A stretch of 64,000 nucleotides of DNA. Origin: an uncultured Bacteroidales bacterium (lineage in GTDB: Bacteria > Bacteroidota > Bacteroidia > Bacteroidales > WCHB1-69). Position numbers and translations under genes: made by a program. Below the pieces are notes generated by a model. The model searched no databases. It worked only from the letters and a program-made list of their open reading frames with translations, and was not told the origin of the DNA. This document shows positions 1-64,000 of the stretch, one piece after another; the stretch's first letter is position 1, and the number at the start of each line of letters is the position of its first letter. The stretch is from positions 3,796 through 67,795 of the forward strand of contig CAMVIT010000001.1 of assembly GCA_947167635.1 (NCBI GenBank), written 5' to 3'.

Positions 1-39
1 AAAGGCAAGAATAACGATGAGGGGAAGGAGTTTTTTCAT
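1..39 (-). CDS. 5' end of an unidentified secreted or membrane protein (runs off the left edge)
   Basis: Minus-strand ATG at 39 followed by MKKLLPLIVILAF, which looks like a signal peptide. It lies 45 nt downstream of the lgt stop. Only 13 codons are visible. Confidence 0.35.
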   Translation of the reverse strand, partial: MKKLLPLIVILAF

Positions 40-84
40 AATAAATTGTTTTGAAAAGTTAGAAAATTGTTTTGAAAATAATAA

Positions 85-981
85 TCACTTGGTTTGTGTG
101 TCTTTTTTAGGTTCGGGTTCCTCTTTAAACGGAAATTCCGGATAATAAGTATGTACGAAGGAATAAATCAATAGCCCAAGACCCAGCAAAGCTATGGGGA
201 TGCTGAGAATTTGGCCGTTGTTGAGGGCATGGCCCACCTCGCCGGGCACTTGTACCTCTTTGACAAACTCAATGAAAAAGCGTGCGGTGAAGATGACAAA
301 GAGCGTGATGCCGGAGGTGCGGCCGGCGGCCACCTTGCCTTTGGCAAACTTGAAATAGTAAACAACCAAGCCAATGAAAACACAGAGGTAAACGATGGAT
401 TCATAGAGTTGTGCGGGATGACGCAGGGTGCCGGCCACGCCGAAGCCGCCATGAATGAAATCGAATGCCCAAGGCACCGTGGTGATGCTGCCCACAATCT
501 CATGGTTCATCAGGTTGCCGATGCGCACGAAGGCCGCGGCAATGGGCACGGCAATACCCAGCCGGTCCCAAAGCCAGAAGAAGTTGACCTTGTATTTCCA
601 GGTGTAATACACAATAAACAGGAAGATGGCGATAACTCCGCCGTGGCTGGCCAACCCCTGATAGCCGATGAATTTCCCGTCGTGGATGGGCAGCAGGATT
701 TCCAACGGAGCGGTGACGAACTGCTCGGGTTCGTAGAAAAGGAAATGCCCCAGTCGCAACCCGACAAATGTCCAGACAATGGTCCAGATGGAGATACGGT
801 CCAACTCCTTCTGTGAGGCTTTCTCGGTGATGAAGATTTTCTGCAATGTCAAGTAAGCCAGCAGGAAGCCGGTGGCCAGCAGGATACCGTACCAGCGAAC
901 CTCCACGGAGCCCAAATGGAAGGCCACGGGATTCACTTTCCAGGTTATGGTACAGAGCGTGTTCAAAAGATTAGTGTACAT
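85..981 (-). CDS. lgt: Prolipoprotein diacylglyceryl transferase
   Basis: 298-aa polytopic membrane ORF with Lgt-like blocks (VRWYGILLATGFL, RIGNLMNHEIVG, HPAQLYES). ATG at 981 with a -7 box just upstream. Confidence 0.85.
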   Translation of the reverse strand: MYTNLLNTLCTITWKVNPVAFHLGSVEVRWYGILLATGFLLAYLTLQKIFITEKASQKELDRISIWTIVWTFVGLRLGHFLFYEPEQFVTAPLEILLPIHDGKFIGYQGLASHGGVIAIFLFIVYYTWKYKVNFFWLWDRLGIAVPIAAAFVRIGNLMNHEIVGSITTVPWAFDFIHGGFGVAGTLRHPAQLYESIVYLCVFIGLVVYYFKFAKGKVAAGRTSGITLFVIFTARFFIEFVKEVQVPGEVGHALNNGQILSIPIALLGLGLLIYSFVHTYYPEFPFKEEPEPKKDTQTK

Positions 982-1005
982 TTTTTACCTTATAAATAGA
1001 AACTG

Positions 1006-1013
1006 CAAAAGTA
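1006..1013 (-). promoter_or_regulatory. Bacteroidota -7 promoter box (TACTTTTG) for lgt
   Basis: The minus strand reads TACTTTTG, matching the TAnnTTTG consensus of the Bacteroidota primary sigma factor. It sits 25 nt upstream of the lgt ATG. Confidence 0.45.
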
Positions 1014-1051
1014 GCAAAAATATAGGGATTGCGCAAAGAAAAAATTTTTTG

Positions 1052-1059
1052 TATGTTTG
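1052..1059 (+). promoter_or_regulatory. Candidate -7 box (TATGTTTG) for hutH
   Basis: Exact TAnnTTTG match about 74 nt upstream of the hutH ATG. No clear -33 element was seen. Confidence 0.3.
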
Positions 1060-1132
1060 CAAACTCTAAAAAAGCGCTAATCCACGCCTTTAGCATGTTG
1101 TAATATAGTAGATTCAAGTAATAAAACCGTAT

Positions 1133-2623
1133 ATGAAAAGACATCAGATTTCAACCAAATTCCTCAGTATTGACAAGGTGGCCAAGATTGTAGAACGCCG
1201 CCAGAAAATTGAACTTTCCCAAGAGGCGATTGATGCCGTGCAGAAGTGCCGTGCCTACCTTGACAAGAAAACCGACACCGAGAAGGAACCCATCTACGGT
1301 GTGACCACCGGCTTCGGTTCCCTCTGCAACCGGTCCATCTCCAAGGAAGACCTCTCCACGCTGCAACGCAACCTCGTGCTTTCCCACGCTTGCGGTGTCG
1401 GTGCGGAAGTTCCCCAGGAGATTGTGCAGCTGATGCTGCTGATGAAGATACAATCCCTCTCGTATGGCCATTCCGGTGTGCAGTTGGCCACGATCCAACG
1501 GCTTGTCGATTTTTACAACACGGGTGTCTATCCCGTGGTCTATCAGCAGGGCTCGCTCGGAGCTTCCGGCGACTTGGCCCCGCTGGCCCACCTTTCCCTG
1601 CCGCTCCTCAATATGGGCGAGGTTTACTACCGCGGCAAGAAATATCCCGCCTCTGTCATCAACGAAAAATTCGGCTGGGAACCCATCACCCTGCAATCCA
1701 AGGAGGGTCTGGCGTTGCTCAACGGCACCCAGTTCATGAGCTCCTATGCGGTGTGGCTCCTGATCAAATCGCAAAAGCTTTCCTGGATGGCCGACATCAT
1801 CGGTGCCATCTCCCTCGATGCCTTCGACGGTCGTATCGAGCCGTTCAACCTCAATGTCCATTTGGTGCGCCCGCATACGGGCCAGCTCATCACCGCCGCC
1901 CATATCCAGGAGTTGCTTCAGGGCTCCGAAATCATCCGACGCCACAAAGAGCATGTGCAGGATCCTTACTCTTTCCGCTGCATCCCGCAGGTGCATGGCG
2001 CCACGAAGGACTCCATCCAACATGTGCGTGATGTGGTTGAGACCGAAATCAACTCCGTGACAGACAACCCCACTGTGTTCCCCGATGAAGATATCGTGGT
2101 GTCAGCCGGCAACTTCCATGGCCAACCGTTAGCTTTGGTGCTCGACTTCCTTTCCATCGCCATGGCCGAGTTGGGCAACATCTCCGAGCGCCGCATCTAC
2201 CAATTGATTTCAGGAAAACGCGAGCTGCCCTCCTTCTTGGTCAAGAACCCCGGCCTCAACTCCGGCTTCATGATCCCGCAGTACGCCGCCGCCTCCATCG
2301 TGAATCAGAACAAAGCGTTCACCATGCCCTGCTCCACCGACTCCATCGAATCTTCGCAAGGTCAGGAGGACCACGTCAGCATGGGTGCCAATGCCGCCAC
2401 GAAGTGCTACATGGTGGTCAACAATGTGGAGAAAATCCTCGGCATCGAGTTGTTCAATGCCGCCCAGGCTCTCGAGTTCCGCAGACCGCTCAAATCCTCT
2501 CCTTTCATTGAGGAATTTGTCAAGGCTTACCGCACCTTCGTGCCTTTTGTGGAGAATGACACCTACATGCACGAATTGATCCAACAATCCATCGATTTCG
2601 TCAACGGCGTGCGTGTCGAATAG
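1133..2623 (+). CDS. hutH: Histidine ammonia-lyase (aromatic amino acid lyase family)
   Basis: 496 aa. It has the GSLGASGDLAPLAHL block containing the Ala-Ser-Gly triad that forms the MIO cofactor, and looks HAL/PAL-like along its full length. Confidence 0.85.
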   Translation: MKRHQISTKFLSIDKVAKIVERRQKIELSQEAIDAVQKCRAYLDKKTDTEKEPIYGVTTGFGSLCNRSISKEDLSTLQRNLVLSHACGVGAEVPQEIVQLMLLMKIQSLSYGHSGVQLATIQRLVDFYNTGVYPVVYQQGSLGASGDLAPLAHLSLPLLNMGEVYYRGKKYPASVINEKFGWEPITLQSKEGLALLNGTQFMSSYAVWLLIKSQKLSWMADIIGAISLDAFDGRIEPFNLNVHLVRPHTGQLITAAHIQELLQGSEIIRRHKEHVQDPYSFRCIPQVHGATKDSIQHVRDVVETEINSVTDNPTVFPDEDIVVSAGNFHGQPLALVLDFLSIAMAELGNISERRIYQLISGKRELPSFLVKNPGLNSGFMIPQYAAASIVNQNKAFTMPCSTDSIESSQGQEDHVSMGANAATKCYMVVNNVEKILGIELFNAAQALEFRRPLKSSPFIEEFVKAYRTFVPFVENDTYMHELIQQSIDFVNGVRVE

Positions 2624-2643
2624 ATGCTTTAACTTATTTTAAG

Positions 2644-3135
2644 ATGAAAAAGTGGTGGGCCTTTTTCTTTTGCGCTGTCATGGCCGTAAGTTGCGTGCAT
2701 CGGGAGCACTATTCCGAAGTGCCGCACATCGAGTTTGTGCGCCTTGAGAAATTGGATGACGGTACAGGTCGCGACAACCAGGCCAATTTGGTCATCGCTT
2801 TCCAAGACGGAGACGGTGATATTGGGCTCAGCATTAGTGATACCACTGGTCCTTTTGCCCTGGATTCAGCCTACTATTACAACTTTTTCATCGATTTTAT
2901 TGAAAAACAGCATGGCGAATGGGTGGTTGTTGACTTGCCCCAACCTCTTCATGCCCGCGTGCCATACCTTAGCGAGGATGTGCCCGAGAGCATAGAGGGT
3001 GAACTTACTGTTTTAACGTATATTAACAACTATTTTTCCCCATACGATACTGTCAAGTTGCGTTGCCGTCTTGTGGATCGCGCCTTGCATGAAAGCAACA
3101 TCATTGAAACCCCTGAAATAATTGTAAAGAAATGA
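2644..3135 (+). CDS. Hypothetical lipoprotein
   Basis: 163 aa. The signal peptide ends in a lipobox-like AVSC (MKKWWAFFFCAVMAVSC). Its stop overlaps the nadC start (ATGA). No recognisable domain. Confidence 0.6.
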   Translation: MKKWWAFFFCAVMAVSCVHREHYSEVPHIEFVRLEKLDDGTGRDNQANLVIAFQDGDGDIGLSISDTTGPFALDSAYYYNFFIDFIEKQHGEWVVVDLPQPLHARVPYLSEDVPESIEGELTVLTYINNYFSPYDTVKLRCRLVDRALHESNIIETPEIIVKK

Positions 3136-3980
3136 TATTGAACGAACAAGCTAAAAAACTGATCCATTTGTCGTTGCAGGAGGATATCGGCGATGGCGAC
3201 CACTCTTCCCTCTCCTGTATTCCCGCCGATGTGATGGGCGAGATGAAACTCCTCGTGAAGGAGGATGGCATCCTTTGCGGTGTTGATGTGGCCCGCGAGG
3301 TGATACGGCAGGTGGACGAGTCCATCCGGATGGAGTGCTTCATGCAGGATGGCACCCCTATTCACAAAGGCGACATTGTTTTTGTGTTGCATGGCCCCGC
3401 CGTCAGCATGCTCACGGCAGAGCGCAACGTGCTCAACTATATGCAGCGCATGAGTGGCATTGCCACGAGCACCCACGAGTATGTGGAGTTGGTGAAAGAC
3501 ACAAATGTCACCCTGCTCGACACGCGCAAGACTACGCCCAACATGCGTGTTTTCGAAAAATATGCCGTTGAAGTAGGGGGCGCTTCCAATCACCGGTTTG
3601 GTTTGTATGACATGATGATGCTGAAAGACAATCACATCGATTTTGCCGGAGGCATTGAGAAAGCCATTGATGCAGCCAATGAGTATCAACGTCGCAAAGG
3701 GTTGAATCTCAAGATCGAGATTGAAACCCGAAGCCTCGATGATGTGCGCCGTGTGCTTGCTCATGGCGGTGTGCATCGCATCATGTTCGACAACTTCTCC
3801 CCGGAGCTGATTGTAGAAGGCGTGAAGCTCGTGAACCATCGTTTTGAGACGGAGGCCTCCGGCGGCATTGTCAAGGAGACCCTTCGCGAGTACGCTCTCA
3901 CGGGTGTGGACTTCATCTCCGTGGGCGCTTTCACCCATCATATCAGCAGCTTGGATTTGAGTCTCAAATTTTCCAAGTAA
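3132..3980 (+). CDS. nadC: Nicotinate-nucleotide pyrophosphorylase (carboxylating), i.e. quinolinate phosphoribosyltransferase
   Basis: 282 aa with typical NadC blocks (AERNVLNYMQRMSGIAT, LLDTRKTTPNMR, MLKDNHI, MFDNF). Confidence 0.9.
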   Translation: MILNEQAKKLIHLSLQEDIGDGDHSSLSCIPADVMGEMKLLVKEDGILCGVDVAREVIRQVDESIRMECFMQDGTPIHKGDIVFVLHGPAVSMLTAERNVLNYMQRMSGIATSTHEYVELVKDTNVTLLDTRKTTPNMRVFEKYAVEVGGASNHRFGLYDMMMLKDNHIDFAGGIEKAIDAANEYQRRKGLNLKIEIETRSLDDVRRVLAHGGVHRIMFDNFSPELIVEGVKLVNHRFETEASGGIVKETLREYALTGVDFISVGAFTHHISSLDLSLKFSK

Positions 3981-3997
3981 TTGGTTTTGAATCATAA

Positions 3998-4960
3998 ATG
4001 TTTTTACGACTCGAAAAAATACAGCAAAAGCTACGGGCCTGGGGCAGCAATCTTGAACAAGTCCCGGTTCTCGGCAAGGTGATCCAAAAGTCACGCAAGT
4101 GGACCTTGCCGGGATTTCAGCACATGCCGCTGTATGATGTGATGGGTTTTTTTGCGCAATCGTTCGACAAAGGGGTGATATTCCAGCGCGCCGCTGCCCT
4201 GACCTACCGGGTTTTTGTGGCCTTGGTGCCGATGATTATCGCACTGTTTTCCGCCATCGCCTTCTTTGGTGAGGATGTCCAGCAAGGTCTCTTGACCTTG
4301 CTGCAGTCTATCATACCGAATTATGCTTGGCCGGCTGTGGATGAAGTGATCACAGGTGTCGTGACGGTACAGAACGGCACACTTTCCACGTTGATGCTCT
4401 TTTTCGGCATCTATTTTGCCATTCTGTGTTGTAATGGACTGTTGGCCGCATTCAACACCTCCTATTATAATGAACAAAAACGCGGTATTATCAATCAGTT
4501 GTCACTCAGTTTTTTGCTGATGCTTATTGCATTCTTCACAATACTTTTGGTCGTGGGTTTGCTCATTTTTTCCTCGGTGTTGCTCAATTTCATCCATGAA
4601 AAAATAGGCGTGCTCAATCGTGGATATTTCTTCTTGGTGCATGGCGTCAAGTGGGTGCTGGTGTTCGCCGCCCTCTATTTCTTTGTCAGCGTCCTGTACT
4701 ATTTGGCACCCGTAAATAAGGACAATTATCGTTTCTTTTCCATTGGATCGTCCGTTTGTACTATTCTTATGGTGTTGATTTTATGGGTGTTAAATTTCTA
4801 TTTTTCTCATTTTTCAAACTATAATCTCATTTATGGATCTCTCGGCGCCTTGTTTGCCATTCTGCTTTGGCTGAACTGGAGTTCATTGGCCTTGCTTTTG
4901 GGTTATGACCTCAATGTGAGCATTGCGAAGGCAAAACTGGAGGGTGTGGAAAGAGTGTAA
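3998..4960 (+). CDS. YihY/BrkB-family inner membrane protein
   Basis: 320 aa with about 6 TM segments. The N-terminal FQRAAALTYRVFVALVPMII block is typical of the YihY/virulence factor BrkB family. Confidence 0.75.
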   Translation: MFLRLEKIQQKLRAWGSNLEQVPVLGKVIQKSRKWTLPGFQHMPLYDVMGFFAQSFDKGVIFQRAAALTYRVFVALVPMIIALFSAIAFFGEDVQQGLLTLLQSIIPNYAWPAVDEVITGVVTVQNGTLSTLMLFFGIYFAILCCNGLLAAFNTSYYNEQKRGIINQLSLSFLLMLIAFFTILLVVGLLIFSSVLLNFIHEKIGVLNRGYFFLVHGVKWVLVFAALYFFVSVLYYLAPVNKDNYRFFSIGSSVCTILMVLILWVLNFYFSHFSNYNLIYGSLGALFAILLWLNWSSLALLLGYDLNVSIAKAKLEGVERV

Positions 4961-5397
4961 TGCAAATAACAATAATATTATATATACAATTTTTATTACA
5001 TATCATTATGGAAGATTTAATATCCATTCTAGTATTGATTATTCTCGGTTTGGTGCCCACGATCATCAAGGCGGTCAAGGAGAAGGGGAAGGTGGTGACA
5101 CCACCGCCGGTGGAGGAGTACGAATTTGAGGAGACCGCGTATGAAACGACTGCGAAAAAGGATGTTTCAAAAATGCGGCAAACGGTGCCAAATTCGCCAA
5201 ATGATTCCGATTATTTCACGTATGAGACGATTGAACCCGAGGATGGTTCTTTTGTGGAGAATGAAATGTCAACGACTGAAAAGTTTTCGCAAATCACTGA
5301 TAGTGAGATGGAAAAAGCGCCTCAACTCAATTTTGACGAGGAAGAATTATACAAGGGAGTCATCTACTCGGAAATTCTCAAAAGAAAATATAATTAA
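4960..5397 (+). CDS. Hypothetical membrane-anchored acidic protein
   Basis: 145 aa with an N-terminal TM helix followed by an E/D/T-rich tail. Its ATG overlaps the upstream TAA (TAATG). An alternative start (MEDLIS) lies at 5008. No family recognised. Confidence 0.45.
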   Translation: MQITIILYIQFLLHIIMEDLISILVLIILGLVPTIIKAVKEKGKVVTPPPVEEYEFEETAYETTAKKDVSKMRQTVPNSPNDSDYFTYETIEPEDGSFVENEMSTTEKFSQITDSEMEKAPQLNFDEEELYKGVIYSEILKRKYN

Positions 5398-5532
5398 CTC
5401 ACAATCAAGGTTTTGTTTTTACTCTTACAATTTGTTTGTAAATTAGGAAAAAACACGGTGGCAAACAAACGATATTTTTTATATTTTAGCACCCTTAAAA
5501 ATTTGCATAATTCTAATGTTTAATATAAATTC

Positions 5533-8500
5533 ATGGCTATGATTAAAAAGTTACTCTTAACACTCGGAGTGATCATTCTTTTCACTGGCATTGCATTTTC
5601 GCAGAACTCCTTGGTTAGAGGAAAGGTCGTCGATCAAGCGAACGAACCGCTTCCCTACACGAGGGTGTCGCTCCTTTCCGGAGACAAGACTGTGAACATG
5701 GCATATACCGATGATAAAGGTGAGTATCAGCTTTTTAGTGTTGAAGCAGGTACTTACAACATTGTGGCAGAGCCGCAGATGAACTGTAAGAACTCCCAAC
5801 GCAAAAATGATGTCCAGGTCTCCGCTGGACTGACGGTCTTTGTCGATTTCAACATCAACTGTACCAGTGAAATCAAGGAGGTCGTGGTGACATGGGAACC
5901 CCCTGTCTTCACTCAGGACAACACGAGTTCCACCACGCGTATCAGTGGTGAAAACTTGAAGACCACGCCTGGTCGTTCCGTGACCAGCGCTTTGGCGAAC
6001 CTTGAAGGTGTGACCGGCTTGGACGGTGCCATCAGTTCCGTTCGTGGTAACCGTGCCGACGGTCAGCAAACCATCGTTGATGGTGTCCGTGTTCGTGGTA
6101 GCGGTGGTGTCTCCATGGCATCCATCGAAGAGGCCCAGCTCATCCAGGGCGGTATTCCCGCCGAGTATGGTGACGGTACTTCTTTCACGGTCATCACGAC
6201 AAAATCCGCCCCGAAAGAATTCCACGGCTCCGTTGAGCTGAGAGGTTCCATTGATGGTTACAACAACTTCTTGGGTGCATTCACCCTTTCCGGTCCTCTT
6301 GTGAAAGGCAAGAAGAAAAATGATCCCACACGCGTCGGCTTCCTGTTCAGCGGTGAGGTTTCTTATGACCACGACGCATCCCCTGCCCGCGGAGGTACCT
6401 GGGAAGCCAACCAAGATGTGATTGACGCTCTTATAGCCCAACCGCTTCGTTACAGCAACGAAGAGTATGGCGCTTACTATCAAGAAGGTTGTTACCTTAC
6501 CAGCGAGTCCTTCCACAAACGCCGCGTCAGAAAGAACGCCGGTTCTTGGGACTACCTCGGACAACTCAAGTTCGACTTCACCATGGGCAAGAAACACAAC
6601 ATGCGTCTCTCCCTCGGCGGATCCTATGAATATGTGAAACAAAGATCCTGGAGCACAACCTACGCTCTGTTCAATGTGGACAACAATCCCGTCGTGAAAC
6701 AAGGTACCATGCGTTTGAACGCCCGTTTGAACCACCGTGTCTTCACCGACACCACAGGTAAGGCCACCTTGAAGAATGTCATGTATGACATCAACGCCAA
6801 CTATACCCGCGTGAACGGTATGTCATACGCGCCTCAGTTCAAGGACCGCTTCTTTGAATATGGCTATATTGGCAAATTCAACACGACTAAGGTCAGAAGT
6901 TACGAAAGAGTTGACGAAGTGCACATTCCGAATCCGTATGACACTCTGACCGATTGGGTACTTTACAACGCCAATGTCTTCCAAGGTTGGTATGATTCCG
7001 TTGTGACGTTCGCCATCAACCCGAACTACAATGTGAACCCCATTCTTGCCCAATACAACCTGAATCTGTTGGAGAAGTTCCCCATTGAGGATTTGTACAA
7101 CTATTATGGCACCTCCGTCCCGTATGACCTGAACACCTACATGACTTTCGGTGGTCTGCGCAACGGTGACACTCCTGACCCCATCTATTCCATGTATAAC
7201 GCTCCCGGATCGGTCTATGGCAGCTTCAGCAAGTCTCAGACGGAACAGATTGGTTTGAAGGCCAGCATCTCCATGAACTTGAGCAACCACGAACTGAAGT
7301 TCGGTTATGACTTCGAGAAACTGACCTACCGTGGCTATGGCTTGGCACCTATCACACTTTGGACTTTGATGCGTAACCAAGTCAATTCCCATATCGGCGA
7401 GTTGGATATGAGCAACCCGATTGTGACCGACGATGGCGAAATCTTTACGATTGACTATAACCGTTTGGTCAGCCTTGACGACCAGACCGTGTTCGACAGA
7501 AATCTTCGTAACAAGTTAGGACTCAATCCTGACGGTGACGATTGGATTGACTTGGACAGCTATGATCCCAACACTTTTGACATCGGCATGTTTACCGCAG
7601 AAGACCTCTTGTTGGGTACCTCTTCCGGCTCAAGCTCCTTGGTCAGCTACTATGGCTATGACTACACCGGTGCCAAGATCCGCACAAAAACCACTATCGA
7701 AGACTTCTTCAATGCTACCGATGCCAATGGTCGCAGAACCTACAACATCGGTGCCTACGAACCTGTTTACATGGCATTCTATCTGCAGGACAAGTTCTCC
7801 ATCAGCACCATGTTGTTCAACATCGGTTTGCGTGTTGACCGTTTCGACGCTAACCAGCAAGTGTTGAAGGATCCGTATCTGTTCCGTGAGGCTTATACGG
7901 TTGGCGACCTGCGTTCAATGAACCCCGAAATACAGTTTGTGGGTAATGCAGAGGACGATTGGGTGGTCTATTATTCCGGCATGGACACTTATATGAGCGA
8001 TGCCGACATCAGAGGCGGTGAATTCAACACCTCTTCCATCGTGGGTTATCGTTATGGCGACACTTGGTACAACTCTTCCGGTAACGAAGTCGCCGACCCT
8101 GAGTCCGCCCTCTCCCTCTATGTCAACGGCCCGATTTTGAAAAACCCGATTTATAACGAAAACAATGAGTTGATCACTGGTATCACGAAGGTGGAATCCG
8201 GAGCTTTCAAGGATTATAAGGCACAATGGTCTGTCATGCCTCGTATCTCCTTCTCCTTCCCGGTGAGCGACAACTCTTTGTTCTACGCGCACTATAACAT
8301 CATCACCTCCCGTCCTACCAACCTGCAAATTTCCCCGGTGGACTACCTCTTCATTTCCAAGAGAAACAGTGCCAACGACATTGTCAACAACCCGAACATG
8401 AAACCGCAACAGTCCATCGACTATGAAATCGGTTTCCGTCAGAAGATTGGTGCCAAGTCCGCTATCAGTATCAGTGCTTACTATTCTGAGAAACGTAACC

Positions 8501-9351
8501 AAATCCAGGCTTATCGTTTCTCCGGTGCATATCCGAACACCTATTATTCTTACCAGAACATTGACTTCGGTACCGTTCAAGGTTTCACCTTCTCCTACAG
8601 AATGAACAGAACCAGAAACCTGACCATGTCTGCCAACTACACCCTGCAATACGCCAAGGGTACGGGTTCCGGTACAACATCCCAGTTGAGCATCTTGGCC
8701 GCCGGTCAGCCGAACTTGAGAACTCTGACCAACCTCTCCTTCGACCAAAGACACAGAATCGGTGTCAACTTGGACTATCGTTTGGGAAGCGGTGCTGATT
8801 ACAAGGGACCGAAGAAAGAAAAAATCGTTGTGGCTGAAGATGGCACAAAGACCACGAAGACCATTGAATGGTTTGCCAACACAGGTGTCTCCCTCCTCTT
8901 CTCTGCTGCTTCTGGTATGCCTTACACCCGTTCCAGCACTCCGTTCTCCACGATTGTTGGCGGTACTTCCTCCCAGTTGGCTGGTTCCATCAACGGTTCC
9001 AATACCCCGTGGCAATTCCAATGCGACCTTCGTATTGACAGAACTTTCATTTTCAACATGAACAAGAATGCCAAGGACAAAGACGGTCGTCCGAAATCCG
9101 CGAAACCCGGCTACGTCACCGTTTATGTTGATATCCAGAATCTCTTCAACTTCAAGAACGTGATTTCCGTTTATGACTACACGGGCAATCCCGACGACGA
9201 TGGTTACCTTTCCGCTGCCGAGTATCAACAGGCCATCAACTCCCAAGTGTATGTGCCTTCTTACATCGACTACTATCTCATGAGAGTGCAGAATCCCTAC
9301 AACTACAGCCGTCCTATTCGCGCAAGTTTGGGTGTTCAGTTCAGTTTTTAA
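5533..9351 (+). CDS. Large TonB-dependent-receptor-like outer-membrane beta-barrel with a carboxypeptidase-regulatory-like N-domain
   Basis: 1272 aa. It has a signal peptide, a CarboxypepD_reg-like segment (VRGKVVDQANEPLPYTRVSL...DDKGEYQL...GTYNIV), a plug-like segment (ISGENLKTTPGRSVTSALANLEGV...VDGVRVRG...GGIPAEYGD), a long beta-rich body and a terminal ...LGVQFSF. No SusD-like partner gene follows. Confidence 0.7.
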   Translation: MAMIKKLLLTLGVIILFTGIAFSQNSLVRGKVVDQANEPLPYTRVSLLSGDKTVNMAYTDDKGEYQLFSVEAGTYNIVAEPQMNCKNSQRKNDVQVSAGLTVFVDFNINCTSEIKEVVVTWEPPVFTQDNTSSTTRISGENLKTTPGRSVTSALANLEGVTGLDGAISSVRGNRADGQQTIVDGVRVRGSGGVSMASIEEAQLIQGGIPAEYGDGTSFTVITTKSAPKEFHGSVELRGSIDGYNNFLGAFTLSGPLVKGKKKNDPTRVGFLFSGEVSYDHDASPARGGTWEANQDVIDALIAQPLRYSNEEYGAYYQEGCYLTSESFHKRRVRKNAGSWDYLGQLKFDFTMGKKHNMRLSLGGSYEYVKQRSWSTTYALFNVDNNPVVKQGTMRLNARLNHRVFTDTTGKATLKNVMYDINANYTRVNGMSYAPQFKDRFFEYGYIGKFNTTKVRSYERVDEVHIPNPYDTLTDWVLYNANVFQGWYDSVVTFAINPNYNVNPILAQYNLNLLEKFPIEDLYNYYGTSVPYDLNTYMTFGGLRNGDTPDPIYSMYNAPGSVYGSFSKSQTEQIGLKASISMNLSNHELKFGYDFEKLTYRGYGLAPITLWTLMRNQVNSHIGELDMSNPIVTDDGEIFTIDYNRLVSLDDQTVFDRNLRNKLGLNPDGDDWIDLDSYDPNTFDIGMFTAEDLLLGTSSGSSSLVSYYGYDYTGAKIRTKTTIEDFFNATDANGRRTYNIGAYEPVYMAFYLQDKFSISTMLFNIGLRVDRFDANQQVLKDPYLFREAYTVGDLRSMNPEIQFVGNAEDDWVVYYSGMDTYMSDADIRGGEFNTSSIVGYRYGDTWYNSSGNEVADPESALSLYVNGPILKNPIYNENNELITGITKVESGAFKDYKAQWSVMPRISFSFPVSDNSLFYAHYNIITSRPTNLQISPVDYLFISKRNSANDIVNNPNMKPQQSIDYEIGFRQKIGAKSAISISAYYSEKRNQIQAYRFSGAYPNTYYSYQNIDFGTVQGFTFSYRMNRTRNLTMSANYTLQYAKGTGSGTTSQLSILAAGQPNLRTLTNLSFDQRHRIGVNLDYRLGSGADYKGPKKEKIVVAEDGTKTTKTIEWFANTGVSLLFSAASGMPYTRSSTPFSTIVGGTSSQLAGSINGSNTPWQFQCDLRIDRTFIFNMNKNAKDKDGRPKSAKPGYVTVYVDIQNLFNFKNVISVYDYTGNPDDDGYLSAAEYQQAINSQVYVPSYIDYYLMRVQNPYNYSRPIRASLGVQFSF

Positions 9352-9377
9352 TCGTTTGATATAAAATAGAAAGAAAT

Positions 9378-12300
9378 ATGAAAAACAGTATCAAAATTTT
9401 CTGCTTAACACTCCTTGCCACATGCTTCTTTGCAGGCTCTGTGCAGGCTGAAAAAGTCAAGGGAGTGGTTCGTAAATCTTCCCCCAAAGCTGAATCGGCC
9501 ACATGTCTTCCGGCAGCCAGCTCCAACGAGCTGACCGTGAACAATGTTCGTGCATACATTGAGACTGGTGGTACGATGTGGTTCAAGGAAATTGCTGAAT
9601 ACGAGGTTCCCAAGGGATCCAAAAAGACTTCCATGTTCAGCGCCGGTCTTTGGATTGGTGGTCTTGACGTCAATGGTCAATTGAAATTGGCCGCCGTGCG
9701 GTTCAGACAAGTCGGTGACGACTATTGGACGGGCCCCCTGAAAATCACGGGTGCCAGTACGACACAATCCATGTGTATCAAGTTCGACAAGCTCTTCAAA
9801 ATCACCCGTTCCGAGGTTGACAGACATATCTCCGGTTATAACACTTCCGGATATGTGATGCCAGCCAGCATCGCCAATTGGCCTGCCCATGGAGACGAGG
9901 GTTACTCCTACTTCCTCGCTCCCTTCAAGGATGTCAATGGCAACAGCGTCTATGATCCTGAAAACGGTGATTACCCGTACTATGACATCAACAACGACCT
10001 CTGTCCTTGGACGGAGGACAACATTGCCCTCGCTGCCGCCCACGCCCTCCCGAGAACTCCTGAGGATCTGATGTACTACGGCACCGACTGGCATAACTCC
10101 AACGGTATGATCTACGCTGACCATGTGCTGAAAGGCGATGAGACCCTCTTCTGGATCTTCAACGACAACGCCGGCCCTCACACAGAGTCAGGTGGTGATC
10201 CTATCGGACTTGAGATTCGCGGCCAGGCATTCGGCTTCGCCACGAACGACGAGCTCAACAACATGACGTTCTACTCCTACGAGATTATCAACCGTTCCAC
10301 TTACCGTTTGACAAACACCTACTTCTCCCAATGGGTTGACCCCGATTTGGGATATGCCAAGGATGACTATGTGGGTTGCGATGTGTCTCGTGGTCTTGGT
10401 TATTGCTACAACGGTTCCAATGTTGACGGTACCGGCCAAATCGAGGCTTACGGTGACCAGCCGCCTGCCGTCGGTGTTGACTTCTTCCAGGGTCCGTATA
10501 TGGATGCCGATGGAAGAGACAATCCGAAATTCTATGCTGACAGCGCCTCTATCCCCGGCTATTGCGACCGTTTCCTCAAAAGCTCTTATGCTGCTGATCA
10601 AATGGCTATCAACGGTGTCAACTTCGGCGACCAGATTGTGGATAATGAACGTTTCGGTATGAGAAGATTCGTCTATCACAATAATGACAACTCTGTGGTG
10701 GGTGACCCGAGAGACGCTTACGAGTATTATAACATGCTTCAAGGTATCTGGAAAGATAACACCAAGATGAAATACGGCGGTAACGCCCATGTGTCCAATG
10801 GTGGTAATGGTCCAGACTGCGACTTCATGTTCCCCGGCCTTTCCGATGTGTGTAATTGGGGTACCAATGGTGTTGATCCTAATCTGGCGCAATATGGTTC
10901 CGATGGTTGGACTGAAGCCAACGTGGGCAACGCTCCTATGGACCGTCGTTTCATGCAGTCCGCTGGCCCGTTCACCCTGCAACCGGGTTCTGTCAACTAC
11001 ATCACGGTGGGTATTCCTTGGGCACGTGCCTCTCAAGGTGGTGCTCAAGCCTCTGTCGAGTTGCTGAAACTTGCCGATGACAAGTGCCAATCCCTCTTCG
11101 AGAACTGCTTCAAGACCCTCGATGGCCCTGATGCTCCCGATATCACCATTCGTGAACTCGAAAACGAGTTGATTCTGTACATCAGCAATGAGGACAAGAA
11201 CAGCAACAACTATCACGAGACCTACGAAGAACTGGATCCCCAGATCACCAGAACGCTTTCGAAAACGACTCTCGTGAGCACGCACGACACAGTTTACACC
11301 TATCACGCCGACGGTACTCCCGACACGATTGTGACGGAGACCATCGTCCCTGTGACCACTCACGACACGCTCTCGACAGAACAACGTAAATATCATTTCG
11401 AAGGTTATCAGATCTATCAATTGGCCAACGCTTCCGTCAGTGTCACCGACTTGAACGATGCCAGCAAGGCTATCTTGATTGGTCAGTGCGATGTCGAGAA
11501 TGAAGCTGGACAACTCATCAACTGGGTCTATAACGAAGCCCTTGCTTCCTCTGTGGCCACTGAAATGGTGAACGGAACCAACAGTGGTATTTTCCACTCT
11601 TTCAGTGTGAAAGAAGACAAATTTGCCACCGGTACCAACAAGAGACTGGTCAACCACAAGCAATACTACTTCCTTGTTTTGGCATACGGTTACAACTGTT
11701 ACAAGGAGTTCAAGCTTGAAGACGGCTATCTTGACGGTCAAATTTCACCGTATCTCGCCGGCCGTCGTAACATCAAGGTCTATACGGGCACTCCTCATAA
11801 GTCTGTGGAGAACTTGCAACAGGCCGTGTACGGTGACCAACCGATGATCACACGTATTGAAGGCCAGGGTAATGGCGGATTTTTCCTTGACATGACGGAC
11901 GAAAGTCGCGACATGATTCTTGCCAACAATGTATATAACAATATTCAATACAAGAACAACTATGGTCCTCTGAACATCATGGTGGTTGACCCGTTGCAGG
12001 TGAAGCCCTATGATTACTACATCAAGTTCCTGCCCAACAGCTTGGATAATGATGTGAACGACAGCACCGAATGGCAACTCATCATTTCCGATGAGGTGAC
12101 TGACGATGAGCTGGCAGAGCTGGGCCTTGAACGTGTCACGACCGCCAACATGCCTATCAGCATGACCAACGAGCAACTCTTCCTCGACCTTGGTATTTCC
12201 GTTTCGTTGAAAAATGCTCAGTTCAAGATCCACCAAAAAGACTTGAACGACTATGTGGCCGCATCTGCTCGTGGCTACAGCTACTCTAACCTCCACATGT

Positions 12301-14108
12301 ACGGTCAGGTTGACTTTGTGGGTTCCTCCATTGACTTTGGCGGTGGCTCGGCATGGCTTTCGGGTGTCTCCGACATCGAAGGTGACTTCCCGGCCAACTG
12401 GATTCACTCCGGCCAATACTCCACTGGTAAATGGTACGACTGGGCTTACCATGGACATCCCGAAGGTCAGGATGGTGCTGAAGACGAATATGGCAAGTGG
12501 CGTACCGAGGACATGTGCATGATTGTCGGTGAAGGTGTGTTGAACAGTGACGAGACAAGCCGTGCGTTCAAAGATCCTAACCAACAATTTGAAAGTGTGA
12601 TTGGCGGCACGTGGTCTCCATACGTGCTCTCCTCTCCTTACGACGGCGGTCCGCAAGCCAAGTATCTTGTTCCTGATGACAAGTTGTTCTTGGAGCCTGA
12701 TGGATCTCCTACTCCTGGTGCACAACCTTCTCCTTCCTATTTCAGCTTCTCTGACTTCACTTCCGTGCCGAGACGTGCCGGTTATAACCAAACGATGACC
12801 AATCTCTACTCCATTGATGTGGTTTTGACTCCCGACAGAAGCAAGTGGACACGCGCCATTGTCTTGGAGGCCGGTAATGCCACCCAGGACGAAGACTACT
12901 TGGTGCCCCAAGAGTTCCACGGTGCTGTCTATCATAACGTCAGACATGAGCCGAAGAAATGTCCGTCTGTTGACAAGGACGGCAATCCTGAGACAAATCC
13001 CGTCGCCGGTCAGGAGACTGGTTTCGGTTGGTTCCCGGGCTATGCTATCAATGTGGAGACCGGTGAGCGTCTGAACATCATGTTCGCCGAGAATTCCCTT
13101 GACACGTTCAACAATGGTAACGACATGATCTTCAACCCGACGGATGTATATGCCTTCTACCGTAACTTGGAGACGGGAGAATATATGTATGATGAAGAGA
13201 CGGGTGAGCCTTATGCCATGAGTGAAAGTGTGTTCAACAGTTACCGTGAAGCTTACGGTGTCTTGTTCGGCGAACCGCTGAACGGTGGACGTCACTACAT
13301 CTATGTTTGCGGCAGCTCCGGCAACACTTGCTCCATGCCGTATCACTCCTCTTCACGTCATCGTAACTACAATGACGGTGGCACGGTGTGGCAGAACAAC
13401 GGTGGCACCATCGAAAACACTAACCTTCCTTTCTACGAGTGCGGTCCGTATGACGAGTGTGCATGGCTGAACGCCAAGTTCAAATCCTTCATCGGTATCA
13501 TGACCATGGGCGACAACAACAGAATGCGTCAGAAAATGCAACTGTTCAACAACGTGATGTGGACCAGCATCCCGATGCCGGCCGTGAACCGCGAAAAAGA
13601 TTGGTTGTCCAGTGACGCCACCATAAAGATTCGTGTTTCCCGTCCGTATTTGAGATACTCATCCCGTTGGTACGACGATCCTTCCGAGGCTCCGTACACT
13701 TCGTTGAACGATGGATACCCGATGTACGAATTCACGACAAAGAACCTTGCACCCAAGAGAGCTACCGAAGCAGAGGAGATTCAAACACTGTTGGACGAAA
13801 TCAACATTGTCCCGAATCCTTACTATGGCTTCTCTCAATATGAAAACACCGCTTTGGAGAACTATGTGCGCATTGTGAATCTCCCGGCCAAGTGTACCAT
13901 TTCTATCTTCACCGTCAATGGAACTCTGATCAGAACCATTACAAAGGGTGATGCCGCTACCTCATACGTCCAGTGGGATCTGAAGAACCACGCCAATATT
14001 CCTATTTCCGGTGGTGTTTACATCATCCATGTGAAAGCGGATGGCATTGGTGAAAGAACCCTCAAATTCTTCTGTGCTATGCGTCCGACCGACCTGAATG
14101 GTTTCTAA
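9378..14108 (+). CDS. Giant secreted protein of unknown function with a T9SS type-A C-terminal sorting domain
   Basis: 1576 aa with a signal peptide (…FFAGSVQA). The last ~90 aa (NIVPNPYYGF...CTISIFTVNGTLIRTI...GGVYIIHVKADG...KF) match the Por secretion tail pattern. I recognised no catalytic motif in the body. Confidence 0.7.
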   Translation: MKNSIKIFCLTLLATCFFAGSVQAEKVKGVVRKSSPKAESATCLPAASSNELTVNNVRAYIETGGTMWFKEIAEYEVPKGSKKTSMFSAGLWIGGLDVNGQLKLAAVRFRQVGDDYWTGPLKITGASTTQSMCIKFDKLFKITRSEVDRHISGYNTSGYVMPASIANWPAHGDEGYSYFLAPFKDVNGNSVYDPENGDYPYYDINNDLCPWTEDNIALAAAHALPRTPEDLMYYGTDWHNSNGMIYADHVLKGDETLFWIFNDNAGPHTESGGDPIGLEIRGQAFGFATNDELNNMTFYSYEIINRSTYRLTNTYFSQWVDPDLGYAKDDYVGCDVSRGLGYCYNGSNVDGTGQIEAYGDQPPAVGVDFFQGPYMDADGRDNPKFYADSASIPGYCDRFLKSSYAADQMAINGVNFGDQIVDNERFGMRRFVYHNNDNSVVGDPRDAYEYYNMLQGIWKDNTKMKYGGNAHVSNGGNGPDCDFMFPGLSDVCNWGTNGVDPNLAQYGSDGWTEANVGNAPMDRRFMQSAGPFTLQPGSVNYITVGIPWARASQGGAQASVELLKLADDKCQSLFENCFKTLDGPDAPDITIRELENELILYISNEDKNSNNYHETYEELDPQITRTLSKTTLVSTHDTVYTYHADGTPDTIVTETIVPVTTHDTLSTEQRKYHFEGYQIYQLANASVSVTDLNDASKAILIGQCDVENEAGQLINWVYNEALASSVATEMVNGTNSGIFHSFSVKEDKFATGTNKRLVNHKQYYFLVLAYGYNCYKEFKLEDGYLDGQISPYLAGRRNIKVYTGTPHKSVENLQQAVYGDQPMITRIEGQGNGGFFLDMTDESRDMILANNVYNNIQYKNNYGPLNIMVVDPLQVKPYDYYIKFLPNSLDNDVNDSTEWQLIISDEVTDDELAELGLERVTTANMPISMTNEQLFLDLGISVSLKNAQFKIHQKDLNDYVAASARGYSYSNLHMYGQVDFVGSSIDFGGGSAWLSGVSDIEGDFPANWIHSGQYSTGKWYDWAYHGHPEGQDGAEDEYGKWRTEDMCMIVGEGVLNSDETSRAFKDPNQQFESVIGGTWSPYVLSSPYDGGPQAKYLVPDDKLFLEPDGSPTPGAQPSPSYFSFSDFTSVPRRAGYNQTMTNLYSIDVVLTPDRSKWTRAIVLEAGNATQDEDYLVPQEFHGAVYHNVRHEPKKCPSVDKDGNPETNPVAGQETGFGWFPGYAINVETGERLNIMFAENSLDTFNNGNDMIFNPTDVYAFYRNLETGEYMYDEETGEPYAMSESVFNSYREAYGVLFGEPLNGGRHYIYVCGSSGNTCSMPYHSSSRHRNYNDGGTVWQNNGGTIENTNLPFYECGPYDECAWLNAKFKSFIGIMTMGDNNRMRQKMQLFNNVMWTSIPMPAVNREKDWLSSDATIKIRVSRPYLRYSSRWYDDPSEAPYTSLNDGYPMYEFTTKNLAPKRATEAEEIQTLLDEINIVPNPYYGFSQYENTALENYVRIVNLPAKCTISIFTVNGTLIRTITKGDAATSYVQWDLKNHANIPISGGVYIIHVKADGIGERTLKFFCAMRPTDLNGF

Positions 14109-14138
14109 AATTATTAATATCGCTAAAAACTAAGAAGT

Positions 14139-15332
14139 ATGAAAAACATATATAAGTCATTAATAATTTGCACATTAGTTGCCTTGTTGTCGGTCTGTGC
14201 TACCAACACAGCATGGGCTGGTAACCGTGACCGTTCCGGTCAGGCTGGCGCTTCCCATCTTCTGATTGATCCATGGGCGCGCACCAACGGAATGGCGAAT
14301 GCCGGAGTTGCCGAGGTCAGAGGCCTTGAATCTGTCTTTTCCAACGTGGCAGGTTTGACCTACATCACGAAGACCCAATTTGCCTTCAACCGTACCCAAT
14401 ATTTGGTGGGCTCCAATTGTGGCATCAACATCAATGCCCTGGCTTTTGCCCAGCACCTTGGTAAAGAGAGAGATTTCGGTACCATTGCCATCTCTTTCTC
14501 CACGATGGGCTTCGGCCAAATTCCTGTGACCACCGTATCACAACCTGAAGGCGGCCTTGGTACGTTCAGCCCCTCTTTGTCCGTTATCGGTATTCACTAC
14601 GCCAAGTCATTCAACAACTTTATCAAAGGTGGTATCTCCCTGAAGATCATCAATGAAAGCATTGCCGACTTGCACGCAACCGGATTTGCACTCGATGCAG
14701 GTATCCAATATATCACGGGTGCGTTTGAGCAATTCAAGATTGGTGTCACTTTGAAAAACATCGGTCTGCCGATGTCCTATAAGGGCGATGGACTCACCAA
14801 TAGAGGTGTGATTTCCAATACAAACGTGGAACAATCCCTCAATGTTCGTTCCGCCGAGTTCGAGATGCCCTCCTTGTTGGTGATAGGCGTTTCCTATGAC
14901 TTCCTTTGGTTTGGTGGCCAATATGCTTCCATGTCCAAGGATGAGAGAAAAGCGGAAGGCCTGACCCGTGAGGATGCCATGCACAGACTCACACTGTGTG
15001 GTGCCTTCACTGCCAACTCCTATTCTCGTGACATTTTCTCCGTCGGTATTGAGTACGGCTTCATGCAGTATTTCATGGTGCGTGCAGGCTATGGCCTGGA
15101 GAACGTCGGCAAGAAAACATCTACAGAAATAAATGAAAACGGTCAAGAGGAAGTGGTCAAGCGTCTCTTGTGGAACTCAGACTCTTTCTTCTCTGGACCT
15201 TCTGTGGGTGCCACCGCTGTCATCCCTTTGAAGAAGGGTAACACGGGTTCAAGAATCTATATTGACTATGCTTATCGTTTCACGAGCAAGTGGAGAGGTA
15301 ACCATGTCATGGGAATCAAGTTCACGTTGTAA
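14139..15332 (+). CDS. PorV/PorQ-family-like outer-membrane beta-barrel protein
   Basis: 397 aa with a signal peptide. The N-terminal block GASHLLIDPWARTNGMANAGVA resembles the PorV/PorQ signature (...aR..gmG.agva). The body has an alternating beta-strand pattern. Confidence 0.55.
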   Translation: MKNIYKSLIICTLVALLSVCATNTAWAGNRDRSGQAGASHLLIDPWARTNGMANAGVAEVRGLESVFSNVAGLTYITKTQFAFNRTQYLVGSNCGININALAFAQHLGKERDFGTIAISFSTMGFGQIPVTTVSQPEGGLGTFSPSLSVIGIHYAKSFNNFIKGGISLKIINESIADLHATGFALDAGIQYITGAFEQFKIGVTLKNIGLPMSYKGDGLTNRGVISNTNVEQSLNVRSAEFEMPSLLVIGVSYDFLWFGGQYASMSKDERKAEGLTREDAMHRLTLCGAFTANSYSRDIFSVGIEYGFMQYFMVRAGYGLENVGKKTSTEINENGQEEVVKRLLWNSDSFFSGPSVGATAVIPLKKGNTGSRIYIDYAYRFTSKWRGNHVMGIKFTL

Positions 15333-15358
15333 GATCTATTGACCTTTTTAAGTTATAA

Positions 15359-15390
15359 TAGAAGAGACTTTCACGAGTCTCTTCTATTTT
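15359..15390 (+). terminator. Rho-independent terminator after the three-gene OM/T9SS operon
   Basis: 11-bp perfect stem TAGAAGAGACT / AGTCTCTTCTA with loop TTCACG, followed by TTTT. Confidence 0.7.
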
Positions 15391-15409
15391 GTATAATAAA
15401 AACACAGTT

Positions 15410-15883
15410 ATGGAAGAAGTAAAATATTATTCTCAAGAGGGTTTGGATGCACTGAAGAAAGAACTCAGCCTGCTTGAGTCGGTAGAGAGACCTAAAATAT
15501 CGCAGGCTATTGCGGAGGCGCGCGACAAGGGCGACTTGTCGGAGAACGCCGAATATGATGCCGCCAAGGAAGCCCAGGGCTTGCTGGAGATGAAAATCGC
15601 CAACTTGCGCAATCTCATTGCCACCGCCCGTGTTCTTGACGAGTCCAAAATCGATGTTTCCAAGGTCCTGATCTATTCCATCGTCAAGATTAAAAATGTC
15701 AAGAATGGAATGACAATGACCTATACTATCGTGCCGGAGTCGGAATCAGACTTCAAGGCTGGAAAAATCTCTGTTTCAAGTCCTATCGCCAAGGCCCTCA
15801 TCGGTAATTCCAAAGGTGATGTGGTGACTGTGCAGGCCCCTGTCGGCACCATGGAATTTGAAATCCTTGACATTTCACGTTAA
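15410..15883 (+). CDS. greA: Transcription elongation factor GreA
   Basis: GDLSENAEYDAAKEAQ block, ~157 aa. I moved the start to the ATG at 15410 because the track start at 15389 lies inside the upstream terminator. Confidence 0.85.
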   Translation: MEEVKYYSQEGLDALKKELSLLESVERPKISQAIAEARDKGDLSENAEYDAAKEAQGLLEMKIANLRNLIATARVLDESKIDVSKVLIYSIVKIKNVKNGMTMTYTIVPESESDFKAGKISVSSPIAKALIGNSKGDVVTVQAPVGTMEFEILDISR

Positions 15884-15894
15884 TTCAAACAATC

Positions 15895-16296
15895 ATGGAA
15901 GACACTATTTTTACAAAAATCATCAAAGGCGAGATTCCTTGCTACAAAATTGCCGAAAACGAGGACTTTTTTGCTTTCTTGGACATCTCACCTATCGCCC
16001 AGGGGCATACGCTTGTGGTGACAAAGTTGCAAAACGACTATATTTTTGACCTGCCTGACGAGTTGTTGGGCAGGATGATGGTCTTCGCCAAGAAGGTCGC
16101 CTCTGGCATCAAGAAAGCATTTCCGTGCAATCGCGTGGGCGTGGCGGTCATCGGTATCGATGTGCCGCACAACCATATTCACCTTGTCCCCATCAACGGG
16201 GTCGGTGACCTCAACTTCAAGGCCGAGCGTGTGAAGCTTACCGAAGAGGAGTTCAAAGCGACTGCCGCAGCCATATCGGCTGCTATCGAATGGTAA
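15895..16296 (+). CDS. HIT-family (histidine triad) nucleotide hydrolase
   Basis: 133 aa containing the histidine triad HNHIHLV. Confidence 0.85.
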   Translation: MEDTIFTKIIKGEIPCYKIAENEDFFAFLDISPIAQGHTLVVTKLQNDYIFDLPDELLGRMMVFAKKVASGIKKAFPCNRVGVAVIGIDVPHNHIHLVPINGVGDLNFKAERVKLTEEEFKATAAAISAAIEW

Positions 16297-16314
16297 ATTA
16301 AAAATCCCATTGTT

Positions 16315-17157
16315 ATGAATACTAAAGAATTAGAAAACATTGCCGCACAGGTGCGCCGCGACATCATTCGGATGGTGCATGGTGCCAAGTCGGGCCATCC
16401 CGGTGGTTCGTTGGGTTGTGCCGACTTCATGACGGCCCTCTATTTCCAAATCATGGAGATAGACCCGGCCCATTTCACGAAAGAAGGAGTTGGCGAAGAC
16501 ATGTTCTTCCTTTCCAATGGACACATCTCCCCGGTGCTCTACAGTGTCATGGCCCGCAGGGGATATTTTCCCGTCGAGGAACTGGGAACCTTCCGCAAGC
16601 TGCACACGCGCCTGCAAGGCCATCCCACGCCCGTAGAGGGGCTTCCTGGCATTCGTGTGGCCTCCGGTTCGCTCGGACAAGGCGTTTCCGTTGCCCTCGG
16701 TGCCGCCTTGGCCAAGAAAGCCAACAAAGACCCGCATCTCGTTTTCGCCCTCACAGGTGACGGCGAGCTGCAGGAAGGACAGATCTGGGAAGCCTTCATG
16801 TTCGGTGGCGCCAAGAAGGTGGACAACCTGATTGTGACCATCGACCACAATGGCAAGCAGATTGACGGCCCCACGGATGTCGTCATGTCCCTCGGCAAGC
16901 TGCGCGCCAAGCTTGAGGCTTTTGGATGGATGGTGTTCGAAATGGACGGCAACGACATGAAAAAGTGCGTGCAGACACTCACGTTGGCGAAGACCATTTC
17001 CTGCAAAGGAAAGCCGATCGCCATTGTCATGAAGACCGAGATGGGCAAGGGTGTGGATTTCATGATGGGAACCCACAAATGGCACGGTACGCCGCCCAAC
17101 GATGAGCAGGCGGAAGCGGCATTAGCCCAACTTCCAGTCACACTCGGCGATTACTAA
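16315..17157 (+). CDS. Transketolase, N-terminal (ThDP/PP-domain) subunit only
   Basis: 280 aa with GHPGGSLG and the GDGELQEG...N ThDP-binding motif. It ends where split transketolases end. No C-terminal subunit gene follows. Confidence 0.8.
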   Translation: MNTKELENIAAQVRRDIIRMVHGAKSGHPGGSLGCADFMTALYFQIMEIDPAHFTKEGVGEDMFFLSNGHISPVLYSVMARRGYFPVEELGTFRKLHTRLQGHPTPVEGLPGIRVASGSLGQGVSVALGAALAKKANKDPHLVFALTGDGELQEGQIWEAFMFGGAKKVDNLIVTIDHNGKQIDGPTDVVMSLGKLRAKLEAFGWMVFEMDGNDMKKCVQTLTLAKTISCKGKPIAIVMKTEMGKGVDFMMGTHKWHGTPPNDEQAEAALAQLPVTLGDY

Positions 17158-17169
17158 TTGCATTTCGTC

Positions 17170-18639
17170 GTGAAAATCATCAACAGATATCTCTGTAAAA
17201 ACTTTTTAGGGCCATTTGTACTTACATTCTTCGTGGCCCTTTTTGTTCTGTTGATGCAATTTTTGTGGAAATGGGTGGACGAGCTCGTGGGTAAGGGCCT
17301 GGAGCTGACAGTTCTGTTGAAACTGCTTTTCTATGCTTCCATCACACTGACCTCCATGGCTTTTCCGCTGGCTGTGTTGTTGGCATCTTTGATGACCTTT
17401 GGCAACATGGGCGAACGTTATGAGATTGTGGCGCTCAAATCCGCCGGTGTGTCTGTGCAGAAGATGATGGCCCCGTTAGCCATCCTCTCCTTGGTCATTG
17501 CCGCCGTCGCCTTTGAGTTTTCCAACGAGGTTATCCCCAAAGCCACGGTTAAACTTCGGATGTTGCTGTTTGACATCCAAGAACAGAAGCCGGCCCTCAA
17601 CATCGAGGAGGGTGTTTTCTATACTGGTTTTGACAACTATGCCATTCGCGTGGGCAAAAAGATGCCCGACGGGGAGACGGTGAAAGATGTGATGATCTAC
17701 GACCATTCCCGCCGGATGGGCAACACCTCCGTCACATACGCGAAACGTGGCACCATGCGCGTCACGCCCGATAAACACTACCTGGTGTTCACCCTCTATG
17801 ACGGTTCTTTTTGGGACGAAAACCAGTTTGCACGCGGTGGCAACGGCGGGCGTTATCCGCTGACCCGAGCCACGTTCGACAAGCAATACAAGCGTTTTGA
17901 CATGTCCTCTTTCTCGCTGGGCGAAACCGACGAGAATTTTTATGAGGGACACTCCACCGCTTTGTCGATAAAAGAACTGAATGAAAGAATCGACACGCTG
18001 AAGAAAGAGTTGACCCACTTGGCGCATGGTGCTTCCGACGTTTTTTTCGGTAATTTGTACTATTTCAACATCTTCATCAAAAACGACTCCACCCGTTTTG
18101 ACACAATGACACGCGCCCAAAAGTGTGATTTTTCAGAAATATCGGAAGACCAGGCATTTAGAATCTTTTCTTATGCGAACAACGCGTCTCGTTCATTCAT
18201 CTATTCTGTTCGTTTTTCTTATCAGGACATGGAATTCCGGAACCGTTATCTGTGGAGTTTCCAGATTGAGTTTTTCCGGAAATTCACCCTGTCGCTGGCT
18301 TGTGTGCTGTTTTTCTTTATCGGAGCCCCGTTGGGGTCCATCATCCGGAAGGGAGGCATCGGCATCCCCTTGGTTGTGACCGTGGTCTTTTTCACGCTCT
18401 ATTTCGCACTCTCCATCACGGGCGAGAAAATTGCCAAAAGCAGTGTATGGCCCGTCTGGTTCGGGATGGGCCTCTCCTCATTCATTCTATTGCCTATATG
18501 TATTTTCCTCACCCGCCATGCCACCACAGACTCGGCAGTACTGTCGCCGGATACGTATGCCAAGATTGTGGAAAACATTAAAAAGTTCAAGTTATTTGGT
18601 AGAAAAAAAAGACATGAAGATACTACAACTTTGTCATAA
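17170..18639 (+). CDS. LptF/LptG-family (YjgP/YjgQ) permease
   Basis: The N-terminus KIINRYLCKNFLGPFVLTFF is typical of the family. It has multiple TM segments with a large periplasmic insert. GTG start at 17170 preferred; the track start is TTG at 17158. Confidence 0.75.
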   Translation: MKIINRYLCKNFLGPFVLTFFVALFVLLMQFLWKWVDELVGKGLELTVLLKLLFYASITLTSMAFPLAVLLASLMTFGNMGERYEIVALKSAGVSVQKMMAPLAILSLVIAAVAFEFSNEVIPKATVKLRMLLFDIQEQKPALNIEEGVFYTGFDNYAIRVGKKMPDGETVKDVMIYDHSRRMGNTSVTYAKRGTMRVTPDKHYLVFTLYDGSFWDENQFARGGNGGRYPLTRATFDKQYKRFDMSSFSLGETDENFYEGHSTALSIKELNERIDTLKKELTHLAHGASDVFFGNLYYFNIFIKNDSTRFDTMTRAQKCDFSEISEDQAFRIFSYANNASRSFIYSVRFSYQDMEFRNRYLWSFQIEFFRKFTLSLACVLFFFIGAPLGSIIRKGGIGIPLVVTVVFFTLYFALSITGEKIAKSSVWPVWFGMGLSSFILLPICIFLTRHATTDSAVLSPDTYAKIVENIKKFKLFGRKKRHEDTTTLS

Positions 18640-19822
18640 ACCTCCCTTGCCGCAAGTTGACGGCGGATGCATTGCCATGCACAACATCACCCAGGGACTG
18701 CTCAACAGCGGCCAGGAGGTGCGAGTGTTGGCTGTGACGACACCCAAACATCCTGTCAAGCTGGATGCTTTCCCCGAAGAATACCTGCAAAAAACGCATT
18801 TTGAGTCGGTGTTCATTGACACCACTCCGAAAATCGGCACCGCAATAGGTAGCTTGCTGCGTCGTCAGGCTTATCAGATCAGCAGGTTCTACAGCAAGGA
18901 GATGGCGGATAAACTGATTCGCATCCTCACTTCGGAATCGTTCGACATCGTTCATGTGGAATCCATCTACATGACGCCTTATATTCCCGTGGTCCGCAAG
19001 CATTCAAATGCCAAAATCGTTTTGCGAATGCACAATATAGAGCATCTGATCTGGGAACGATTGGCTTCTAACGAGCGTAATCCGTTCCGTAAGTGGATAT
19101 ATAAGACGAATTGCAACCAGCTTCGCCGCGTGGAGGAGCATATTTTGGAATCCGTGGACGGCTATATGGCCATTTCCGATCCTGATTTCAACTATTTTTT
19201 CAAAACAACGCCCAATGTCCGGGGCACCGTGGTGCCTTTTGGCATTGACATGAGGAACTACGAGGTGGAAGATGATTATATTCCCTCGGAGAAGCCCTCG
19301 CTCTTTCACATTGGCAGCATGAACTGGTCGCCCAATGTGGAGGGCATGGAGTGGTTCTTGGACGAGGTTTGGCCTGGCATCCATGAACAGCATCCAGAGC
19401 TGACCTTCACGCTTGCGGGCCGAAGCATTCCGGCGAGCATTCTCCAGCGCCACGACCCCAATGTCACCATTGCCGGGGCTGTGCCGTCAGCCAACGAATT
19501 CATGCTTGACCACGACATTATGGTCGTGCCGCTGCTCTCCGGCAGCGGCATTCGCATCAAAATTGTGGAGGCCATGGCTTTGGGCCGTGTGGTGGTCACC
19601 ACCAGTGTGGGGGCTGAAGGACTGTCTGTCGAAAACGGAAAACACCTCTTCATAGCCGATACACCGGAGGAATTTCTCGCGGTCATCGACAAATGTATTG
19701 CCACCCCTGATATTTGCACCATCATCGGCGAAAATGCCCGTGATATAATCTCTGTCAAACATAACAACAGCATTATTACCGGGAAAATGCTTGATTTTTA
19801 TCAGCAAACTCTCAATTCTTAG
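18614..19822 (+). CDS. Glycosyltransferase family 4 (GT-B fold)
   Basis: MKILQLCHKPP... start at the ATG at 18614, overlapping the preceding gene by 26 nt. C-terminal EAMALGRVVVTTSVGAEGL motif. Confidence 0.8.
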   Translation: MKILQLCHKPPLPQVDGGCIAMHNITQGLLNSGQEVRVLAVTTPKHPVKLDAFPEEYLQKTHFESVFIDTTPKIGTAIGSLLRRQAYQISRFYSKEMADKLIRILTSESFDIVHVESIYMTPYIPVVRKHSNAKIVLRMHNIEHLIWERLASNERNPFRKWIYKTNCNQLRRVEEHILESVDGYMAISDPDFNYFFKTTPNVRGTVVPFGIDMRNYEVEDDYIPSEKPSLFHIGSMNWSPNVEGMEWFLDEVWPGIHEQHPELTFTLAGRSIPASILQRHDPNVTIAGAVPSANEFMLDHDIMVVPLLSGSGIRIKIVEAMALGRVVVTTSVGAEGLSVENGKHLFIADTPEEFLAVIDKCIATPDICTIIGENARDIISVKHNNSIITGKMLDFYQQTLNS

Positions 19823-19824
19823 TC

Positions 19825-21714
19825 ATGCGATATCTTGATTCCATACATACACCCGAGGATTTGCGAAAATTGCCGGTTGAGAAGTTGCCGCAATTGTGCG
19901 ATGAGTTGCGCCAGTTCATCATAGAGCAGACGGCCCGTCATCCGGGGCATCTTGGCTCCAGCCTGGGCGTGGTGGAACTCACGGTGGCCATTCACTATGT
20001 GTTCAACACACCCGATGATCGTCTGGTATGGGACGTGGGGCATCAGGCCTACGGGCATAAGATTTTGACGGGGCGCAAGGAGGCGTTTGCCACAAATCGT
20101 TGTTACGAAGGAATCAGCGGCTTTCCGCGCCGCGAGGAGAGCGAATACGATGCTTTTGGTACCGGACACTCCTCCACCTCCATTTCCGCCGTGTTGGGCA
20201 TGGCAATGGCCTCCAAAATGGAGGGTGACAAAAAACGCAACCATATCGCGGTCATCGGCGATGGCGCCATCGGCGGCGGCATGGCTTTCGAGGCTATGAA
20301 CCAGGCCTCCTACCGCGATGTCAACATGCTCGTTATCCTCAACGACAACAAAATTTCCATTGACCAAAGCACGGGTGCCATGAGCAAATATCTGCTCTCT
20401 ATCACCACCTCGCCGGTCTATAACCGTTTTAAAAACCGCCTTTGGAATCTGTTTACCTTCAAGACCCAGCGGTCCAACAAGATTACCAATTTTTTCAGCA
20501 AGATGGGCAATGGGTTGAAAGGCTATCTGCTGGGTGGCAGCAACTTGTTCCAAAGTCTTGGTTACCGCTATTTCGGTCCGGCGGACGGGCATGATGTCGT
20601 TTCGCTGGTCAAGACCCTGCGTGGTCTCAAAAAGTTGCCGGGGCTGAAACTTTTCCATGTGCTTACTGTCAAGGGCAAAGGTTTGGACATGGCCGAGCAG
20701 CATCAAACCACCTATCATGCGCCCGGCAAATTCAATCCAGACACCGGGCAGATCATAGAACCCCATACAGAAGGCATGCCTCCAAAATATCAGGATGTTT
20801 TCGGGCATACCATACTTGAAATCGCCCGTCAAGATGAAAAAGTGGTGGGTATCACGCCCGCCATGGCCACGGGTTGCTCTCTGACCATCATGGACGAAGT
20901 GTTCCCCGAGCGCGTTTTTGACGTGGGCATTGCCGAGCAGCATGCCGTCACTTTTTCCGCCGGCTTGGCTGCCGAAGGTTATATCCCGTTCTGCAACATT
21001 TACTCTTCATTTCTGCAGCGTGGCTATGACCAGGTGATTCACGATGTGGCATTGCAGCAACTGCCTGTCATTTTCTGCATCGACCGTGCGGGGTTGGTGG
21101 GGGAGGATGGTGCCACCCATCAGGGGGCTTACGATCTGGCATTTTTGCGTGCCGTCCCCGATCTTATCATTGCCTCCCCGCTCAACGAGCATGAATTGCG
21201 CAACATGATGGTGACAGCTTACCATAATGCCAAGCAAGGAGGGTTGCCCTTTGTGGTCCGATACCCCCGTGGTCGCGGCGTTTTGGTGGATTGGCACAAC
21301 GAGCCGCAGGACATTGCCATCGGGAAAGGGCGGCTGCTCCGCGAAGGCGAGCGTCTGCTGGTATTGTCGCTCGGTCCGTTAGGCAACAACGTCTCTGCCG
21401 CGCTCGATATCCTGCAGCATGACAATATCCGCCCGGCACATGTGGACCTTCGTTTTCTCAAGCCGCTTGACGAGGAGTTGTTACGCGACTTGGCCGCACA
21501 ATATCCTGCATGGCTTACTGTGGAGGATGGCACTGAAAAGGGCGGGCTTTTTTCCGCGGTCGCTGAGTTTTTGGAAAACAACAAATTGAAGAACACGCTT
21601 TCCCACATTGCCATTCCCGATCGTTTCATAGCGCATGGGGACATTCCCAGCATTTATCATGAAGTGGGTTTCGGGGTGGACGATATGGTGAGAAGAGTCC
21701 GGGAGATCAGTTAA
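19825..21714 (+). CDS. dxs: 1-deoxy-D-xylulose-5-phosphate synthase
   Basis: 629 aa. N-terminal LDSIHTPEDLRKL, GHSSTSISA, the GDGAIGGGMAFEA ThDP motif and full Dxs architecture. Confidence 0.92.
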   Translation: MRYLDSIHTPEDLRKLPVEKLPQLCDELRQFIIEQTARHPGHLGSSLGVVELTVAIHYVFNTPDDRLVWDVGHQAYGHKILTGRKEAFATNRCYEGISGFPRREESEYDAFGTGHSSTSISAVLGMAMASKMEGDKKRNHIAVIGDGAIGGGMAFEAMNQASYRDVNMLVILNDNKISIDQSTGAMSKYLLSITTSPVYNRFKNRLWNLFTFKTQRSNKITNFFSKMGNGLKGYLLGGSNLFQSLGYRYFGPADGHDVVSLVKTLRGLKKLPGLKLFHVLTVKGKGLDMAEQHQTTYHAPGKFNPDTGQIIEPHTEGMPPKYQDVFGHTILEIARQDEKVVGITPAMATGCSLTIMDEVFPERVFDVGIAEQHAVTFSAGLAAEGYIPFCNIYSSFLQRGYDQVIHDVALQQLPVIFCIDRAGLVGEDGATHQGAYDLAFLRAVPDLIIASPLNEHELRNMMVTAYHNAKQGGLPFVVRYPRGRGVLVDWHNEPQDIAIGKGRLLREGERLLVLSLGPLGNNVSAALDILQHDNIRPAHVDLRFLKPLDEELLRDLAAQYPAWLTVEDGTEKGGLFSAVAEFLENNKLKNTLSHIAIPDRFIAHGDIPSIYHEVGFGVDDMVRRVREIS

Positions 21715-21719
21715 ACGAA

Positions 21720-22742
21720 CTATTTCATCAAGAACGGGAACTTGTCGAAGTTCTTGAGGGCGATAGCCGTACCGCGGGCGACGGCCTTGAGGGGGTCTTC
21801 GGCCACATGGACCTTCAGTGTCGTTTTGCGGGAAATACGCTTGTCAAGTCCGCGCAGGAGGGAGCCGCCGCCGGCCAGGTAGATGCCGGTTTTGTAAATA
21901 TCGGCAGACAGTTCGGGCGGGGTTTTCTCCAGGGCGTTGTTGACGGCCGTTTCGATGAGGGCGATGGAGCCGTCGAGGGCTTGTGCGATCTCGCGGTGGC
22001 TGACCTTGACGGCCACAGGGATTCCGTGGACGAGGTCGCGGCCATACACTTCATAGTCGGCAGGAGGATTTTCGATATCTTCAAGTGCGGAGCCCACGTT
22101 GATTTTGATTTGCTCGGCTGTAGCCACGCCGATGGCAATATTGTGGGTTTTGCGCATATAATTGATAATGTCATTGTTGAAACGGTCGCCAGCCACCTTG
22201 ACGGAGGTGCTGGTGGTGATGCCGCCGAGGGCTATGACGGCAATCTCGCTTGTGCCGCCACCGATGTCGATGACCATGTTGCCGTTGGCATCCAGCACGT
22301 CGATGCCGATGCCGATGGCAGCGGCCATAGGCTCATGGATCATGCGGACCTCCTTGGCCCCGGCCTGCTCGGCAGAGTCGCGCACGGCACGCTCCTCCAC
22401 CTCCGTGATGCCGGAGGGGATACAAATCACCATCTTGAGGGCGGGAGGGAAGAAATATCCCTTGGAACCCGTCATCTTGATGAACTCGCGCAACATCATC
22501 TCTGTGCCTTGGAAGTCGGCAATGACGCCATCACGCAGGGGACGTGTGGTGATGATGCCCGGCGGCGTACGCCCTTCCATCATCAATGCCTTTTTGCCTA
22601 CGGCCTTCACAGACTTGGTCTTTGTGTCTATGGCGATGATAGACGGCTCATCTACAACAACTTGGTTGTTGTGCAAAATCACGGTGTTCGCCGTGCCCAA
22701 GTCTATGGCTATCTCCTTTGTGAAAAACGAAAATAATCCCAT
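21720..22742 (-). CDS. mreB: Rod-shape-determining actin homologue MreB
   Basis: AIDLGTANT and DIGGGTSEIAV phosphate motifs, ~340 aa. Start moved to the ATG at 22742 (MGLFSFF...). No mreC or mreD lies downstream. Confidence 0.9.
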   Translation of the reverse strand: MGLFSFFTKEIAIDLGTANTVILHNNQVVVDEPSIIAIDTKTKSVKAVGKKALMMEGRTPPGIITTRPLRDGVIADFQGTEMMLREFIKMTGSKGYFFPPALKMVICIPSGITEVEERAVRDSAEQAGAKEVRMIHEPMAAAIGIGIDVLDANGNMVIDIGGGTSEIAVIALGGITTSTSVKVAGDRFNNDIINYMRKTHNIAIGVATAEQIKINVGSALEDIENPPADYEVYGRDLVHGIPVAVKVSHREIAQALDGSIALIETAVNNALEKTPPELSADIYKTGIYLAGGGSLLRGLDKRISRKTTLKVHVAEDPLKAVARGTAIALKNFDKFPFLMK

Positions 22743-22761
22743 ATCTATAAAATTAAGTTTG

Positions 22762-22769
22762 CAAAAGTA
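22762..22769 (-). promoter_or_regulatory. -7 box (TACTTTTG) for mreB
   Basis: Minus-strand TAnnTTTG match 20 nt upstream of the mreB ATG. Confidence 0.45.
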
Positions 22770-22823
22770 CAAAATAATCATTTCTTATACGATATTATTT
22801 TTCGTTTGGTTACACTTTTTTTG

Positions 22824-22831
22824 TACTTTTG
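22824..22831 (+). promoter_or_regulatory. -7 box (TACTTTTG) for the SPOR-domain gene
   Basis: TACTTTTGCCG 15 nt upstream of the ATG at 22846, divergent from the mreB promoter. Confidence 0.45.
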
Positions 22832-22845
22832 CCGAAAATATTTTT

Positions 22846-23238
22846 ATGAGACACTTTATCGTAACATTGGTCCTGATAATCAGTTGTGTACACTGTATGG
22901 CGCAAAACTCTGTGCATTACAGCGTGGAGCCTGCCATTGCCAACATCCAGGATGATTATGTGCGCACATGGAGGCGTCTGGGCGAGATGAACGGCTATCG
23001 CATTCAAATCGCGGCGGTTACGGGCACCAATTCGAAAAGTACGGCTGAAAGCGAGCGTTATCTTTTTCAAAGCCGATACCCGGATATTCCCGCCTACATC
23101 TCTTATATGGAGCCCTATTTCAGAATCAGGGTGGGCAATTTCGCCTCCCGGCTCGATGCCTACTTCGCCCTGCAGGAGATCATCTCCCTGTATCCGAATG
23201 CCTATATTATTCCGGATAAGATTACATATTCAAATTAG
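22846..23238 (+). CDS. SPOR-domain (peptidoglycan-binding) protein
   Basis: 130 aa with a signal peptide. The C-terminal GYRIQIAAV...YFRIRVGNFASRLDAYFAL pattern is typical of SPOR repeats. Only the 3' third of track ORF 22162..23238 is kept; the rest is antisense to mreB. Confidence 0.65.
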   Translation: MRHFIVTLVLIISCVHCMAQNSVHYSVEPAIANIQDDYVRTWRRLGEMNGYRIQIAAVTGTNSKSTAESERYLFQSRYPDIPAYISYMEPYFRIRVGNFASRLDAYFALQEIISLYPNAYIIPDKITYSN

Positions 23239-23276
23239 TGATTAGTGAAGAGTGATCAGTGAACAGTGATCAGGGA
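23237..23276 (+). repeat. Heptad tandem repeat (AGTGANN) x5 plus one degenerate unit
   Basis: AGTGA occurs at 23237, 23244, 23251, 23258 and 23265, and AGGGA at 23272, with an exact 7-nt period. The repeat begins inside the SPOR gene stop codon. Confidence 0.8.
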
Positions 23277-23335
23277 TTATTTCCAACAGCCATCAGCTAT
23301 TCGCTTTAACTATAAATTCTTAACTCTATTTGAGC

Positions 23336-23700
23336 AGCCCCGTTAGGGGCTAGAGTTCGGTAGAAATGGGACGGTGCGCGGGAAAATCGCGGCGCGGGAG
23401 AGGGTTGAGACGAGGGTGTTCGTTGCTCGCCGCGAAGCGGGTTTGGGGTTCGACGAGCTTGCGTGAGGGATTGAAGCGGGAATGATTTTGGCGGGAATGC
23501 GTTCCCTGCGAGACGGAGGTTCCGTTTGACGCTTCGTGTCTCGCGGAATGATGGTGGGTTCTATGCCAAAATCATTAGAGCGGAAAGCCCGACGGCGCGA
23601 CGGCATTTGATTGCGTGCGCAATTACGGATGCATTTCCGTGCCGCCGCGCCGGCACGCCCAAATAAAAAAAAGAAGCAAAAGCCCTGATTTGTACCATCA
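23336..23700 (+). repeat. Copy 1 of a GC-rich ~314-nt repeated non-coding element (candidate structured RNA), with an upstream GTTA-loop hairpin
   Basis: 23387-23700 aligns colinearly with 44433-44746. I hand-counted about 20 differences over the first ~220 nt. Conserved long-range stems are present. A 1-nt indel breaks the minus-strand ORFs that cross it. A hairpin AGCCCC-GTTA-GGGGCT sits at 23336-23351. Confidence 0.75.
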
Positions 23701-23757
23701 AGTGTATAAGGAACTATCTTTTTCCAAAAAAAGCAACCATCGTGTCGGATAATTCAT

Positions 23758-23765
23758 TATTTTTG
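23758..23765 (+). promoter_or_regulatory. Candidate -7 box (TATTTTTG) for folD
   Basis: Exact TAnnTTTG match about 97 nt upstream of the folD ATG. Confidence 0.35.
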
Positions 23766-23861
23766 CTTCGCGAAAATGGGCTGCACTCGGCATAATTCAA
23801 GCAAGCTTGACTCTGCTCTCGTTTGCACCATTTTTGCGGTCGTGAAACTAAACTAACAGAT

Positions 23862-24719
23862 ATGAAAATCATAGACGGAAAGGCTTGTGCACAACAGATC
23901 AAAGAAGAAATCACCCGAGAGGTGGGATCCATCAAGGCGCGAGGCTTGCGTGTCCCGCGGTTGGACATCATACTGGTGGGAGATCGCCCCGACAGTCTCT
24001 CATACGTTCGCAGCAAGGCCAATACTTGCCGCTCGCTCGGCATGGATTGCCAGACGTACTTGTTGCCGGTTGACACGCCTGAAGCAGACCTATACGGCCT
24101 TGTGGATCGGCTCAACCACGACAGTGACGTTGATGCGATTCTGATACAGTTGCCCTTGCCGGATCACTACGACAGTGCGCGCATCCTTGATTCCATCGAC
24201 TATCGCAAGGATGCCGACGGTCTTCATTTGATGAATGTAGGGTTGCTTCACCTTGGCGAGCCTTATGTGATGCCGTGTACCCCCAAGGGTATCCTCACGC
24301 TGCTTTCCACCAACGGCATTGAGGTGGCCGGCCGTCATGCCGTTGTCGTTGGACGCAGCCAGCTGGTGGGCGAGCCCACCGCGCAGTTGCTCATCCGCAA
24401 AAACGCCACCGTCACCCTTTGCCACTCCCATACCCGCAATTTGCCGGAGCTCACCCGTCTCGGCGACATTGTCATCACTGCCGCCGGCCATCCGGGTTTA
24501 TTGCAGCCGGAAGACCTCAAAGAGGGTGCTGTGCTCATTGATGTGGCCATCAACCGCACGGAAGAGGGCCTTGTGGGGGATGTTTACAGTCCCGCCACAC
24601 GCGATGCCTTGGAAAAACGCCTCAGCGCGGCCACGCCCGTGCCCGGCGGTGTCGGCCCCATGACCATCGCCATGCTCATGAACAATGTGCTGGATATGTA
24701 CAAACACAAAAACGGGTAA
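23862..24719 (+). CDS. folD: Bifunctional methylenetetrahydrofolate dehydrogenase/cyclohydrolase
   Basis: MKIIDGKACAQQIKEEI start at the ATG at 23862. Contains YVRSK, ILIQLPLP, PCTPKG, VVGRSQLVG and TPVPGGVGPMT blocks. Confidence 0.92.
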   Translation: MKIIDGKACAQQIKEEITREVGSIKARGLRVPRLDIILVGDRPDSLSYVRSKANTCRSLGMDCQTYLLPVDTPEADLYGLVDRLNHDSDVDAILIQLPLPDHYDSARILDSIDYRKDADGLHLMNVGLLHLGEPYVMPCTPKGILTLLSTNGIEVAGRHAVVVGRSQLVGEPTAQLLIRKNATVTLCHSHTRNLPELTRLGDIVITAAGHPGLLQPEDLKEGAVLIDVAINRTEEGLVGDVYSPATRDALEKRLSAATPVPGGVGPMTIAMLMNNVLDMYKHKNG

Positions 24720-24728
24720 ACCGCGCGA

Positions 24729-26015
24729 TTATTTCGAGTAATATTCAATCACCTCCACCAGCACTTTGTGGCAGACGGGGCAGAAGTCGTCGTACCGGAT
24801 CTGGTGCATGGTGCAGTGCAGTGCGGGGCGATACACGCCCTTGGCCACATAGCCGCCGCCCTCATAGACACCCAACCGATTGAAATCGGGGTCGTTCTCC
24901 TGCACTTCGGGGGTGGGCACGGGGGTGTCGTCGGACAGCATGGATTTCCACTTGGCGTCGAAGTTCACCAGGGTGGTCACATTCGGCTCCACGGGTTCCA
25001 CTCCTTCGGGGTAGAAGTCCTGCACGGAGACATCGGAAGTGTAGTATTCGTCGGCTAATCCGCCAATGAGATGGCCCATTTCGTGTACGATGACATAGTC
25101 GGGGTAGTCGCCGTGGTTATAGACGGTGCAGTAGAAGTTATAGATGCCGCCGCCGCCATATTTCTCGCTGTTGCAGATGATGACAATGGCGTCGTAGGGC
25201 GCGTCGTCGGCCACGTCCTGCATGTGCCAGACCCCGAGGCACATCAGGTAGCGGTCGAGGTCGAGCGCGTTGTAGGCGCAGTTCAGCAGCGTGTTCACAT
25301 GGAAGTTGTTCTGCGGCTGTGAGATGCCCGACTGCTCGGAGTAGCCTTCGATGGCGCGGATGTTCACCTTGTCGGCCATGTCTTTGTATGGCGAGCAGTT
25401 CATCACGTATGAGGCGAAGCGCTTCATGTCGTGTTTCAGCACTTTCTTGTCTTTTTTGGAATAGCCGTCGGGAATGAAGAGGATGTCAATGGCCTTGTCG
25501 GGCGTGTTGCCCTTGTGGAGCGTCATCACCTTGTAGTCTTTTTTCATCGGCTGGGTGGGGGTGGTGCGCGGGTTGTAGTAGCCGTCGTATAGCACTTCCG
25601 AGTTGCGTTTGCGGTCGTAGGAGGTGAACTTCAGCCGCACAGTGTTCTTGGGATAGGGAATGTTGACGCTCTCCTCCATTCTCGCCACCTCGGTCTTGGC
25701 GCGCTCGGTGGTCTTGTATTCCGTGAAGAGACAGGAGTAGCTGCGGCTGTAGATCAGCTTGTTGGTGAGGGAGTCGAAAACCTCGACGGCAATGTCGCCG
25801 TAGAAGTTGGGTTCGATGAGGAAGGAGCGGGTGCCGCTCCAGACGCCGCCGGCGGTATAGTGGTGGATTTCCATCGATTCAGACTGATGGTCACCGATAT
25901 GGAGGTAATTCACCCGCAAGGTGCGGTCAATGAAGTAGTCATCGAAATGTTGGGCGAAAGCGGGAATGGTCAGAATCATGGCCAACAGGGTCAGAATCAG
26001 GAGGTTCTTTCTCAT
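24729..26015 (-). CDS. M64-family (IgA-peptidase-like) zinc metallopeptidase
   Basis: 428 aa with a signal peptide and the HEMGHLIGGLADEY zinc motif characteristic of peptidase M64. Confidence 0.75.
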   Translation of the reverse strand: MRKNLLILTLLAMILTIPAFAQHFDDYFIDRTLRVNYLHIGDHQSESMEIHHYTAGGVWSGTRSFLIEPNFYGDIAVEVFDSLTNKLIYSRSYSCLFTEYKTTERAKTEVARMEESVNIPYPKNTVRLKFTSYDRKRNSEVLYDGYYNPRTTPTQPMKKDYKVMTLHKGNTPDKAIDILFIPDGYSKKDKKVLKHDMKRFASYVMNCSPYKDMADKVNIRAIEGYSEQSGISQPQNNFHVNTLLNCAYNALDLDRYLMCLGVWHMQDVADDAPYDAIVIICNSEKYGGGGIYNFYCTVYNHGDYPDYVIVHEMGHLIGGLADEYYTSDVSVQDFYPEGVEPVEPNVTTLVNFDAKWKSMLSDDTPVPTPEVQENDPDFNRLGVYEGGGYVAKGVYRPALHCTMHQIRYDDFCPVCHKVLVEVIEYYSK

Positions 26016-26060
26016 TGTATCTTTTTTTTCTTATGGATGGTTTTCTATTGTTTTTTTTAC

Positions 26061-26068
26061 TACTTTTG
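26061..26068 (+). promoter_or_regulatory. -7 box (TACTTTTG) for tRNA-Thr
   Basis: TACTTTTGCGGCC ends 15 nt before the first tRNA nucleotide. Confidence 0.5.
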
Positions 26069-26082
26069 CGGCCTCAAAAAAA

Positions 26083-26155
<73 letters not shown>

Positions 26156-26159
26156 CTCA

Positions 26160-26186
26160 AGGCGGTCAAATCAACCGCCTTTTTTT
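26160..26186 (+). terminator. Rho-independent terminator after tRNA-Thr
   Basis: AGGCGGT-CAAATCA-ACCGCCT followed by TTTTTT. Confidence 0.75.
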
Positions 26187-26297
26187 GTCGGTCGTGGATT
26201 TATAATCAGCGGCAAAGGTACAATTTTTTAGCTGAAATACCATCCTATAAAATTAAATTTGTTATCGTATCATTTTTGTGATTTGTGCAAATTGTGC

Positions 26298-26370
26298 AAC
26301 CCCTAACGGGATTGTGGGGGGAGCGGGGATATTACCCTCATCTACAGATATGGAAGCCCTAACGGGCTTC
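26298..26370 (-). repeat. Two CCC-GTTA-GGG hairpins (read on the minus strand), related to the hairpin at 23336
   Basis: On the plus strand: AACCCC-TAAC-GGGATT (26298-26313, one mismatch) and GAAGCCC-TAAC-GGGCTTC (26353-26370, perfect 7 bp). They lie just downstream of the minus-strand kinase gene. Confidence 0.6.
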
Positions 26371-26405
26371 TGCGGAACGGGCACCGAGGAAAAATCGATC
26401 CTCCT

Positions 26406-27377
26406 CTATGAAAGAAATGTCTTTTCCACCTCTTCCCACACTTCGTCAGGCAGTTTGGCACCGATATATTCTATCAGTCTTCCAGACAAAAACGACGCCA
26501 ACTTGCCGGCCTGGGCGGGTGTGTAGCCATTCATCAGACCGTAGAGAATGCCGGAGGCGTAAATGTCGCCCGCGCCGGTGCTGTCCACCGCCTTGGCCGG
26601 GATGACGCCCACCTTGGTGATTTCGCCATCCTTTTTGATGAAAGAACCCTCCTTGCCCACCTTGACGATGGAAATCGGGCAGTATTCGGAAAGGATGTTG
26701 AGTGCATCAATGCCCTCCTTGCCGGTGAAGGCCTTGGCCTCCTCCTCGTTGGCGAAGATGATATCGACGTAGTCGGTCAGCAGCATCTTCACAAAGTCGT
26801 AGTTGGCTTCAATGATGTTGTAGCTGGCCATATCCATAGAAATCTGGAGTCCTTTTTCTTTGGCAATCTGACAGATGCGGAGGATGAGGTCATGGTTGAA
26901 GATGAGGTAGCCCTCCACATGCACGCAGTCGTAGCCATCGAACACGGCGGGGTCGATCTCGTCGGGTGTCATGGTGGCGGCGGCGCCAAGATAGGTGGCA
27001 AAGGTGCGCTCGGCATCGTCAGTGATGAAGGTGGTGGCGATGCCCGTGTCGATGTCGGAGTCGATGAGGTGCGGGGTAACTCCGAAGCGGCGCATGTCCT
27101 CGCGGAAGAAGTCGCCCATCTTGTCGTGGCCCACCTTGCCGATGTATCCGGTAGGCGCGCCCAAACGGGCAAGACCGTGGATGGTGTTGGAGGTGGAGCC
27201 GCCAGTGGCACACACCTGCGGCATCTGCTCAATGTTCTTGTGCAGCTCGCGCTTTCGCTCTGCGTCAATCATCACCATGCCGCCCTTGTCCAAACCCAAA
27301 TCAGCCAGAACTTTGTCCTCGTCGATGTTGACTAACACGTCAACCAATGCATTGCCAATGCCTAATATCTTTTTCAT
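26406..27377 (-). CDS. PfkB-family carbohydrate/nucleoside kinase (adenosine-kinase-like)
   Basis: 323 aa with an N-terminal GIGNALVD, a C-terminal DSTGAGDIYASG (the PfkB signature) and an overall ribokinase-like layout. Confidence 0.75.
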   Translation of the reverse strand: MKKILGIGNALVDVLVNIDEDKVLADLGLDKGGMVMIDAERKRELHKNIEQMPQVCATGGSTSNTIHGLARLGAPTGYIGKVGHDKMGDFFREDMRRFGVTPHLIDSDIDTGIATTFITDDAERTFATYLGAAATMTPDEIDPAVFDGYDCVHVEGYLIFNHDLILRICQIAKEKGLQISMDMASYNIIEANYDFVKMLLTDYVDIIFANEEEAKAFTGKEGIDALNILSEYCPISIVKVGKEGSFIKKDGEITKVGVIPAKAVDSTGAGDIYASGILYGLMNGYTPAQAGKLASFLSGRLIEYIGAKLPDEVWEEVEKTFLS

Positions 27378-27380
27378 ATA

Positions 27381-27572
27381 CTATTTGTTATCTTGAGAAT
27401 CTTGTTGTTTTCGCTTTTTTTCCAAGATGGCGTAACTGATCCAGTATCCGAGTGTCACGGCCAGTGTCACGCCCATCATGATGGGAAATCGTTCCTTGAG
27501 GTCCGTCGCCAGAAAGGTGAACGGGATCAAGAAGGCGGCCAAGATGATGAAAAATCGCAGGACGGCTTTCAT
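27381..27572 (-). CDS. Small two-TM membrane protein, unknown function
   Basis: 63 aa with two hydrophobic helices and a basic tail. It is wedged between valS (3-nt gap) and the kinase gene (3-nt gap), so it is probably co-translated. Confidence 0.45.
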   Translation of the reverse strand: MKAVLRFFIILAAFLIPFTFLATDLKERFPIMMGVTLAVTLGYWISYAILEKKRKQQDSQDNK

Positions 27573-27575
27573 GTT

Positions 27576-30212
27576 TTATTGCAGTTTTGAAAGTTGTTCT
27601 TTGAGAATGCGGATTTTCTCTTCCGCATCGGACTGTTTTTTGCGCTCGATATCCACCACCTTCTGCGGGGCGTTGTTCACGAAACTCTCGTTGGAGAGTT
27701 TTTTCAGGACGCTCTGGAGGAACTTCTCGGCATATTCGAGGTCGGCTTTCAGCTTCTTGATCTCCTCTTCGGCATCCACAAGGCCTTCGAGGGGTACGGC
27801 GTACTTGACGTTCTTCTCGATGAAGGAGGTGCCCTCCGTCGGGGCGTCGGCTGCCATATAGGTGACGCTCTCCACGTTGGCGAGCTTCATGATGACGGCG
27901 TCGAGTTGGCTGGTGGAAACGGAACTGTCAGCGTGGACGTGCAGTTTGAGTGCGTTCTTGGGGGCGATATTCTTTTCGGAGCGGATGTGCCGAACCTGTT
28001 CCACAACGCTGCGCGTGCGGGCGAAGTCGTCGAGCAGCTTCTGGTTCATCTTGCCCTCGTGGCGCGGCATGGGCGTGAGCATCAGCGATTCTTCCTCGCC
28101 GCGCTCGCGGATGGCGTGCCACAGCTCTTCGGTGATGAACGGCACGAATGGATGCAGAATGCCCATCAGGATTTCATACAAATCGATGATTTGGTTGTAA
28201 GTTTTGCCATCGATGGGCTGGTGGAGCGGAGGTTTGACGATTTCAAGGAAGCAAGAGCAGAAGTCGTCCCACACCAACTTGTAAACCGACATCAGGGCTT
28301 CGGAGAGGCGGTAGCGCTTGAAATCCTCCTCCATGCCGGCGAGCACCTCCTGGATGCGTTCATGCATCCATTCGATGGCGACCGCGCTATGGGCGGGCTG
28401 CTGGCCCTGCTCGTCCACCTGCCATCCTTTGACGAGGCGGAAGGCGTTCCACATCTTGTTGCTGAAGTTGCGTCCTTGCTCGCAAAGGGCTTCGTCGAAG
28501 AGGAGGTCGTTGCCAGCCGGGGAGCTGAGCAACATGCCGAAACGCACTCCGTCGGCGCCATATTTTTCCATGAGCATGATGGGGTCAGGGGAGTTACCGA
28601 GCGACTTGGACATCTTGCGGTGGAGCTTGTCGCGCACGGTGCCCGTGAAATAGACGTCCTTGAACGGAATGGCGCCGCGCCACTCCAGTCCGGCCATAAT
28701 CATGCGGGCGACCCAGAAGAAGATGATGTCGGGTGCCGTGATCAGGGCGGAAGTGGGATAATAGTAGTTGATGTCGGGGTTGTCGGGTTTGCGGATGCCG
28801 TCGAACACAGAGAGCGGCCACAGCCAAGAGGAGAACCAGGTGTCCATCACATCCTCGTCCTGCTTGAGGTCCTCTTTTGTGAGGTTGAGGTCGGGGAACT
28901 TGGCGTGGGCGAGCTGCAGGGCCTCGTCGAGGTCGTGTGCCACGACAAATTCGTGGTTGGGCAGGTAATATGCCGGGATGCGGTGGCCCCACCAGAGTTG
29001 GCGGCTGATGCACCAGTCCTTGACATTCTCCATCCAGTGGGCGTAGGTGTTTTTGAACTTGTCGGGGTAGAACTTGATGTCGCCGTTCATGACCGCGTCG
29101 AGTGCGGGCTTGGCCAGTTCGCCCATCTTGCAGAACCATTGCATGGAGAGCTTCGGTTCGATAACCTCGTTGGTGCGCTCGGAATAGCCGACTTTGTTGA
29201 CGTAATCTTCGATTTTGACAAGGTTGCCGGACTCTTCGAGCATAGGGATGATGGCCTTGCGTGCGGCGAAACGGTCCATGCCGACAAGGAACAGGGCGCT
29301 CTCGTTGAGAGTACCGTTGTCGTTGAAGATATTGATAGTCTCCAGATGATGCTTGATGCCGAGGTTGTAGTCGTTGATGTCGTGCGCGGGAGTGATTTTG
29401 AGGGCGCCGGTGCCGAATTCTCGTTCCACATACTCGTCGTAGATGAGGGGGATGGAGCGGTTGACAAGGGGCACGATGGCGCGTTTGCCCTTGTACTTGG
29501 CGTAGCGCTCGTCGTCGGGGTGCATACAGATGGCCGTGTCGCCGAGGATGGTCTCAGGGCGCGTGGTGGCGATGGTGATAAACTCGCCCGGCTCGCCCTC
29601 GATGGCGTAACGCACATAATAGAGCTTGGAATGCAGTTCCTTGTAGATCACCTCCTCGTCGGAGACGGCGGTGAGGGCCTTGGGGTCCCAGTTGACCATG
29701 CGCACGCCGCGATAGATCTTGCCTTTGCGGTAGAGGTCGATGAAAATGTCGATGACCGCTTCGGAGAGGTCGGGGTCCATGGTGAACTTGGTGCGTTCCC
29801 AGTCGCAGGAGGCGCCGAGTTTGCGCAGTTGCTGGAGGATGATGCCGCCGTGTTTCTCTTTCCACTGCCAGGCATATTCGAGGAATTGCTCGCGGGTCAG
29901 GGATTTCTTGTCGATGCCCTGTTCTTTCAGGAAGTTGACCACCTTGGCCTCGGTGGCGATGGAGGCATGGTCGGTGCCGGGCACCCAGACGGCGTTGAAG
30001 CCGAGTTTGCGGGCGCGGCGCACGAGCACGTCCTGGATGGTGTTGTTGAGCATGTGGCCCATGTGGAGCACGCCTGTCACGTTGGGGGGCGGGATCACGA
30101 TAGAGTAGGCGGGACGCTCGTCCGGCTCGGAATGAAACATTCGATGGTCGGTCCAATATTTGTACCATTTGTCTTCCACGACGGTGGGATCGTACTTGGT
30201 TGCTAATTCCAT
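27576..30212 (-). CDS. valS: Valine--tRNA ligase
   Basis: 878 aa with [13 protein letters not shown] (HIGH motif), KMSKSLGN (KMSKS motif) and a C-terminal coiled coil. Confidence 0.95.
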
Positions 30213-30247
30213 GGGTAGTTGTGATTATAGGTTTTGATATTCGATGT

Positions 30248-31246
30248 TTATGCGTGTAAAATCTTGTAGATCATCTCGATGAGCAGATCTCCCTCTTCGC
30301 TGTTGGTATCGACGCCCTTGGACTTGACGTCGTACTCCCGGAGCACGGCGATGATGTGGGTGAGCTGCGGAATGGTGTAGCTCATGGCATTCCGTGCGTT
30401 TTTCTCCATGATACTGGGGGGCAGATTGCCGAAGATCTGTTTTTGGGTCTCTTTGTCCTTGGCAGGCGACAACTGGTAGCGCAACATCTTGTGAAAGAAA
30501 TTGAAAAGGGTAGTGATGGTTTTGATGTTCGGATTTTCCTTGAGATGTTGTGTGAAGTTGATCGCAATCTTGTAGGTCCGTTGGGTGTTGCGACTCACGA
30601 TGGCATCTTCCAGTTCAAAGATGTTGTACTCCTTGCTTTGAACCACATACTGTTGGATGACATCCTCCGTGATGGTTCCACCCGGAGGGAGCACCGCCTT
30701 GAGTTTTTGCAGCTCGGTGTAGATGCGCGAAAGGTCGTTGCCGATAAAATCGGCCAGTTTGGATGCGGAATAGGGGTCGATGTTGAATTTCTCCCGGGCG
30801 ACACGTTTCTGAATCCAGTCGGCCAACTGATAGTCCTTGACCCCGACGGAGTCGAAGACGACTCCCGACTTCTCGTAGGGTTTGTACTGGTTGGCTTTCA
30901 GCTTTCCGTATTTGTAGCAGATGACGAGGATGGTGGTGGGGGAGGGATTCTGCACATAAGGCAGCAACTTGTCGATGTCCTTGAGGTCTTTGGCTTCCTT
31001 GACGATGACAACGCGTGTGGGGCTGCCGAACGGGAATTGCTTGGCATTCGCGATGACATCTGCGGCGGTGGTGTCCTTGCCGTAGAGCACGGTTTGGTTG
31101 AAATCGCGATCCTGCTCGTCTATGATATGGTTTTCAAAGAACACGCAGATGCGGTCAATGTAGAAAGGTTCTTCGCCCATGAGGAGGTAAACAGGGGCGA
31201 ACTTCTTGTTTGACAAATCTTTGATCAGTTCTTCGTATGAGATCAT
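30248..31246 (-). CDS. holA: DNA polymerase III subunit delta
   Basis: ~332 aa with the FAPVYLLMGEEPFYID start region typical of HolA. Start moved to the ATG at 31246 because the track start (TTG at 31270) lies inside the -7 box. Confidence 0.75.
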   Translation of the reverse strand: MISYEELIKDLSNKKFAPVYLLMGEEPFYIDRICVFFENHIIDEQDRDFNQTVLYGKDTTAADVIANAKQFPFGSPTRVVIVKEAKDLKDIDKLLPYVQNPSPTTILVICYKYGKLKANQYKPYEKSGVVFDSVGVKDYQLADWIQKRVAREKFNIDPYSASKLADFIGNDLSRIYTELQKLKAVLPPGGTITEDVIQQYVVQSKEYNIFELEDAIVSRNTQRTYKIAINFTQHLKENPNIKTITTLFNFFHKMLRYQLSPAKDKETQKQIFGNLPPSIMEKNARNAMSYTIPQLTHIIAVLREYDVKSKGVDTNSEEGDLLIEMIYKILHA

Positions 31247-31267
31247 AGGGTCATCCTGATTAGGGCG

Positions 31268-31275
31268 CAAAGATA
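31268..31275 (-). promoter_or_regulatory. -7 box (TATCTTTG) for holA
   Basis: Minus-strand TATCTTTGCGCC 22 nt upstream of the ATG at 31246. Confidence 0.45.
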
Positions 31276-31281
31276 CTAAAT

Positions 31282-31312
31282 AAAAAGAAAACCGCCCCTG
31301 GGCAGGAGCGGT
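31282..31312 (-). terminator. Rho-independent terminator after rplU-rpmA
   Basis: The minus strand reads ACCGCTCCT-GCCC-AGGGGCGGT (9-bp stem including one G-U pair) followed by TTTCTTTTT. Confidence 0.65.
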
Positions 31313-31359
31313 AATCTTAAATCAAACATTATGAACAAAAAAATCACTCGTGTCCACTC

Positions 31360-31620
31360 TTATTCCTGGGCAGGAACAACAGACACAAATGATTTGTCTT
31401 TATAGGTTTTCCTGAAGTTGACGATGCCATCGCAGAGTGCATAGAGGGTATGGTCTTTGCCCATACCGACGTTCATTCCGGGATTGTGCACGGTACCTCT
31501 TTGGCGAACGATGATGTTGCCTGCCTTGGCGAACTGTCCACCGAAGATCTTCAGACCTAATCTTTTGCTATGTGATTCACGGCCGTTCTGAGAACTACCG
31601 ACACCTTTTTTGTGTGCCAT
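31360..31620 (-). CDS. rpmA: 50S ribosomal protein L27
   Basis: [22 protein letters not shown]... is the canonical L27 N-terminus. 86 aa. Confidence 0.95.
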
Positions 31621-31659
31621 ATCTTCTTTTTGTTTTTATTCGTTAATTAATACTTCGAC

Positions 31660-31971
31660 TTACAAGGAAATCCCATCAATCTTGATGGCGGTCAGACACT
31701 GACGGTGGCCATTGAGTTTCTGGTATCCTTTTCTTCTTTTTTTCTTGAAAACAAGAACTTTGTCACCCTTGAGGTGTTTGAGGACGGTAGCGGTCACGGC
31801 AGCACCGTTTACGGTCGGGGTGCCCACTTTTACATCACCGTCGTTGTCAACTAACAAAACGCGATCAAAGCTGACCTGCGCTCCTTCTTCAGCCTGAAGG
31901 CGTTGAACATAGACTCTGCGGTCTTTTTCAATCTTGAATTGTTGCCCGGCTATCTCTACGATTGCGTACAT
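31660..31971 (-). CDS. rplU: 50S ribosomal protein L21
   Basis: [17 protein letters not shown]... is the canonical L21 N-terminus. 103 aa, immediately upstream of rpmA. Confidence 0.95.
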
Positions 31972-32009
31972 TGTGAATATTGTTTTTTTGTTATTATTTT
32001 TTGAGGCGG

Positions 32010-32017
32010 CAAAAATA
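32010..32017 (-). promoter_or_regulatory. -7 box (TATTTTTG) for rplU-rpmA
   Basis: Minus-strand GTATTTTTGCCGCCTCA. The same 17-mer occurs upstream of rho at 54352-54368. Confidence 0.5.
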
Positions 32018-32106
32018 CAAAATTTCTGATATATTCATTTTTTTTCTGCAATTTTTTTTCAACATTTACGTTTATGTATCGATTTTACTCAAAAACACCT
32101 ATCAAA

Positions 32107-33225
32107 ATGAAAATCAAAAGAACATTTAGAACATTAGCAATCAGTGTGTTAGCTATCGTTTGCACGGTCGGATGCACCCATGCGCAATCCGGCCATGGAA
32201 GCACGTCCAAGTATGTGGATTTGACAGAGGCGGCAGAGCGTTCGGTCAATTCCGTGGTGTATATTAAGACAGAATTCACGCAAAAGACGCCGGAATGGGA
32301 TGATTTTTTCGGGGGCACGATATGGGAGCATTTCTTCGGGATGGCGCCGAGTGCCTATCCTGTGCAGGCGGCCGGTTCCGGGGTCATCGTCTCCTCTGAC
32401 GGCTACATCATCACCAACAACCACGTGGTGGCCGATGCTGTGAAGACTACCATCACATTGAACGACAAGCGCGAATATAACGGCACGATCATCGGCACGG
32501 ACCCCAGCGCCGATTTGGCCCTCATCAAAATCGATGCCAAAAATCTTCCATACGTGGAATTTGCCAACTCCGACTCTGTGAAGCTTGGCGAGTGGGTGTT
32601 GGCTGTGGGCAACCCTATGAACCTCACCTCTACGGTCACCGCCGGCATCATCAGTGCCAAGGCGCGCCAATTGGAACTTGGCAGCAAAGGCGCCACGGAG
32701 GAGAGCTACCTGCAGACCGATGCCGCTGTCAATTCAGGCAACTCTGGCGGTGCGCTGGTCAACGCCTCCGGGAAGCTTGTCGGCATCAACACCGCCATCG
32801 CCTCCGGCAACGGATACTATACAGGCTACTCCTTTGCCATTCCTTCCAACATTGTCAAGAAAATCTATTTCGACTTCAAGGAATACGGCAAGGTGCAAAA
32901 AGCATACCTTGGTGTCTCCATCATGGAGCTGAATGCCTCCTTGGCTGAGGAATATGGCCTTGAAGATGTGCGCGGTGTCTATGTGGCTGACGTTGACGAA
33001 AACGGCGCCGCCGCCAAGAACGATTTTCAGGAAGGTGATGTCATCATCAGCATCGACGAGCATCCCGTCAACAGCCTGGCTGAGGTACGCGGCGTGCTCA
33101 AGACCAAATCGCCCGGCGACAAAGTCAAGGTGAGCATTATACGAAATAAAGAAAAATATAACAAGAATGTAACTTTATTAAACAATAAAGGTACAACCGA
33201 TTTGTTGCGCAAGGATAATGATTAA
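32107..33225 (+). CDS. HtrA/DegP-like S1C serine protease with a PDZ domain
   Basis: TNNHVV (His), DLALIKI (Asp) and GNSGGALV (Ser) catalytic blocks followed by a PDZ-like C-terminus. Start at the ATG at 32107 (MKIKRTF...). Confidence 0.85.
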   Translation: MKIKRTFRTLAISVLAIVCTVGCTHAQSGHGSTSKYVDLTEAAERSVNSVVYIKTEFTQKTPEWDDFFGGTIWEHFFGMAPSAYPVQAAGSGVIVSSDGYIITNNHVVADAVKTTITLNDKREYNGTIIGTDPSADLALIKIDAKNLPYVEFANSDSVKLGEWVLAVGNPMNLTSTVTAGIISAKARQLELGSKGATEESYLQTDAAVNSGNSGGALVNASGKLVGINTAIASGNGYYTGYSFAIPSNIVKKIYFDFKEYGKVQKAYLGVSIMELNASLAEEYGLEDVRGVYVADVDENGAAAKNDFQEGDVIISIDEHPVNSLAEVRGVLKTKSPGDKVKVSIIRNKEKYNKNVTLLNNKGTTDLLRKDND

Positions 33226-33276
33226 TAACGACTAACAAATACGTTTTTTATTGATTGAAATATACAATATAATATA

Positions 33277-34137
33277 ATGAGACAATTAAAGATTTCCAAG
33301 TCCATCACCAACCGTGACTCCGCTTCCTTGGATCGTTATTTGGCTGATATCGGCAAAGAGCAGATGATCAGTGCCGAGGAAGAGGTGGAATTGGCACGTA
33401 GAATCAAGGCTGGTGATGAAGAAGCCCTCAACAAGCTCACTACCACAAATTTGCGTTTTGTGGTCTCTGTTGCGAAACAGTACCAAAACCAGGGCATCAG
33501 CCTGCAGGACCTCATCAACGAGGGCAATGTCGGGCTCATAAAGGCCGCCAAGCGTTTCGATGAGACGCGCGGTTTCAAGTTCATCTCATACGCGGTATGG
33601 TGGATTCGCCAATCCATCCTGCAGGCCATCGCCGACCAGTCGCGCATTGTCCGTCTGCCTTTGAACCAGGTGGGCGTCATCAATAAAATCAAGAAGGAGA
33701 CTGCCCGTTTGGAGCAGCAGCTCAAGCGTATTCCCACTACGGAAGAGATTGCCGAGGCCATCGACCTGCCCGTCTATAAGGTTTCGGAAATCATGAAGAT
33801 GAACAACCATCCCCAATCCATTGATTCCCCCATCTCCCCGAACGAGGAGACCCGCTTTGTCGATATTTTCGTCCACGACAATGACGAAGATACGGACACC
33901 ATTTTGATGCAGGAGTCTCTTGCCTCTGAAATCCATGATGTGCTCAGCACTCTGCCCGACAAGGAGCGTGAGGTGCTGATGCTCTTCTACGGCATCAATG
34001 CCTCGCATGAGCACACGCTGGACGAGATCGGGGACATCTTGGATCTTTCGCGCGAGCGCGTCCGTCAAATCAAGGAGCGTGCCTTGAAGCGCCTTCGTCA
34101 AAATAGCAAGAACAAGAATCTCAAAAGTTACCTGTAA
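33277..34137 (+). CDS. rpoD: Primary RNA polymerase sigma factor (Bacteroidota short RpoD)
   Basis: 286 aa with region 2 (NLRFVVSVAKQY...GLIKAAKRFD...FISYAVWWIRQ) and region 4 (LDEIGDILDLSRERVRQIKERAL). Confidence 0.9.
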   Translation: MRQLKISKSITNRDSASLDRYLADIGKEQMISAEEEVELARRIKAGDEEALNKLTTTNLRFVVSVAKQYQNQGISLQDLINEGNVGLIKAAKRFDETRGFKFISYAVWWIRQSILQAIADQSRIVRLPLNQVGVINKIKKETARLEQQLKRIPTTEEIAEAIDLPVYKVSEIMKMNNHPQSIDSPISPNEETRFVDIFVHDNDEDTDTILMQESLASEIHDVLSTLPDKEREVLMLFYGINASHEHTLDEIGDILDLSRERVRQIKERALKRLRQNSKNKNLKSYL

Positions 34138-34153
34138 CCGCTACCACAAGCTC

Positions 34154-34756
34154 ATGACATTCAAAGTTCGTGGCCTTTGCGCGCTTTTATGCTTCTGCGC
34201 CGCTCTGCTGCCGGCCTCCTGCCTGCATCGGGACGAGGTGCTCGCGCCGAGACCAGTGGGCTATTTCCGTATCGATCTGCCCGACCACGAGTACCAACAG
34301 AGCGACTCCACCCTGCCGTTCTCGTTCCAGCAATCCAAACATGCCGTGTCCGACATCCGTTGGCAAAAAGACGGGTCGTGCTGGATGGATCTCTCCTATC
34401 CTGAGCTCAACGCCACTTTCAAGTTCACATGGTTCCCTTTGGCAAACGCTGACAGTCTGCGCAATTTCATAATCCGCGAGGAAGGGATGATGAAATTCCA
34501 CTATCAGAAAGCCGATGATGTGGAGTATTCCATGATCCGCGACCAAGAGGCCCCATTGTGGGGACAGATTTACGACATCAAGGGCAAGGAGGTGGCCACG
34601 CCGCTGCAATTCTGGATGACCGACAGCGCGCACCAATTCCTGCGCGCCACCTTGTATTTCAACTTCACGCCCAATAACGACTCGTTGCAGCCTGTCATCG
34701 AGTATTTGCGCGAAGACGCCATGCAGCTTGTCAACACCTTATCTTGGAAAAAATGA
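34154..34756 (+). CDS. gldD: Gliding-motility/T9SS-associated lipoprotein GldD
   Basis: 200 aa lipoprotein. PVGYFRIDLP near the N-terminus and a C-terminal FWMTDSAHQFLRATLYFNFTPNNDSLQPVIEYL...TLSWK pattern that I recall from GldD. Confidence 0.65.
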   Translation: MTFKVRGLCALLCFCAALLPASCLHRDEVLAPRPVGYFRIDLPDHEYQQSDSTLPFSFQQSKHAVSDIRWQKDGSCWMDLSYPELNATFKFTWFPLANADSLRNFIIREEGMMKFHYQKADDVEYSMIRDQEAPLWGQIYDIKGKEVATPLQFWMTDSAHQFLRATLYFNFTPNNDSLQPVIEYLREDAMQLVNTLSWKK

Positions 34757-36027
34757 AACGCTCGTTCCTGCTTCTCTCGCTGACCATGCTCTTTTGGGCC
34801 TCATCCGCTCAAGACACCCTGCGCATGATGCAGTACAACCTTATGTACTATACGGAAAATTCGGGGGTGTCGGACTGCAATGCCGCCACCAACAACCTCA
34901 ATCAGAAGGATGCGAATCTCAGGACTATATTCCATTATGTCGCCCCTGATGTGTTTTGTGTCAATGAAATAGGCAGTTCGGTGGCCTATGCCGACCGTAT
35001 CTTGACGAATGTCATCAACGTGGACGGCATCGATTACTACCGCCACGGGCCGCTCACCAACTACTCGGGCGGCTATATCGCCAACATGATTTTCTATGAT
35101 TCCCGGAAGCTGACGTTGCACAGCCATACATACGTCACGACTTCGTATCGCGACATCACGGGGTACAAGATGTATTATAACTCGCCGGACTTGGCTTCAG
35201 GCGACACGGTGTTCATGACCTTTTGGATTGCCCATCTGAAGGCGGGCAGCTCCGAAGATAACGCCAATGCCCGTTTTGTGCAGACGCAACGGCTTATGAA
35301 CCGCATCTCCGCCTCCGGCAATCCGGACAATTATGTGCTCTCGGGAGATTTCAATGTGTACGGTTCAGACGAGCTTTGCTATCAGGAGCTGGTCAACTAC
35401 TCCAACAGCCTCTATCGTTTCTACGACCCGATTGACCGCGCCGGACACTGGAACAACAACGGGCAGTTTTCCGACATTCACACCCAGTCCACCCATACCC
35501 AGTCCGACGGTTGTTTCTCCACGGGTGGTTTGGATGACCGTTTCGACATCATCCTTGTGTCGCCGTATGTCTATTATGGCAGTGCCGGCGTTCGCGTGCT
35601 GCCGGAGACCTACCATGCCTTGGGGCAGGATGGGCGGCGCTTCAACGGGACCATCCTGTCGCCCGCCAACGAACTCATCCCGAACAACGTGGCCCAGGCA
35701 CTCTACAACCAGTCCGACCATCTGCCGGTCATCACCGACTTCGCCATTGACGCCACCGTGGGGGTGGCCGACCGCGCGACGGACTTTCAGTTCCGGGTGG
35801 TCAACCCCATCCGCGAACGGTTAGACATCTATTTCCATGGTGTGCAATCAGACCTCTATACATTCGAAATATTCTCTGTCGATGGCAGGTCGTTGGCCCG
35901 TTTCCAAGAGCGTTTGGCTGACGGAGGACAACGCTTGAGTTGGCCTTTTCCCTATAAACAGGGTGTTTATCTTTTACAAATATCTGATTCAAAACAACAA
36001 CATCAAATTTACAAATTGGTAAAATAA
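34753..36027 (+). CDS. Endonuclease/exonuclease/phosphatase-family protein with a T9SS C-terminal sorting domain
   Basis: Signal peptide, an EEP C-terminal motif SDHLPVITDF, and a last ~80 aa (LDIYFHG...YTFEIFSVDGRSL...GVYLLQI...YKLVK) matching the T9SS type-A CTD. The ATG at 34753 overlaps the gldD stop (ATGA). Confidence 0.75.
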   Translation: MKRSFLLLSLTMLFWASSAQDTLRMMQYNLMYYTENSGVSDCNAATNNLNQKDANLRTIFHYVAPDVFCVNEIGSSVAYADRILTNVINVDGIDYYRHGPLTNYSGGYIANMIFYDSRKLTLHSHTYVTTSYRDITGYKMYYNSPDLASGDTVFMTFWIAHLKAGSSEDNANARFVQTQRLMNRISASGNPDNYVLSGDFNVYGSDELCYQELVNYSNSLYRFYDPIDRAGHWNNNGQFSDIHTQSTHTQSDGCFSTGGLDDRFDIILVSPYVYYGSAGVRVLPETYHALGQDGRRFNGTILSPANELIPNNVAQALYNQSDHLPVITDFAIDATVGVADRATDFQFRVVNPIRERLDIYFHGVQSDLYTFEIFSVDGRSLARFQERLADGGQRLSWPFPYKQGVYLLQISDSKQQHQIYKLVK

Positions 36028-36052
36028 GACACTTTTATTAGGGAAAAAAGTT

Positions 36053-36060
36053 TATCTTTG
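36053..36060 (+). promoter_or_regulatory. -7 box (TATCTTTG) for the dksA-like/lspA unit
   Basis: TATCTTTGCCGC 31 nt upstream of the ATG at 36091. Confidence 0.45.
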
Positions 36061-36090
36061 CCGCACAATTTTAACCTTAAACCTATAAAA

Positions 36091-36477
36091 ATGGCAACAC
36101 CAATTATCAACCGCTATTCTGATGAAGAATTAGAGGAGTTCAGAGTTCTTATCGAAAACAAGATCGCTGACGCGAAAAAAGCAATGGAAGTCTATCAGGA
36201 AGCCTATAGTGGCGTTGGCAACGACACCACGGACACAGCTCCCACGTTCAAGAACATGGAAGAGGGCAACCAGGTGCTTTCCAAAGAAGAAAACAGCCGG
36301 CTGGCAGGCCGTCTGGACAAATACATCGCAAACCTCGAGGCAGCCTTGGTGCGCATCGAGAACAAAACATACGGCGTGGACCGCATGACGGGCAAACTCA
36401 TTCCCAAGGAACGTCTCAGAATCGTTCCCCATGCTACCCTCGACGTGGATTCAAAGATCAGAGAAAAACAGAAATAG
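36091..36477 (+). CDS. DksA/TraR-family-like regulator (Bacteroidota type, without the Cys4 zinc finger)
   Basis: 128 aa with a coiled-coil N-terminus and VRIENKTYGVDRMTGKLIPKERLRIVPHATL, resembling the family C-terminus. It sits upstream of lspA, as in other Bacteroidota. Confidence 0.6.
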   Translation: MATPIINRYSDEELEEFRVLIENKIADAKKAMEVYQEAYSGVGNDTTDTAPTFKNMEEGNQVLSKEENSRLAGRLDKYIANLEAALVRIENKTYGVDRMTGKLIPKERLRIVPHATLDVDSKIREKQK

Positions 36478-36478
36478 T

Positions 36479-37144
36479 TTGAACAAACAGAGAAAATACA
36501 ATGTAATTGCGTGTATCGTAATTGCAGGCATTATCCTTTTGGATCAGTTGCTCAAGGTGTGGGTGAAGACCCACATGGCCTTGGGGGAGAATATACCTTT
36601 GTTAGGACATTGGTTCAATCTCTATTTTGTTGAAAACGAGGGCATGGCCTTCGGCATCAGCTTGGGTCAGAATTTCGGCAAGTTGATGCTCTCCTTGTTG
36701 CGCATCGTCCTGGTTGTCTTGATGTGCTGGTACACGCACCGGCTCATCAAGCGGGAACGGATGGACGGGCTTACGCTCGCCGTGTTCTGTCTCGTCATTG
36801 CCGGAGCCCTCGGCAACATCATCGACTCCCTGTTCTACGGCCTTGCTTTTAGCGAAAGCGGCCTGATGGTTGTAGCCACGCTCTTCCCCGAAGGTGGCGG
36901 CTACGCCCCGTTTTTCTATGGCAGGGTGGTCGATATGTTCTATCTCAAACTCTTCCCGCTCCCCGACTGGTTCCCGGTTTGGGGCGGCAGCTACTTCTTC
37001 CCCGCTATCTTCAACATCGCCGATGCCTGCATCACCGTGGGCATCTTCCTCATGATTGTTTTCAACAAACGGATCTTCCGTCAGTTAGAACCCGAAAAGA
37101 AAGAATCCGAAGAGATCGCCCCCGAAGGCGAGCCTCTTGCATGA
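36479..37144 (+). CDS. lspA: Lipoprotein signal peptidase (signal peptidase II)
   Basis: FVENEGMAFG, NIIDS, VVDMF and FNIADACI blocks with the two catalytic Asp residues. TTG start at 36479 preferred. The alternative ATG at 36431 overlaps the upstream gene by 47 nt. Confidence 0.85.
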   Translation: MNKQRKYNVIACIVIAGIILLDQLLKVWVKTHMALGENIPLLGHWFNLYFVENEGMAFGISLGQNFGKLMLSLLRIVLVVLMCWYTHRLIKRERMDGLTLAVFCLVIAGALGNIIDSLFYGLAFSESGLMVVATLFPEGGGYAPFFYGRVVDMFYLKLFPLPDWFPVWGGSYFFPAIFNIADACITVGIFLMIVFNKRIFRQLEPEKKESEEIAPEGEPLA

Positions 37145-37185
37145 TGTATTGCAAATTTTTCATTATCAATTAAATAAAAACCACT

Positions 37186-39348
37186 ATGAAATTCTTATCC
37201 AATCTTAAAAAGAGCGCGATGTTGCTTGTCGCAACAGTTTTTTGCGCCACCACTTTCGCCATCAATCCGCCGGATGAGGGCATGTGGCTTCCCATGTTTA
37301 TCAAGAATTACAACTACGCACAGATGCAGAAGCTGGGCTTGCGCCTCACTGCCGAGCAGTTGTATGACATCAACAACTCTTCCCTCAAGGATGCCATTGT
37401 CCAATTGGGTGACGGTTTCTGCACGGGTGAGATGGTCAGCCGCGACGGTCTGATGTTCACCAACCACCACTGCGGTTACTCTTCCGTGGTGGAACTCTCC
37501 AGTGTGGAGCATGACTACCTCGAGAACGGCTTCTTCGCCATGAGCCGCGAAGAGGAGTTGCCCGCCAACTTCCACGTCAACTTCTTGGAAAGAATGGAAG
37601 ATGTGACCAGCATTGTGTTGGCCGAAGTGAAAGAGGATGCTACTGAGAGCGCCCGCGAAAAAGTCATTGAAGCTGCCATCAAGAAGCTCCAAAAGGAAAA
37701 CTCCAACGACGGCCGCTACAAGGTGGTCGTGAAACCCTTCTATGAGGGCAACGAGTACTATATGTTCATTTACACCACGTATGAGGATGTGCGTTTGGTG
37801 TGTGCCCCGCCCAGTGCCATCGGCAAATTCGGCGGCGACACCGACAACTGGATGTGGCCCCGTCACACCGGCGACTTCACGGTGTTCCGCATCTACACTG
37901 CCCCTGACGGCTCCCCTGCCAAGTATGCCAAGGAGAACGTCCCGTTCCACCCCAAGCACTTCCTGCCCATCAGCATCAAGGGTTATCAACCCGGCGACTA
38001 CACGATGATATGGGGCTATCCCGGTTCCACCCAGCGCTTCATGACCTCCTACGAGGTGCAGAACGCCATCAACGTGAACGATCCGGCCATCTATGAGCCC
38101 CTTGACATCATCCTGCCCGTCATCAACGACCATATGAACGCCGATGCCGCCGTGCGTCTCCAATATGCCGACGACTATGCCGGACTGGCCAATTATTGGA
38201 AAAACCAGCATGGCGAGGTGACCAGTTTGCAGAACCTCCGCGTGGTGGAGAAAAAACAGCAACAGGAGAAAGAGCTCACCCAATGGATCAATGCCAGCAC
38301 CGAGCGTCAGAAAAAGTATGGCAATTGCCTTAACGACATCAAGAAAGCGGTGGAGGGCATCAATGGTGACGCTTACAAGGCCATGACCAATGCCAACCTT
38401 TGCCTCAGCTCCTCCGCAACCCTGCTCACCGGCTGGCGTACCCGTAATGCGCTGTCCCTCAAGAAGGGTGAAAAGGGTTTCACCCCTGAAAAAATCGAAA
38501 CGCTGATGAAAACTTACGAGAAGAACTTGGGCAACAAGGACAAGGCCACCGAAATAGACATCATCATGGCCACCCTCAAGACCTGGGAACGCCTCCCGGT
38601 TGACAAGCGCCCCGACATCGACGGATTCCTCGCCAAGAATTTCAAGGGCAGCAAGGAAAACTTCAAGAACGCCCTTGCCAACTCTATTTTTATCTCCAAG
38701 GAGAATTTTGAAAAGTTTGTCAAAAAACCCAACAACAAGGTGCTTGAGAAAGACCCTGTTTACCAATATCTGCAGTCTCTGTTGTCCATGATCATGGTGA
38801 ACCAACATGTGTATAGCGATGCCGAGAAGGTTGACCTGCCGCGTCGCACCTATCTGGCCGCCTTGAAGGAGATGAATGCCAATACGCCGATGTACCCTGA
38901 TGCCAACAGCACTATGCGCACCACGTATGGCACAGTGTGCGACTACTATCCTGCCGACGGTGTCCACTACAACTATTTCACCACCACCAAGGGTATCCTC
39001 GAGAAAGAGATTCCCGGCGATCCTGAGTTCGATGTGCCTGCTAAGCTCAAAGACCTCATCCTGAAGAAAGATTTCGGCCAATATGCCGACAAGGATGGCA
39101 CTCTGCATGTTTGCTTCCTCTCCAACAACGATATCACCGGCGGAAACTCCGGCAGCCCGATCATGAACGGCAACGGCGAGCTCATCGGCTTGGCTTTCGA
39201 CGGCAACTGGGAAGCCCTCAGCAGCGACATTGTCTTCAACACCGAACTGCAGCGCTGCATCAACGTCGATTCCCGTTATGTGCTCTTCATCATCGACAAG
39301 TACGGTGGCCAAGGCTATCTGCTCAATGAGATGGATATCAGAAAATAA
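37186..39348 (+). CDS. S46-family dipeptidyl-peptidase (DPP7/DPP11-like)
   Basis: 720 aa with a signal peptide, an N-terminal PPDEGMWLP...TNHHCGY (His) and a C-terminal TGGNSGSPIMNGNGELIGLAFDGNWE (Ser). Confidence 0.85.
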   Translation: MKFLSNLKKSAMLLVATVFCATTFAINPPDEGMWLPMFIKNYNYAQMQKLGLRLTAEQLYDINNSSLKDAIVQLGDGFCTGEMVSRDGLMFTNHHCGYSSVVELSSVEHDYLENGFFAMSREEELPANFHVNFLERMEDVTSIVLAEVKEDATESAREKVIEAAIKKLQKENSNDGRYKVVVKPFYEGNEYYMFIYTTYEDVRLVCAPPSAIGKFGGDTDNWMWPRHTGDFTVFRIYTAPDGSPAKYAKENVPFHPKHFLPISIKGYQPGDYTMIWGYPGSTQRFMTSYEVQNAINVNDPAIYEPLDIILPVINDHMNADAAVRLQYADDYAGLANYWKNQHGEVTSLQNLRVVEKKQQQEKELTQWINASTERQKKYGNCLNDIKKAVEGINGDAYKAMTNANLCLSSSATLLTGWRTRNALSLKKGEKGFTPEKIETLMKTYEKNLGNKDKATEIDIIMATLKTWERLPVDKRPDIDGFLAKNFKGSKENFKNALANSIFISKENFEKFVKKPNNKVLEKDPVYQYLQSLLSMIMVNQHVYSDAEKVDLPRRTYLAALKEMNANTPMYPDANSTMRTTYGTVCDYYPADGVHYNYFTTTKGILEKEIPGDPEFDVPAKLKDLILKKDFGQYADKDGTLHVCFLSNNDITGGNSGSPIMNGNGELIGLAFDGNWEALSSDIVFNTELQRCINVDSRYVLFIIDKYGGQGYLLNEMDIRK

Positions 39349-39373
39349 CCGATAGAGCCTGCGCTCCACCTTG

Positions 39374-39393
39374 TTGTCTGAGACAATTTTTTT
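39374..39393 (+). terminator. Weak rho-independent terminator after the S46 peptidase gene
   Basis: TTGTC-TGA-GACAA (only a 5-bp stem) followed by TTTTTTT. Confidence 0.3.
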
Positions 39394-39395
39394 CT

Positions 39396-39403
39396 TATTT
39401 TTG
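39396..39403 (+). promoter_or_regulatory. -7 box (TATTTTTG) for typA
   Basis: TATTTTTGCGCC 26 nt upstream of the typA ATG. Confidence 0.45.
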
Positions 39404-39428
39404 CGCCTTTTAGAATAAAAAACGCAAA

Positions 39429-41246
39429 ATGCAAGAAATTAGGAATATAGCAATCATTGCCCACGTTGATCATGGTAAAACCACCCTCGTGGACAGAATA
39501 TTGTACCAAGCGCACCTCTTCCGCGACAACCAGCAGGTGCAAGATTTGGTGCTCGACAACAACGACCTTGAAAGAGAGAGAGGCATTACCATTCTCTCCA
39601 AGAATGTCTCCGTTCGTTACAAAGGCGTAAAGATTAATGTGATTGATACGCCGGGACATAGCGACTTTGGCGGCGAGGTGGAGCGTGTGCTCAATATGGC
39701 CGATGGCGTCCTCTTAGTGGTGGATGCCTTTGAAGGCCCTATGCCGCAGACCCGTTTTGTCACCCAAAAGGCCATCGAACTTGGCCTCAAGCCCATTGTG
39801 GTCATCAACAAGGTTGATAAGCCCAACTGCCAGCCCGACTTGGCACAGGAGGCTGTCTTCGAGCTGATGTTCAACCTTGGGGCTTCCGACGAGCAACTCG
39901 ATTTTCCCACTGTCTATGGTTCCGCCAAGCAAGGCTGGATGGGTCCTGACTGGAACACACCCACCAACGATATCTCCTACCTGCTCGACACTATCGTGAA
40001 ACACATCCCCGCTCCTCATCCGGAAGAGGGTAATTTGCAGATGATGATTTCCTCCCTCGACTTCTCCTCATACGTGGGGCGTATTGCCGTGGGACGTGTC
40101 AAGCGCGGTTCCATTTCGTGGGGCCAGAACGTCTCCCTTGTCAAACGCGACGGCACCGTGCAGCGCTCCAAGGTCAAGGAACTCTATGTGTTCGAAGGTT
40201 TGGGCAAAGAGAAAATCAAGACCCCTGTGGAAGCTGGCGAGATTTGTGCCGTGTTGGGTCTCGACGACTTCGAGATCGGCGACACTGTAGCCGACTTCGA
40301 GAATCCTGAACAACTGACACCCATCAAGGTCGATGAGCCGACCATGAGCATGTTGTTCACCATTAACAATTCCCCATTCTTTGGGAAGGAGGGAAAGTAT
40401 GTGACCTCAAGACACTTGCGCGACCGCCTTTTTGCGGAATTGGAGAAAAACCTCGCTTTGCGCATTGAGGAGACTGACTCTCCGGACCGTCTTAACGTCT
40501 ATGGTCGCGGCATTTTACACCTCTCCATCCTCATTGAGACCATGCGCCGCGAGGGTTATGAGCTTCAGGTCGGTCAGCCACAGGTCATCATCAAGGAGAT
40601 TGACGGCCAGAAGTGTGAACCTATTGAACAATTGTTGGTGCTGGTGCCGGAGGAGATGTCCTCCCGCGTCATCGACTATGTGTCGCGCCGCAAGGGCGAA
40701 CTGATATCAATGGACACGCTCAACGACCGGGTACACTTGAACTTCAACATCCCGTCGCGTGGCCTCATCGGGTTGACCAACCAGCTGTTGACGGCCACCG
40801 AAGGAGAAGCCATCATCTCCCATCGCTTCACAGGTTTTGAGCCGTGGAAGGGCGACATTCCCGGTCGCCATGCCGGTTCCCTTATCGCCATGGAGACGGG
40901 GCAGGCATACGCCTATTCCCTCAACAAGTTGCAGGACCGCGGTCGCTTCTTCATCGAACCCGGCGACCCCGTCTATGCAGGTCAGGTTATCGGCGAGCAT
41001 ATCCGTCAGGGCGATTTGGTCATCAACGTCTGCAAGTCGAAGAAACTCTCCAACATGCGTGCTGCCGGTTCCGATGAGAAACTGGTGCTGGCTCCGGCCA
41101 TCAAGTATTCGTTGGAACAATACATGGAGTTCATCGCCAAGGACGAATATCTGGAGGTGACCCCGCTGTCGCTGCGTGTGCGCAAGATATTGTTGGATGA
41201 AATAGAACGCAAGCGTGCCGCACAACGCGCATCTGATACGCTATAA
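39429..41246 (+). CDS. typA: Translational GTPase TypA/BipA
   Basis: 605 aa with [28 protein letters not shown] and NKVD G-motifs, and a BipA-specific C-terminal region. Confidence 0.92.
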
Positions 41247-41254
41247 AACGATTT

Positions 41255-42070
41255 ATGCAAAAGGAGGAGTTCTATCAGCATTTGTGTGAGGAATTGCGAC
41301 AATACAGATCGCTATATCCTTATTATAAGTTGGTGGACGGGAGTGTTTCCCAGCAGCAGTATCGCAAGGCTTACTTTTTGCAAAGACTGGAATATATTGA
41401 CAATCATATAGATATGTCAAAAAGTCCCATTATTTGGGATTGTGGATGCGGCTACGGATCCACCGGTCTCTATTTTGCCATGAACGGAGTGCCTTCGTAT
41501 GGCACCACCATCGAGTTCTATGCCGATGAAATCGAGAAACGCAAGCATTTTTGGAAACAATTTGGTGATTCGAGCCTCTTTACCTACGAATATGCCAATG
41601 TTTTCGACCAAAACATTCCTGAGGAGAAATACGACTATATCATTTTGCAAGATACCCTGCATCATATTGAGCCTTTGGACGATGGATTGCGCATTTTTTA
41701 CAAGGCTTTGAAAAAAGGTGGAAAATTGGTGTTGATTGAAGAAAATGGCGGTTGTTTGGTCAAGCGTGCGATGCTTTTTCTGCGGCGCGGCAACAAGCGA
41801 GTGATTTCTGTCTATGACGACGTGTTGAAGAAAAACGTGTTGATGGGTAATGAAAATGTCCGTACCGAGGCACAGTGGCGGGAGGCGTTTGCCCGCACCG
41901 GTTTTGTGTTGGAAGAGGATTCCGTCCAATATATCCGCAGATGCTATCCGTGGCGTTTCAATGCGCACAATATGCTACAAATTATTGATTTAGAACAATA
42001 CAAGAGTAAAAACAAGAAACTGTGTCACTATGCCTTTTTCGGGCTGAACATGGTTTTTACCAAACAATAA
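41255..42070 (+). CDS. Class I SAM-dependent methyltransferase
   Basis: 271 aa with motif I IWDCGCGYGSTGLYFA and the post-I/II pattern ILQDTLHHI...GGKLVLIE. Confidence 0.7.
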   Translation: MQKEEFYQHLCEELRQYRSLYPYYKLVDGSVSQQQYRKAYFLQRLEYIDNHIDMSKSPIIWDCGCGYGSTGLYFAMNGVPSYGTTIEFYADEIEKRKHFWKQFGDSSLFTYEYANVFDQNIPEEKYDYIILQDTLHHIEPLDDGLRIFYKALKKGGKLVLIEENGGCLVKRAMLFLRRGNKRVISVYDDVLKKNVLMGNENVRTEAQWREAFARTGFVLEEDSVQYIRRCYPWRFNAHNMLQIIDLEQYKSKNKKLCHYAFFGLNMVFTKQ

Positions 42071-42074
42071 TCCA

Positions 42075-42428
42075 ATGAACACGACCATTCATCTTGCCGA
42101 CATGCAGTTTTATAGTCATCATGGCTGTTTCAAGGAGGAACGCATCATTGGGACACGATTTTCCGTTGACCTTTGGCTTACTTACAATGCATCGTGTGCC
42201 GCCGTTACCGACGATGTGAACGACTCGGTGAACTATGCGCTGGTCTATCAGACGGTGCAACGTGTGATGGACGAGCCATCGCACCTGTTGGAGCATGTGG
42301 CGCGCCGCATGATTGAGGCCGTGAAGAGCGACTTTCCTGCTGTTGAGAGCGTGAAAGCCAAGATTTGCAAACTCAATCCGCCGTTGGGTGGCCAGATGAG
42401 TCATGTGTCGGTGGAAATGGAGGGATAG
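42075..42428 (+). CDS. folB: Dihydroneopterin aldolase
   Basis: 117 aa with the FYSHHGCFKEERIIG...VNYALVYQ... pattern typical of FolB. Confidence 0.75.
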   Translation: MNTTIHLADMQFYSHHGCFKEERIIGTRFSVDLWLTYNASCAAVTDDVNDSVNYALVYQTVQRVMDEPSHLLEHVARRMIEAVKSDFPAVESVKAKICKLNPPLGGQMSHVSVEMEG

Positions 42429-42430
42429 CC

Positions 42431-43444
42431 ATGAGCGAGCTCGTTTCCGAATTGCGGCAACAGCTGCGGGCGCGTTCGGTGCGCAAGTTAGTCGTTGTTG
42501 CGGATGCGACGGTGTCAGCGCTTTATCCGCACTATTGGGATGAGTTTTCTCCGGAATTTTCCACAATGCTCTTAGAAGTGCCTGCGGGCGAGGCTTCCAA
42601 GTCAATTGTGCAGGCTGGGCGACTGTGGCAGCAACTGTTGGACGCGCAATGCGATCGGCAAGTCTTCATCCTCAACTTCGGCGGCGGCATGATTTGCGAC
42701 CTCGGCGGTTTTGTGGCAGCCACCTACAAGCGCGGTGTGCGCTTCGCCAACTGTCCCACCACCTTGTTGGCCATGATTGACGCGGCTGTCGGGGGCAAGA
42801 ACGGCGTCAACATGCAGCATGTCAAAAACTGTATCGGCACATTCAGCCAGCCCGAGTTCGAAATGCCCTGCGATTTGTCGTTCTTGCTAACATTGCCGGA
42901 GGAGGAACTGCTCAGTGGCTTTGGCGAAATGATCAAATATGCCATCATGGATGCGCCATCCCTTTTCGGCGAGTTGGAGGCGATAGGGCATCTGACCCCG
43001 AAGGATATCCAACCCGGATGGATCGACACATGTGTTTCCATCAAACATGAGTATGTAAAAAGGGATCCGTACGACCGGCACGAGCGACATGTTCTCAACT
43101 TGGGGCACACTTGCGGACATGCTCTCGAAAGTCTGTTCGCCGAGGAGGGCAGGCCTGTTGCGCATGGCGAGGCCGTGGCGCTGGGTCTGTTCTACGAGAG
43201 TCGGTTGATGGCACAGATTGGGAATTGCCCGAAGGAGGTCGCAGACCGTATCGAGCGCTTGGTGCGTCGCCATTACCGTGTCCCCGCGTTTGCCGGGAAT
43301 GAGGTGCGGCGGTTAGTGGACTTTATGCTACAGGACAAGAAGAACGAGCGGGGCCGCATCAATTTCGTCAAATTGTGCGGTATCGGGCAGGTTTCTCCCG
43401 ATTGCAGTGTGGAACCGGATTTGTGCAACGGTATTTTCCGATGA
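42431..43444 (+). CDS. aroB: 3-dehydroquinate synthase
   Basis: ~337 aa with GGGMICDLGGFVAATYKRG, PTTLLAMIDAAVGGKNGVN, NLGHTCGHALE and HGEAVALG blocks. Start at the ATG at 42431. Confidence 0.88.
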   Translation: MSELVSELRQQLRARSVRKLVVVADATVSALYPHYWDEFSPEFSTMLLEVPAGEASKSIVQAGRLWQQLLDAQCDRQVFILNFGGGMICDLGGFVAATYKRGVRFANCPTTLLAMIDAAVGGKNGVNMQHVKNCIGTFSQPEFEMPCDLSFLLTLPEEELLSGFGEMIKYAIMDAPSLFGELEAIGHLTPKDIQPGWIDTCVSIKHEYVKRDPYDRHERHVLNLGHTCGHALESLFAEEGRPVAHGEAVALGLFYESRLMAQIGNCPKEVADRIERLVRRHYRVPAFAGNEVRRLVDFMLQDKKNERGRINFVKLCGIGQVSPDCSVEPDLCNGIFR

Positions 43445-43494
43445 TGCGATTCAGATAACCGTGAAAATCCATCATTATGGTTGTCTGACGGGTC

Positions 43495-44280
43495 TTATTC
43501 GTAATAGTCGAATTTCAGGTGTTTCACCGTAATTCCCTTGTTGATGAGTTGTTTCAGGGAGTCGATGCCGATTTGGAGATGGCGCAGACTATAGTTGGCG
43601 CTCACCATTTTGTCGGACTTTTCCGTTTTGATGCCGTCGGGCAGCATCGGCTGGTCGGAGATGAGCAACAGGGCCCCCGTGGGGATGCGGTTGAAGAAGC
43701 CGACGGAGAAGAGGGTGGCCGTTTCCATGTCAACAGCTGTGGCGCGGATGCGGCGGAGGTAATCCTTGAACTCCTCGTCGTGCTCCCAAACGCGGCGGTT
43801 GGTGGTATAGACCGTGCCCGTCCAGTAGTCCAGGCCGTAGTCGCGGATGGTGGTGGAGATGGCCTTTTCCATGTTGAAGGCCGGCAGTGCGGGCACCTCT
43901 TCGGGGAAGTAGTCGCGCGAGGTTCCCTCGCCCCGGATGCCGGCGATGGGCAACAGAAGCTCGCCTAAGCCGATGTAGGATTTCAAGCTGCCGCACTTGC
44001 CGAGGAATAGCACGGCCTTGGGTTTCACCGCCGTGAGCAAGTCCATGATGGTCGCGGCATTGGCACTGCCCATCGTGAAGTTGATGATGGTGATTTCGTC
44101 TTTTGTGGCCGAACGCATCGGCTTGCCCTCACCGTGGACCTCCACGCCCATCAACTCTGCAAAATTATGTACATAATCTTCAAAATTGGTCAGCAGGATG
44201 TAGCGTCCGAACTCGTCCAACTGCATGCCTGTGTAGCGGGGCAGCCAATTTTGCACGATTTCCTCTTTGGTTTTCAACAT
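43495..44280 (-). CDS. amn: AMP nucleosidase (short catalytic-domain form) / PNP-UDP family
   Basis: NWLPRYTG, YILLTNFEDYV, AVDMETATLF blocks. Start moved to the ATG at 44280 because the track start (TTG at 44304) lies inside the -7 box. Confidence 0.65.
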   Translation of the reverse strand: MLKTKEEIVQNWLPRYTGMQLDEFGRYILLTNFEDYVHNFAELMGVEVHGEGKPMRSATKDEITIINFTMGSANAATIMDLLTAVKPKAVLFLGKCGSLKSYIGLGELLLPIAGIRGEGTSRDYFPEEVPALPAFNMEKAISTTIRDYGLDYWTGTVYTTNRRVWEHDEEFKDYLRRIRATAVDMETATLFSVGFFNRIPTGALLLISDQPMLPDGIKTEKSDKMVSANYSLRHLQIGIDSLKQLINKGITVKHLKFDYYE

Positions 44281-44301
44281 AGCTTTGGATTTAAAAGTGT
44301 G

Positions 44302-44309
44302 CAAAGATA
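44302..44309 (-). promoter_or_regulatory. -7 box (TATCTTTG) for amn
   Basis: Minus-strand TATCTTTGCACAC 22 nt upstream of the ATG at 44280. Confidence 0.45.
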
Positions 44310-44362
44310 CAAAAAATCATTTTCCTTTTCCCAAAACCTGCGTTTGTCAATTTTATTGGTGG

Positions 44363-44755
44363 TTATATACCTGATGGCACCAGACCTGCATGAGCAGGTC
44401 TCTAAGCAACGCATTTTTCTAACGCCTCCCTTTCGCGGCGCGGGAGAAGGTTGAGACGAGGTTGTGCGTTGCTCGCCGCGAAACGGGTGTGGGGTTCGAC
44501 GAGCCTGCGTGAGGGATTGAAGCGGAAATGATTTTGGCGGGAATGCGTTTTCTGGCGAGACGGAGGTTCCGCTTGACGCTTCGCGTCTCTCGGAATGGTG
44601 GTGGTGTCTAAGCCAAAATCATTGCAGCGGAAAGCCCGACGGCGCGGCGGCATTTGATGGTGTGTGCAAATGTGACATAATTACCGTCGCCGCGCCGGCA
44701 CGCCCAAATCAAAAAAAGGATGCAAAATCCCTGATTTGTGCCATCAGGTATATAA
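44363..44755 (+). repeat. Copy 2 of the GC-rich repeated element, bracketed by a perfect 18-bp inverted repeat
   Basis: TTATATACCTGATGGCAC (44363-44380) and its exact reverse complement GTGCCATCAGGTATATAA (44738-44755) flank a hairpin AGACCTGC-ATGA-GCAGGTCT (44382-44401) and the 44433-44746 homology block. Confidence 0.75.
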
Positions 44756-44763
44756 TTCCCGTT

Positions 44764-45918
44764 TTATAATATGTAATCGTTTATTTCTTCCAAAAAGCGG
44801 ATCACTTTGTCCGGATTCTTTTCATCAGTGGGCAAATTGAGCATCTGCGATGCTTTTTCAACGGCTATGGGGTATTTGTCGCCTTGCAGATTCCATTGCT
44901 CCCAGTGCTCGCAGACAGGGTGGATGGGGCTGCAAAACCATTCGCCAAGCGGTATGTGCTGTTTCTCGGCCATTTCCAACACTTTTTCCCTTTGGGACAC
45001 CAATAGGGGAAATTTCAAAAAAGAGTGGTCGTCAAAAAGTGCGGGGTTTACAGCGGTTTTGCCGTGTTGCCGGAGGTAGTCGTTGTAAATACGGGCATTG
45101 TTTTTCCGAAGAGCCATGGCATTGCCAAGATGCTGCAGGTTTTGCAGCCCTTTTTTCATTTGTGTGGGCGACAGGGCTTTGAAATAGTGATCGGGCATGA
45201 GGGTGGAGATCAGTTCGGCACCGCCGGAAGAACCTTGGACGAGGTTGTGCCGGCTCAGCCACCGGTAAAGGCGTATCATCCACCAGTAACGTTTTTCGGT
45301 GAGTATTTTTTCACGCACGAAATAGAGCATGGATAAAGAGAGGGCGTCTTTTCGGGTGGCCGGTTCCATCTGGCTGTTGACGGCTGCAATTTTCGATGCC
45401 AGTTCCGGATTCTGCACCCAGGCGAATCCACCCACACCAGTGCTGAAAGGCTTGTTCCATTGGGTGGAATAAAAGGCTGCATCGCAGTAGCTGCCGTTCG
45501 GTTTGCCATGGTAGCTGCCACCAAACCCGTGGGTGCAGTCCTCTATGGTGTAGATCCGCCGGCTGTGTGCCAAAGCTTGTATCTGTTCCACGTTGGATGA
45601 CAAACCGAACGTGTTTTGGCAAATGATCACCTTGGTCCGCTCCGTGATGGCTTGTTGCAGACACTGCAGGTCGGCATTGTAAGTGACGGGATCGATGTCA
45701 ACATAAATGGGGGTCGCCCCCAAATATTTGATGGCGTTGGGTACCACCACGCAGGTGAAGGCAGGTATGACAACTTCATCGCCCTGATGCACATCCATAG
45801 CTTTCAAGATGGCATAGAGCGCGACCCTGCCCTTGTAATACAGGTGAATATGATCGGGCGAAGTGTGCAAATACGCCGCGATGGATGTTTTATACTGATG
45901 CTCTATGTCACGTTTCAT
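44764..45918 (-). CDS. DegT/DnrJ/EryC1/StrS-family PLP-dependent sugar aminotransferase
   Basis: ~384 aa with family-like blocks (DEVVIPAFTCVVVPNAI, IEDCTHGFGG, FYSTQWNKPFS). The ATG at 45918 overlaps the upstream GT2 stop (ATGA). Confidence 0.7.
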   Translation of the reverse strand: MKRDIEHQYKTSIAAYLHTSPDHIHLYYKGRVALYAILKAMDVHQGDEVVIPAFTCVVVPNAIKYLGATPIYVDIDPVTYNADLQCLQQAITERTKVIICQNTFGLSSNVEQIQALAHSRRIYTIEDCTHGFGGSYHGKPNGSYCDAAFYSTQWNKPFSTGVGGFAWVQNPELASKIAAVNSQMEPATRKDALSLSMLYFVREKILTEKRYWWMIRLYRWLSRHNLVQGSSGGAELISTLMPDHYFKALSPTQMKKGLQNLQHLGNAMALRKNNARIYNDYLRQHGKTAVNPALFDDHSFLKFPLLVSQREKVLEMAEKQHIPLGEWFCSPIHPVCEHWEQWNLQGDKYPIAVEKASQMLNLPTDEKNPDKVIRFLEEINDYIL

Positions 45919-46904
45919 TTTTTCACGGATTTGAATATTCCGACGAGAGAACCTGTTGCATACGAGAAATGGAGCACGATGAAGGCTAAGCACAAATAAC
46001 CGAAATGCCTGCGTTTACGGAGGGAGATAATCGTGCAGGTGATCAGTAGGAATATCAGGTATAATGTCAAGGATAAGGCCGAAATCAGGATGAACGGCCA
46101 ATATGCGATGGAACAAATGGCAGGGATGATGAGGGACAGCAAGAACAAAAGAGGCACGAAGTGTCTTATGGACAATGAGGAGAAATGTTTTGTGATTTTC
46201 ACCGTAAGCAAGTTCCAAAGCCCGTTGAGATAATTGTTCCGGGCTATGCTTGCAAATGTTTCCCGGGCATAATAAGTACACAGCACTTGGGGAAGCAAGT
46301 ATATTTTTCCGCCACCTGCATGTATGCGTTTGTTGAGTTCTATGTCCTGGTTGCGCACCAAAAGGGTGTTGTACAAACCAAAGCGGGTAAAGACGTCCCG
46401 GCGGAAACACCCGAAAGGCACGGTGTCGGCCTCCATGATGTCGTCATTGCCGGTGTCAATGCGGAAAGCGGAGTTCCCCACCCCGAATTTGTGGCAGAGA
46501 ACCTCTTTTATGGCATCGGTTTTGGGTGTGTGGTGCAGCACGTCGGTACGCCACCGGGCACCCACGTTGTCAGCCTGGAGGGTCTGCAACGCAGAGGTCA
46601 AGGTTGAGAAATAGTTGCTTTGATAGTCGGCGTGGGCATCCAGACGCATGATAATGTCGCCTTTGGCCATGCCGATTCCGATGTTCATGCCGTAGGGTAC
46701 AATACGGTTCGGGTTGTCAATCAGATGAATATAGGGGTACTGTCGGACATAGTCGCTTATAATACGGCGGGTATTGTCGCTGCTGAGCCCATCAATGAAA
46801 AAGACCTCCAAATTCTCTTTGTCATAATCCTGATTAATAATGGAATGCAGGCAGTGCTCTATGTATTTTTCTTCATTATATACGGGTATGATTACGGAAA
46901 GCAT
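45915..46904 (-). CDS. Glycosyltransferase family 2 with a C-terminal membrane anchor
   Basis: LSVIIPVYNEEKYI, FIDGLSSDNT and RLDAHA (the DxD/ED region of GT2), followed by TM helices at the C-terminus. Confidence 0.8.
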   Translation of the reverse strand: MLSVIIPVYNEEKYIEHCLHSIINQDYDKENLEVFFIDGLSSDNTRRIISDYVRQYPYIHLIDNPNRIVPYGMNIGIGMAKGDIIMRLDAHADYQSNYFSTLTSALQTLQADNVGARWRTDVLHHTPKTDAIKEVLCHKFGVGNSAFRIDTGNDDIMEADTVPFGCFRRDVFTRFGLYNTLLVRNQDIELNKRIHAGGGKIYLLPQVLCTYYARETFASIARNNYLNGLWNLLTVKITKHFSSLSIRHFVPLLFLLSLIIPAICSIAYWPFILISALSLTLYLIFLLITCTIISLRKRRHFGYLCLAFIVLHFSYATGSLVGIFKSVKK

Positions 46905-46924
46905 GGCGTGTGACGGTCAGAGGG

Positions 46925-49225
46925 TTATTGGGAAATATCGTGATAGATGTTCAAATAGGTGTGGGCAATATCCGCCCAATGGAAAAGCGAGAAATCAACC
47001 GTGGAGTTGGTGTAGTTGCCGGGATGGAGCATCAGATTCTGCAGTGCGCAGACAATCTCCGTGGTGGATTGGGGATTCACCGCAAGCCCCACCTCGCCGT
47101 GGAAGAGTCCGTCAATGCCCTCGTTGCGCGTGTAGAGCAGCGACAATCCCTGTGTGAGGGCCTCCACATACACCAGACCAAAGGTTTCATGCAGGGAAGG
47201 CATGGCGAACACTCTGTTTTCGGCATAGACCTTCTGCAATTCGGACTTGTCGTAAATCTTGCCCCGATAACGGAACGTGTCAGGATGCTGTTTCACAAGG
47301 GCCAGTACCTCCTGTTCTCGATTGCCATCACCGCCCACCAGATCCAAATGAATGTCGGGAATGTCTGTTTTCAGCTGCGAGACCGCTTGCATCAGTCGCA
47401 ACACGTTTTTGTTGTCATCGAAAAGGCCTACATAAAGCACATTGTGTGAACCGTCAGGGGCGGCAGGGGAGGACTGTATATGGTTGAGCCAGTACTCGTT
47501 GACGCCATTAGGGATGAGGAGGCTCTTGCCGTGCAGCAGTTCCCTCATGCCCGCGAGAGTCCAGTGGTTGGTAAGCCGCCGCTGAAGTGCGGGGCTGATG
47601 AAGACCACCTTGTCGGCATCACGGATAACGGCGCGGTGAACCCACCAAAGATGAGGTGCATAGCGCAAAAAGGCGTTGAGGTCCGTGTTGCGCACGGCCA
47701 CAATATAGGGGATGCCATAATGCCGCTTGAGATACAGTGCCACCGCCCCGTCGCTGAAGAGATTGGTGGCATGGGAGCAGGCGATGTGCGACAAATCCAC
47801 CTTCTTGGCGACATCTTTGGCAATCATCGTGATTTTCCGGTGGAAGAAAATGCGATGTAAAGGTTTTAAAATAAACGAGTAGATAATGCCCGTGTGCTCG
47901 CCTTCAAAGGCATTGCGCCCGTCCAGCTCCTGACTGCGAATCGGGGAATAGACCACCTGGTCCACACCGATCTTGTCCAACTGTTGGTATAATTCTGCAT
48001 GAACTTTGCTGTTGGGAAAATCGTTGCAAATATGCAGCACTTTTGCTGGTTCTCCGTCATGGGCCAGAATGGCGTGGCGCGGCTGCTGCTGTTTGTTGTA
48101 GAAAGTGGCGCCTAACAAAAGGAAGGCCAGCATCTGCACGGAGCCTGGACCGTAGGGGAAATTAGGCTCCACAAAACTGATAATCAGCGGCAACGCACAT
48201 GTGATGTAACCGATGTCGCGGATGTCTGTCTTGCGGTCGCTGAGAAGCGCGATAATAGTCTTGATTCCAAAATAGAGATAGAAACCCACCACTGCGAACG
48301 ACCATATCCCGTAACGCACGAGTCGTAAGAGTATGTAGTTGTGTATAAGCAATATGCCGGATTTGCTCTCTTGTTCTCCGACTACGGATTCGTTGAGAAT
48401 GTATTCCAGGCCCTCCTTGTCTCGTTGCCAGCGGTTGGAGGTGATGACATCGAGTGAGCCGGACCGTTTGCCGCCTACCATGAAAGTGTGCAGTTCATCG
48501 CTGAGAAATGCCGAATAGAGGATATAGCCGATGAGTGCAAAACCGAGGATGGTGAGCACCATTTTGACGTCCCAGTGCCAGCGGGTGTCCTTGACCGTTA
48601 TGAACGTGGCGCATAGGAGCAAGGCAAAGAATGCAGACCGTGCGCGAATGAGGAGCAGCACCAACAAGGCCAGGATGAACAGGACTAAAAAGTGAATGCG
48701 CTGTTCTTTGATGTGTATGCCAAAGAAGAGACAGGCCATGCCGGCGATGGCCAAAATGCCGCCTACCTGGTTCTTTCCTTTGTCAAACATGTAATATTCA
48801 GGGATATAGAGCCCGCCGGCCCAGTAGAAGCAATTGATCACGCCCATGATGATCAATCCGATGGTGTAGAAATAGCAGATGTTGGACCATGTTTTGATGT
48901 CGCAGTCGAGCGACATGCCGATGCCGATACACAGGAAGGCGATGACAAGCTGGGTCAGGTCGGCGACATGGAATCGCTTTCCTGTGAAATGGAATAGGAT
49001 GAATTCCAAGAGCACGATGCCAATGGTGATTGCGAAAATACGCATGAAGCGGACGGAGAAATAGCGATCGAAGGAGAAGGTGACAGCTGCGGAGACGGCC
49101 ATTGACCCCATGATGGCATAACGGAGGATATAATAGATTTTGGTGTGGTAAATCCAAGGCAGGTAGGAAGCCATGACCAGTCCAAGGGTAAGGTACAGTA
49201 AGTATTTGGCTATGTTCTGTTTCAT
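46925..49225 (-). CDS. Fusion protein: Wzy/O-antigen-ligase-like polytopic membrane domain plus a GT4 glycosyltransferase domain
   Basis: 766 aa. The N-terminal ~390 aa has about 10 TM segments with a RARSAFFALLL-type loop. The C-terminal ~370 aa is a GT-B domain with the HETFGLVYVEAL (E-x7-E) motif. Confidence 0.65.
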   Translation of the reverse strand: MKQNIAKYLLYLTLGLVMASYLPWIYHTKIYYILRYAIMGSMAVSAAVTFSFDRYFSVRFMRIFAITIGIVLLEFILFHFTGKRFHVADLTQLVIAFLCIGIGMSLDCDIKTWSNICYFYTIGLIIMGVINCFYWAGGLYIPEYYMFDKGKNQVGGILAIAGMACLFFGIHIKEQRIHFLVLFILALLVLLLIRARSAFFALLLCATFITVKDTRWHWDVKMVLTILGFALIGYILYSAFLSDELHTFMVGGKRSGSLDVITSNRWQRDKEGLEYILNESVVGEQESKSGILLIHNYILLRLVRYGIWSFAVVGFYLYFGIKTIIALLSDRKTDIRDIGYITCALPLIISFVEPNFPYGPGSVQMLAFLLLGATFYNKQQQPRHAILAHDGEPAKVLHICNDFPNSKVHAELYQQLDKIGVDQVVYSPIRSQELDGRNAFEGEHTGIIYSFILKPLHRIFFHRKITMIAKDVAKKVDLSHIACSHATNLFSDGAVALYLKRHYGIPYIVAVRNTDLNAFLRYAPHLWWVHRAVIRDADKVVFISPALQRRLTNHWTLAGMRELLHGKSLLIPNGVNEYWLNHIQSSPAAPDGSHNVLYVGLFDDNKNVLRLMQAVSQLKTDIPDIHLDLVGGDGNREQEVLALVKQHPDTFRYRGKIYDKSELQKVYAENRVFAMPSLHETFGLVYVEALTQGLSLLYTRNEGIDGLFHGEVGLAVNPQSTTEIVCALQNLMLHPGNYTNSTVDFSLFHWADIAHTYLNIYHDISQ

Positions 49226-49240
49226 TGTCCGAAGAAAAGG

Positions 49241-50125
49241 CTAAAGATTGGGCAGTTGAATCATTTGACCAAAGAGGAGGTCGGTTTCGGGCAGTCGTCC
49301 GCGGTCGAAGCCGCCGCTGGGTGTGAAGGTGAGTTCCCCGAAGTAGGTTTTTCCGTTTTCCAGATAGAAGTCGGCACGCACAAAGGGGAAAGGCTTGGAG
49401 AGGGTTTCGGCGTAGTCGAAAAGTTGGTCAATGCCGTCGGGTTTGGGAAGCGTAAAGCCCTCCGGAGCCTCTTTGCCCTGTTTGTTGAGGCGTTGCAGTT
49501 CCCATTGGCGGTTGAAGAAGTAGAAGGCGGGTCGCTCCTGGTCGCCGCGGCCATAGCAGCAGAGCACATATTCGGCCTTGCCGTTGAAGCAGTAAAATTT
49601 GTAATCCACTGGCGCATGACCGTCCTCGGTTTCGATAAACTCCTCGCAAAGAATGAGCTTTTCGGGAATGTCGTACTGTGGCTCGGCGGCGATGAGGTGA
49701 AACTTTATTTTTCCGAATTTGTTGAGTTCGCGCGTGGCGGCGTAGATGTCCAATTTGCTTTTGTCGGGGCAAATCACGTTGCCGCCACAACCGAAATTCC
49801 ATTTCAGCACGAATTTGTCGGGCAACAAATTCCATGGTATCTCGCTGGCGGAATGGTATTTGTCAATGAGTGGGTTGAGAATGTGCGCTAAGCCGCACAC
49901 CTTTACATATTCGCGCACACGGTACTTGTCGGCACACTGCTTGACGATGTCCTGTTGGCAGTAGTGCAATTTGAGCCACTGGATTTTCTCGTCCATGGTC
50001 TGTGGATTGTCGAGGTTCAGCCGTTTGTGATGGCAGATTCGATAGAGCAGGCGAACGCTCCATCGGGGAGAGATGGATGCGATCAGATAGCGGAACCAAA
50101 GATTGGGGGCGGAGCGAAATTTCAT
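49241..50125 (-). CDS. TupA-like ATP-grasp family protein (polysaccharide modification)
   Basis: 294 aa from the ATG at 50125 (MKFRSAPN...). Blocks MDEKIQWLKLHY, DKYRVREYV, FVLKWNFGCGGNVIC, DYKFYCFNGK and FYLENGKTYFGELTFTP fit the family. The upstream 104 codons of the track ORF overlap the PHP gene and are discarded. Confidence 0.65.
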   Translation of the reverse strand: MKFRSAPNLWFRYLIASISPRWSVRLLYRICHHKRLNLDNPQTMDEKIQWLKLHYCQQDIVKQCADKYRVREYVKVCGLAHILNPLIDKYHSASEIPWNLLPDKFVLKWNFGCGGNVICPDKSKLDIYAATRELNKFGKIKFHLIAAEPQYDIPEKLILCEEFIETEDGHAPVDYKFYCFNGKAEYVLCCYGRGDQERPAFYFFNRQWELQRLNKQGKEAPEGFTLPKPDGIDQLFDYAETLSKPFPFVRADFYLENGKTYFGELTFTPSGGFDRGRLPETDLLFGQMIQLPNL

Positions 50126-50141
50126 CGTGTGCAATTTTGGA

Positions 50142-50981
50142 TCAATATTGGAATTGGCGGGTTTTGAGGTCGAAAGTGGCCAAGTGGTCGTAGCCGCAGC
50201 GGAGCAGCTCGTCGCGGGCCTCGGGACAAAATTGGCCAAGGTCCTCCGACTTGTGGGCATCGCTGCTGATGATGACGGGAATGTCGAGTTTGCGTGCTTT
50301 TTGCAACAGTGCGGTGGAGGGATAGAAGGCATCGCAACGCTTCTTGTAAAGCCCCCGGGTGTTGATTTCCACGATGAGGTCGTGTCGCTTGATGAGTTGC
50401 AACGCCTTGTCGGCCAGCACTTGGTACCACGGTTCATCGTCTTCGAAAAAACGGTGTTGGTTGTGCATCTTGATTTTGTCGAAATGGGCGATGATCTCGA
50501 AATGCTCGGTTTCGATCATCTCAAAAGTCTGTTCCCAAAAACGGGTCACGGCCTTGCGGATGTTGTGGTCGAAGAGTCGGTCGAGACCGTCGTCGTAAAC
50601 TTCGCGTTTGGACCCGTCGATGAACCAAATGCCGTCTCTGTGCTCGGGTAGCACGAGGTGTACGCCCCCGATGATGTAGTCCAGGTGGTGCTCGTTGCGG
50701 AAGGTGTCGAAAGATTTGCAGTGGCCGGGCACAAAATCGCATTCCAAGGCCTTGAGCAGCGTCATGGAGGTCTGTTTTTGCAATCCGTCGATTTCCCGGC
50801 AATAGGTGCCTATCTCGTTTTCATGGATGCCGAAGTCGTTTTCGAAGGAGACGGGGGCATGGGAGGAGAATCCCAACTGAGTATAGTCAAGTTTCTCGGC
50901 GGCGGCCACGAATGCGGGCAGGGGTTCTTTCCCGTCGCAATAGGTGCTGTGTGTGTGATAATTGGTGTTGAGTTCAATCAT
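50142..50981 (-). CDS. PHP-family histidinol-phosphatase (HisJ/HisK type)
   Basis: NYHTHSTYCDG near the N-terminus, and GGVH, ISSDAH blocks. ATG at 50981 preferred; the alternative GTG at 50999 is the track start. Confidence 0.7.
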   Translation of the reverse strand: MIELNTNYHTHSTYCDGKEPLPAFVAAAEKLDYTQLGFSSHAPVSFENDFGIHENEIGTYCREIDGLQKQTSMTLLKALECDFVPGHCKSFDTFRNEHHLDYIIGGVHLVLPEHRDGIWFIDGSKREVYDDGLDRLFDHNIRKAVTRFWEQTFEMIETEHFEIIAHFDKIKMHNQHRFFEDDEPWYQVLADKALQLIKRHDLIVEINTRGLYKKRCDAFYPSTALLQKARKLDIPVIISSDAHKSEDLGQFCPEARDELLRCGYDHLATFDLKTRQFQY

Positions 50982-51016
50982 GGCGTTCTTTGTTGTCACA
51001 TGGTTTTATGTTCAGG

Positions 51017-52327
51017 TTAGCGGGCTTGCCGGTCATACATTTCGAGAAACTCGCTGCTCTTTCCTGTATGGGAGGAGTTGTAGAAATTGCTGAGGAATAT
51101 GATGACCAGACCATCTTTCGGACGGTAGAGCCAGAGGTTGTGGTAGCCGTTCCAAAGGCCGCCGTGATAGACGAGGAACCCGTGGTCGGGACTGTCTTCG
51201 AGGTGGACGCCGTATCCGTAGAGGTCCTTGGGATAGGTGCCGTTCGGCAACTTGTTCTGGATATTGGTGGCTTCATTGATAACCTCTTTGGGGAGAATCT
51301 GGTACTCCATGTAATAAACGTTGGCCCAGCGCAGTAGGTCTTCGGTGGTGGTATAGACGCCCTTGTCGCCGAGAATTCCGTTGAGGCGGTCGTAAAGCGC
51401 GAGGTTGCCGGTACGCCAGTGTCCGCGTGTGAGCGGTCGGGATGTGATACCCTCGATGGGTTTCACATTGATGTAGTCCTGCCCCTTGCGTATGGAGCAT
51501 TCGGGCTGCACATAGCCGGGGTAGAGACCCACCAGTTCCGTGAAGAAGAAGGTGTTTTTCATGCCCGCCGGTTTCCATAGATTGTCACGCACATATTGTT
51601 CAAAAGGCATTCCCGACACTTTCGCGACGATGGCCGCCAGCAGGGCATAGTTGGTGTTGCAATATTTGTAGCCCTGTCCTGACAGGAACATGCGTTGCGG
51701 TTTGGAATTTTCCAACACGCGCAGCAGTTGCTCGTTGGTGACAAAGGTGGAGGTGTCGTAAACCTTGTAGTCGAAATTGAAATATTCCGGCAGACCGGAG
51801 GTGTGGTTGAGCAGTTGGCGTATGGTGACCTCTCTGTATGGGATTTTCGGGAAAAAGGTGTGGAGCGAGTCTGTCAGACTGATTTTCCCGTCCCGGCAGA
51901 GTTTGAGAATGGCGGCGGCGGTAAATTGCTTGGAAACCGATGCCAGCTCAAACAAGCTATTGTTGATCAATGTGTTGGCATACATGCAGCGGCGGTAGTT
52001 CAACTCTTTTTCCGAAAGCCATCCGTAGCCGTCGTAGCTTTTGTAGAGTTCCAGGTAACCGTATGATTTCTGCAACAGGATAGTGTCGTGGCGGGCAATC
52101 AGGATGGTGCCGTTCATTCTTCCACCCAGCTGGTTGGCAAAGATTTCCAGGGAATCGTAGAGCGCATGTGTCTTGCCGATGTCATCGGGCAGGGCGGTGG
52201 TCAGCGATTTGAGAGAAAATGGCACGATAAATCCGCCAGAAGTATCCTTTGACGAATAGGTGTCTGCTTTTAAAAAGCTGATACACAAGAAAAAGACGAA
52301 GAAGGCGATAGAGATTCTTTTCAGCAT
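51017..52327 (-). CDS. Serine hydrolase of the class C beta-lactamase / PBP family
   Basis: 436 aa with a signal peptide, the SVSKQF (S-x-x-K) motif and a downstream YCNTNY (Y-x-N-like). Confidence 0.75.
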   Translation of the reverse strand: MLKRISIAFFVFFLCISFLKADTYSSKDTSGGFIVPFSLKSLTTALPDDIGKTHALYDSLEIFANQLGGRMNGTILIARHDTILLQKSYGYLELYKSYDGYGWLSEKELNYRRCMYANTLINNSLFELASVSKQFTAAAILKLCRDGKISLTDSLHTFFPKIPYREVTIRQLLNHTSGLPEYFNFDYKVYDTSTFVTNEQLLRVLENSKPQRMFLSGQGYKYCNTNYALLAAIVAKVSGMPFEQYVRDNLWKPAGMKNTFFFTELVGLYPGYVQPECSIRKGQDYINVKPIEGITSRPLTRGHWRTGNLALYDRLNGILGDKGVYTTTEDLLRWANVYYMEYQILPKEVINEATNIQNKLPNGTYPKDLYGYGVHLEDSPDHGFLVYHGGLWNGYHNLWLYRPKDGLVIIFLSNFYNSSHTGKSSEFLEMYDRQAR

Positions 52328-52335
52328 AGCAATGG

Positions 52336-52343
52336 CAAAGATA
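52336..52343 (-). promoter_or_regulatory. -7 box (TATCTTTG) for the serine hydrolase gene
   Basis: Minus-strand TATCTTTGCC ending only 9 nt before the ATG at 52327, which implies a near-leaderless mRNA. Confidence 0.4.
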
Positions 52344-52454
52344 GTGTTTTATGGAATGCTATAATACCATACTACAACAAAGTTATCCCACCTTTTCGGT
52401 TAATAATCAGCACCTCTTCGCGAGTGGTTGACGACGAGTGGTTCGCGGCCAAAA

Positions 52455-54272
52455 TTAGCCGTTCATGGAAGCCAGAAATTCCTCGTTGGTTCTGGTGAGT
52501 TCCATCTTTTCTTTGAGGAAGGTCATGGCTTCGATTGTGTTCATGTCGGCGAGGTGGTTGCGCAGGATCCACATTTTCTGGAGGACGTCGGGTTTTTGCA
52601 GCAGGTCGTCGCGGCGGGTGCTGGAGGCCATGAGATCGACAGCGGGATAGACGCGCTTGTTGGAGAGTTTGCGGTCGAGTTGCAGTTCCATGTTGCCGGT
52701 GCCCTTGAATTCCTCGAAGATGACCTCGTCCATGCGGGATCCGGTCTCGATGAGGGCGGTGGAGATGATGGTGAGGGAGCCGCCGTTTTCGACGTTACGG
52801 GCGGCGCCGAAGAAGCGTTTGGGTTTTTGCAGGGCGTTGGCTTCCACACCGCCGGAGAGCACCTTGCCGGAGGCAGGGGCCATCGTGTTGAAGGCGCGCG
52901 CCAGTCGGGTGATGGAGTCGAGCAGGATGCAGACGTCGTGACCGCACTCCACCATGCGTTTCGACTTCTCCAGCACCATGTTGGCAATCTTGACGTGTCG
53001 TTCGGCGGGTTCGTCGAAGGTGGAGGAGATGACCTCCGCATTGACGCTGCGCTGCATGTCGGTGACCTCCTCGGGACGCTCGTCGATGAGCAGGATGATA
53101 AGGTATATTTCCGGGTGGTTGGCGGCAATGGCGTTTGCTATATCCTTCAGCAACACTGTTTTACCAGTCTTGGGTTGTGCCACAATGAGGCCGCGCTGCC
53201 CCTTGCCGATGGGCGCGAAAAGGTCAATGACGCGGGTGGAGGTGTTGCAGCCCGGATGTCCCGTCAGGTTGATTTTCTCGTCCGGAAACATGGGGGTCAG
53301 GTAGTCGAAGGGGATACGGTCGCGGATTTCATCAGGATTGCGCCCGTTGATTTTGTCGATCTTGGTGAGCGGGAAGTATTTCTCGCCGGCCTTGGGCGGA
53401 CGTATGGCACCATACACCGTGTCGCCGTTCTTGAGACCGAAGAGCTTGATTTGGGAGAGGGAGACATAAATGTCATCGGGCGAAGTGAGGTAGTTGTAGT
53501 CGGAGGAGCGCAGGAAACCACAGTTGTCGCTGGTGATTTCGAGCACGCCCTCGGCCATGACAGTGCCCTCGTACTGCGCCTCTTCCAACAGGGCGGTCTG
53601 TTCCGCTAAAATGGCTTCCGCACTGTTCTTGTCTGGTTGAGGTGCTTTTTTCTCCGTGCTGTCGTTGGTGGTTTCTTCTTTTTTAGGGTTCTCTCCCTTG
53701 GCATATTTGCGACGCAGGGGCCGTTTCTCCTCTTTTTGTTGATACTCGATTATGGGTTCGTCAACGGTCGGTTTCTCTTCCGGTTCGTATGCGGCAAAAT
53801 GATAGTTGTTTGTGATTTTTCCAGGGAGAACCTCGGGATCCAGGATGGGAATGTCTTCCGGTGCCTTGGTCTGAGGCGTCACTGTGGTGGCGTTTGCCGT
53901 GTCGCTCTTTTTAGGCCGGCCTCTTTTGCGCTTGACGGGCTGGGGCGTCTCAGTTACGGCTTCCGCAGCGACGACTTTGACATCGGTCTCAGTGGTCTCT
54001 TTTGTTTTCCTTTTGCGCGTTTGCTTTGGTTTTTCCGTCAGCGGAAGAGGATTTGCGAACAAGACGGGTTCCTCGTCCCTTGCTTTGTTGGGCTCTGGCT
54101 GGATGTTTTTGTTGATATTTTCAGTCTTTACATCTTTAAAAAGGTCCTCAATGCGTTTTTCGGGAATGTTGACCTTTACAGTTTTCTTGGATTGGTTGGA
54201 GGTGGCTACGGGAAGGTCACTATTGGTTGTGATTCTCTTACGTTTAGGCCTCTTTTCTACAGATTCTAACAT
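52455..54272 (-). CDS. rho: Transcription termination factor Rho with a long basic/acidic N-terminal extension
   Basis: The C-terminal ~365 aa is canonical: OB-fold [15 protein letters not shown], Walker A PKTGKT, and the LIDERPEEV and [11 protein letters not shown] blocks. Start set to the ATG at 54272 because the track start at 54368 overlaps the promoter. Confidence 0.9.
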
Positions 54273-54357
54273 TAGATTTAGTATTCTATTTAAGATTGAA
54301 AGCGGTATCACAAAAAGAAGGGGGTAGGGCGTGTACCGCGGGTTTGAAATGAGGCGG

Positions 54358-54365
54358 CAAAAATA
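54358..54365 (-). promoter_or_regulatory. -7 box (TATTTTTG) for rho
   Basis: Minus-strand GTATTTTTGCCGCCTCA, identical to the rplU promoter 17-mer, about 86 nt upstream of the rho ATG. Confidence 0.5.
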
Positions 54366-54377
54366 CAATTTTTTTCT

Positions 54378-54385
54378 TATTTTTG
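54378..54385 (+). promoter_or_regulatory. -7 box (TATTTTTG) for the gtrA-like gene
   Basis: TATTTTTGCGCGC 16 nt upstream of the ATG at 54401, back-to-back with the rho box. Confidence 0.45.
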
Positions 54386-54400
54386 CGCGCTCAAAAAAAA

Positions 54401-54895
54401 ATGTTTCAAAAGATAGAAAATCTTATAAAAAAGTTTCTCACTCCCGAGTTCATCCGCTTTGTTTTTGTGGCGGCTTTGAACACTGCGTTTGGATGGGCCG
54501 TATTCGCCTTGCTGCGTTACTTGTTGGGCATGACTTCGCTCAAGGAACCTTTTGTGTTGGCGGCTTTCCTCGGCACAATCATCAGCGTGCTTTTCAACTT
54601 CAAGACGTATGGGAAAATTGTGTTTAAAGTTGGCGACAACAGGTTGATCTTCAGGTTTGTCATGGTTTGTGCAATCACCTATTTCGTCAATATTTTCGGC
54701 ATAGGCATCATGGAGCGGTTCGGTGTGAACAACTATTGGGCCAGTGCCATCATGGCCCTCCCGGTAGGATTGCTCAATTATCTTTTCAACAAGATTTTCA
54801 CCTTCGCTCCCGAAACCAAACCCGCCCGTTGGTGGATGATGTGCAGCATCCTTGCCGTGGAGCTCGTTATCTTTCTGGTGCTGAGGTTCTGCTAA
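54401..54895 (+). CDS. GtrA-family membrane protein
   Basis: ~164 aa with 4 TM segments. The N-terminal [22 protein letters not shown] and C-terminal [10 protein letters not shown] blocks are typical of GtrA-like proteins. Confidence 0.7.
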
Positions 54896-54938
54896 AAAAC
54901 GACCGCAAGTCACTCCTGCGACTTCCGACTATTTTTTG

Positions 54939-54946
54939 TATCTTTG
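54939..54946 (+). promoter_or_regulatory. -7 box (TATCTTTG) for the CDP-sugar operon
   Basis: TATCTTTGCCGCC 29 nt upstream of the rfbF ATG. Confidence 0.5.
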
Positions 54947-54974
54947 CCGCCTATTTGTATTAAAGATAAAACTC

Positions 54975-55751
54975 ATGAAAGTAGTCATTCTTGCGGGCGG
55001 TTACGGCACCCGTATCAGCGAAGAAAGCCACCTCAGACCCAAGCCCATGATTGAGATTGGCGACAAGCCTATCTTATGGCATATCATGAAAATATATTCC
55101 CATTACGGGTATAACGATTTCATTATTTGCTGCGGCTACAAACATTACATCATAAAGGAATGGTTCGCCGACTATTATCTCCACAACAGCGACATCTCCT
55201 TTGATTTCACCAATGACAACAAAATGACCGTGCTCAACACCTCCGCCGTGGAACCTTGGAAGGTGACCCTGATAGACACCGGGCTCAACACCATGACCGG
55301 CGGGCGCGTGAAACGCATCCGGAAATACGTCGGCGACGAGCCTTTTATGCTCACATACGGCGACGGTGTGGCCGACATCAATATCAATGAACTTGTGAAA
55401 TTCCATCAGAGCCACGGCAAAATCGCCACCATCACGACCGTGAATGTGGGACAGCGTTTCGGCGTCATTGAAATGGACGACTCCGACACCATCAAGGCCT
55501 TCCGCGAAAAATCCGACTCCGACGGCAGCGTCATCAATGGAGGGTTTATGATATTCCAACCCGAAATATTCGATTACATTGACGACGACACTACCGTTTT
55601 TGAGAGAAAGCCCCTTGAATCCATGGCCAAAATGGGCGAACTGAAAGCATACAAGCACAACGGCTTCTGGCACTGCATGGACACCCAGCGCGACAAGATG
55701 AACCTGGAAGAATGGTGGGCATCGGGAAAGGCGCCGTGGAAGTTATGGTAA
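54975..55751 (+). CDS. rfbF: Glucose-1-phosphate cytidylyltransferase
   Basis: MKVVILAGGYGTRISEES...KPM.EIG.KPILWHIM start. 258 aa. FWHCMDTQRD near the C-terminus is typical of RfbF/DdhA. Confidence 0.88.
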   Translation: MKVVILAGGYGTRISEESHLRPKPMIEIGDKPILWHIMKIYSHYGYNDFIICCGYKHYIIKEWFADYYLHNSDISFDFTNDNKMTVLNTSAVEPWKVTLIDTGLNTMTGGRVKRIRKYVGDEPFMLTYGDGVADININELVKFHQSHGKIATITTVNVGQRFGVIEMDDSDTIKAFREKSDSDGSVINGGFMIFQPEIFDYIDDDTTVFERKPLESMAKMGELKAYKHNGFWHCMDTQRDKMNLEEWWASGKAPWKLW

Positions 55752-55760
55752 AATCTCTGT

Positions 55761-55784
55761 AGAGACGCGGCGTGCCGCGTCTCT
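55761..55784. other. Perfect GC-rich palindromic hairpin between rfbF and rfbG
   Basis: AGAGACGCGG-CGTG-CCGCGTCTCT, a 10-bp perfect stem with no following T-run. Confidence 0.7.
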
Positions 55785-55801
55785 TATAACAAAAAAAGAA
55801 T

Positions 55802-56872
55802 ATGCAGACATTCAAAGGCAAGAAGGTTTTTCTTACAGGCCACACCGGCTTCAAAGGTGCATGGCTGACGTTTATGCTCCATCAAATGGGCGCGGAAGTC
55901 ATGGGGTATTCCCTGGAACCCAACACCAAGCCAAGCCTTTACAATGTGATTGACGGCGACAGCCTTTGCCAATCCGTGATGGGCGACATCCGTGACACGG
56001 AACATCTGCACAGATGTATGGCCGGCTTTCAGCCGGATATTGTTTTTCATCTGGCGGCACAGCCTATCGTGCGCACTTCATACAAGATTCCAGCGGAGAC
56101 TTTCGAGGTCAACGCCATCGGCACCGCCAATGTGCTCGACGGCATCCGGCTGTTGGAGAAGCCCTGCGTGGGCGTGATGATCACCACCGACAAGGTCTAT
56201 CAGAACAACGAGACGGGACAGGCCTACAAGGAGGACGACCGCTTCGGCGGGTATGACCCCTACAGTGCCAGCAAAGCCTGCGCCGAACTGGTCATCGACT
56301 CGTATCGTAAATCGTTCTTTAATCCTGATGATTACGAACAGCACCACAAGACCGTTGCTTCCGCCCGCGCCGGCAACGTTATCGGCGGGGGCGACTGGGC
56401 CGCCGACCGGCTGGTTCCCGACATCGTGCGGGCTTTGTCCAAAGGCGAGGCCATCCAAATCCGCAACCCCAAAGCCGTGCGGCCCTGGCAGCACGTGCTG
56501 GAACCTCTTTCCGGTTACATCCTGCTGGCTCAAAAGCTGATGCAAGACCCCGTCCAATATGCCGAGGGGTTCAACTTCGGTCCGAACCCTGCCGACACAC
56601 TGACAGTGGAAGAGATGACGCAGATGGCCACGGAGATATGGGGCGGCGGCACATTTGTTTTCCCCCAGCTCGCCAACCAACCGCACGAGGCGGGACTGCT
56701 CTCGTTGGACATCACCAAAGCCGGCAAAATGCTGGGCTGGAGGCCACGCCTCAATGCACGACAGGCTCTGGAGATGACATTGGTGTGGTATAAAATGTTC
56801 TATCAGAAAGGATCCTCATCCATAGTGGAACTGATGAAGGAGCAGATAAACAGAAATTTTGTCATTTTATGA
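55802..56872 (+). CDS. rfbG: CDP-glucose 4,6-dehydratase
   Basis: 356 aa with an N-terminal TGHTGFKGAWL Rossmann motif and YSASKACAE (Y-x3-K). Confidence 0.88.
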   Translation: MQTFKGKKVFLTGHTGFKGAWLTFMLHQMGAEVMGYSLEPNTKPSLYNVIDGDSLCQSVMGDIRDTEHLHRCMAGFQPDIVFHLAAQPIVRTSYKIPAETFEVNAIGTANVLDGIRLLEKPCVGVMITTDKVYQNNETGQAYKEDDRFGGYDPYSASKACAELVIDSYRKSFFNPDDYEQHHKTVASARAGNVIGGGDWAADRLVPDIVRALSKGEAIQIRNPKAVRPWQHVLEPLSGYILLAQKLMQDPVQYAEGFNFGPNPADTLTVEEMTQMATEIWGGGTFVFPQLANQPHEAGLLSLDITKAGKMLGWRPRLNARQALEMTLVWYKMFYQKGSSSIVELMKEQINRNFVIL

Positions 56873-56894
56873 TTTCCATAAAATGGAAATTTTG

Positions 56895-56902
56895 TATTTT
56901 TG
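56895..56902 (+). promoter_or_regulatory. -7 box (TATTTTTG) for the ATPase gene
   Basis: GTATTTTTGCAAAA 20 nt upstream of the ATG at 56922, so the ATPase gene has its own promoter inside the sugar operon. Confidence 0.45.
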
Positions 56903-56921
56903 CAAAATCAGATTTTGAAAA

Positions 56922-58070
56922 ATGGCAACAAATAGGAACAAGGCAATATTCGACAATCCCTTTGTCACGACAGGATATGTGGGAGCTGCTTATTTCTGCG
57001 ACAGAGAAAAGGAGACGGAAGACATTGTCCGATTGCTGACCAATGGTAACAATGTGGCTCTGATATCTCCCCGTAGATATGGGAAAACTGACTTGCTCCG
57101 GCATTGTTTTGCACAAAAAGAGATTGCAGAACGGTACTATACCTTTATAGTTGACATATATTCAACCAAATCGGTCTCGGAAATGGTTGGTAAGCTGGGA
57201 AGTGTTATTTTGGAAACACTCAAGCCTCACGGGAAAAAAATATGGGGAAAATTTCTAAAAATGCTCGCTTCAGTCAGGTCTGAAATCAGTTTCGACATTA
57301 ATGGATTGCCTTCATGGACTATGAGTGTGGGTGATATAGAGGCTCCCGACACCACCTTGGGGGAAATATTCGCCTACTTGCAAAACGCAGATAAGCCCTG
57401 TATCGTAGCTATTGATGAGTTCCAGCAAATCACAAAATATGCCGACACGAACATCGAGGCTGCATTGCGGACGTATATTCAATATTGCAGCAATGCCAAA
57501 TTTGTATTTTCCGGTTCACGTCAGCATTTGATGGGATCGATGTTCCTCTCTCCAGCACGTCCTTTTTATCAGAGCGTGACCATCTATGGATTGAACCGAC
57601 TACCCTTGGACAAGTACACGTCTTTTTGCCAATATCATTTTCAAGATTATGGCAAACAAGTAGAAAATGAGGTCGTAGAACAATTATACAATCAATTTGA
57701 GGGTGTTACATACTACATCCAACGTGCCATGAACGAACTTTTCTTTCGAACCCCCATCAATGGTGTATGTAAAACAAGGGATATTGACAGTGCAATACAA
57801 GCGATTATAGACATCTCATCCCCGATATATGAGGATTTACTCTATCAATTACCGGAAAAGCAAAGCCGAGTGTTGGTGGCAATTGGGAAAGAGCAAAAAG
57901 CTGTCAATATTACATCCGGAAAATTTGTGAAAAAACACGGGTTGCTTTCCCCGAATTCCGTTAAAGCAGCGGTCCCGGCTCTAATAGACAAGGGTTTGCT
58001 CACTATGGACAAAGGGGTATATCAAGTTTACGACAAATTTTTCAACCTTTGGTTAGAACAACATTTATGA
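56922..58070 (+). CDS. AAA-type ATP-binding protein (archaeal-ATPase-like family with a C-terminal winged-helix-like region)
   Basis: 382 aa. FCDREKETEDIVRLL...ALISPRRYGKTDLL (Walker A variant) and IVAIDEFQQI (Walker B), as in the Arch_ATPase/DUF234 family. Confidence 0.65.
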   Translation: MATNRNKAIFDNPFVTTGYVGAAYFCDREKETEDIVRLLTNGNNVALISPRRYGKTDLLRHCFAQKEIAERYYTFIVDIYSTKSVSEMVGKLGSVILETLKPHGKKIWGKFLKMLASVRSEISFDINGLPSWTMSVGDIEAPDTTLGEIFAYLQNADKPCIVAIDEFQQITKYADTNIEAALRTYIQYCSNAKFVFSGSRQHLMGSMFLSPARPFYQSVTIYGLNRLPLDKYTSFCQYHFQDYGKQVENEVVEQLYNQFEGVTYYIQRAMNELFFRTPINGVCKTRDIDSAIQAIIDISSPIYEDLLYQLPEKQSRVLVAIGKEQKAVNITSGKFVKKHGLLSPNSVKAAVPALIDKGLLTMDKGVYQVYDKFFNLWLEQHL

Positions 58071-58198
58071 TTGCCATTACGAAAAAAGTCGTCACGAAAA
58101 AACGCATAATAAAGAATAGCACAAAAGAATCATGACCACACGGGAAGAGACACTGCAACAACGAAGATATATTACATTTGAATAACCAATAACATATT

Positions 58199-59512
58199 AT
58201 GTTGAACCATAAAGAATTACGCAAACAGATCACGGCATTGACCGCCGAATACTACAAAGCCCGCTTTGAAGAAAAAGAGTTCGTGCCCGGCAAGACCAAA
58301 GTGAACTATGCCGGTCGTGTGTTTGACGAGGAGGAATTGCAGAATGCCGTGAACGCATCTCTGGATTTCTGGCTGACAGAAGGAAGATTCTCCGAAGAGT
58401 TCTCCAGCAAGATTTCAGAGTTTTTGGGAGTGGAGAATGTACTGCTCACCAATTCCGGCTCATCCGCCAACCTGTTGGCGTTCTCAGCACTGACTTCCGA
58501 AAAACTTGGTGACAAAAGACTAAAGCCCGGCGATGAGGTGATCTCCGTGGCCGCCGGCTTTCCCGCCACTGTGACACCCATCATCCAAAACGGACTTGTA
58601 CCGGTGTTCGTGGATCTTAGCATTCCGACCTATAATATTGACGTCGAAATGTTGAAGAAAGCCATCACCCCAAAAGTGAAGTGCATCTTCCTGGCACACA
58701 CCCTTGGCAACCCGTTTGACATTGATGCCATCATGGAGATAGCCAAAGAGCATGACCTGTGGGTGGTGGAAGACAACTGCGACGCTTTCGGTTCCGAGTA
58801 CAAGGGCAGGAAGACCGGCACATTCGGTCACATTTCCACCATCTCATTCTATCCCGCCCACCATATCACCACCGGCGAGGGCGGAGCCATCTGCACCAAC
58901 GACCCGCAGCTGGCGAGAATCGTGCGCGCGTTCCGCGACTGGGGACGTGACTGCTACTGCGCCGGCGGCGACAACAACACCTGCGGCAAGCGCTTTTCCC
59001 AGCAGTTTGGCACTCTGCCCTTTGGCTTTGACCACAAGTATGTCTATTCGGAAATCGGCTACAACTTGAAGATGACCGATATACAAGCTGCTATCGGAGC
59101 CGCCCAGATGGACAAGCTGCCCGACTTTTGCGAGAGTCGCAAGGCACATTTTCAAGAGTGGAAGCGTATCTTCGGCAAGTATCCGCAGTATTTCATCACT
59201 CCTGAACCCACCGAGGGAGCCGACCCCGCATGGTTCGCCTTTATCGTGACGTTGAAAGAAAACAGCCCGTTCAAACGCGATGATTTGACCAAGTATTTGA
59301 ACGACAACCTTATAGAAACCCGCAATCTCTTCGCCGGCAATATGACCAAACAGCCTGCTTTTATCGGCAAAAATTGGCGTATCGCCGACCATCTGAACCG
59401 GACAGACTATATTATGAACAACACGTTCTTCTTGGGCACCTATCCCGGCCTGACCGATGAAATGTTCAAGTACGCAGAAGAGAAATTGGATGAATTCGTG
59501 AAACAATATTAA
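58199..59512 (+). CDS. rfbH: CDP-6-deoxy-L-threo-D-glycero-4-hexulose-3-dehydrase (E1, RfbH/DdhC)
   Basis: 437 aa, DegT-like fold with AHHIT (His in place of the PLP lysine). Cysteines are spaced exactly C-x57-C-x-C-x7-C (DNC...DCYCAGGDNNTC), the [2Fe-2S] spacing I recall for E1. Confidence 0.85.
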   Translation: MLNHKELRKQITALTAEYYKARFEEKEFVPGKTKVNYAGRVFDEEELQNAVNASLDFWLTEGRFSEEFSSKISEFLGVENVLLTNSGSSANLLAFSALTSEKLGDKRLKPGDEVISVAAGFPATVTPIIQNGLVPVFVDLSIPTYNIDVEMLKKAITPKVKCIFLAHTLGNPFDIDAIMEIAKEHDLWVVEDNCDAFGSEYKGRKTGTFGHISTISFYPAHHITTGEGGAICTNDPQLARIVRAFRDWGRDCYCAGGDNNTCGKRFSQQFGTLPFGFDHKYVYSEIGYNLKMTDIQAAIGAAQMDKLPDFCESRKAHFQEWKRIFGKYPQYFITPEPTEGADPAWFAFIVTLKENSPFKRDDLTKYLNDNLIETRNLFAGNMTKQPAFIGKNWRIADHLNRTDYIMNNTFFLGTYPGLTDEMFKYAEEKLDEFVKQY

Positions 59513-59516
59513 CAAT

Positions 59517-60200
59517 ATGCTGGCAAAGAAATACTTATCAGAGGTCGTCTCCATAGCGAACCCGTTCAAGGGTATCTATACCGTGGAATTCAAGTCGCTG
59601 GAAAGGCCATACAAATATGCCCCGGGGCAGTTTCTCCATATTGCCATTGACGAGGAGTATGACGGCATCGGACAGTGGCCGGAATCGCGCTGCTTCTCCA
59701 TGCAGAGCGACCCTGCCGAGGATGTCATCCGCATCACCTACGCTGTGAAGGGGAACTTCACACAGGAGATGGAAAAGACCTTGGCAGTGGGCAGGGAAGT
59801 GTGGCTCAAATTGCCGTTTGGCGAACTCTTCACACAACCGCACAACAAAACCAATACCGTGTTCATTGCCGGCGGCACGGGCGTGACGCCCTTCCTTTCC
59901 CTCTTCACCCACGAATCCTTCAGGGACTATGCAGACCCGAAGATTTACCTGGGCTACAAGAATGAAGATTACTACATCTACCAGAAGGAGTTCGCCGCCA
60001 TCAAGAACGATAATGCCCAAATCACCATCTTCTACGAAAACAAGGATGGCGTAATCGACATTGCCAAAATCCATGAGCAGAACGGTAACGACAGCAGCTA
60101 TTTCATCTCCGGCCCTCCCGTGATGATCAAAATTTTCAAGGAAAAGCTCATTGAACTCGGCGTGCCGAAGGAGCATGTGCTCACCGACGACTGGGAATAA
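59517..60200 (+). CDS. FNR-like FAD/NAD(P)-binding oxidoreductase (E3/AscD-like reductase lacking the ferredoxin domain)
   Basis: 227 aa with an RCFSMQS (R-x-Y-S-type FAD motif) and AGGTGVTPF (NAD(P) motif). No Cys-rich [2Fe-2S] segment. It begins 5 nt after rfbH. Confidence 0.65.
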   Translation: MLAKKYLSEVVSIANPFKGIYTVEFKSLERPYKYAPGQFLHIAIDEEYDGIGQWPESRCFSMQSDPAEDVIRITYAVKGNFTQEMEKTLAVGREVWLKLPFGELFTQPHNKTNTVFIAGGTGVTPFLSLFTHESFRDYADPKIYLGYKNEDYYIYQKEFAAIKNDNAQITIFYENKDGVIDIAKIHEQNGNDSSYFISGPPVMIKIFKEKLIELGVPKEHVLTDDWE

Positions 60201-60230
60201 TTTGGAACGTTAATACAACTTTATAATAAA

Positions 60231-61007
60231 ATGAACTTACAAGAACGTCAAATGCTGGACTCCTTACTTGAATTAAAGGAAGTATATGGAGTTTATGGAA
60301 TAAAAGCGGAATTTGAGGCCGAAGGGGCCCGCATGGATGAACTTATCCGCCTTCGGGAATTGATATTGCGTGCCGATTTGAAATTCATCACCAAAATCGG
60401 CGGATGCGAAGCTGTGCATGACATGCAACAATGCAAATTGCTGGGTGCCACGGGCGTCATGGCCCCGATGATTGAAACCCCCTTTGCGCTGAGCAAGTTC
60501 GTCGGCGCGGCAAAACGTGTCTATGGTGACGACATGGACTCTGTGGAATGGATCATCAATGCTGAAACGAAGACCTGCCATGCCAATTACAAAGACATTT
60601 TGGAAGTAGGCCGCGGGTTCTTGAAAACCGTCACCGTTGGTCGCAGTGATCTTTCTGCCTCTATGGGAATTACACGCAAGGATATTGAAACAGAACCTGT
60701 TTTCGAAGCCACACGAGATTTGTTGCAACAATCACGCCAGGCGGGAATCACCACCAACTTCGGGGGCAATATTGGCATTGAAAGCATTCCGTTTATTGTC
60801 AGGATGAGTGACGTGGCCGATCGTTTTGAAACACGCAAAGTGGTGATTTCCATTGAAAAAGATGAGAGCAAATTGAAAAAAATCATCCATAAAGCTCTGG
60901 ATTTTGAACTTCAGTGGCTTTTATACAAAAAATCATACTATACACGCCTCTCTTCCGAGGATGAGGCTCGCATAGAGCGTATGCGTTTTCAATTAAACAA
61001 AGACTAA
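60231..61007 (+). CDS. HpcH/HpaI-like aldolase / citrate-lyase-beta superfamily protein
   Basis: 258 aa. GATGVMAPMIETPFAL and FEAEGA blocks resemble the TIM-barrel class II aldolase family. This is a weak by-eye call. Confidence 0.45.
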   Translation: MNLQERQMLDSLLELKEVYGVYGIKAEFEAEGARMDELIRLRELILRADLKFITKIGGCEAVHDMQQCKLLGATGVMAPMIETPFALSKFVGAAKRVYGDDMDSVEWIINAETKTCHANYKDILEVGRGFLKTVTVGRSDLSASMGITRKDIETEPVFEATRDLLQQSRQAGITTNFGGNIGIESIPFIVRMSDVADRFETRKVVISIEKDESKLKKIIHKALDFELQWLLYKKSYYTRLSSEDEARIERMRFQLNKD

Positions 61008-61009
61008 GT

Positions 61010-62032
61010 ATGGACAAGGTCGTTACTTTTGGAGAATTGATGTTGAAACTCTCCCCGGAAAGGTATGGGAGACTTATCCAAGCGCATCAACTCAATGTGG
61101 AATACAGCGGGGCAGAAGCCAACGTGGCCGTTTGTCTGGCCAATTTCGGACGGTCTGTTTCTTTTGTAACAGCTGTGCCTGTTAATATTTTAGGCGAGGC
61201 CGCGATAAATGCCATACGACATTATGGGGTTGATGTCTCTGACATCATTCGGAAAGACGGGCGCTTAGGGATCTACTTTTCGGAGAAAGGCGCCAGCCAA
61301 CGTCCCTCGAAAGTGGTGTACGATCGTGAATATTCCGCTATCGCCTTGGCAACGGTATCCGATTTTGACTGGGATGCCATCTTCCATGATGCCACATGGT
61401 TCCATTTCACGGGCATCACACCCGCTTTGAGCGACAATGCCGCTGCCAATTGCCTTGCAGCCTGCAAAGCGGCAAAAAACAAGGGATTGACCATCAGTTG
61501 CGACCTTAATTATCGGTCAAAACTTTGGAGCAAGGAAAAAGCCAACACTGTAATGACCGAGTTGTGCCAATATGTGGACATTTGCATAGCCAACGAGGCG
61601 GATGCCGCTGACGTGTTCGGAATCAATGCCGAACAGTCTGATGTGGACAAAGGTATCCTCAACGGACAATCCTACACATTGGTGGCCAAACAATTACAAA
61701 CGAAATTCGGGTTCAAGAAAGTGGCCATTACGCTTCGGGAGTCCATTTCCGCAAGCGACAACAACTGGTCTGCAATCCTATTGGATGACAACAGAATCTA
61801 TACGAGTCACAAATATCCCATCCATATTGTTGACCGGATAGGCGGTGGCGACTCCTTTGGTGCAGGTCTCGTTTACGCTATATCAGCGGGTTATGACCCA
61901 CAGCACGCTTTGGAGTTCGCAGTGGCAGCCAGTTGCTTGAAGCAAACCATTGAAGGGGATTTCAACCTCGTGACAATCGACGAGGTTGAATCTCTTGTTG
62001 ACGGAAACCAATCGGGTAGAATATCAAGATAG
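61010..62032 (+). CDS. PfkB-family sugar kinase (2-dehydro-3-deoxygluconokinase-like)
   Basis: 340 aa with VVTFGELMLKLSP, GAEANVAV and a C-terminal DRIGGGDSFGAGLVYA, a KdgK-like signature. Confidence 0.7.
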   Translation: MDKVVTFGELMLKLSPERYGRLIQAHQLNVEYSGAEANVAVCLANFGRSVSFVTAVPVNILGEAAINAIRHYGVDVSDIIRKDGRLGIYFSEKGASQRPSKVVYDREYSAIALATVSDFDWDAIFHDATWFHFTGITPALSDNAAANCLAACKAAKNKGLTISCDLNYRSKLWSKEKANTVMTELCQYVDICIANEADAADVFGINAEQSDVDKGILNGQSYTLVAKQLQTKFGFKKVAITLRESISASDNNWSAILLDDNRIYTSHKYPIHIVDRIGGGDSFGAGLVYAISAGYDPQHALEFAVAASCLKQTIEGDFNLVTIDEVESLVDGNQSGRISR

Positions 62033-62051
62033 ACCATATAAATGCCTTTTT

Positions 62052-63866
62052 ATGATTAAAGTTAGTGATTTTATTTTCCAATATCTGGTTGAAAAATACA
62101 ATATCCATCATTGTTTTATGGTGACAGGTGGTGGAGCCATGCACCTGAATGACTCCATAGGTCACACTAAAGGCCTGACGTACATCTGCAATCATCATGA
62201 ACAGGCATCTGCCATTGCCGGAGAGGGCTATTACCGGGCTTGCGGCCAACTGGCCGTCACCTGCGTCACGACCGGACCCGGCGGCACCAATGCCGTTACC
62301 GGAGTCCTTGGACAATATCTCGACTCCATTCCCGGATTGTATATTTCCGGACAGATAAAGACTTCCACCTATAAGCACACCTACCCGTATCTGAATTTGC
62401 GGCAGTTGGGTGATCAGGAAGCGGATATTGTTTCCATCGTGTCACCCATTACAAAGTATGCCAAGACCATTTATGATCCGCGGGATGTGAAATATGAGTT
62501 GGACAAGGCTATTGCCATCGCTTTGGACGGAAGACCCGGTCCCGTTTGGCTGGATGTTCCGCTGGACGTGCAGGGAGCAATGGTTGACGAAACATTGTTC
62601 CGTGAGTTTAATGCTTCTGTGGAAATGATCGATCCCGTGAAACACTCCTTGGTGGATGAACAAATCAAACAGCTTATCGAAAAAATCAGAGGTGCGAAAA
62701 GTCCTGTCATTTATGTGGGCAATGGCGTTCGGCTGGCCAAACGGGAAAAGGAGTTCATCCAACTGGCAGAAATCCTGAATGTTCCCGTGGTCACGGCTAT
62801 CAGCGGTTCTGACATCATCTGGCACGACCACCCGTTGTGTTTCGGAAAGCCCGGCATTTGCGGCGATCGCATCGGAAATATAATGGTGCAAAATGCCGAC
62901 CTTTTGATTGTGATAGGCACACGCTTGAGTATCCGGCAGGTGGGCTATGCCTACGACCTGCTGGCTCCGAAAGCGTATAAGGTCATGGTGGATGTTGATT
63001 TGGCTGAGATGCAGAAACCCACATTGCGCATTGATATGCCCATCCATGTCAATATTTCAGAGTTTATTGACAAAATGCTCTCCTCTCTTGAGAATGAATC
63101 CGGGCTCCCGGAATTCAAATCTTGGATTGAGTGGGGCAGAACGCTTGAGAGCAAACTCCCGACCCTTTTTGACGACAATCCGGATTGTGAAGGATATGCC
63201 AACTCATATAAGTTCGCCGATGAGTTGTTCAATCAGTTGGAAGATGGCGACGTGGTTGTGACGGGCAACGGGACGGCTTACACCTGCACCTATCAGGCCA
63301 TGAAAGTGAACAAGGGGGTGAGAGTGTTTGCCAACCAAGGCTGTGCCGCCATGGGTTACGGATTGCCCGCTGCCATCGGTGCCTGCGTCAGCAATGAAAA
63401 AGGGAAAACAATCTGCGTGACGGGTGACGGTTCCATCCAAATGAATATTCAAGAACTTCAAACCCTTGTCACGAACGAGTTGCCGCTGAAAATCTTTGTG
63501 TTAGAAAATGAAAGCTATCTGGCAATCAAGACAACCCAGAAGGCTTTCTTTAACGGGAATTTTACGGGAAGCAACCCGGCAAGCGGCGTGGTGTGCCCCG
63601 ATTTGAAACGAATCGCGGAAGCATACGGGATTCCTTTTACACGGGTGTCAAGCAATGAGGGATTGCACGATGTCATTTCTCAAACGCTGAATACGGACGG
63701 AGCCATGATTTGCGAGGTGAAGATGCATCCCGAACAGACCCTTTTCCCTAAATCCGCATCCTTCATGGATAAGGCAACAGGGAAGATGACGTCCGCACCT
63801 CTTGACAAAATGGCTCCATTTATGCCTGAGGAACTACAAAAACAGTGCGAATTCACAAGTAAATAA
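62052..63866 (+). CDS. Thiamine-diphosphate-dependent enzyme of the acetolactate-synthase family (YerE-like candidate)
   Basis: ~604 aa. N-terminal Pyr domain (TGGGAMHLND...GEGYYRA...TTGPGGTNAVTG) and C-terminal PP domain with GDGSIQMNIQELQT. Confidence 0.75.
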   Translation: MIKVSDFIFQYLVEKYNIHHCFMVTGGGAMHLNDSIGHTKGLTYICNHHEQASAIAGEGYYRACGQLAVTCVTTGPGGTNAVTGVLGQYLDSIPGLYISGQIKTSTYKHTYPYLNLRQLGDQEADIVSIVSPITKYAKTIYDPRDVKYELDKAIAIALDGRPGPVWLDVPLDVQGAMVDETLFREFNASVEMIDPVKHSLVDEQIKQLIEKIRGAKSPVIYVGNGVRLAKREKEFIQLAEILNVPVVTAISGSDIIWHDHPLCFGKPGICGDRIGNIMVQNADLLIVIGTRLSIRQVGYAYDLLAPKAYKVMVDVDLAEMQKPTLRIDMPIHVNISEFIDKMLSSLENESGLPEFKSWIEWGRTLESKLPTLFDDNPDCEGYANSYKFADELFNQLEDGDVVVTGNGTAYTCTYQAMKVNKGVRVFANQGCAAMGYGLPAAIGACVSNEKGKTICVTGDGSIQMNIQELQTLVTNELPLKIFVLENESYLAIKTTQKAFFNGNFTGSNPASGVVCPDLKRIAEAYGIPFTRVSSNEGLHDVISQTLNTDGAMICEVKMHPEQTLFPKSASFMDKATGKMTSAPLDKMAPFMPEELQKQCEFTSK

Positions 63867-63877
63867 CACCTTTTTCT

Positions 63878-64000
63878 ATGCAAAATATCATCGTCACAGG
63901 TGCTACCGGGTGTGTGGGAAGTGCTGTCGTCAGACAAGCGATTGCGCAAGGCATGAGCGTGACATGTATGGTCCACAAGGATTCCCAAAGGCTATCGAAT
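63878..64000 (+). CDS. NAD-dependent epimerase/dehydratase (SDR) family protein, 5' fragment (runs off the right edge)
   Basis: MQNIIVTGATGCVGSAVVRQAIAQG... Rossmann GxxGxxG motif. Only 41 codons are visible. Confidence 0.6.
   Translation, partial: MQNIIVTGATGCVGSAVVRQAIAQGMSVTCMVHKDSQRLSN

Follow-up and report, generated by a model that had tools for sequence, protein, structure and literature searches.

An intergenic repeat pair of an uncultured Bacteroidales bacterium probably represents an enlarged form of Flavo-1, with at least one copy apparently carried by an IS1595-type MITE

We analyzed a 64,000-nucleotide stretch of DNA from an uncultured Bacteroidales bacterium (hereafter, the window) and found that two copies of a structured, non-coding block, at 23387-23714 (copy 1) and 44433-44760 (copy 2), each appear by model-based comparison to be a lineage-specific, enlarged member of the Flavo-1 family of structured elements (RF01705). 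Judging from the sequences of more than 100 relatives in Bacteroidota and Spirochaetota, the Flavo-1 hairpin is predicted to be one arm of a three-way junction, and at least one of the two copies (copy 2) probably resides inside a small non-autonomous transposon with IS1595-family ends. We hold with fairly good confidence the reading made up of the fold and its selection, the model-based family membership, the transposon ends, the transposase family assigned to them and the presence or absence of the insertion among strains. The Flavo-1 RNA motif and the IS1595-family transposon type are already known; what appears to be new here is the three-way-junction context of Flavo-1 and its carriage as cargo of an IS1595-family MITE in rumen Bacteroidales.

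An earlier note on this DNA had described a non-coding repeat pair that is richer in GC than its surroundings, and this description was confirmed. The two copies are colinear and ~90% identical: the repeat finder returned two direct matches (23387-23508 vs. 44433-44554, 93% identity; 23508-23622 vs. 44555-44669, 89% identity), and MAFFT extended colinear homology from TCGCGGCG (23387 and 44433) to ~23712 and 44760, respectively, with a few indels of 1-2 nt. An anchored core pattern of 21 bases occurred exactly twice in the window and in none of 100 shuffles. GC content was 0.56 within the element compared to 0.43-0.49 in the flanks, and GC skew ranged from +0.2 to +0.3. Two minus-strand ORFs (87 and 83 amino acids) are present, which align with each other over their first 35 residues only before the frames diverge; a coding reading was rejected on this ground, in agreement with the frameshift argument made previously. 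Of the bounds proposed at that time (23387-23700 and 44433-44746), the left limits correspond to the starts of homology, but the right limits are too short, since a terminal inverted repeat lies at 23692-23714 and 44738-44760, and in copy 2 the mobile unit begins upstream of 44433, at 44358.

In a local scan with Rfam models, both copies matched Flavo-1 on the plus strand (copy 1: 34.3 bits, E = 1.6e-5, 23452-23598; copy 2: 39.2 bits, E = 6.5e-7, 44498-44645), with E-values of 0.0017 and 7.6e-5, respectively, in the whole-window scan, and both matches span the full model (positions 1-76) with a 70-nt loop insertion. Neither copy reaches the Rfam gathering cut-off for Flavo-1 (42 bits), because of expansions of 70 nt and 50 nt in helices P3 and P4, and at gathering thresholds tRNA alone was found in the window. 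The candidates that had been named for such a scan (HEARO, IscB/TnpB omega RNA, Bacteroidales-1, Bacteroides-1 and retron msr) were absent from both copies at Rfam E-values up to 10. The loop sequences GAUUGAAGCGG and AGCGGAAAGC, which lie on opposite sides of one hairpin, are exact in both copies and invariant in 89 relatives across two phyla. A three-way-junction model built from 22 relatives with the window left out (R1) matched only the two copies in the window (57.2 bits, E = 5e-13 for copy 1; 56.7 bits, E = 7e-13 for copy 2), with all five helices formed on both, and coincided with gathering-score Flavo-1 matches at seven other loci (L012, L033, L142, L144, L145, L148 and L149). The element had first been taken for an unrecognised RNA, a view that gives way to these plus-strand matches, the R1 model and the exact loops, which together place both copies in Flavo-1. 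The closest full-length relatives were found in rumen or gut Bacteroidales MAGs (L001, L045, L077, L085 and L105).

Flavo-1 was described in a single sentence of the original paper (Weinberg et al. 2010, PMC2864571) and has remained an orphan motif ever since. The window copies share with it a hairpin bearing GAUUGAAGCGG and AGCGGAAAGC as purine-rich internal loops, an apex of variable length, a non-coding and multi-copy nature and a taxonomic range of Bacteroidota plus some Spirochaetota, and the three-way-junction model that recognises the window copies also aligns over the full length of Flavo-1 members above the cut-off. They differ in that the Rfam consensus is a single hairpin without P1, P4 or the CC(C)AAA tail, whereas the window copies add a conserved 5' hairpin, an A-rich tail and a transposon end. 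K-turns, a tRNA-like minihelix with CCA, SRP domain IV and bridge RNA were dismissed by eye, as the sequences misfit their consensus features, and a literature search for the conserved motif strings gave no relevant match.

The three-way junction, read on the plus strand, consists of a 5-bp closing helix (P1), a long P2/P3 arm in which GAUUGAAGCGG and AGCGGAAAGC form a near-symmetric pair of purine-rich internal loops, a variable hairpin (P4) and a CC(C)AAA tail. It occupies 23459-23663 in copy 1, where P1 pairs 23461-23465 with 23654-23658, P2 pairs 23467-23469 with 23588-23590, the conserved loops lie at 23469-23479 (GAUUGAAGCGG) and 23579-23588 (AGCGGAAAGC), P3 pairs 23481-23492 with 23565-23576 below an expanded apex (23493-23564), P4 pairs 23594-23605 with 23640-23651, and CCAAA forms the tail (23659-23663). 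The junction of copy 2 occupies 44505-44708 on the same strand. Two stems proposed in the earlier note fit directly into this architecture: its 12-bp long-range stem (AATGATTTTGGC with GCCAAAATCATT) is P3 of the family model, and its stem of 23594-23605 with 23640-23651 (GGCGCGACGGCA with TGCCGCCGCGCC) is P4. Members of the rumen-Bacteroidales subfamily have enlarged P3 and P4 helices and an additional conserved hairpin on the 5' side; this 5' domain (23387-23458 in copy 1, 44433-44504 in copy 2, plus strand) contains the stem UCGCGGCG (23387-23394; 44433-44440) with CGCCGCGA (23428-23435; 44474-44481) and then a linker. Twelve relatives show no variation in the stem, and the hairpin is therefore without covariation support.

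Comparison of the two copies revealed differences in 5 of 106 paired columns and 48 of 229 unpaired columns of a 12-sequence consensus structure, itself derived partly from the two copies being compared. All five stem differences keep or restore pairing (four G-C/G-U exchanges and one A.C to G-C change), and the change from GGGAA-TGCG-TTCCC to TTTTC is visible in the alignment, consistent with the structure-constrained pattern reported before. The case for a plus-strand element with helices under selection now extends from two copies to about 90 relatives, through the covariation analysis of homologues that had also been suggested. Tabulation of 118 genome loci showed compensatory changes in P1, P2, P3 and P4. 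In 22 constructs, 93.5% of cells paired compared to 32-52% in slid controls, and in 89 natural sequences 95.7% of cells paired (slid controls, 31-48%). In the latter set, 398 cells carried double changes, 18 of the 23 modelled pairs showed compensatory changes, and not one of 500 shuffles attained the observed covariation score or paired fraction.

Folding of both strands favored the plus strand in 80 of 89 members (mean difference 8 kcal/mol; p = 1e-13), GC skew was positive in 82 of 89, and G-U pairs over whole elements amounted to 10% on the plus strand vs. 6.6%. In the conserved proximal helices, we observed no wobble-pair asymmetry (G-U 0.9%; A-C 1.2%), and the strand assignment thus rests on whole-element folding and base skew. 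That G-U is no commoner than A-C in these helices is not what one would usually see in a selected RNA.

Copy 2 is an insertion of 403 bp with a 23-bp inverted repeat at either end. On the plus strand it runs from the left terminal inverted repeat GGTGGTTATATACCTGATGGCAC (44358-44380) through a short left arm (44381-44432) with the hairpin AGACCTGCATGAGCAGGTCT (44382-44401), the 5' domain and the junction to an A-rich tail that ends in the right terminal inverted repeat GTGCCATCAGGTATATAATTCCC (tail and repeat, 44709-44760; repeat, 44738-44760). A search of related Bacteroidales for insertion polymorphism, as proposed in the earlier note, revealed both alleles at this site: it is empty in five contigs (L126, L127 and L129-L131) and occupied in three others (L123-L125) and the window, with an identical PNP protein (purine nucleoside phosphorylase superfamily, PF01048) in all of them. 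Among contigs with identical PNP, the DegT-PNP spacer measures either ~487 nt or 72-83 nt, and in the alignment of occupied and empty alleles the insert is bounded by the inverted repeats. Its flanks, ATTTTATT (44350-44357) and GTTTTATA (44761-44768), are identical at 6 of 8 positions, as in a decayed 8-bp target-site duplication, and the empty allele of L126 and L127 contains a single ATTTTATA.

The ends point to the IS1595 family. The right end of copy 2 matches 22 of 23 positions at the end of a transposase-bearing element in L193; the left end matches 19 of 23 positions of the IS end consensus and L193 element, and its inner 18 bp recur without mismatch, in inverted orientation, at the right end. 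The same ends flank a 2867-bp element that has a perfect 8-bp duplication and encodes a 311-aa protein matching DDE_Tnp_IS1595 (2e-44) and Zn_ribbon_IS1595. Perfect 8-bp duplications, the rule in the IS1595 family (PMC8101967), surround elements with these ends in L193, L194, L151, L184, L186 and L201. Sibling elements that share these ends hold 0.5-2 kb of unrelated cargo, and in the 2-kb element of L151 bounded by the terminal motif no transposase was found. Since the same motif bounds a transposase-bearing element with 8-bp duplications, we dropped its readings as a promoter, an ECF or sigma-54 site, or an inverton repeat. The element that carries the structured block shares only ~26 bp at each end with the IS, and the block would thus be cargo and not an IS terminus, contrary to the possibility raised earlier that it is no more than the end of a known IS. 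The earlier note was right that there is no transposase gene nearby, and the window encodes none; copy 2 itself has a mobile-element context, being an IS1595-ended insertion with empty sites in conspecifics. BLASTN of the element against plasmid and phage record collections returned no match in either.

We propose that copy 2 was inserted as a complete 403-bp unit at an A/T-rich 8-bp target, with the whole structured block as cargo of a MITE with IS1595-family 23-bp ends, presumably mobilised in trans by an IS1595 transposase from elsewhere in these communities, including phage-like contigs. Passenger-carrying members are reportedly typical of this family. Copy 2 resembles IS1595 MITEs and mobile insertion cassettes in its 23-bp terminal inverted repeats (19/23 and 22/23 against the transposase-bearing element), putative decayed 8-bp target duplication at an A/T-rich site, lack of an encoded transposase and presence or absence between strains. 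The pair departs from them in that the cargo is a conserved module of structured-RNA type in place of a passenger gene or deleted transposase, and in that copy 1 is without a left end. A minisatellite-containing MITE of Porphyromonas gingivalis (PMC4596501), encountered in the literature, likewise comes from the Bacteroidales and has an interior that is complex and repetitive, with no indication of a Flavo-1 core in it. Other Flavo-1 subfamilies end exactly at P1...CCCAAA and have no terminal repeats, and target duplications around general Flavo-1 units did not exceed the control level, suggesting that transposon carriage is a trait of this subfamily and not of the Flavo-1 family.

Copy 1 retains a right terminal inverted repeat only, the decayed GTACCATCAAGTGTATAAGGAAC (23692-23714), which matches an IS1595-type end at 16 of 23 positions and closes the A-rich tail (23664-23714, plus strand). 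Its left arm (23329-23386, plus strand) is strain-variable, contains a TTGAGCAG plus hairpin module (GAGCAGCCCCGTTAGGGGCT, 23332-23351), and has no left terminal repeat. Contigs of the same species cease to match the window upstream of ~23369: in L119, L120 and L122, homology begins at 23369 with a different upstream gene beyond it, and L136 has a different hairpin module at the left arm. Exchanged flanks or modules were seen in L128, L132, L119 and L136. Copy 1 is probably an older, decayed copy, the left side of which would have been swapped by recombination, and dispersed copies of this kind appear to serve as recombination substrates that reshuffle gene neighborhoods within a species.

ERIC, BOX, Correia/NEMIS and REP sequences are scattered through intergenic DNA in both orientations relative to genes, form long imperfect hairpins and are modular with insertion variants, and within read-through transcripts they probably influence mRNA stability, processing or termination. 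By analogy, we tentatively suggest, at well below even confidence, that the Flavo-1 fold works as RNA within read-through transcripts, binding a protein or stabilising or insulating the transcript, and not as an independent sRNA gene. The family shares with those repeats a dispersed intergenic location, freedom of orientation, folding and modularity; unlike them it forms a three-way junction with invariant unpaired motifs across phyla, has no sequence relation to them, and is conserved far beyond the genus level at which they are found. All-against-all BLASTP of 635 flanking ORFs from 103 loci revealed no recurrent neighbor (the largest family was present at 5 of 103 loci), and the flanking-gene orientations were spread over four classes (27/23/19/14), with no consistent sense position upstream of a gene class. 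Random gene orientation together with the lack of a recurrent neighbor family speaks against a cis-regulatory leader or riboswitch, and a role in read-through RNA would leave the 14 of 83 loci that are antisense to both neighbors without an explanation. The same independence of neighbors would suit an autonomous trans-acting sRNA gene with its own promoter, producing a discrete ~300-nt plus-strand RNA that binds a protein or target mRNAs, with the transposon as a mere vehicle of its spread. In line with this unlikely reading are the strongly selected, strand-specific fold, the loop conservation across phyla, the Rfam class (Gene; sRNA) and the presence of Flavo-1 among transcribed unannotated regions in a Leptospira long-read study. 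Against it, no positioned TAnnTTTG (Bacteroidetes -7) box was present upstream across 87 loci, a plus-strand scan of copy 1 gave neither a sigma-70-like promoter nor a terminator in its flanks, and the sequence upstream of the conserved unit varies between copies and between strains. In Flavobacterium psychrophilum, moreover, Flavo-1 matches fall on either strand relative to transcribed regions or outside transcribed DNA (PMC9723704), many of them being untranscribed or antisense.

It is rather doubtful, but would account for the multi-copy and orientation-free spread across the phylum, that the junction is a functional RNA or ssDNA belonging to mobile elements and not to the host, such as a cofactor, decoy or anti-defence RNA; it might then offer a two-fold symmetric protein-binding site and be dispersed as a passenger of IS1595 MITEs and phages, which would give the orphan motif a place in mobile-element biology. 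Action of the fold as ssDNA, recognised by a recombinase, an HUH-type enzyme or a replication protein in the manner of REP/RAYT or attC, is quite improbable. The almost purely Watson-Crick proximal helices, in which G-U is not favored over A-C, would fit such a role, as would the orientation unrelated to transcription, the dispersed multi-copy units delimited exactly by the closing helix, the untranscribed matches noted above and an apex that varies like the variable terminal structure of attC; but no recombinase, HUH, RAYT or integrase gene recurs near the 103 loci, arrays, doublets and target duplications are absent, copies occur at one per 8 kb at the loci with one exception, and orientation relative to replication, judged from flank GC skew, is not significantly biased (46:30, p = 0.11). 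The excess of G-U on the plus strand and its better folding with RNA parameters also speak against ssDNA, although G-T pairs in DNA would fit too. Barely credible, finally, is neutral repeat DNA, with structure due to shared recent ancestry and helices accidental in GC-rich sequence. Single-sequence folding is indeed unexceptional (z-scores of -2.1 and -1.3 for the plus strand of the two copies and -2.8 for the minus strand of copy 1), and the invariant 5' hairpin would agree with neutrality; yet the compensatory changes in diverged relatives, the paired fraction (about 46% with slid partners) and the loops invariant across two phyla contradict it for the core, which leaves the 5' domain and tail peculiar to the subfamily as the only parts where it is conceivable.

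The occupied and empty alleles at the copy 2 site in one species amount to a natural knock-in and knock-out for effects on the expression of neighboring genes. The larger architecture, with its closing helix, second hairpin and conserved tail, would provide a better search model for Flavo-1 as well as defined ends for probing and pull-downs. Across the family, we observed long forms with expansions of 70-100 nt and short forms of 70-107 nt on phage-like contigs, which constitute natural variants for comparison.

The repeated element of the window is a long-form version of the known Flavo-1 motif, and its carrier is a MITE (a small non-autonomous transposon) of the IS1595 family. A repeat finder returned two direct-repeat blocks (23387-23508 / 44433-44554, 93% identity; 23508-23622 / 44555-44669, 89% identity), and in a MAFFT alignment the homology was colinear from TCGCGGCG (23387 / 44433) to about 23712 / 44760 with few indels of 1-2 nt, bearing out the two-copy colinear repeat that an earlier note had described. 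The element has a GC content of 0.56, compared to 0.43-0.49 in its flanks, and a GC skew of +0.2 to +0.3. Both copies are intergenic and surrounded by housekeeping genes: dxs, mreB and the gene for a SPOR-domain protein lie upstream of copy 1, and folD and an M64 peptidase gene downstream; aroB and PNP (purine nucleoside phosphorylase superfamily, PF01048; minus strand) lie upstream of copy 2, and genes for a DegT aminotransferase and a GT2, both on the minus strand, downstream. Going by these strands, copy 1 is co-oriented with its neighbours and copy 2 is antisense to both. The 87- and 83-aa minus-strand ORFs noticed earlier were found again; since their mutual alignment is limited to 35 residues, we rejected a conserved gene there.

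At Rfam gathering thresholds the only match in the window was a tRNA-Thr(CGU) (anticodon CGT; 26083-26156, plus strand), flanked by the genes for the M64 peptidase and a PfkB-family kinase. At E-value thresholds, both copies matched Flavo-1 (RF01705) on the plus strand over all 76 model positions (copy 1: 34.3 bits, 23452-23598; copy 2: 39.2 bits, 44498-44645). Both scores are below the Rfam cut-off of 42 bits because of a ~70-nt insertion in the apical loop. Flavo-1 was first described in 2010, in one sentence of commentary with no function given (PMC2864571).

Scanning one genome per species for the pattern GATTGAAGCGG-N(85-115)-AGCGGAAAGC yielded at least 118 loci, with about 103 true members among the matches listed, the latter from Bacteroidales, Flavobacteriales, Lentimicrobiaceae, Chitinophagales, Sphingobacteriales and Spirochaetes. 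The family fold extends beyond the Rfam model: the Flavo-1 hairpin forms one arm of a three-way junction built from helices P1 to P4. P1 is a 5-bp helix pairing the bases directly 5' of A-GG-GAUUGAAGCGG with those directly 5' of CC(C)AAA, and its variants are compensatory (GCGUU/AACGC, GCGUG/CACGC, GCGGC/GCCGC, GUGGC/GCCAC, CGGGU/ACCCG, CCGUU/AACGG, GCAGU/ACUGC). P2 covaries from GGG/CCC to GCG/CGC or CC/GG, P3 also covaries among members, and P4 is an optional hairpin of 10 to >100 nt located 3' of CCGAC. Among 22 constructs whose sole alteration was a P3 apex swapped for GAAA, pairing held in 93.5% of cells compared to 32-52% with slid partners, with double changes at fifteen pairs. A covariance model built from these constructs (R1) retrieved 89 natural elements from 100 sources; in their alignment pairing held in 95.7% of cells compared to 31-48% when slid, double changes occupied 398 cells, and in 500 shuffles neither the covariation score nor the paired fraction was ever as high as observed.

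R1, whose training set excluded the window, matched nothing there but the two copies, with end-to-end alignments (57.2 and 56.7 bits; E about 1e-13), and its matches coincide with matches above Rfam's Flavo-1 cut-off, indicating that the window copies are long-form Flavo-1 elements. The RNA that the earlier note did not recognize is instead a long-form variant of this known motif. On phage-like contigs R1 also matched short forms (70-107 nt), with scores of up to 81 bits; such junctions were seen on L139-L149, IMG/VR contigs classed as viral, two of them on L147. What is new here is the three-way-junction architecture of Flavo-1, its long and short forms, and its carriage by a MITE and on phage-like contigs. 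The unpaired motifs of the family are invariant; on the two strands of the arm they make up an A-[GC]-GG internal loop with near two-fold symmetry, which looks like a candidate dimer-binding site. Many long-form members (e.g., L011, L013, L016, L020, L021) also conserve an apical hairpin at the P3 tip, G(A/G)GCGACC-NNN-GGAAGC(U/C)C, with tandem purine mismatches and AGCG/GAAGC words resembling those of the core; it is absent from both window copies.

A consensus structure of 12 subfamily members has 106 paired and 229 unpaired columns; between the two copies, 5 of the former and 48 of the latter vary. In all five stem columns pairing is retained or regained, through four G-C/G-U exchanges that can be read on the plus strand only and one change of A.C to G-C. 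Whole-element folding is better on the plus strand in 80 of the 89 elements (mean 8 kcal/mol, p 1e-13), 82 of 89 have a positive GC skew, and G-U makes up 10% of pairs on the plus strand compared to 6.6% on the minus strand. Together with the covariation, the folding substantiates the selected plus-strand fold proposed earlier. The wobble argument offered for it does not generalize, as G-U does not outnumber A-C in the family's conserved proximal helices (0.9% and 1.2%, respectively).

Our best guess is a protein-binding structure within read-through transcripts. A less likely rival, with which that last comparison is in keeping, is that the fold may be a single-stranded-DNA recognition element. 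Another rival, an autonomous sRNA, has the family-wide context arguing against it as a standard sRNA gene. No neighbouring protein family recurs (the largest is common to 5 of 103 loci), flanking genes are convergent, divergent, co-directional or antisense (27, 23, 19 and 14, respectively), and no Bacteroidetes -7 box was found at a fixed upstream distance among the family loci, which together rule out a leader or riboswitch. Within a single genome, homology between copies is restricted to the stretch from P1 to CCCAAAU; these copies are well diverged, with compensatory changes between them. We found no target duplications around general Flavo-1 units, and their orientation is not significantly biased with respect to flank GC skew.

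Copy 2 is a transposon insertion. Among contigs encoding an identical PNP protein, the DegT-PNP spacer is ~487 nt in L123-L125, as in the window, and 72-83 nt in L126, L127 and L129-L131. The insert is clean in alignment, with ends GGTGGTTATATACCTGATGGCAC (44358-44380) and GTGCCATCAGGTATATAATTCCC (44738-44760) whose inner 18 bp are a perfect inverted repeat. The empty allele (L126, L127) has one ATTTTATA, and in the occupied allele the insert is flanked by ATTTTATT at its left and GTTTTATA at its right. L129-L131 carry gtcaaTGTTTTTG-CCC-TTTTATaat at the empty site, which looks like an excision footprint.

These ends are those of an IS1595-family insertion sequence (IS). The same 23-bp repeats flank a 2867-bp element in L193 with a perfect 8-bp duplication (TTTATTTT), whose 311-aa protein matches DDE_Tnp_IS1595 (2e-44) and Zn_ribbon_IS1595; duplications of 8 bp are the norm for the IS1595 family (PMC8101967). 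At nine further loci (some of which sample overlapping parts of the same contigs) the end motif adjoins close or partial copies of this transposase; none was found in the window. A scan of viral and metagenome collections showed the motif to be widespread in rumen samples. Elements with these ends but no transposase are 403, 494, 506, 668, 758, 1011 and 2045 bp long and carry unrelated cargo; perfect 8-bp duplications occur at six of these loci, AGAAATTT in L194 being an informative one. Between copy 2 and the IS, homology covers only ~26 bp at each end, implying that the structured block is cargo and not part of the IS end.

Copy 1 has a decayed right end (23692-23714, 16/23 match), and no left end was found. 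It is present at 6 of 6 places listed for contigs with an identical SPOR-domain protein, where the spacer ranges from 601 to 670 nt owing to differing left modules and a variable heptamer repeat. This microsatellite (AGTGATT / AGTGAAG / AGTGATC / AGTGAAC and others; 23238-23285) lies directly 3' of the SPOR-protein gene, its unit number differs among conspecific contigs L133-L137, and similar short periodic repeats lie beside Flavo-1 in many unrelated loci (e.g., L004, L021, L099, L114). The left modules are small GC-rich hairpins, shuffled, duplicated or swapped left of the 5' domain across strains and species (window 23329-23365; L045, L077, L085, L105, L119, L136, L187), of TTGAGCAG plus CCCCGTTAGGGG, CCCCAGACT...AGTCTGGGG and CCAGGGG...CCCCTGG types; together they behave as a modular repeat system of their own. 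L105, which comes from another species, has a complete version of 668 bp, with both ends and the TTGAGCAG-hairpin modules found left of copy 1. L185 (about 1789-2140) and L187 (1295-1800) have IS1595-type ends and the CGCGGCGCGGG...CGCCGCGAAA 5' hairpin without the Flavo-1 core, so hairpin and core are separable modules.

Contigs L119, L120 and L122 are 99.3-99.9% identical to the window from 23369 on with another gene upstream, and L128 and L132 match copy 2 as far as P4, followed by another copy's sequence and a clpX flank. These exchanged flanks indicate that dispersed copies are recombination substrates and that the genome contains three or more; an alternative explanation is chimeric assembly at repeats.

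The 2045-bp element (L151 9247-11291; also L153, L156, L184, L189, with L151, L184 and L189 being one and the same element) has IS1595-type ends, a perfect 8-bp duplication and two or three ORFs without a transposase. Against Pfam and PHROG these ORFs gave no confident match, a single PHROG hit being marginal (E 0.009), and on its rumen phage-like contigs the element resembles a mobile insertion cassette within a phage genome. The transposase-bearing element of L193 also contains a 567-aa passenger ORF (7531-9234, minus strand) of repeated ~35-aa units (...KY...EF...AY..A...GW.DDYTWF...), with no Pfam match. In L176, L177, L183, L188, L190, L192 and others, the IS end is often found directly beside a conserved hairpin, AAAAAGTCAGCC(N6)GACTGACTTT, resembling an intrinsic terminator, and the target duplications are A/T runs, suggesting that an IS with these ends favours terminator U-tracts for insertion.
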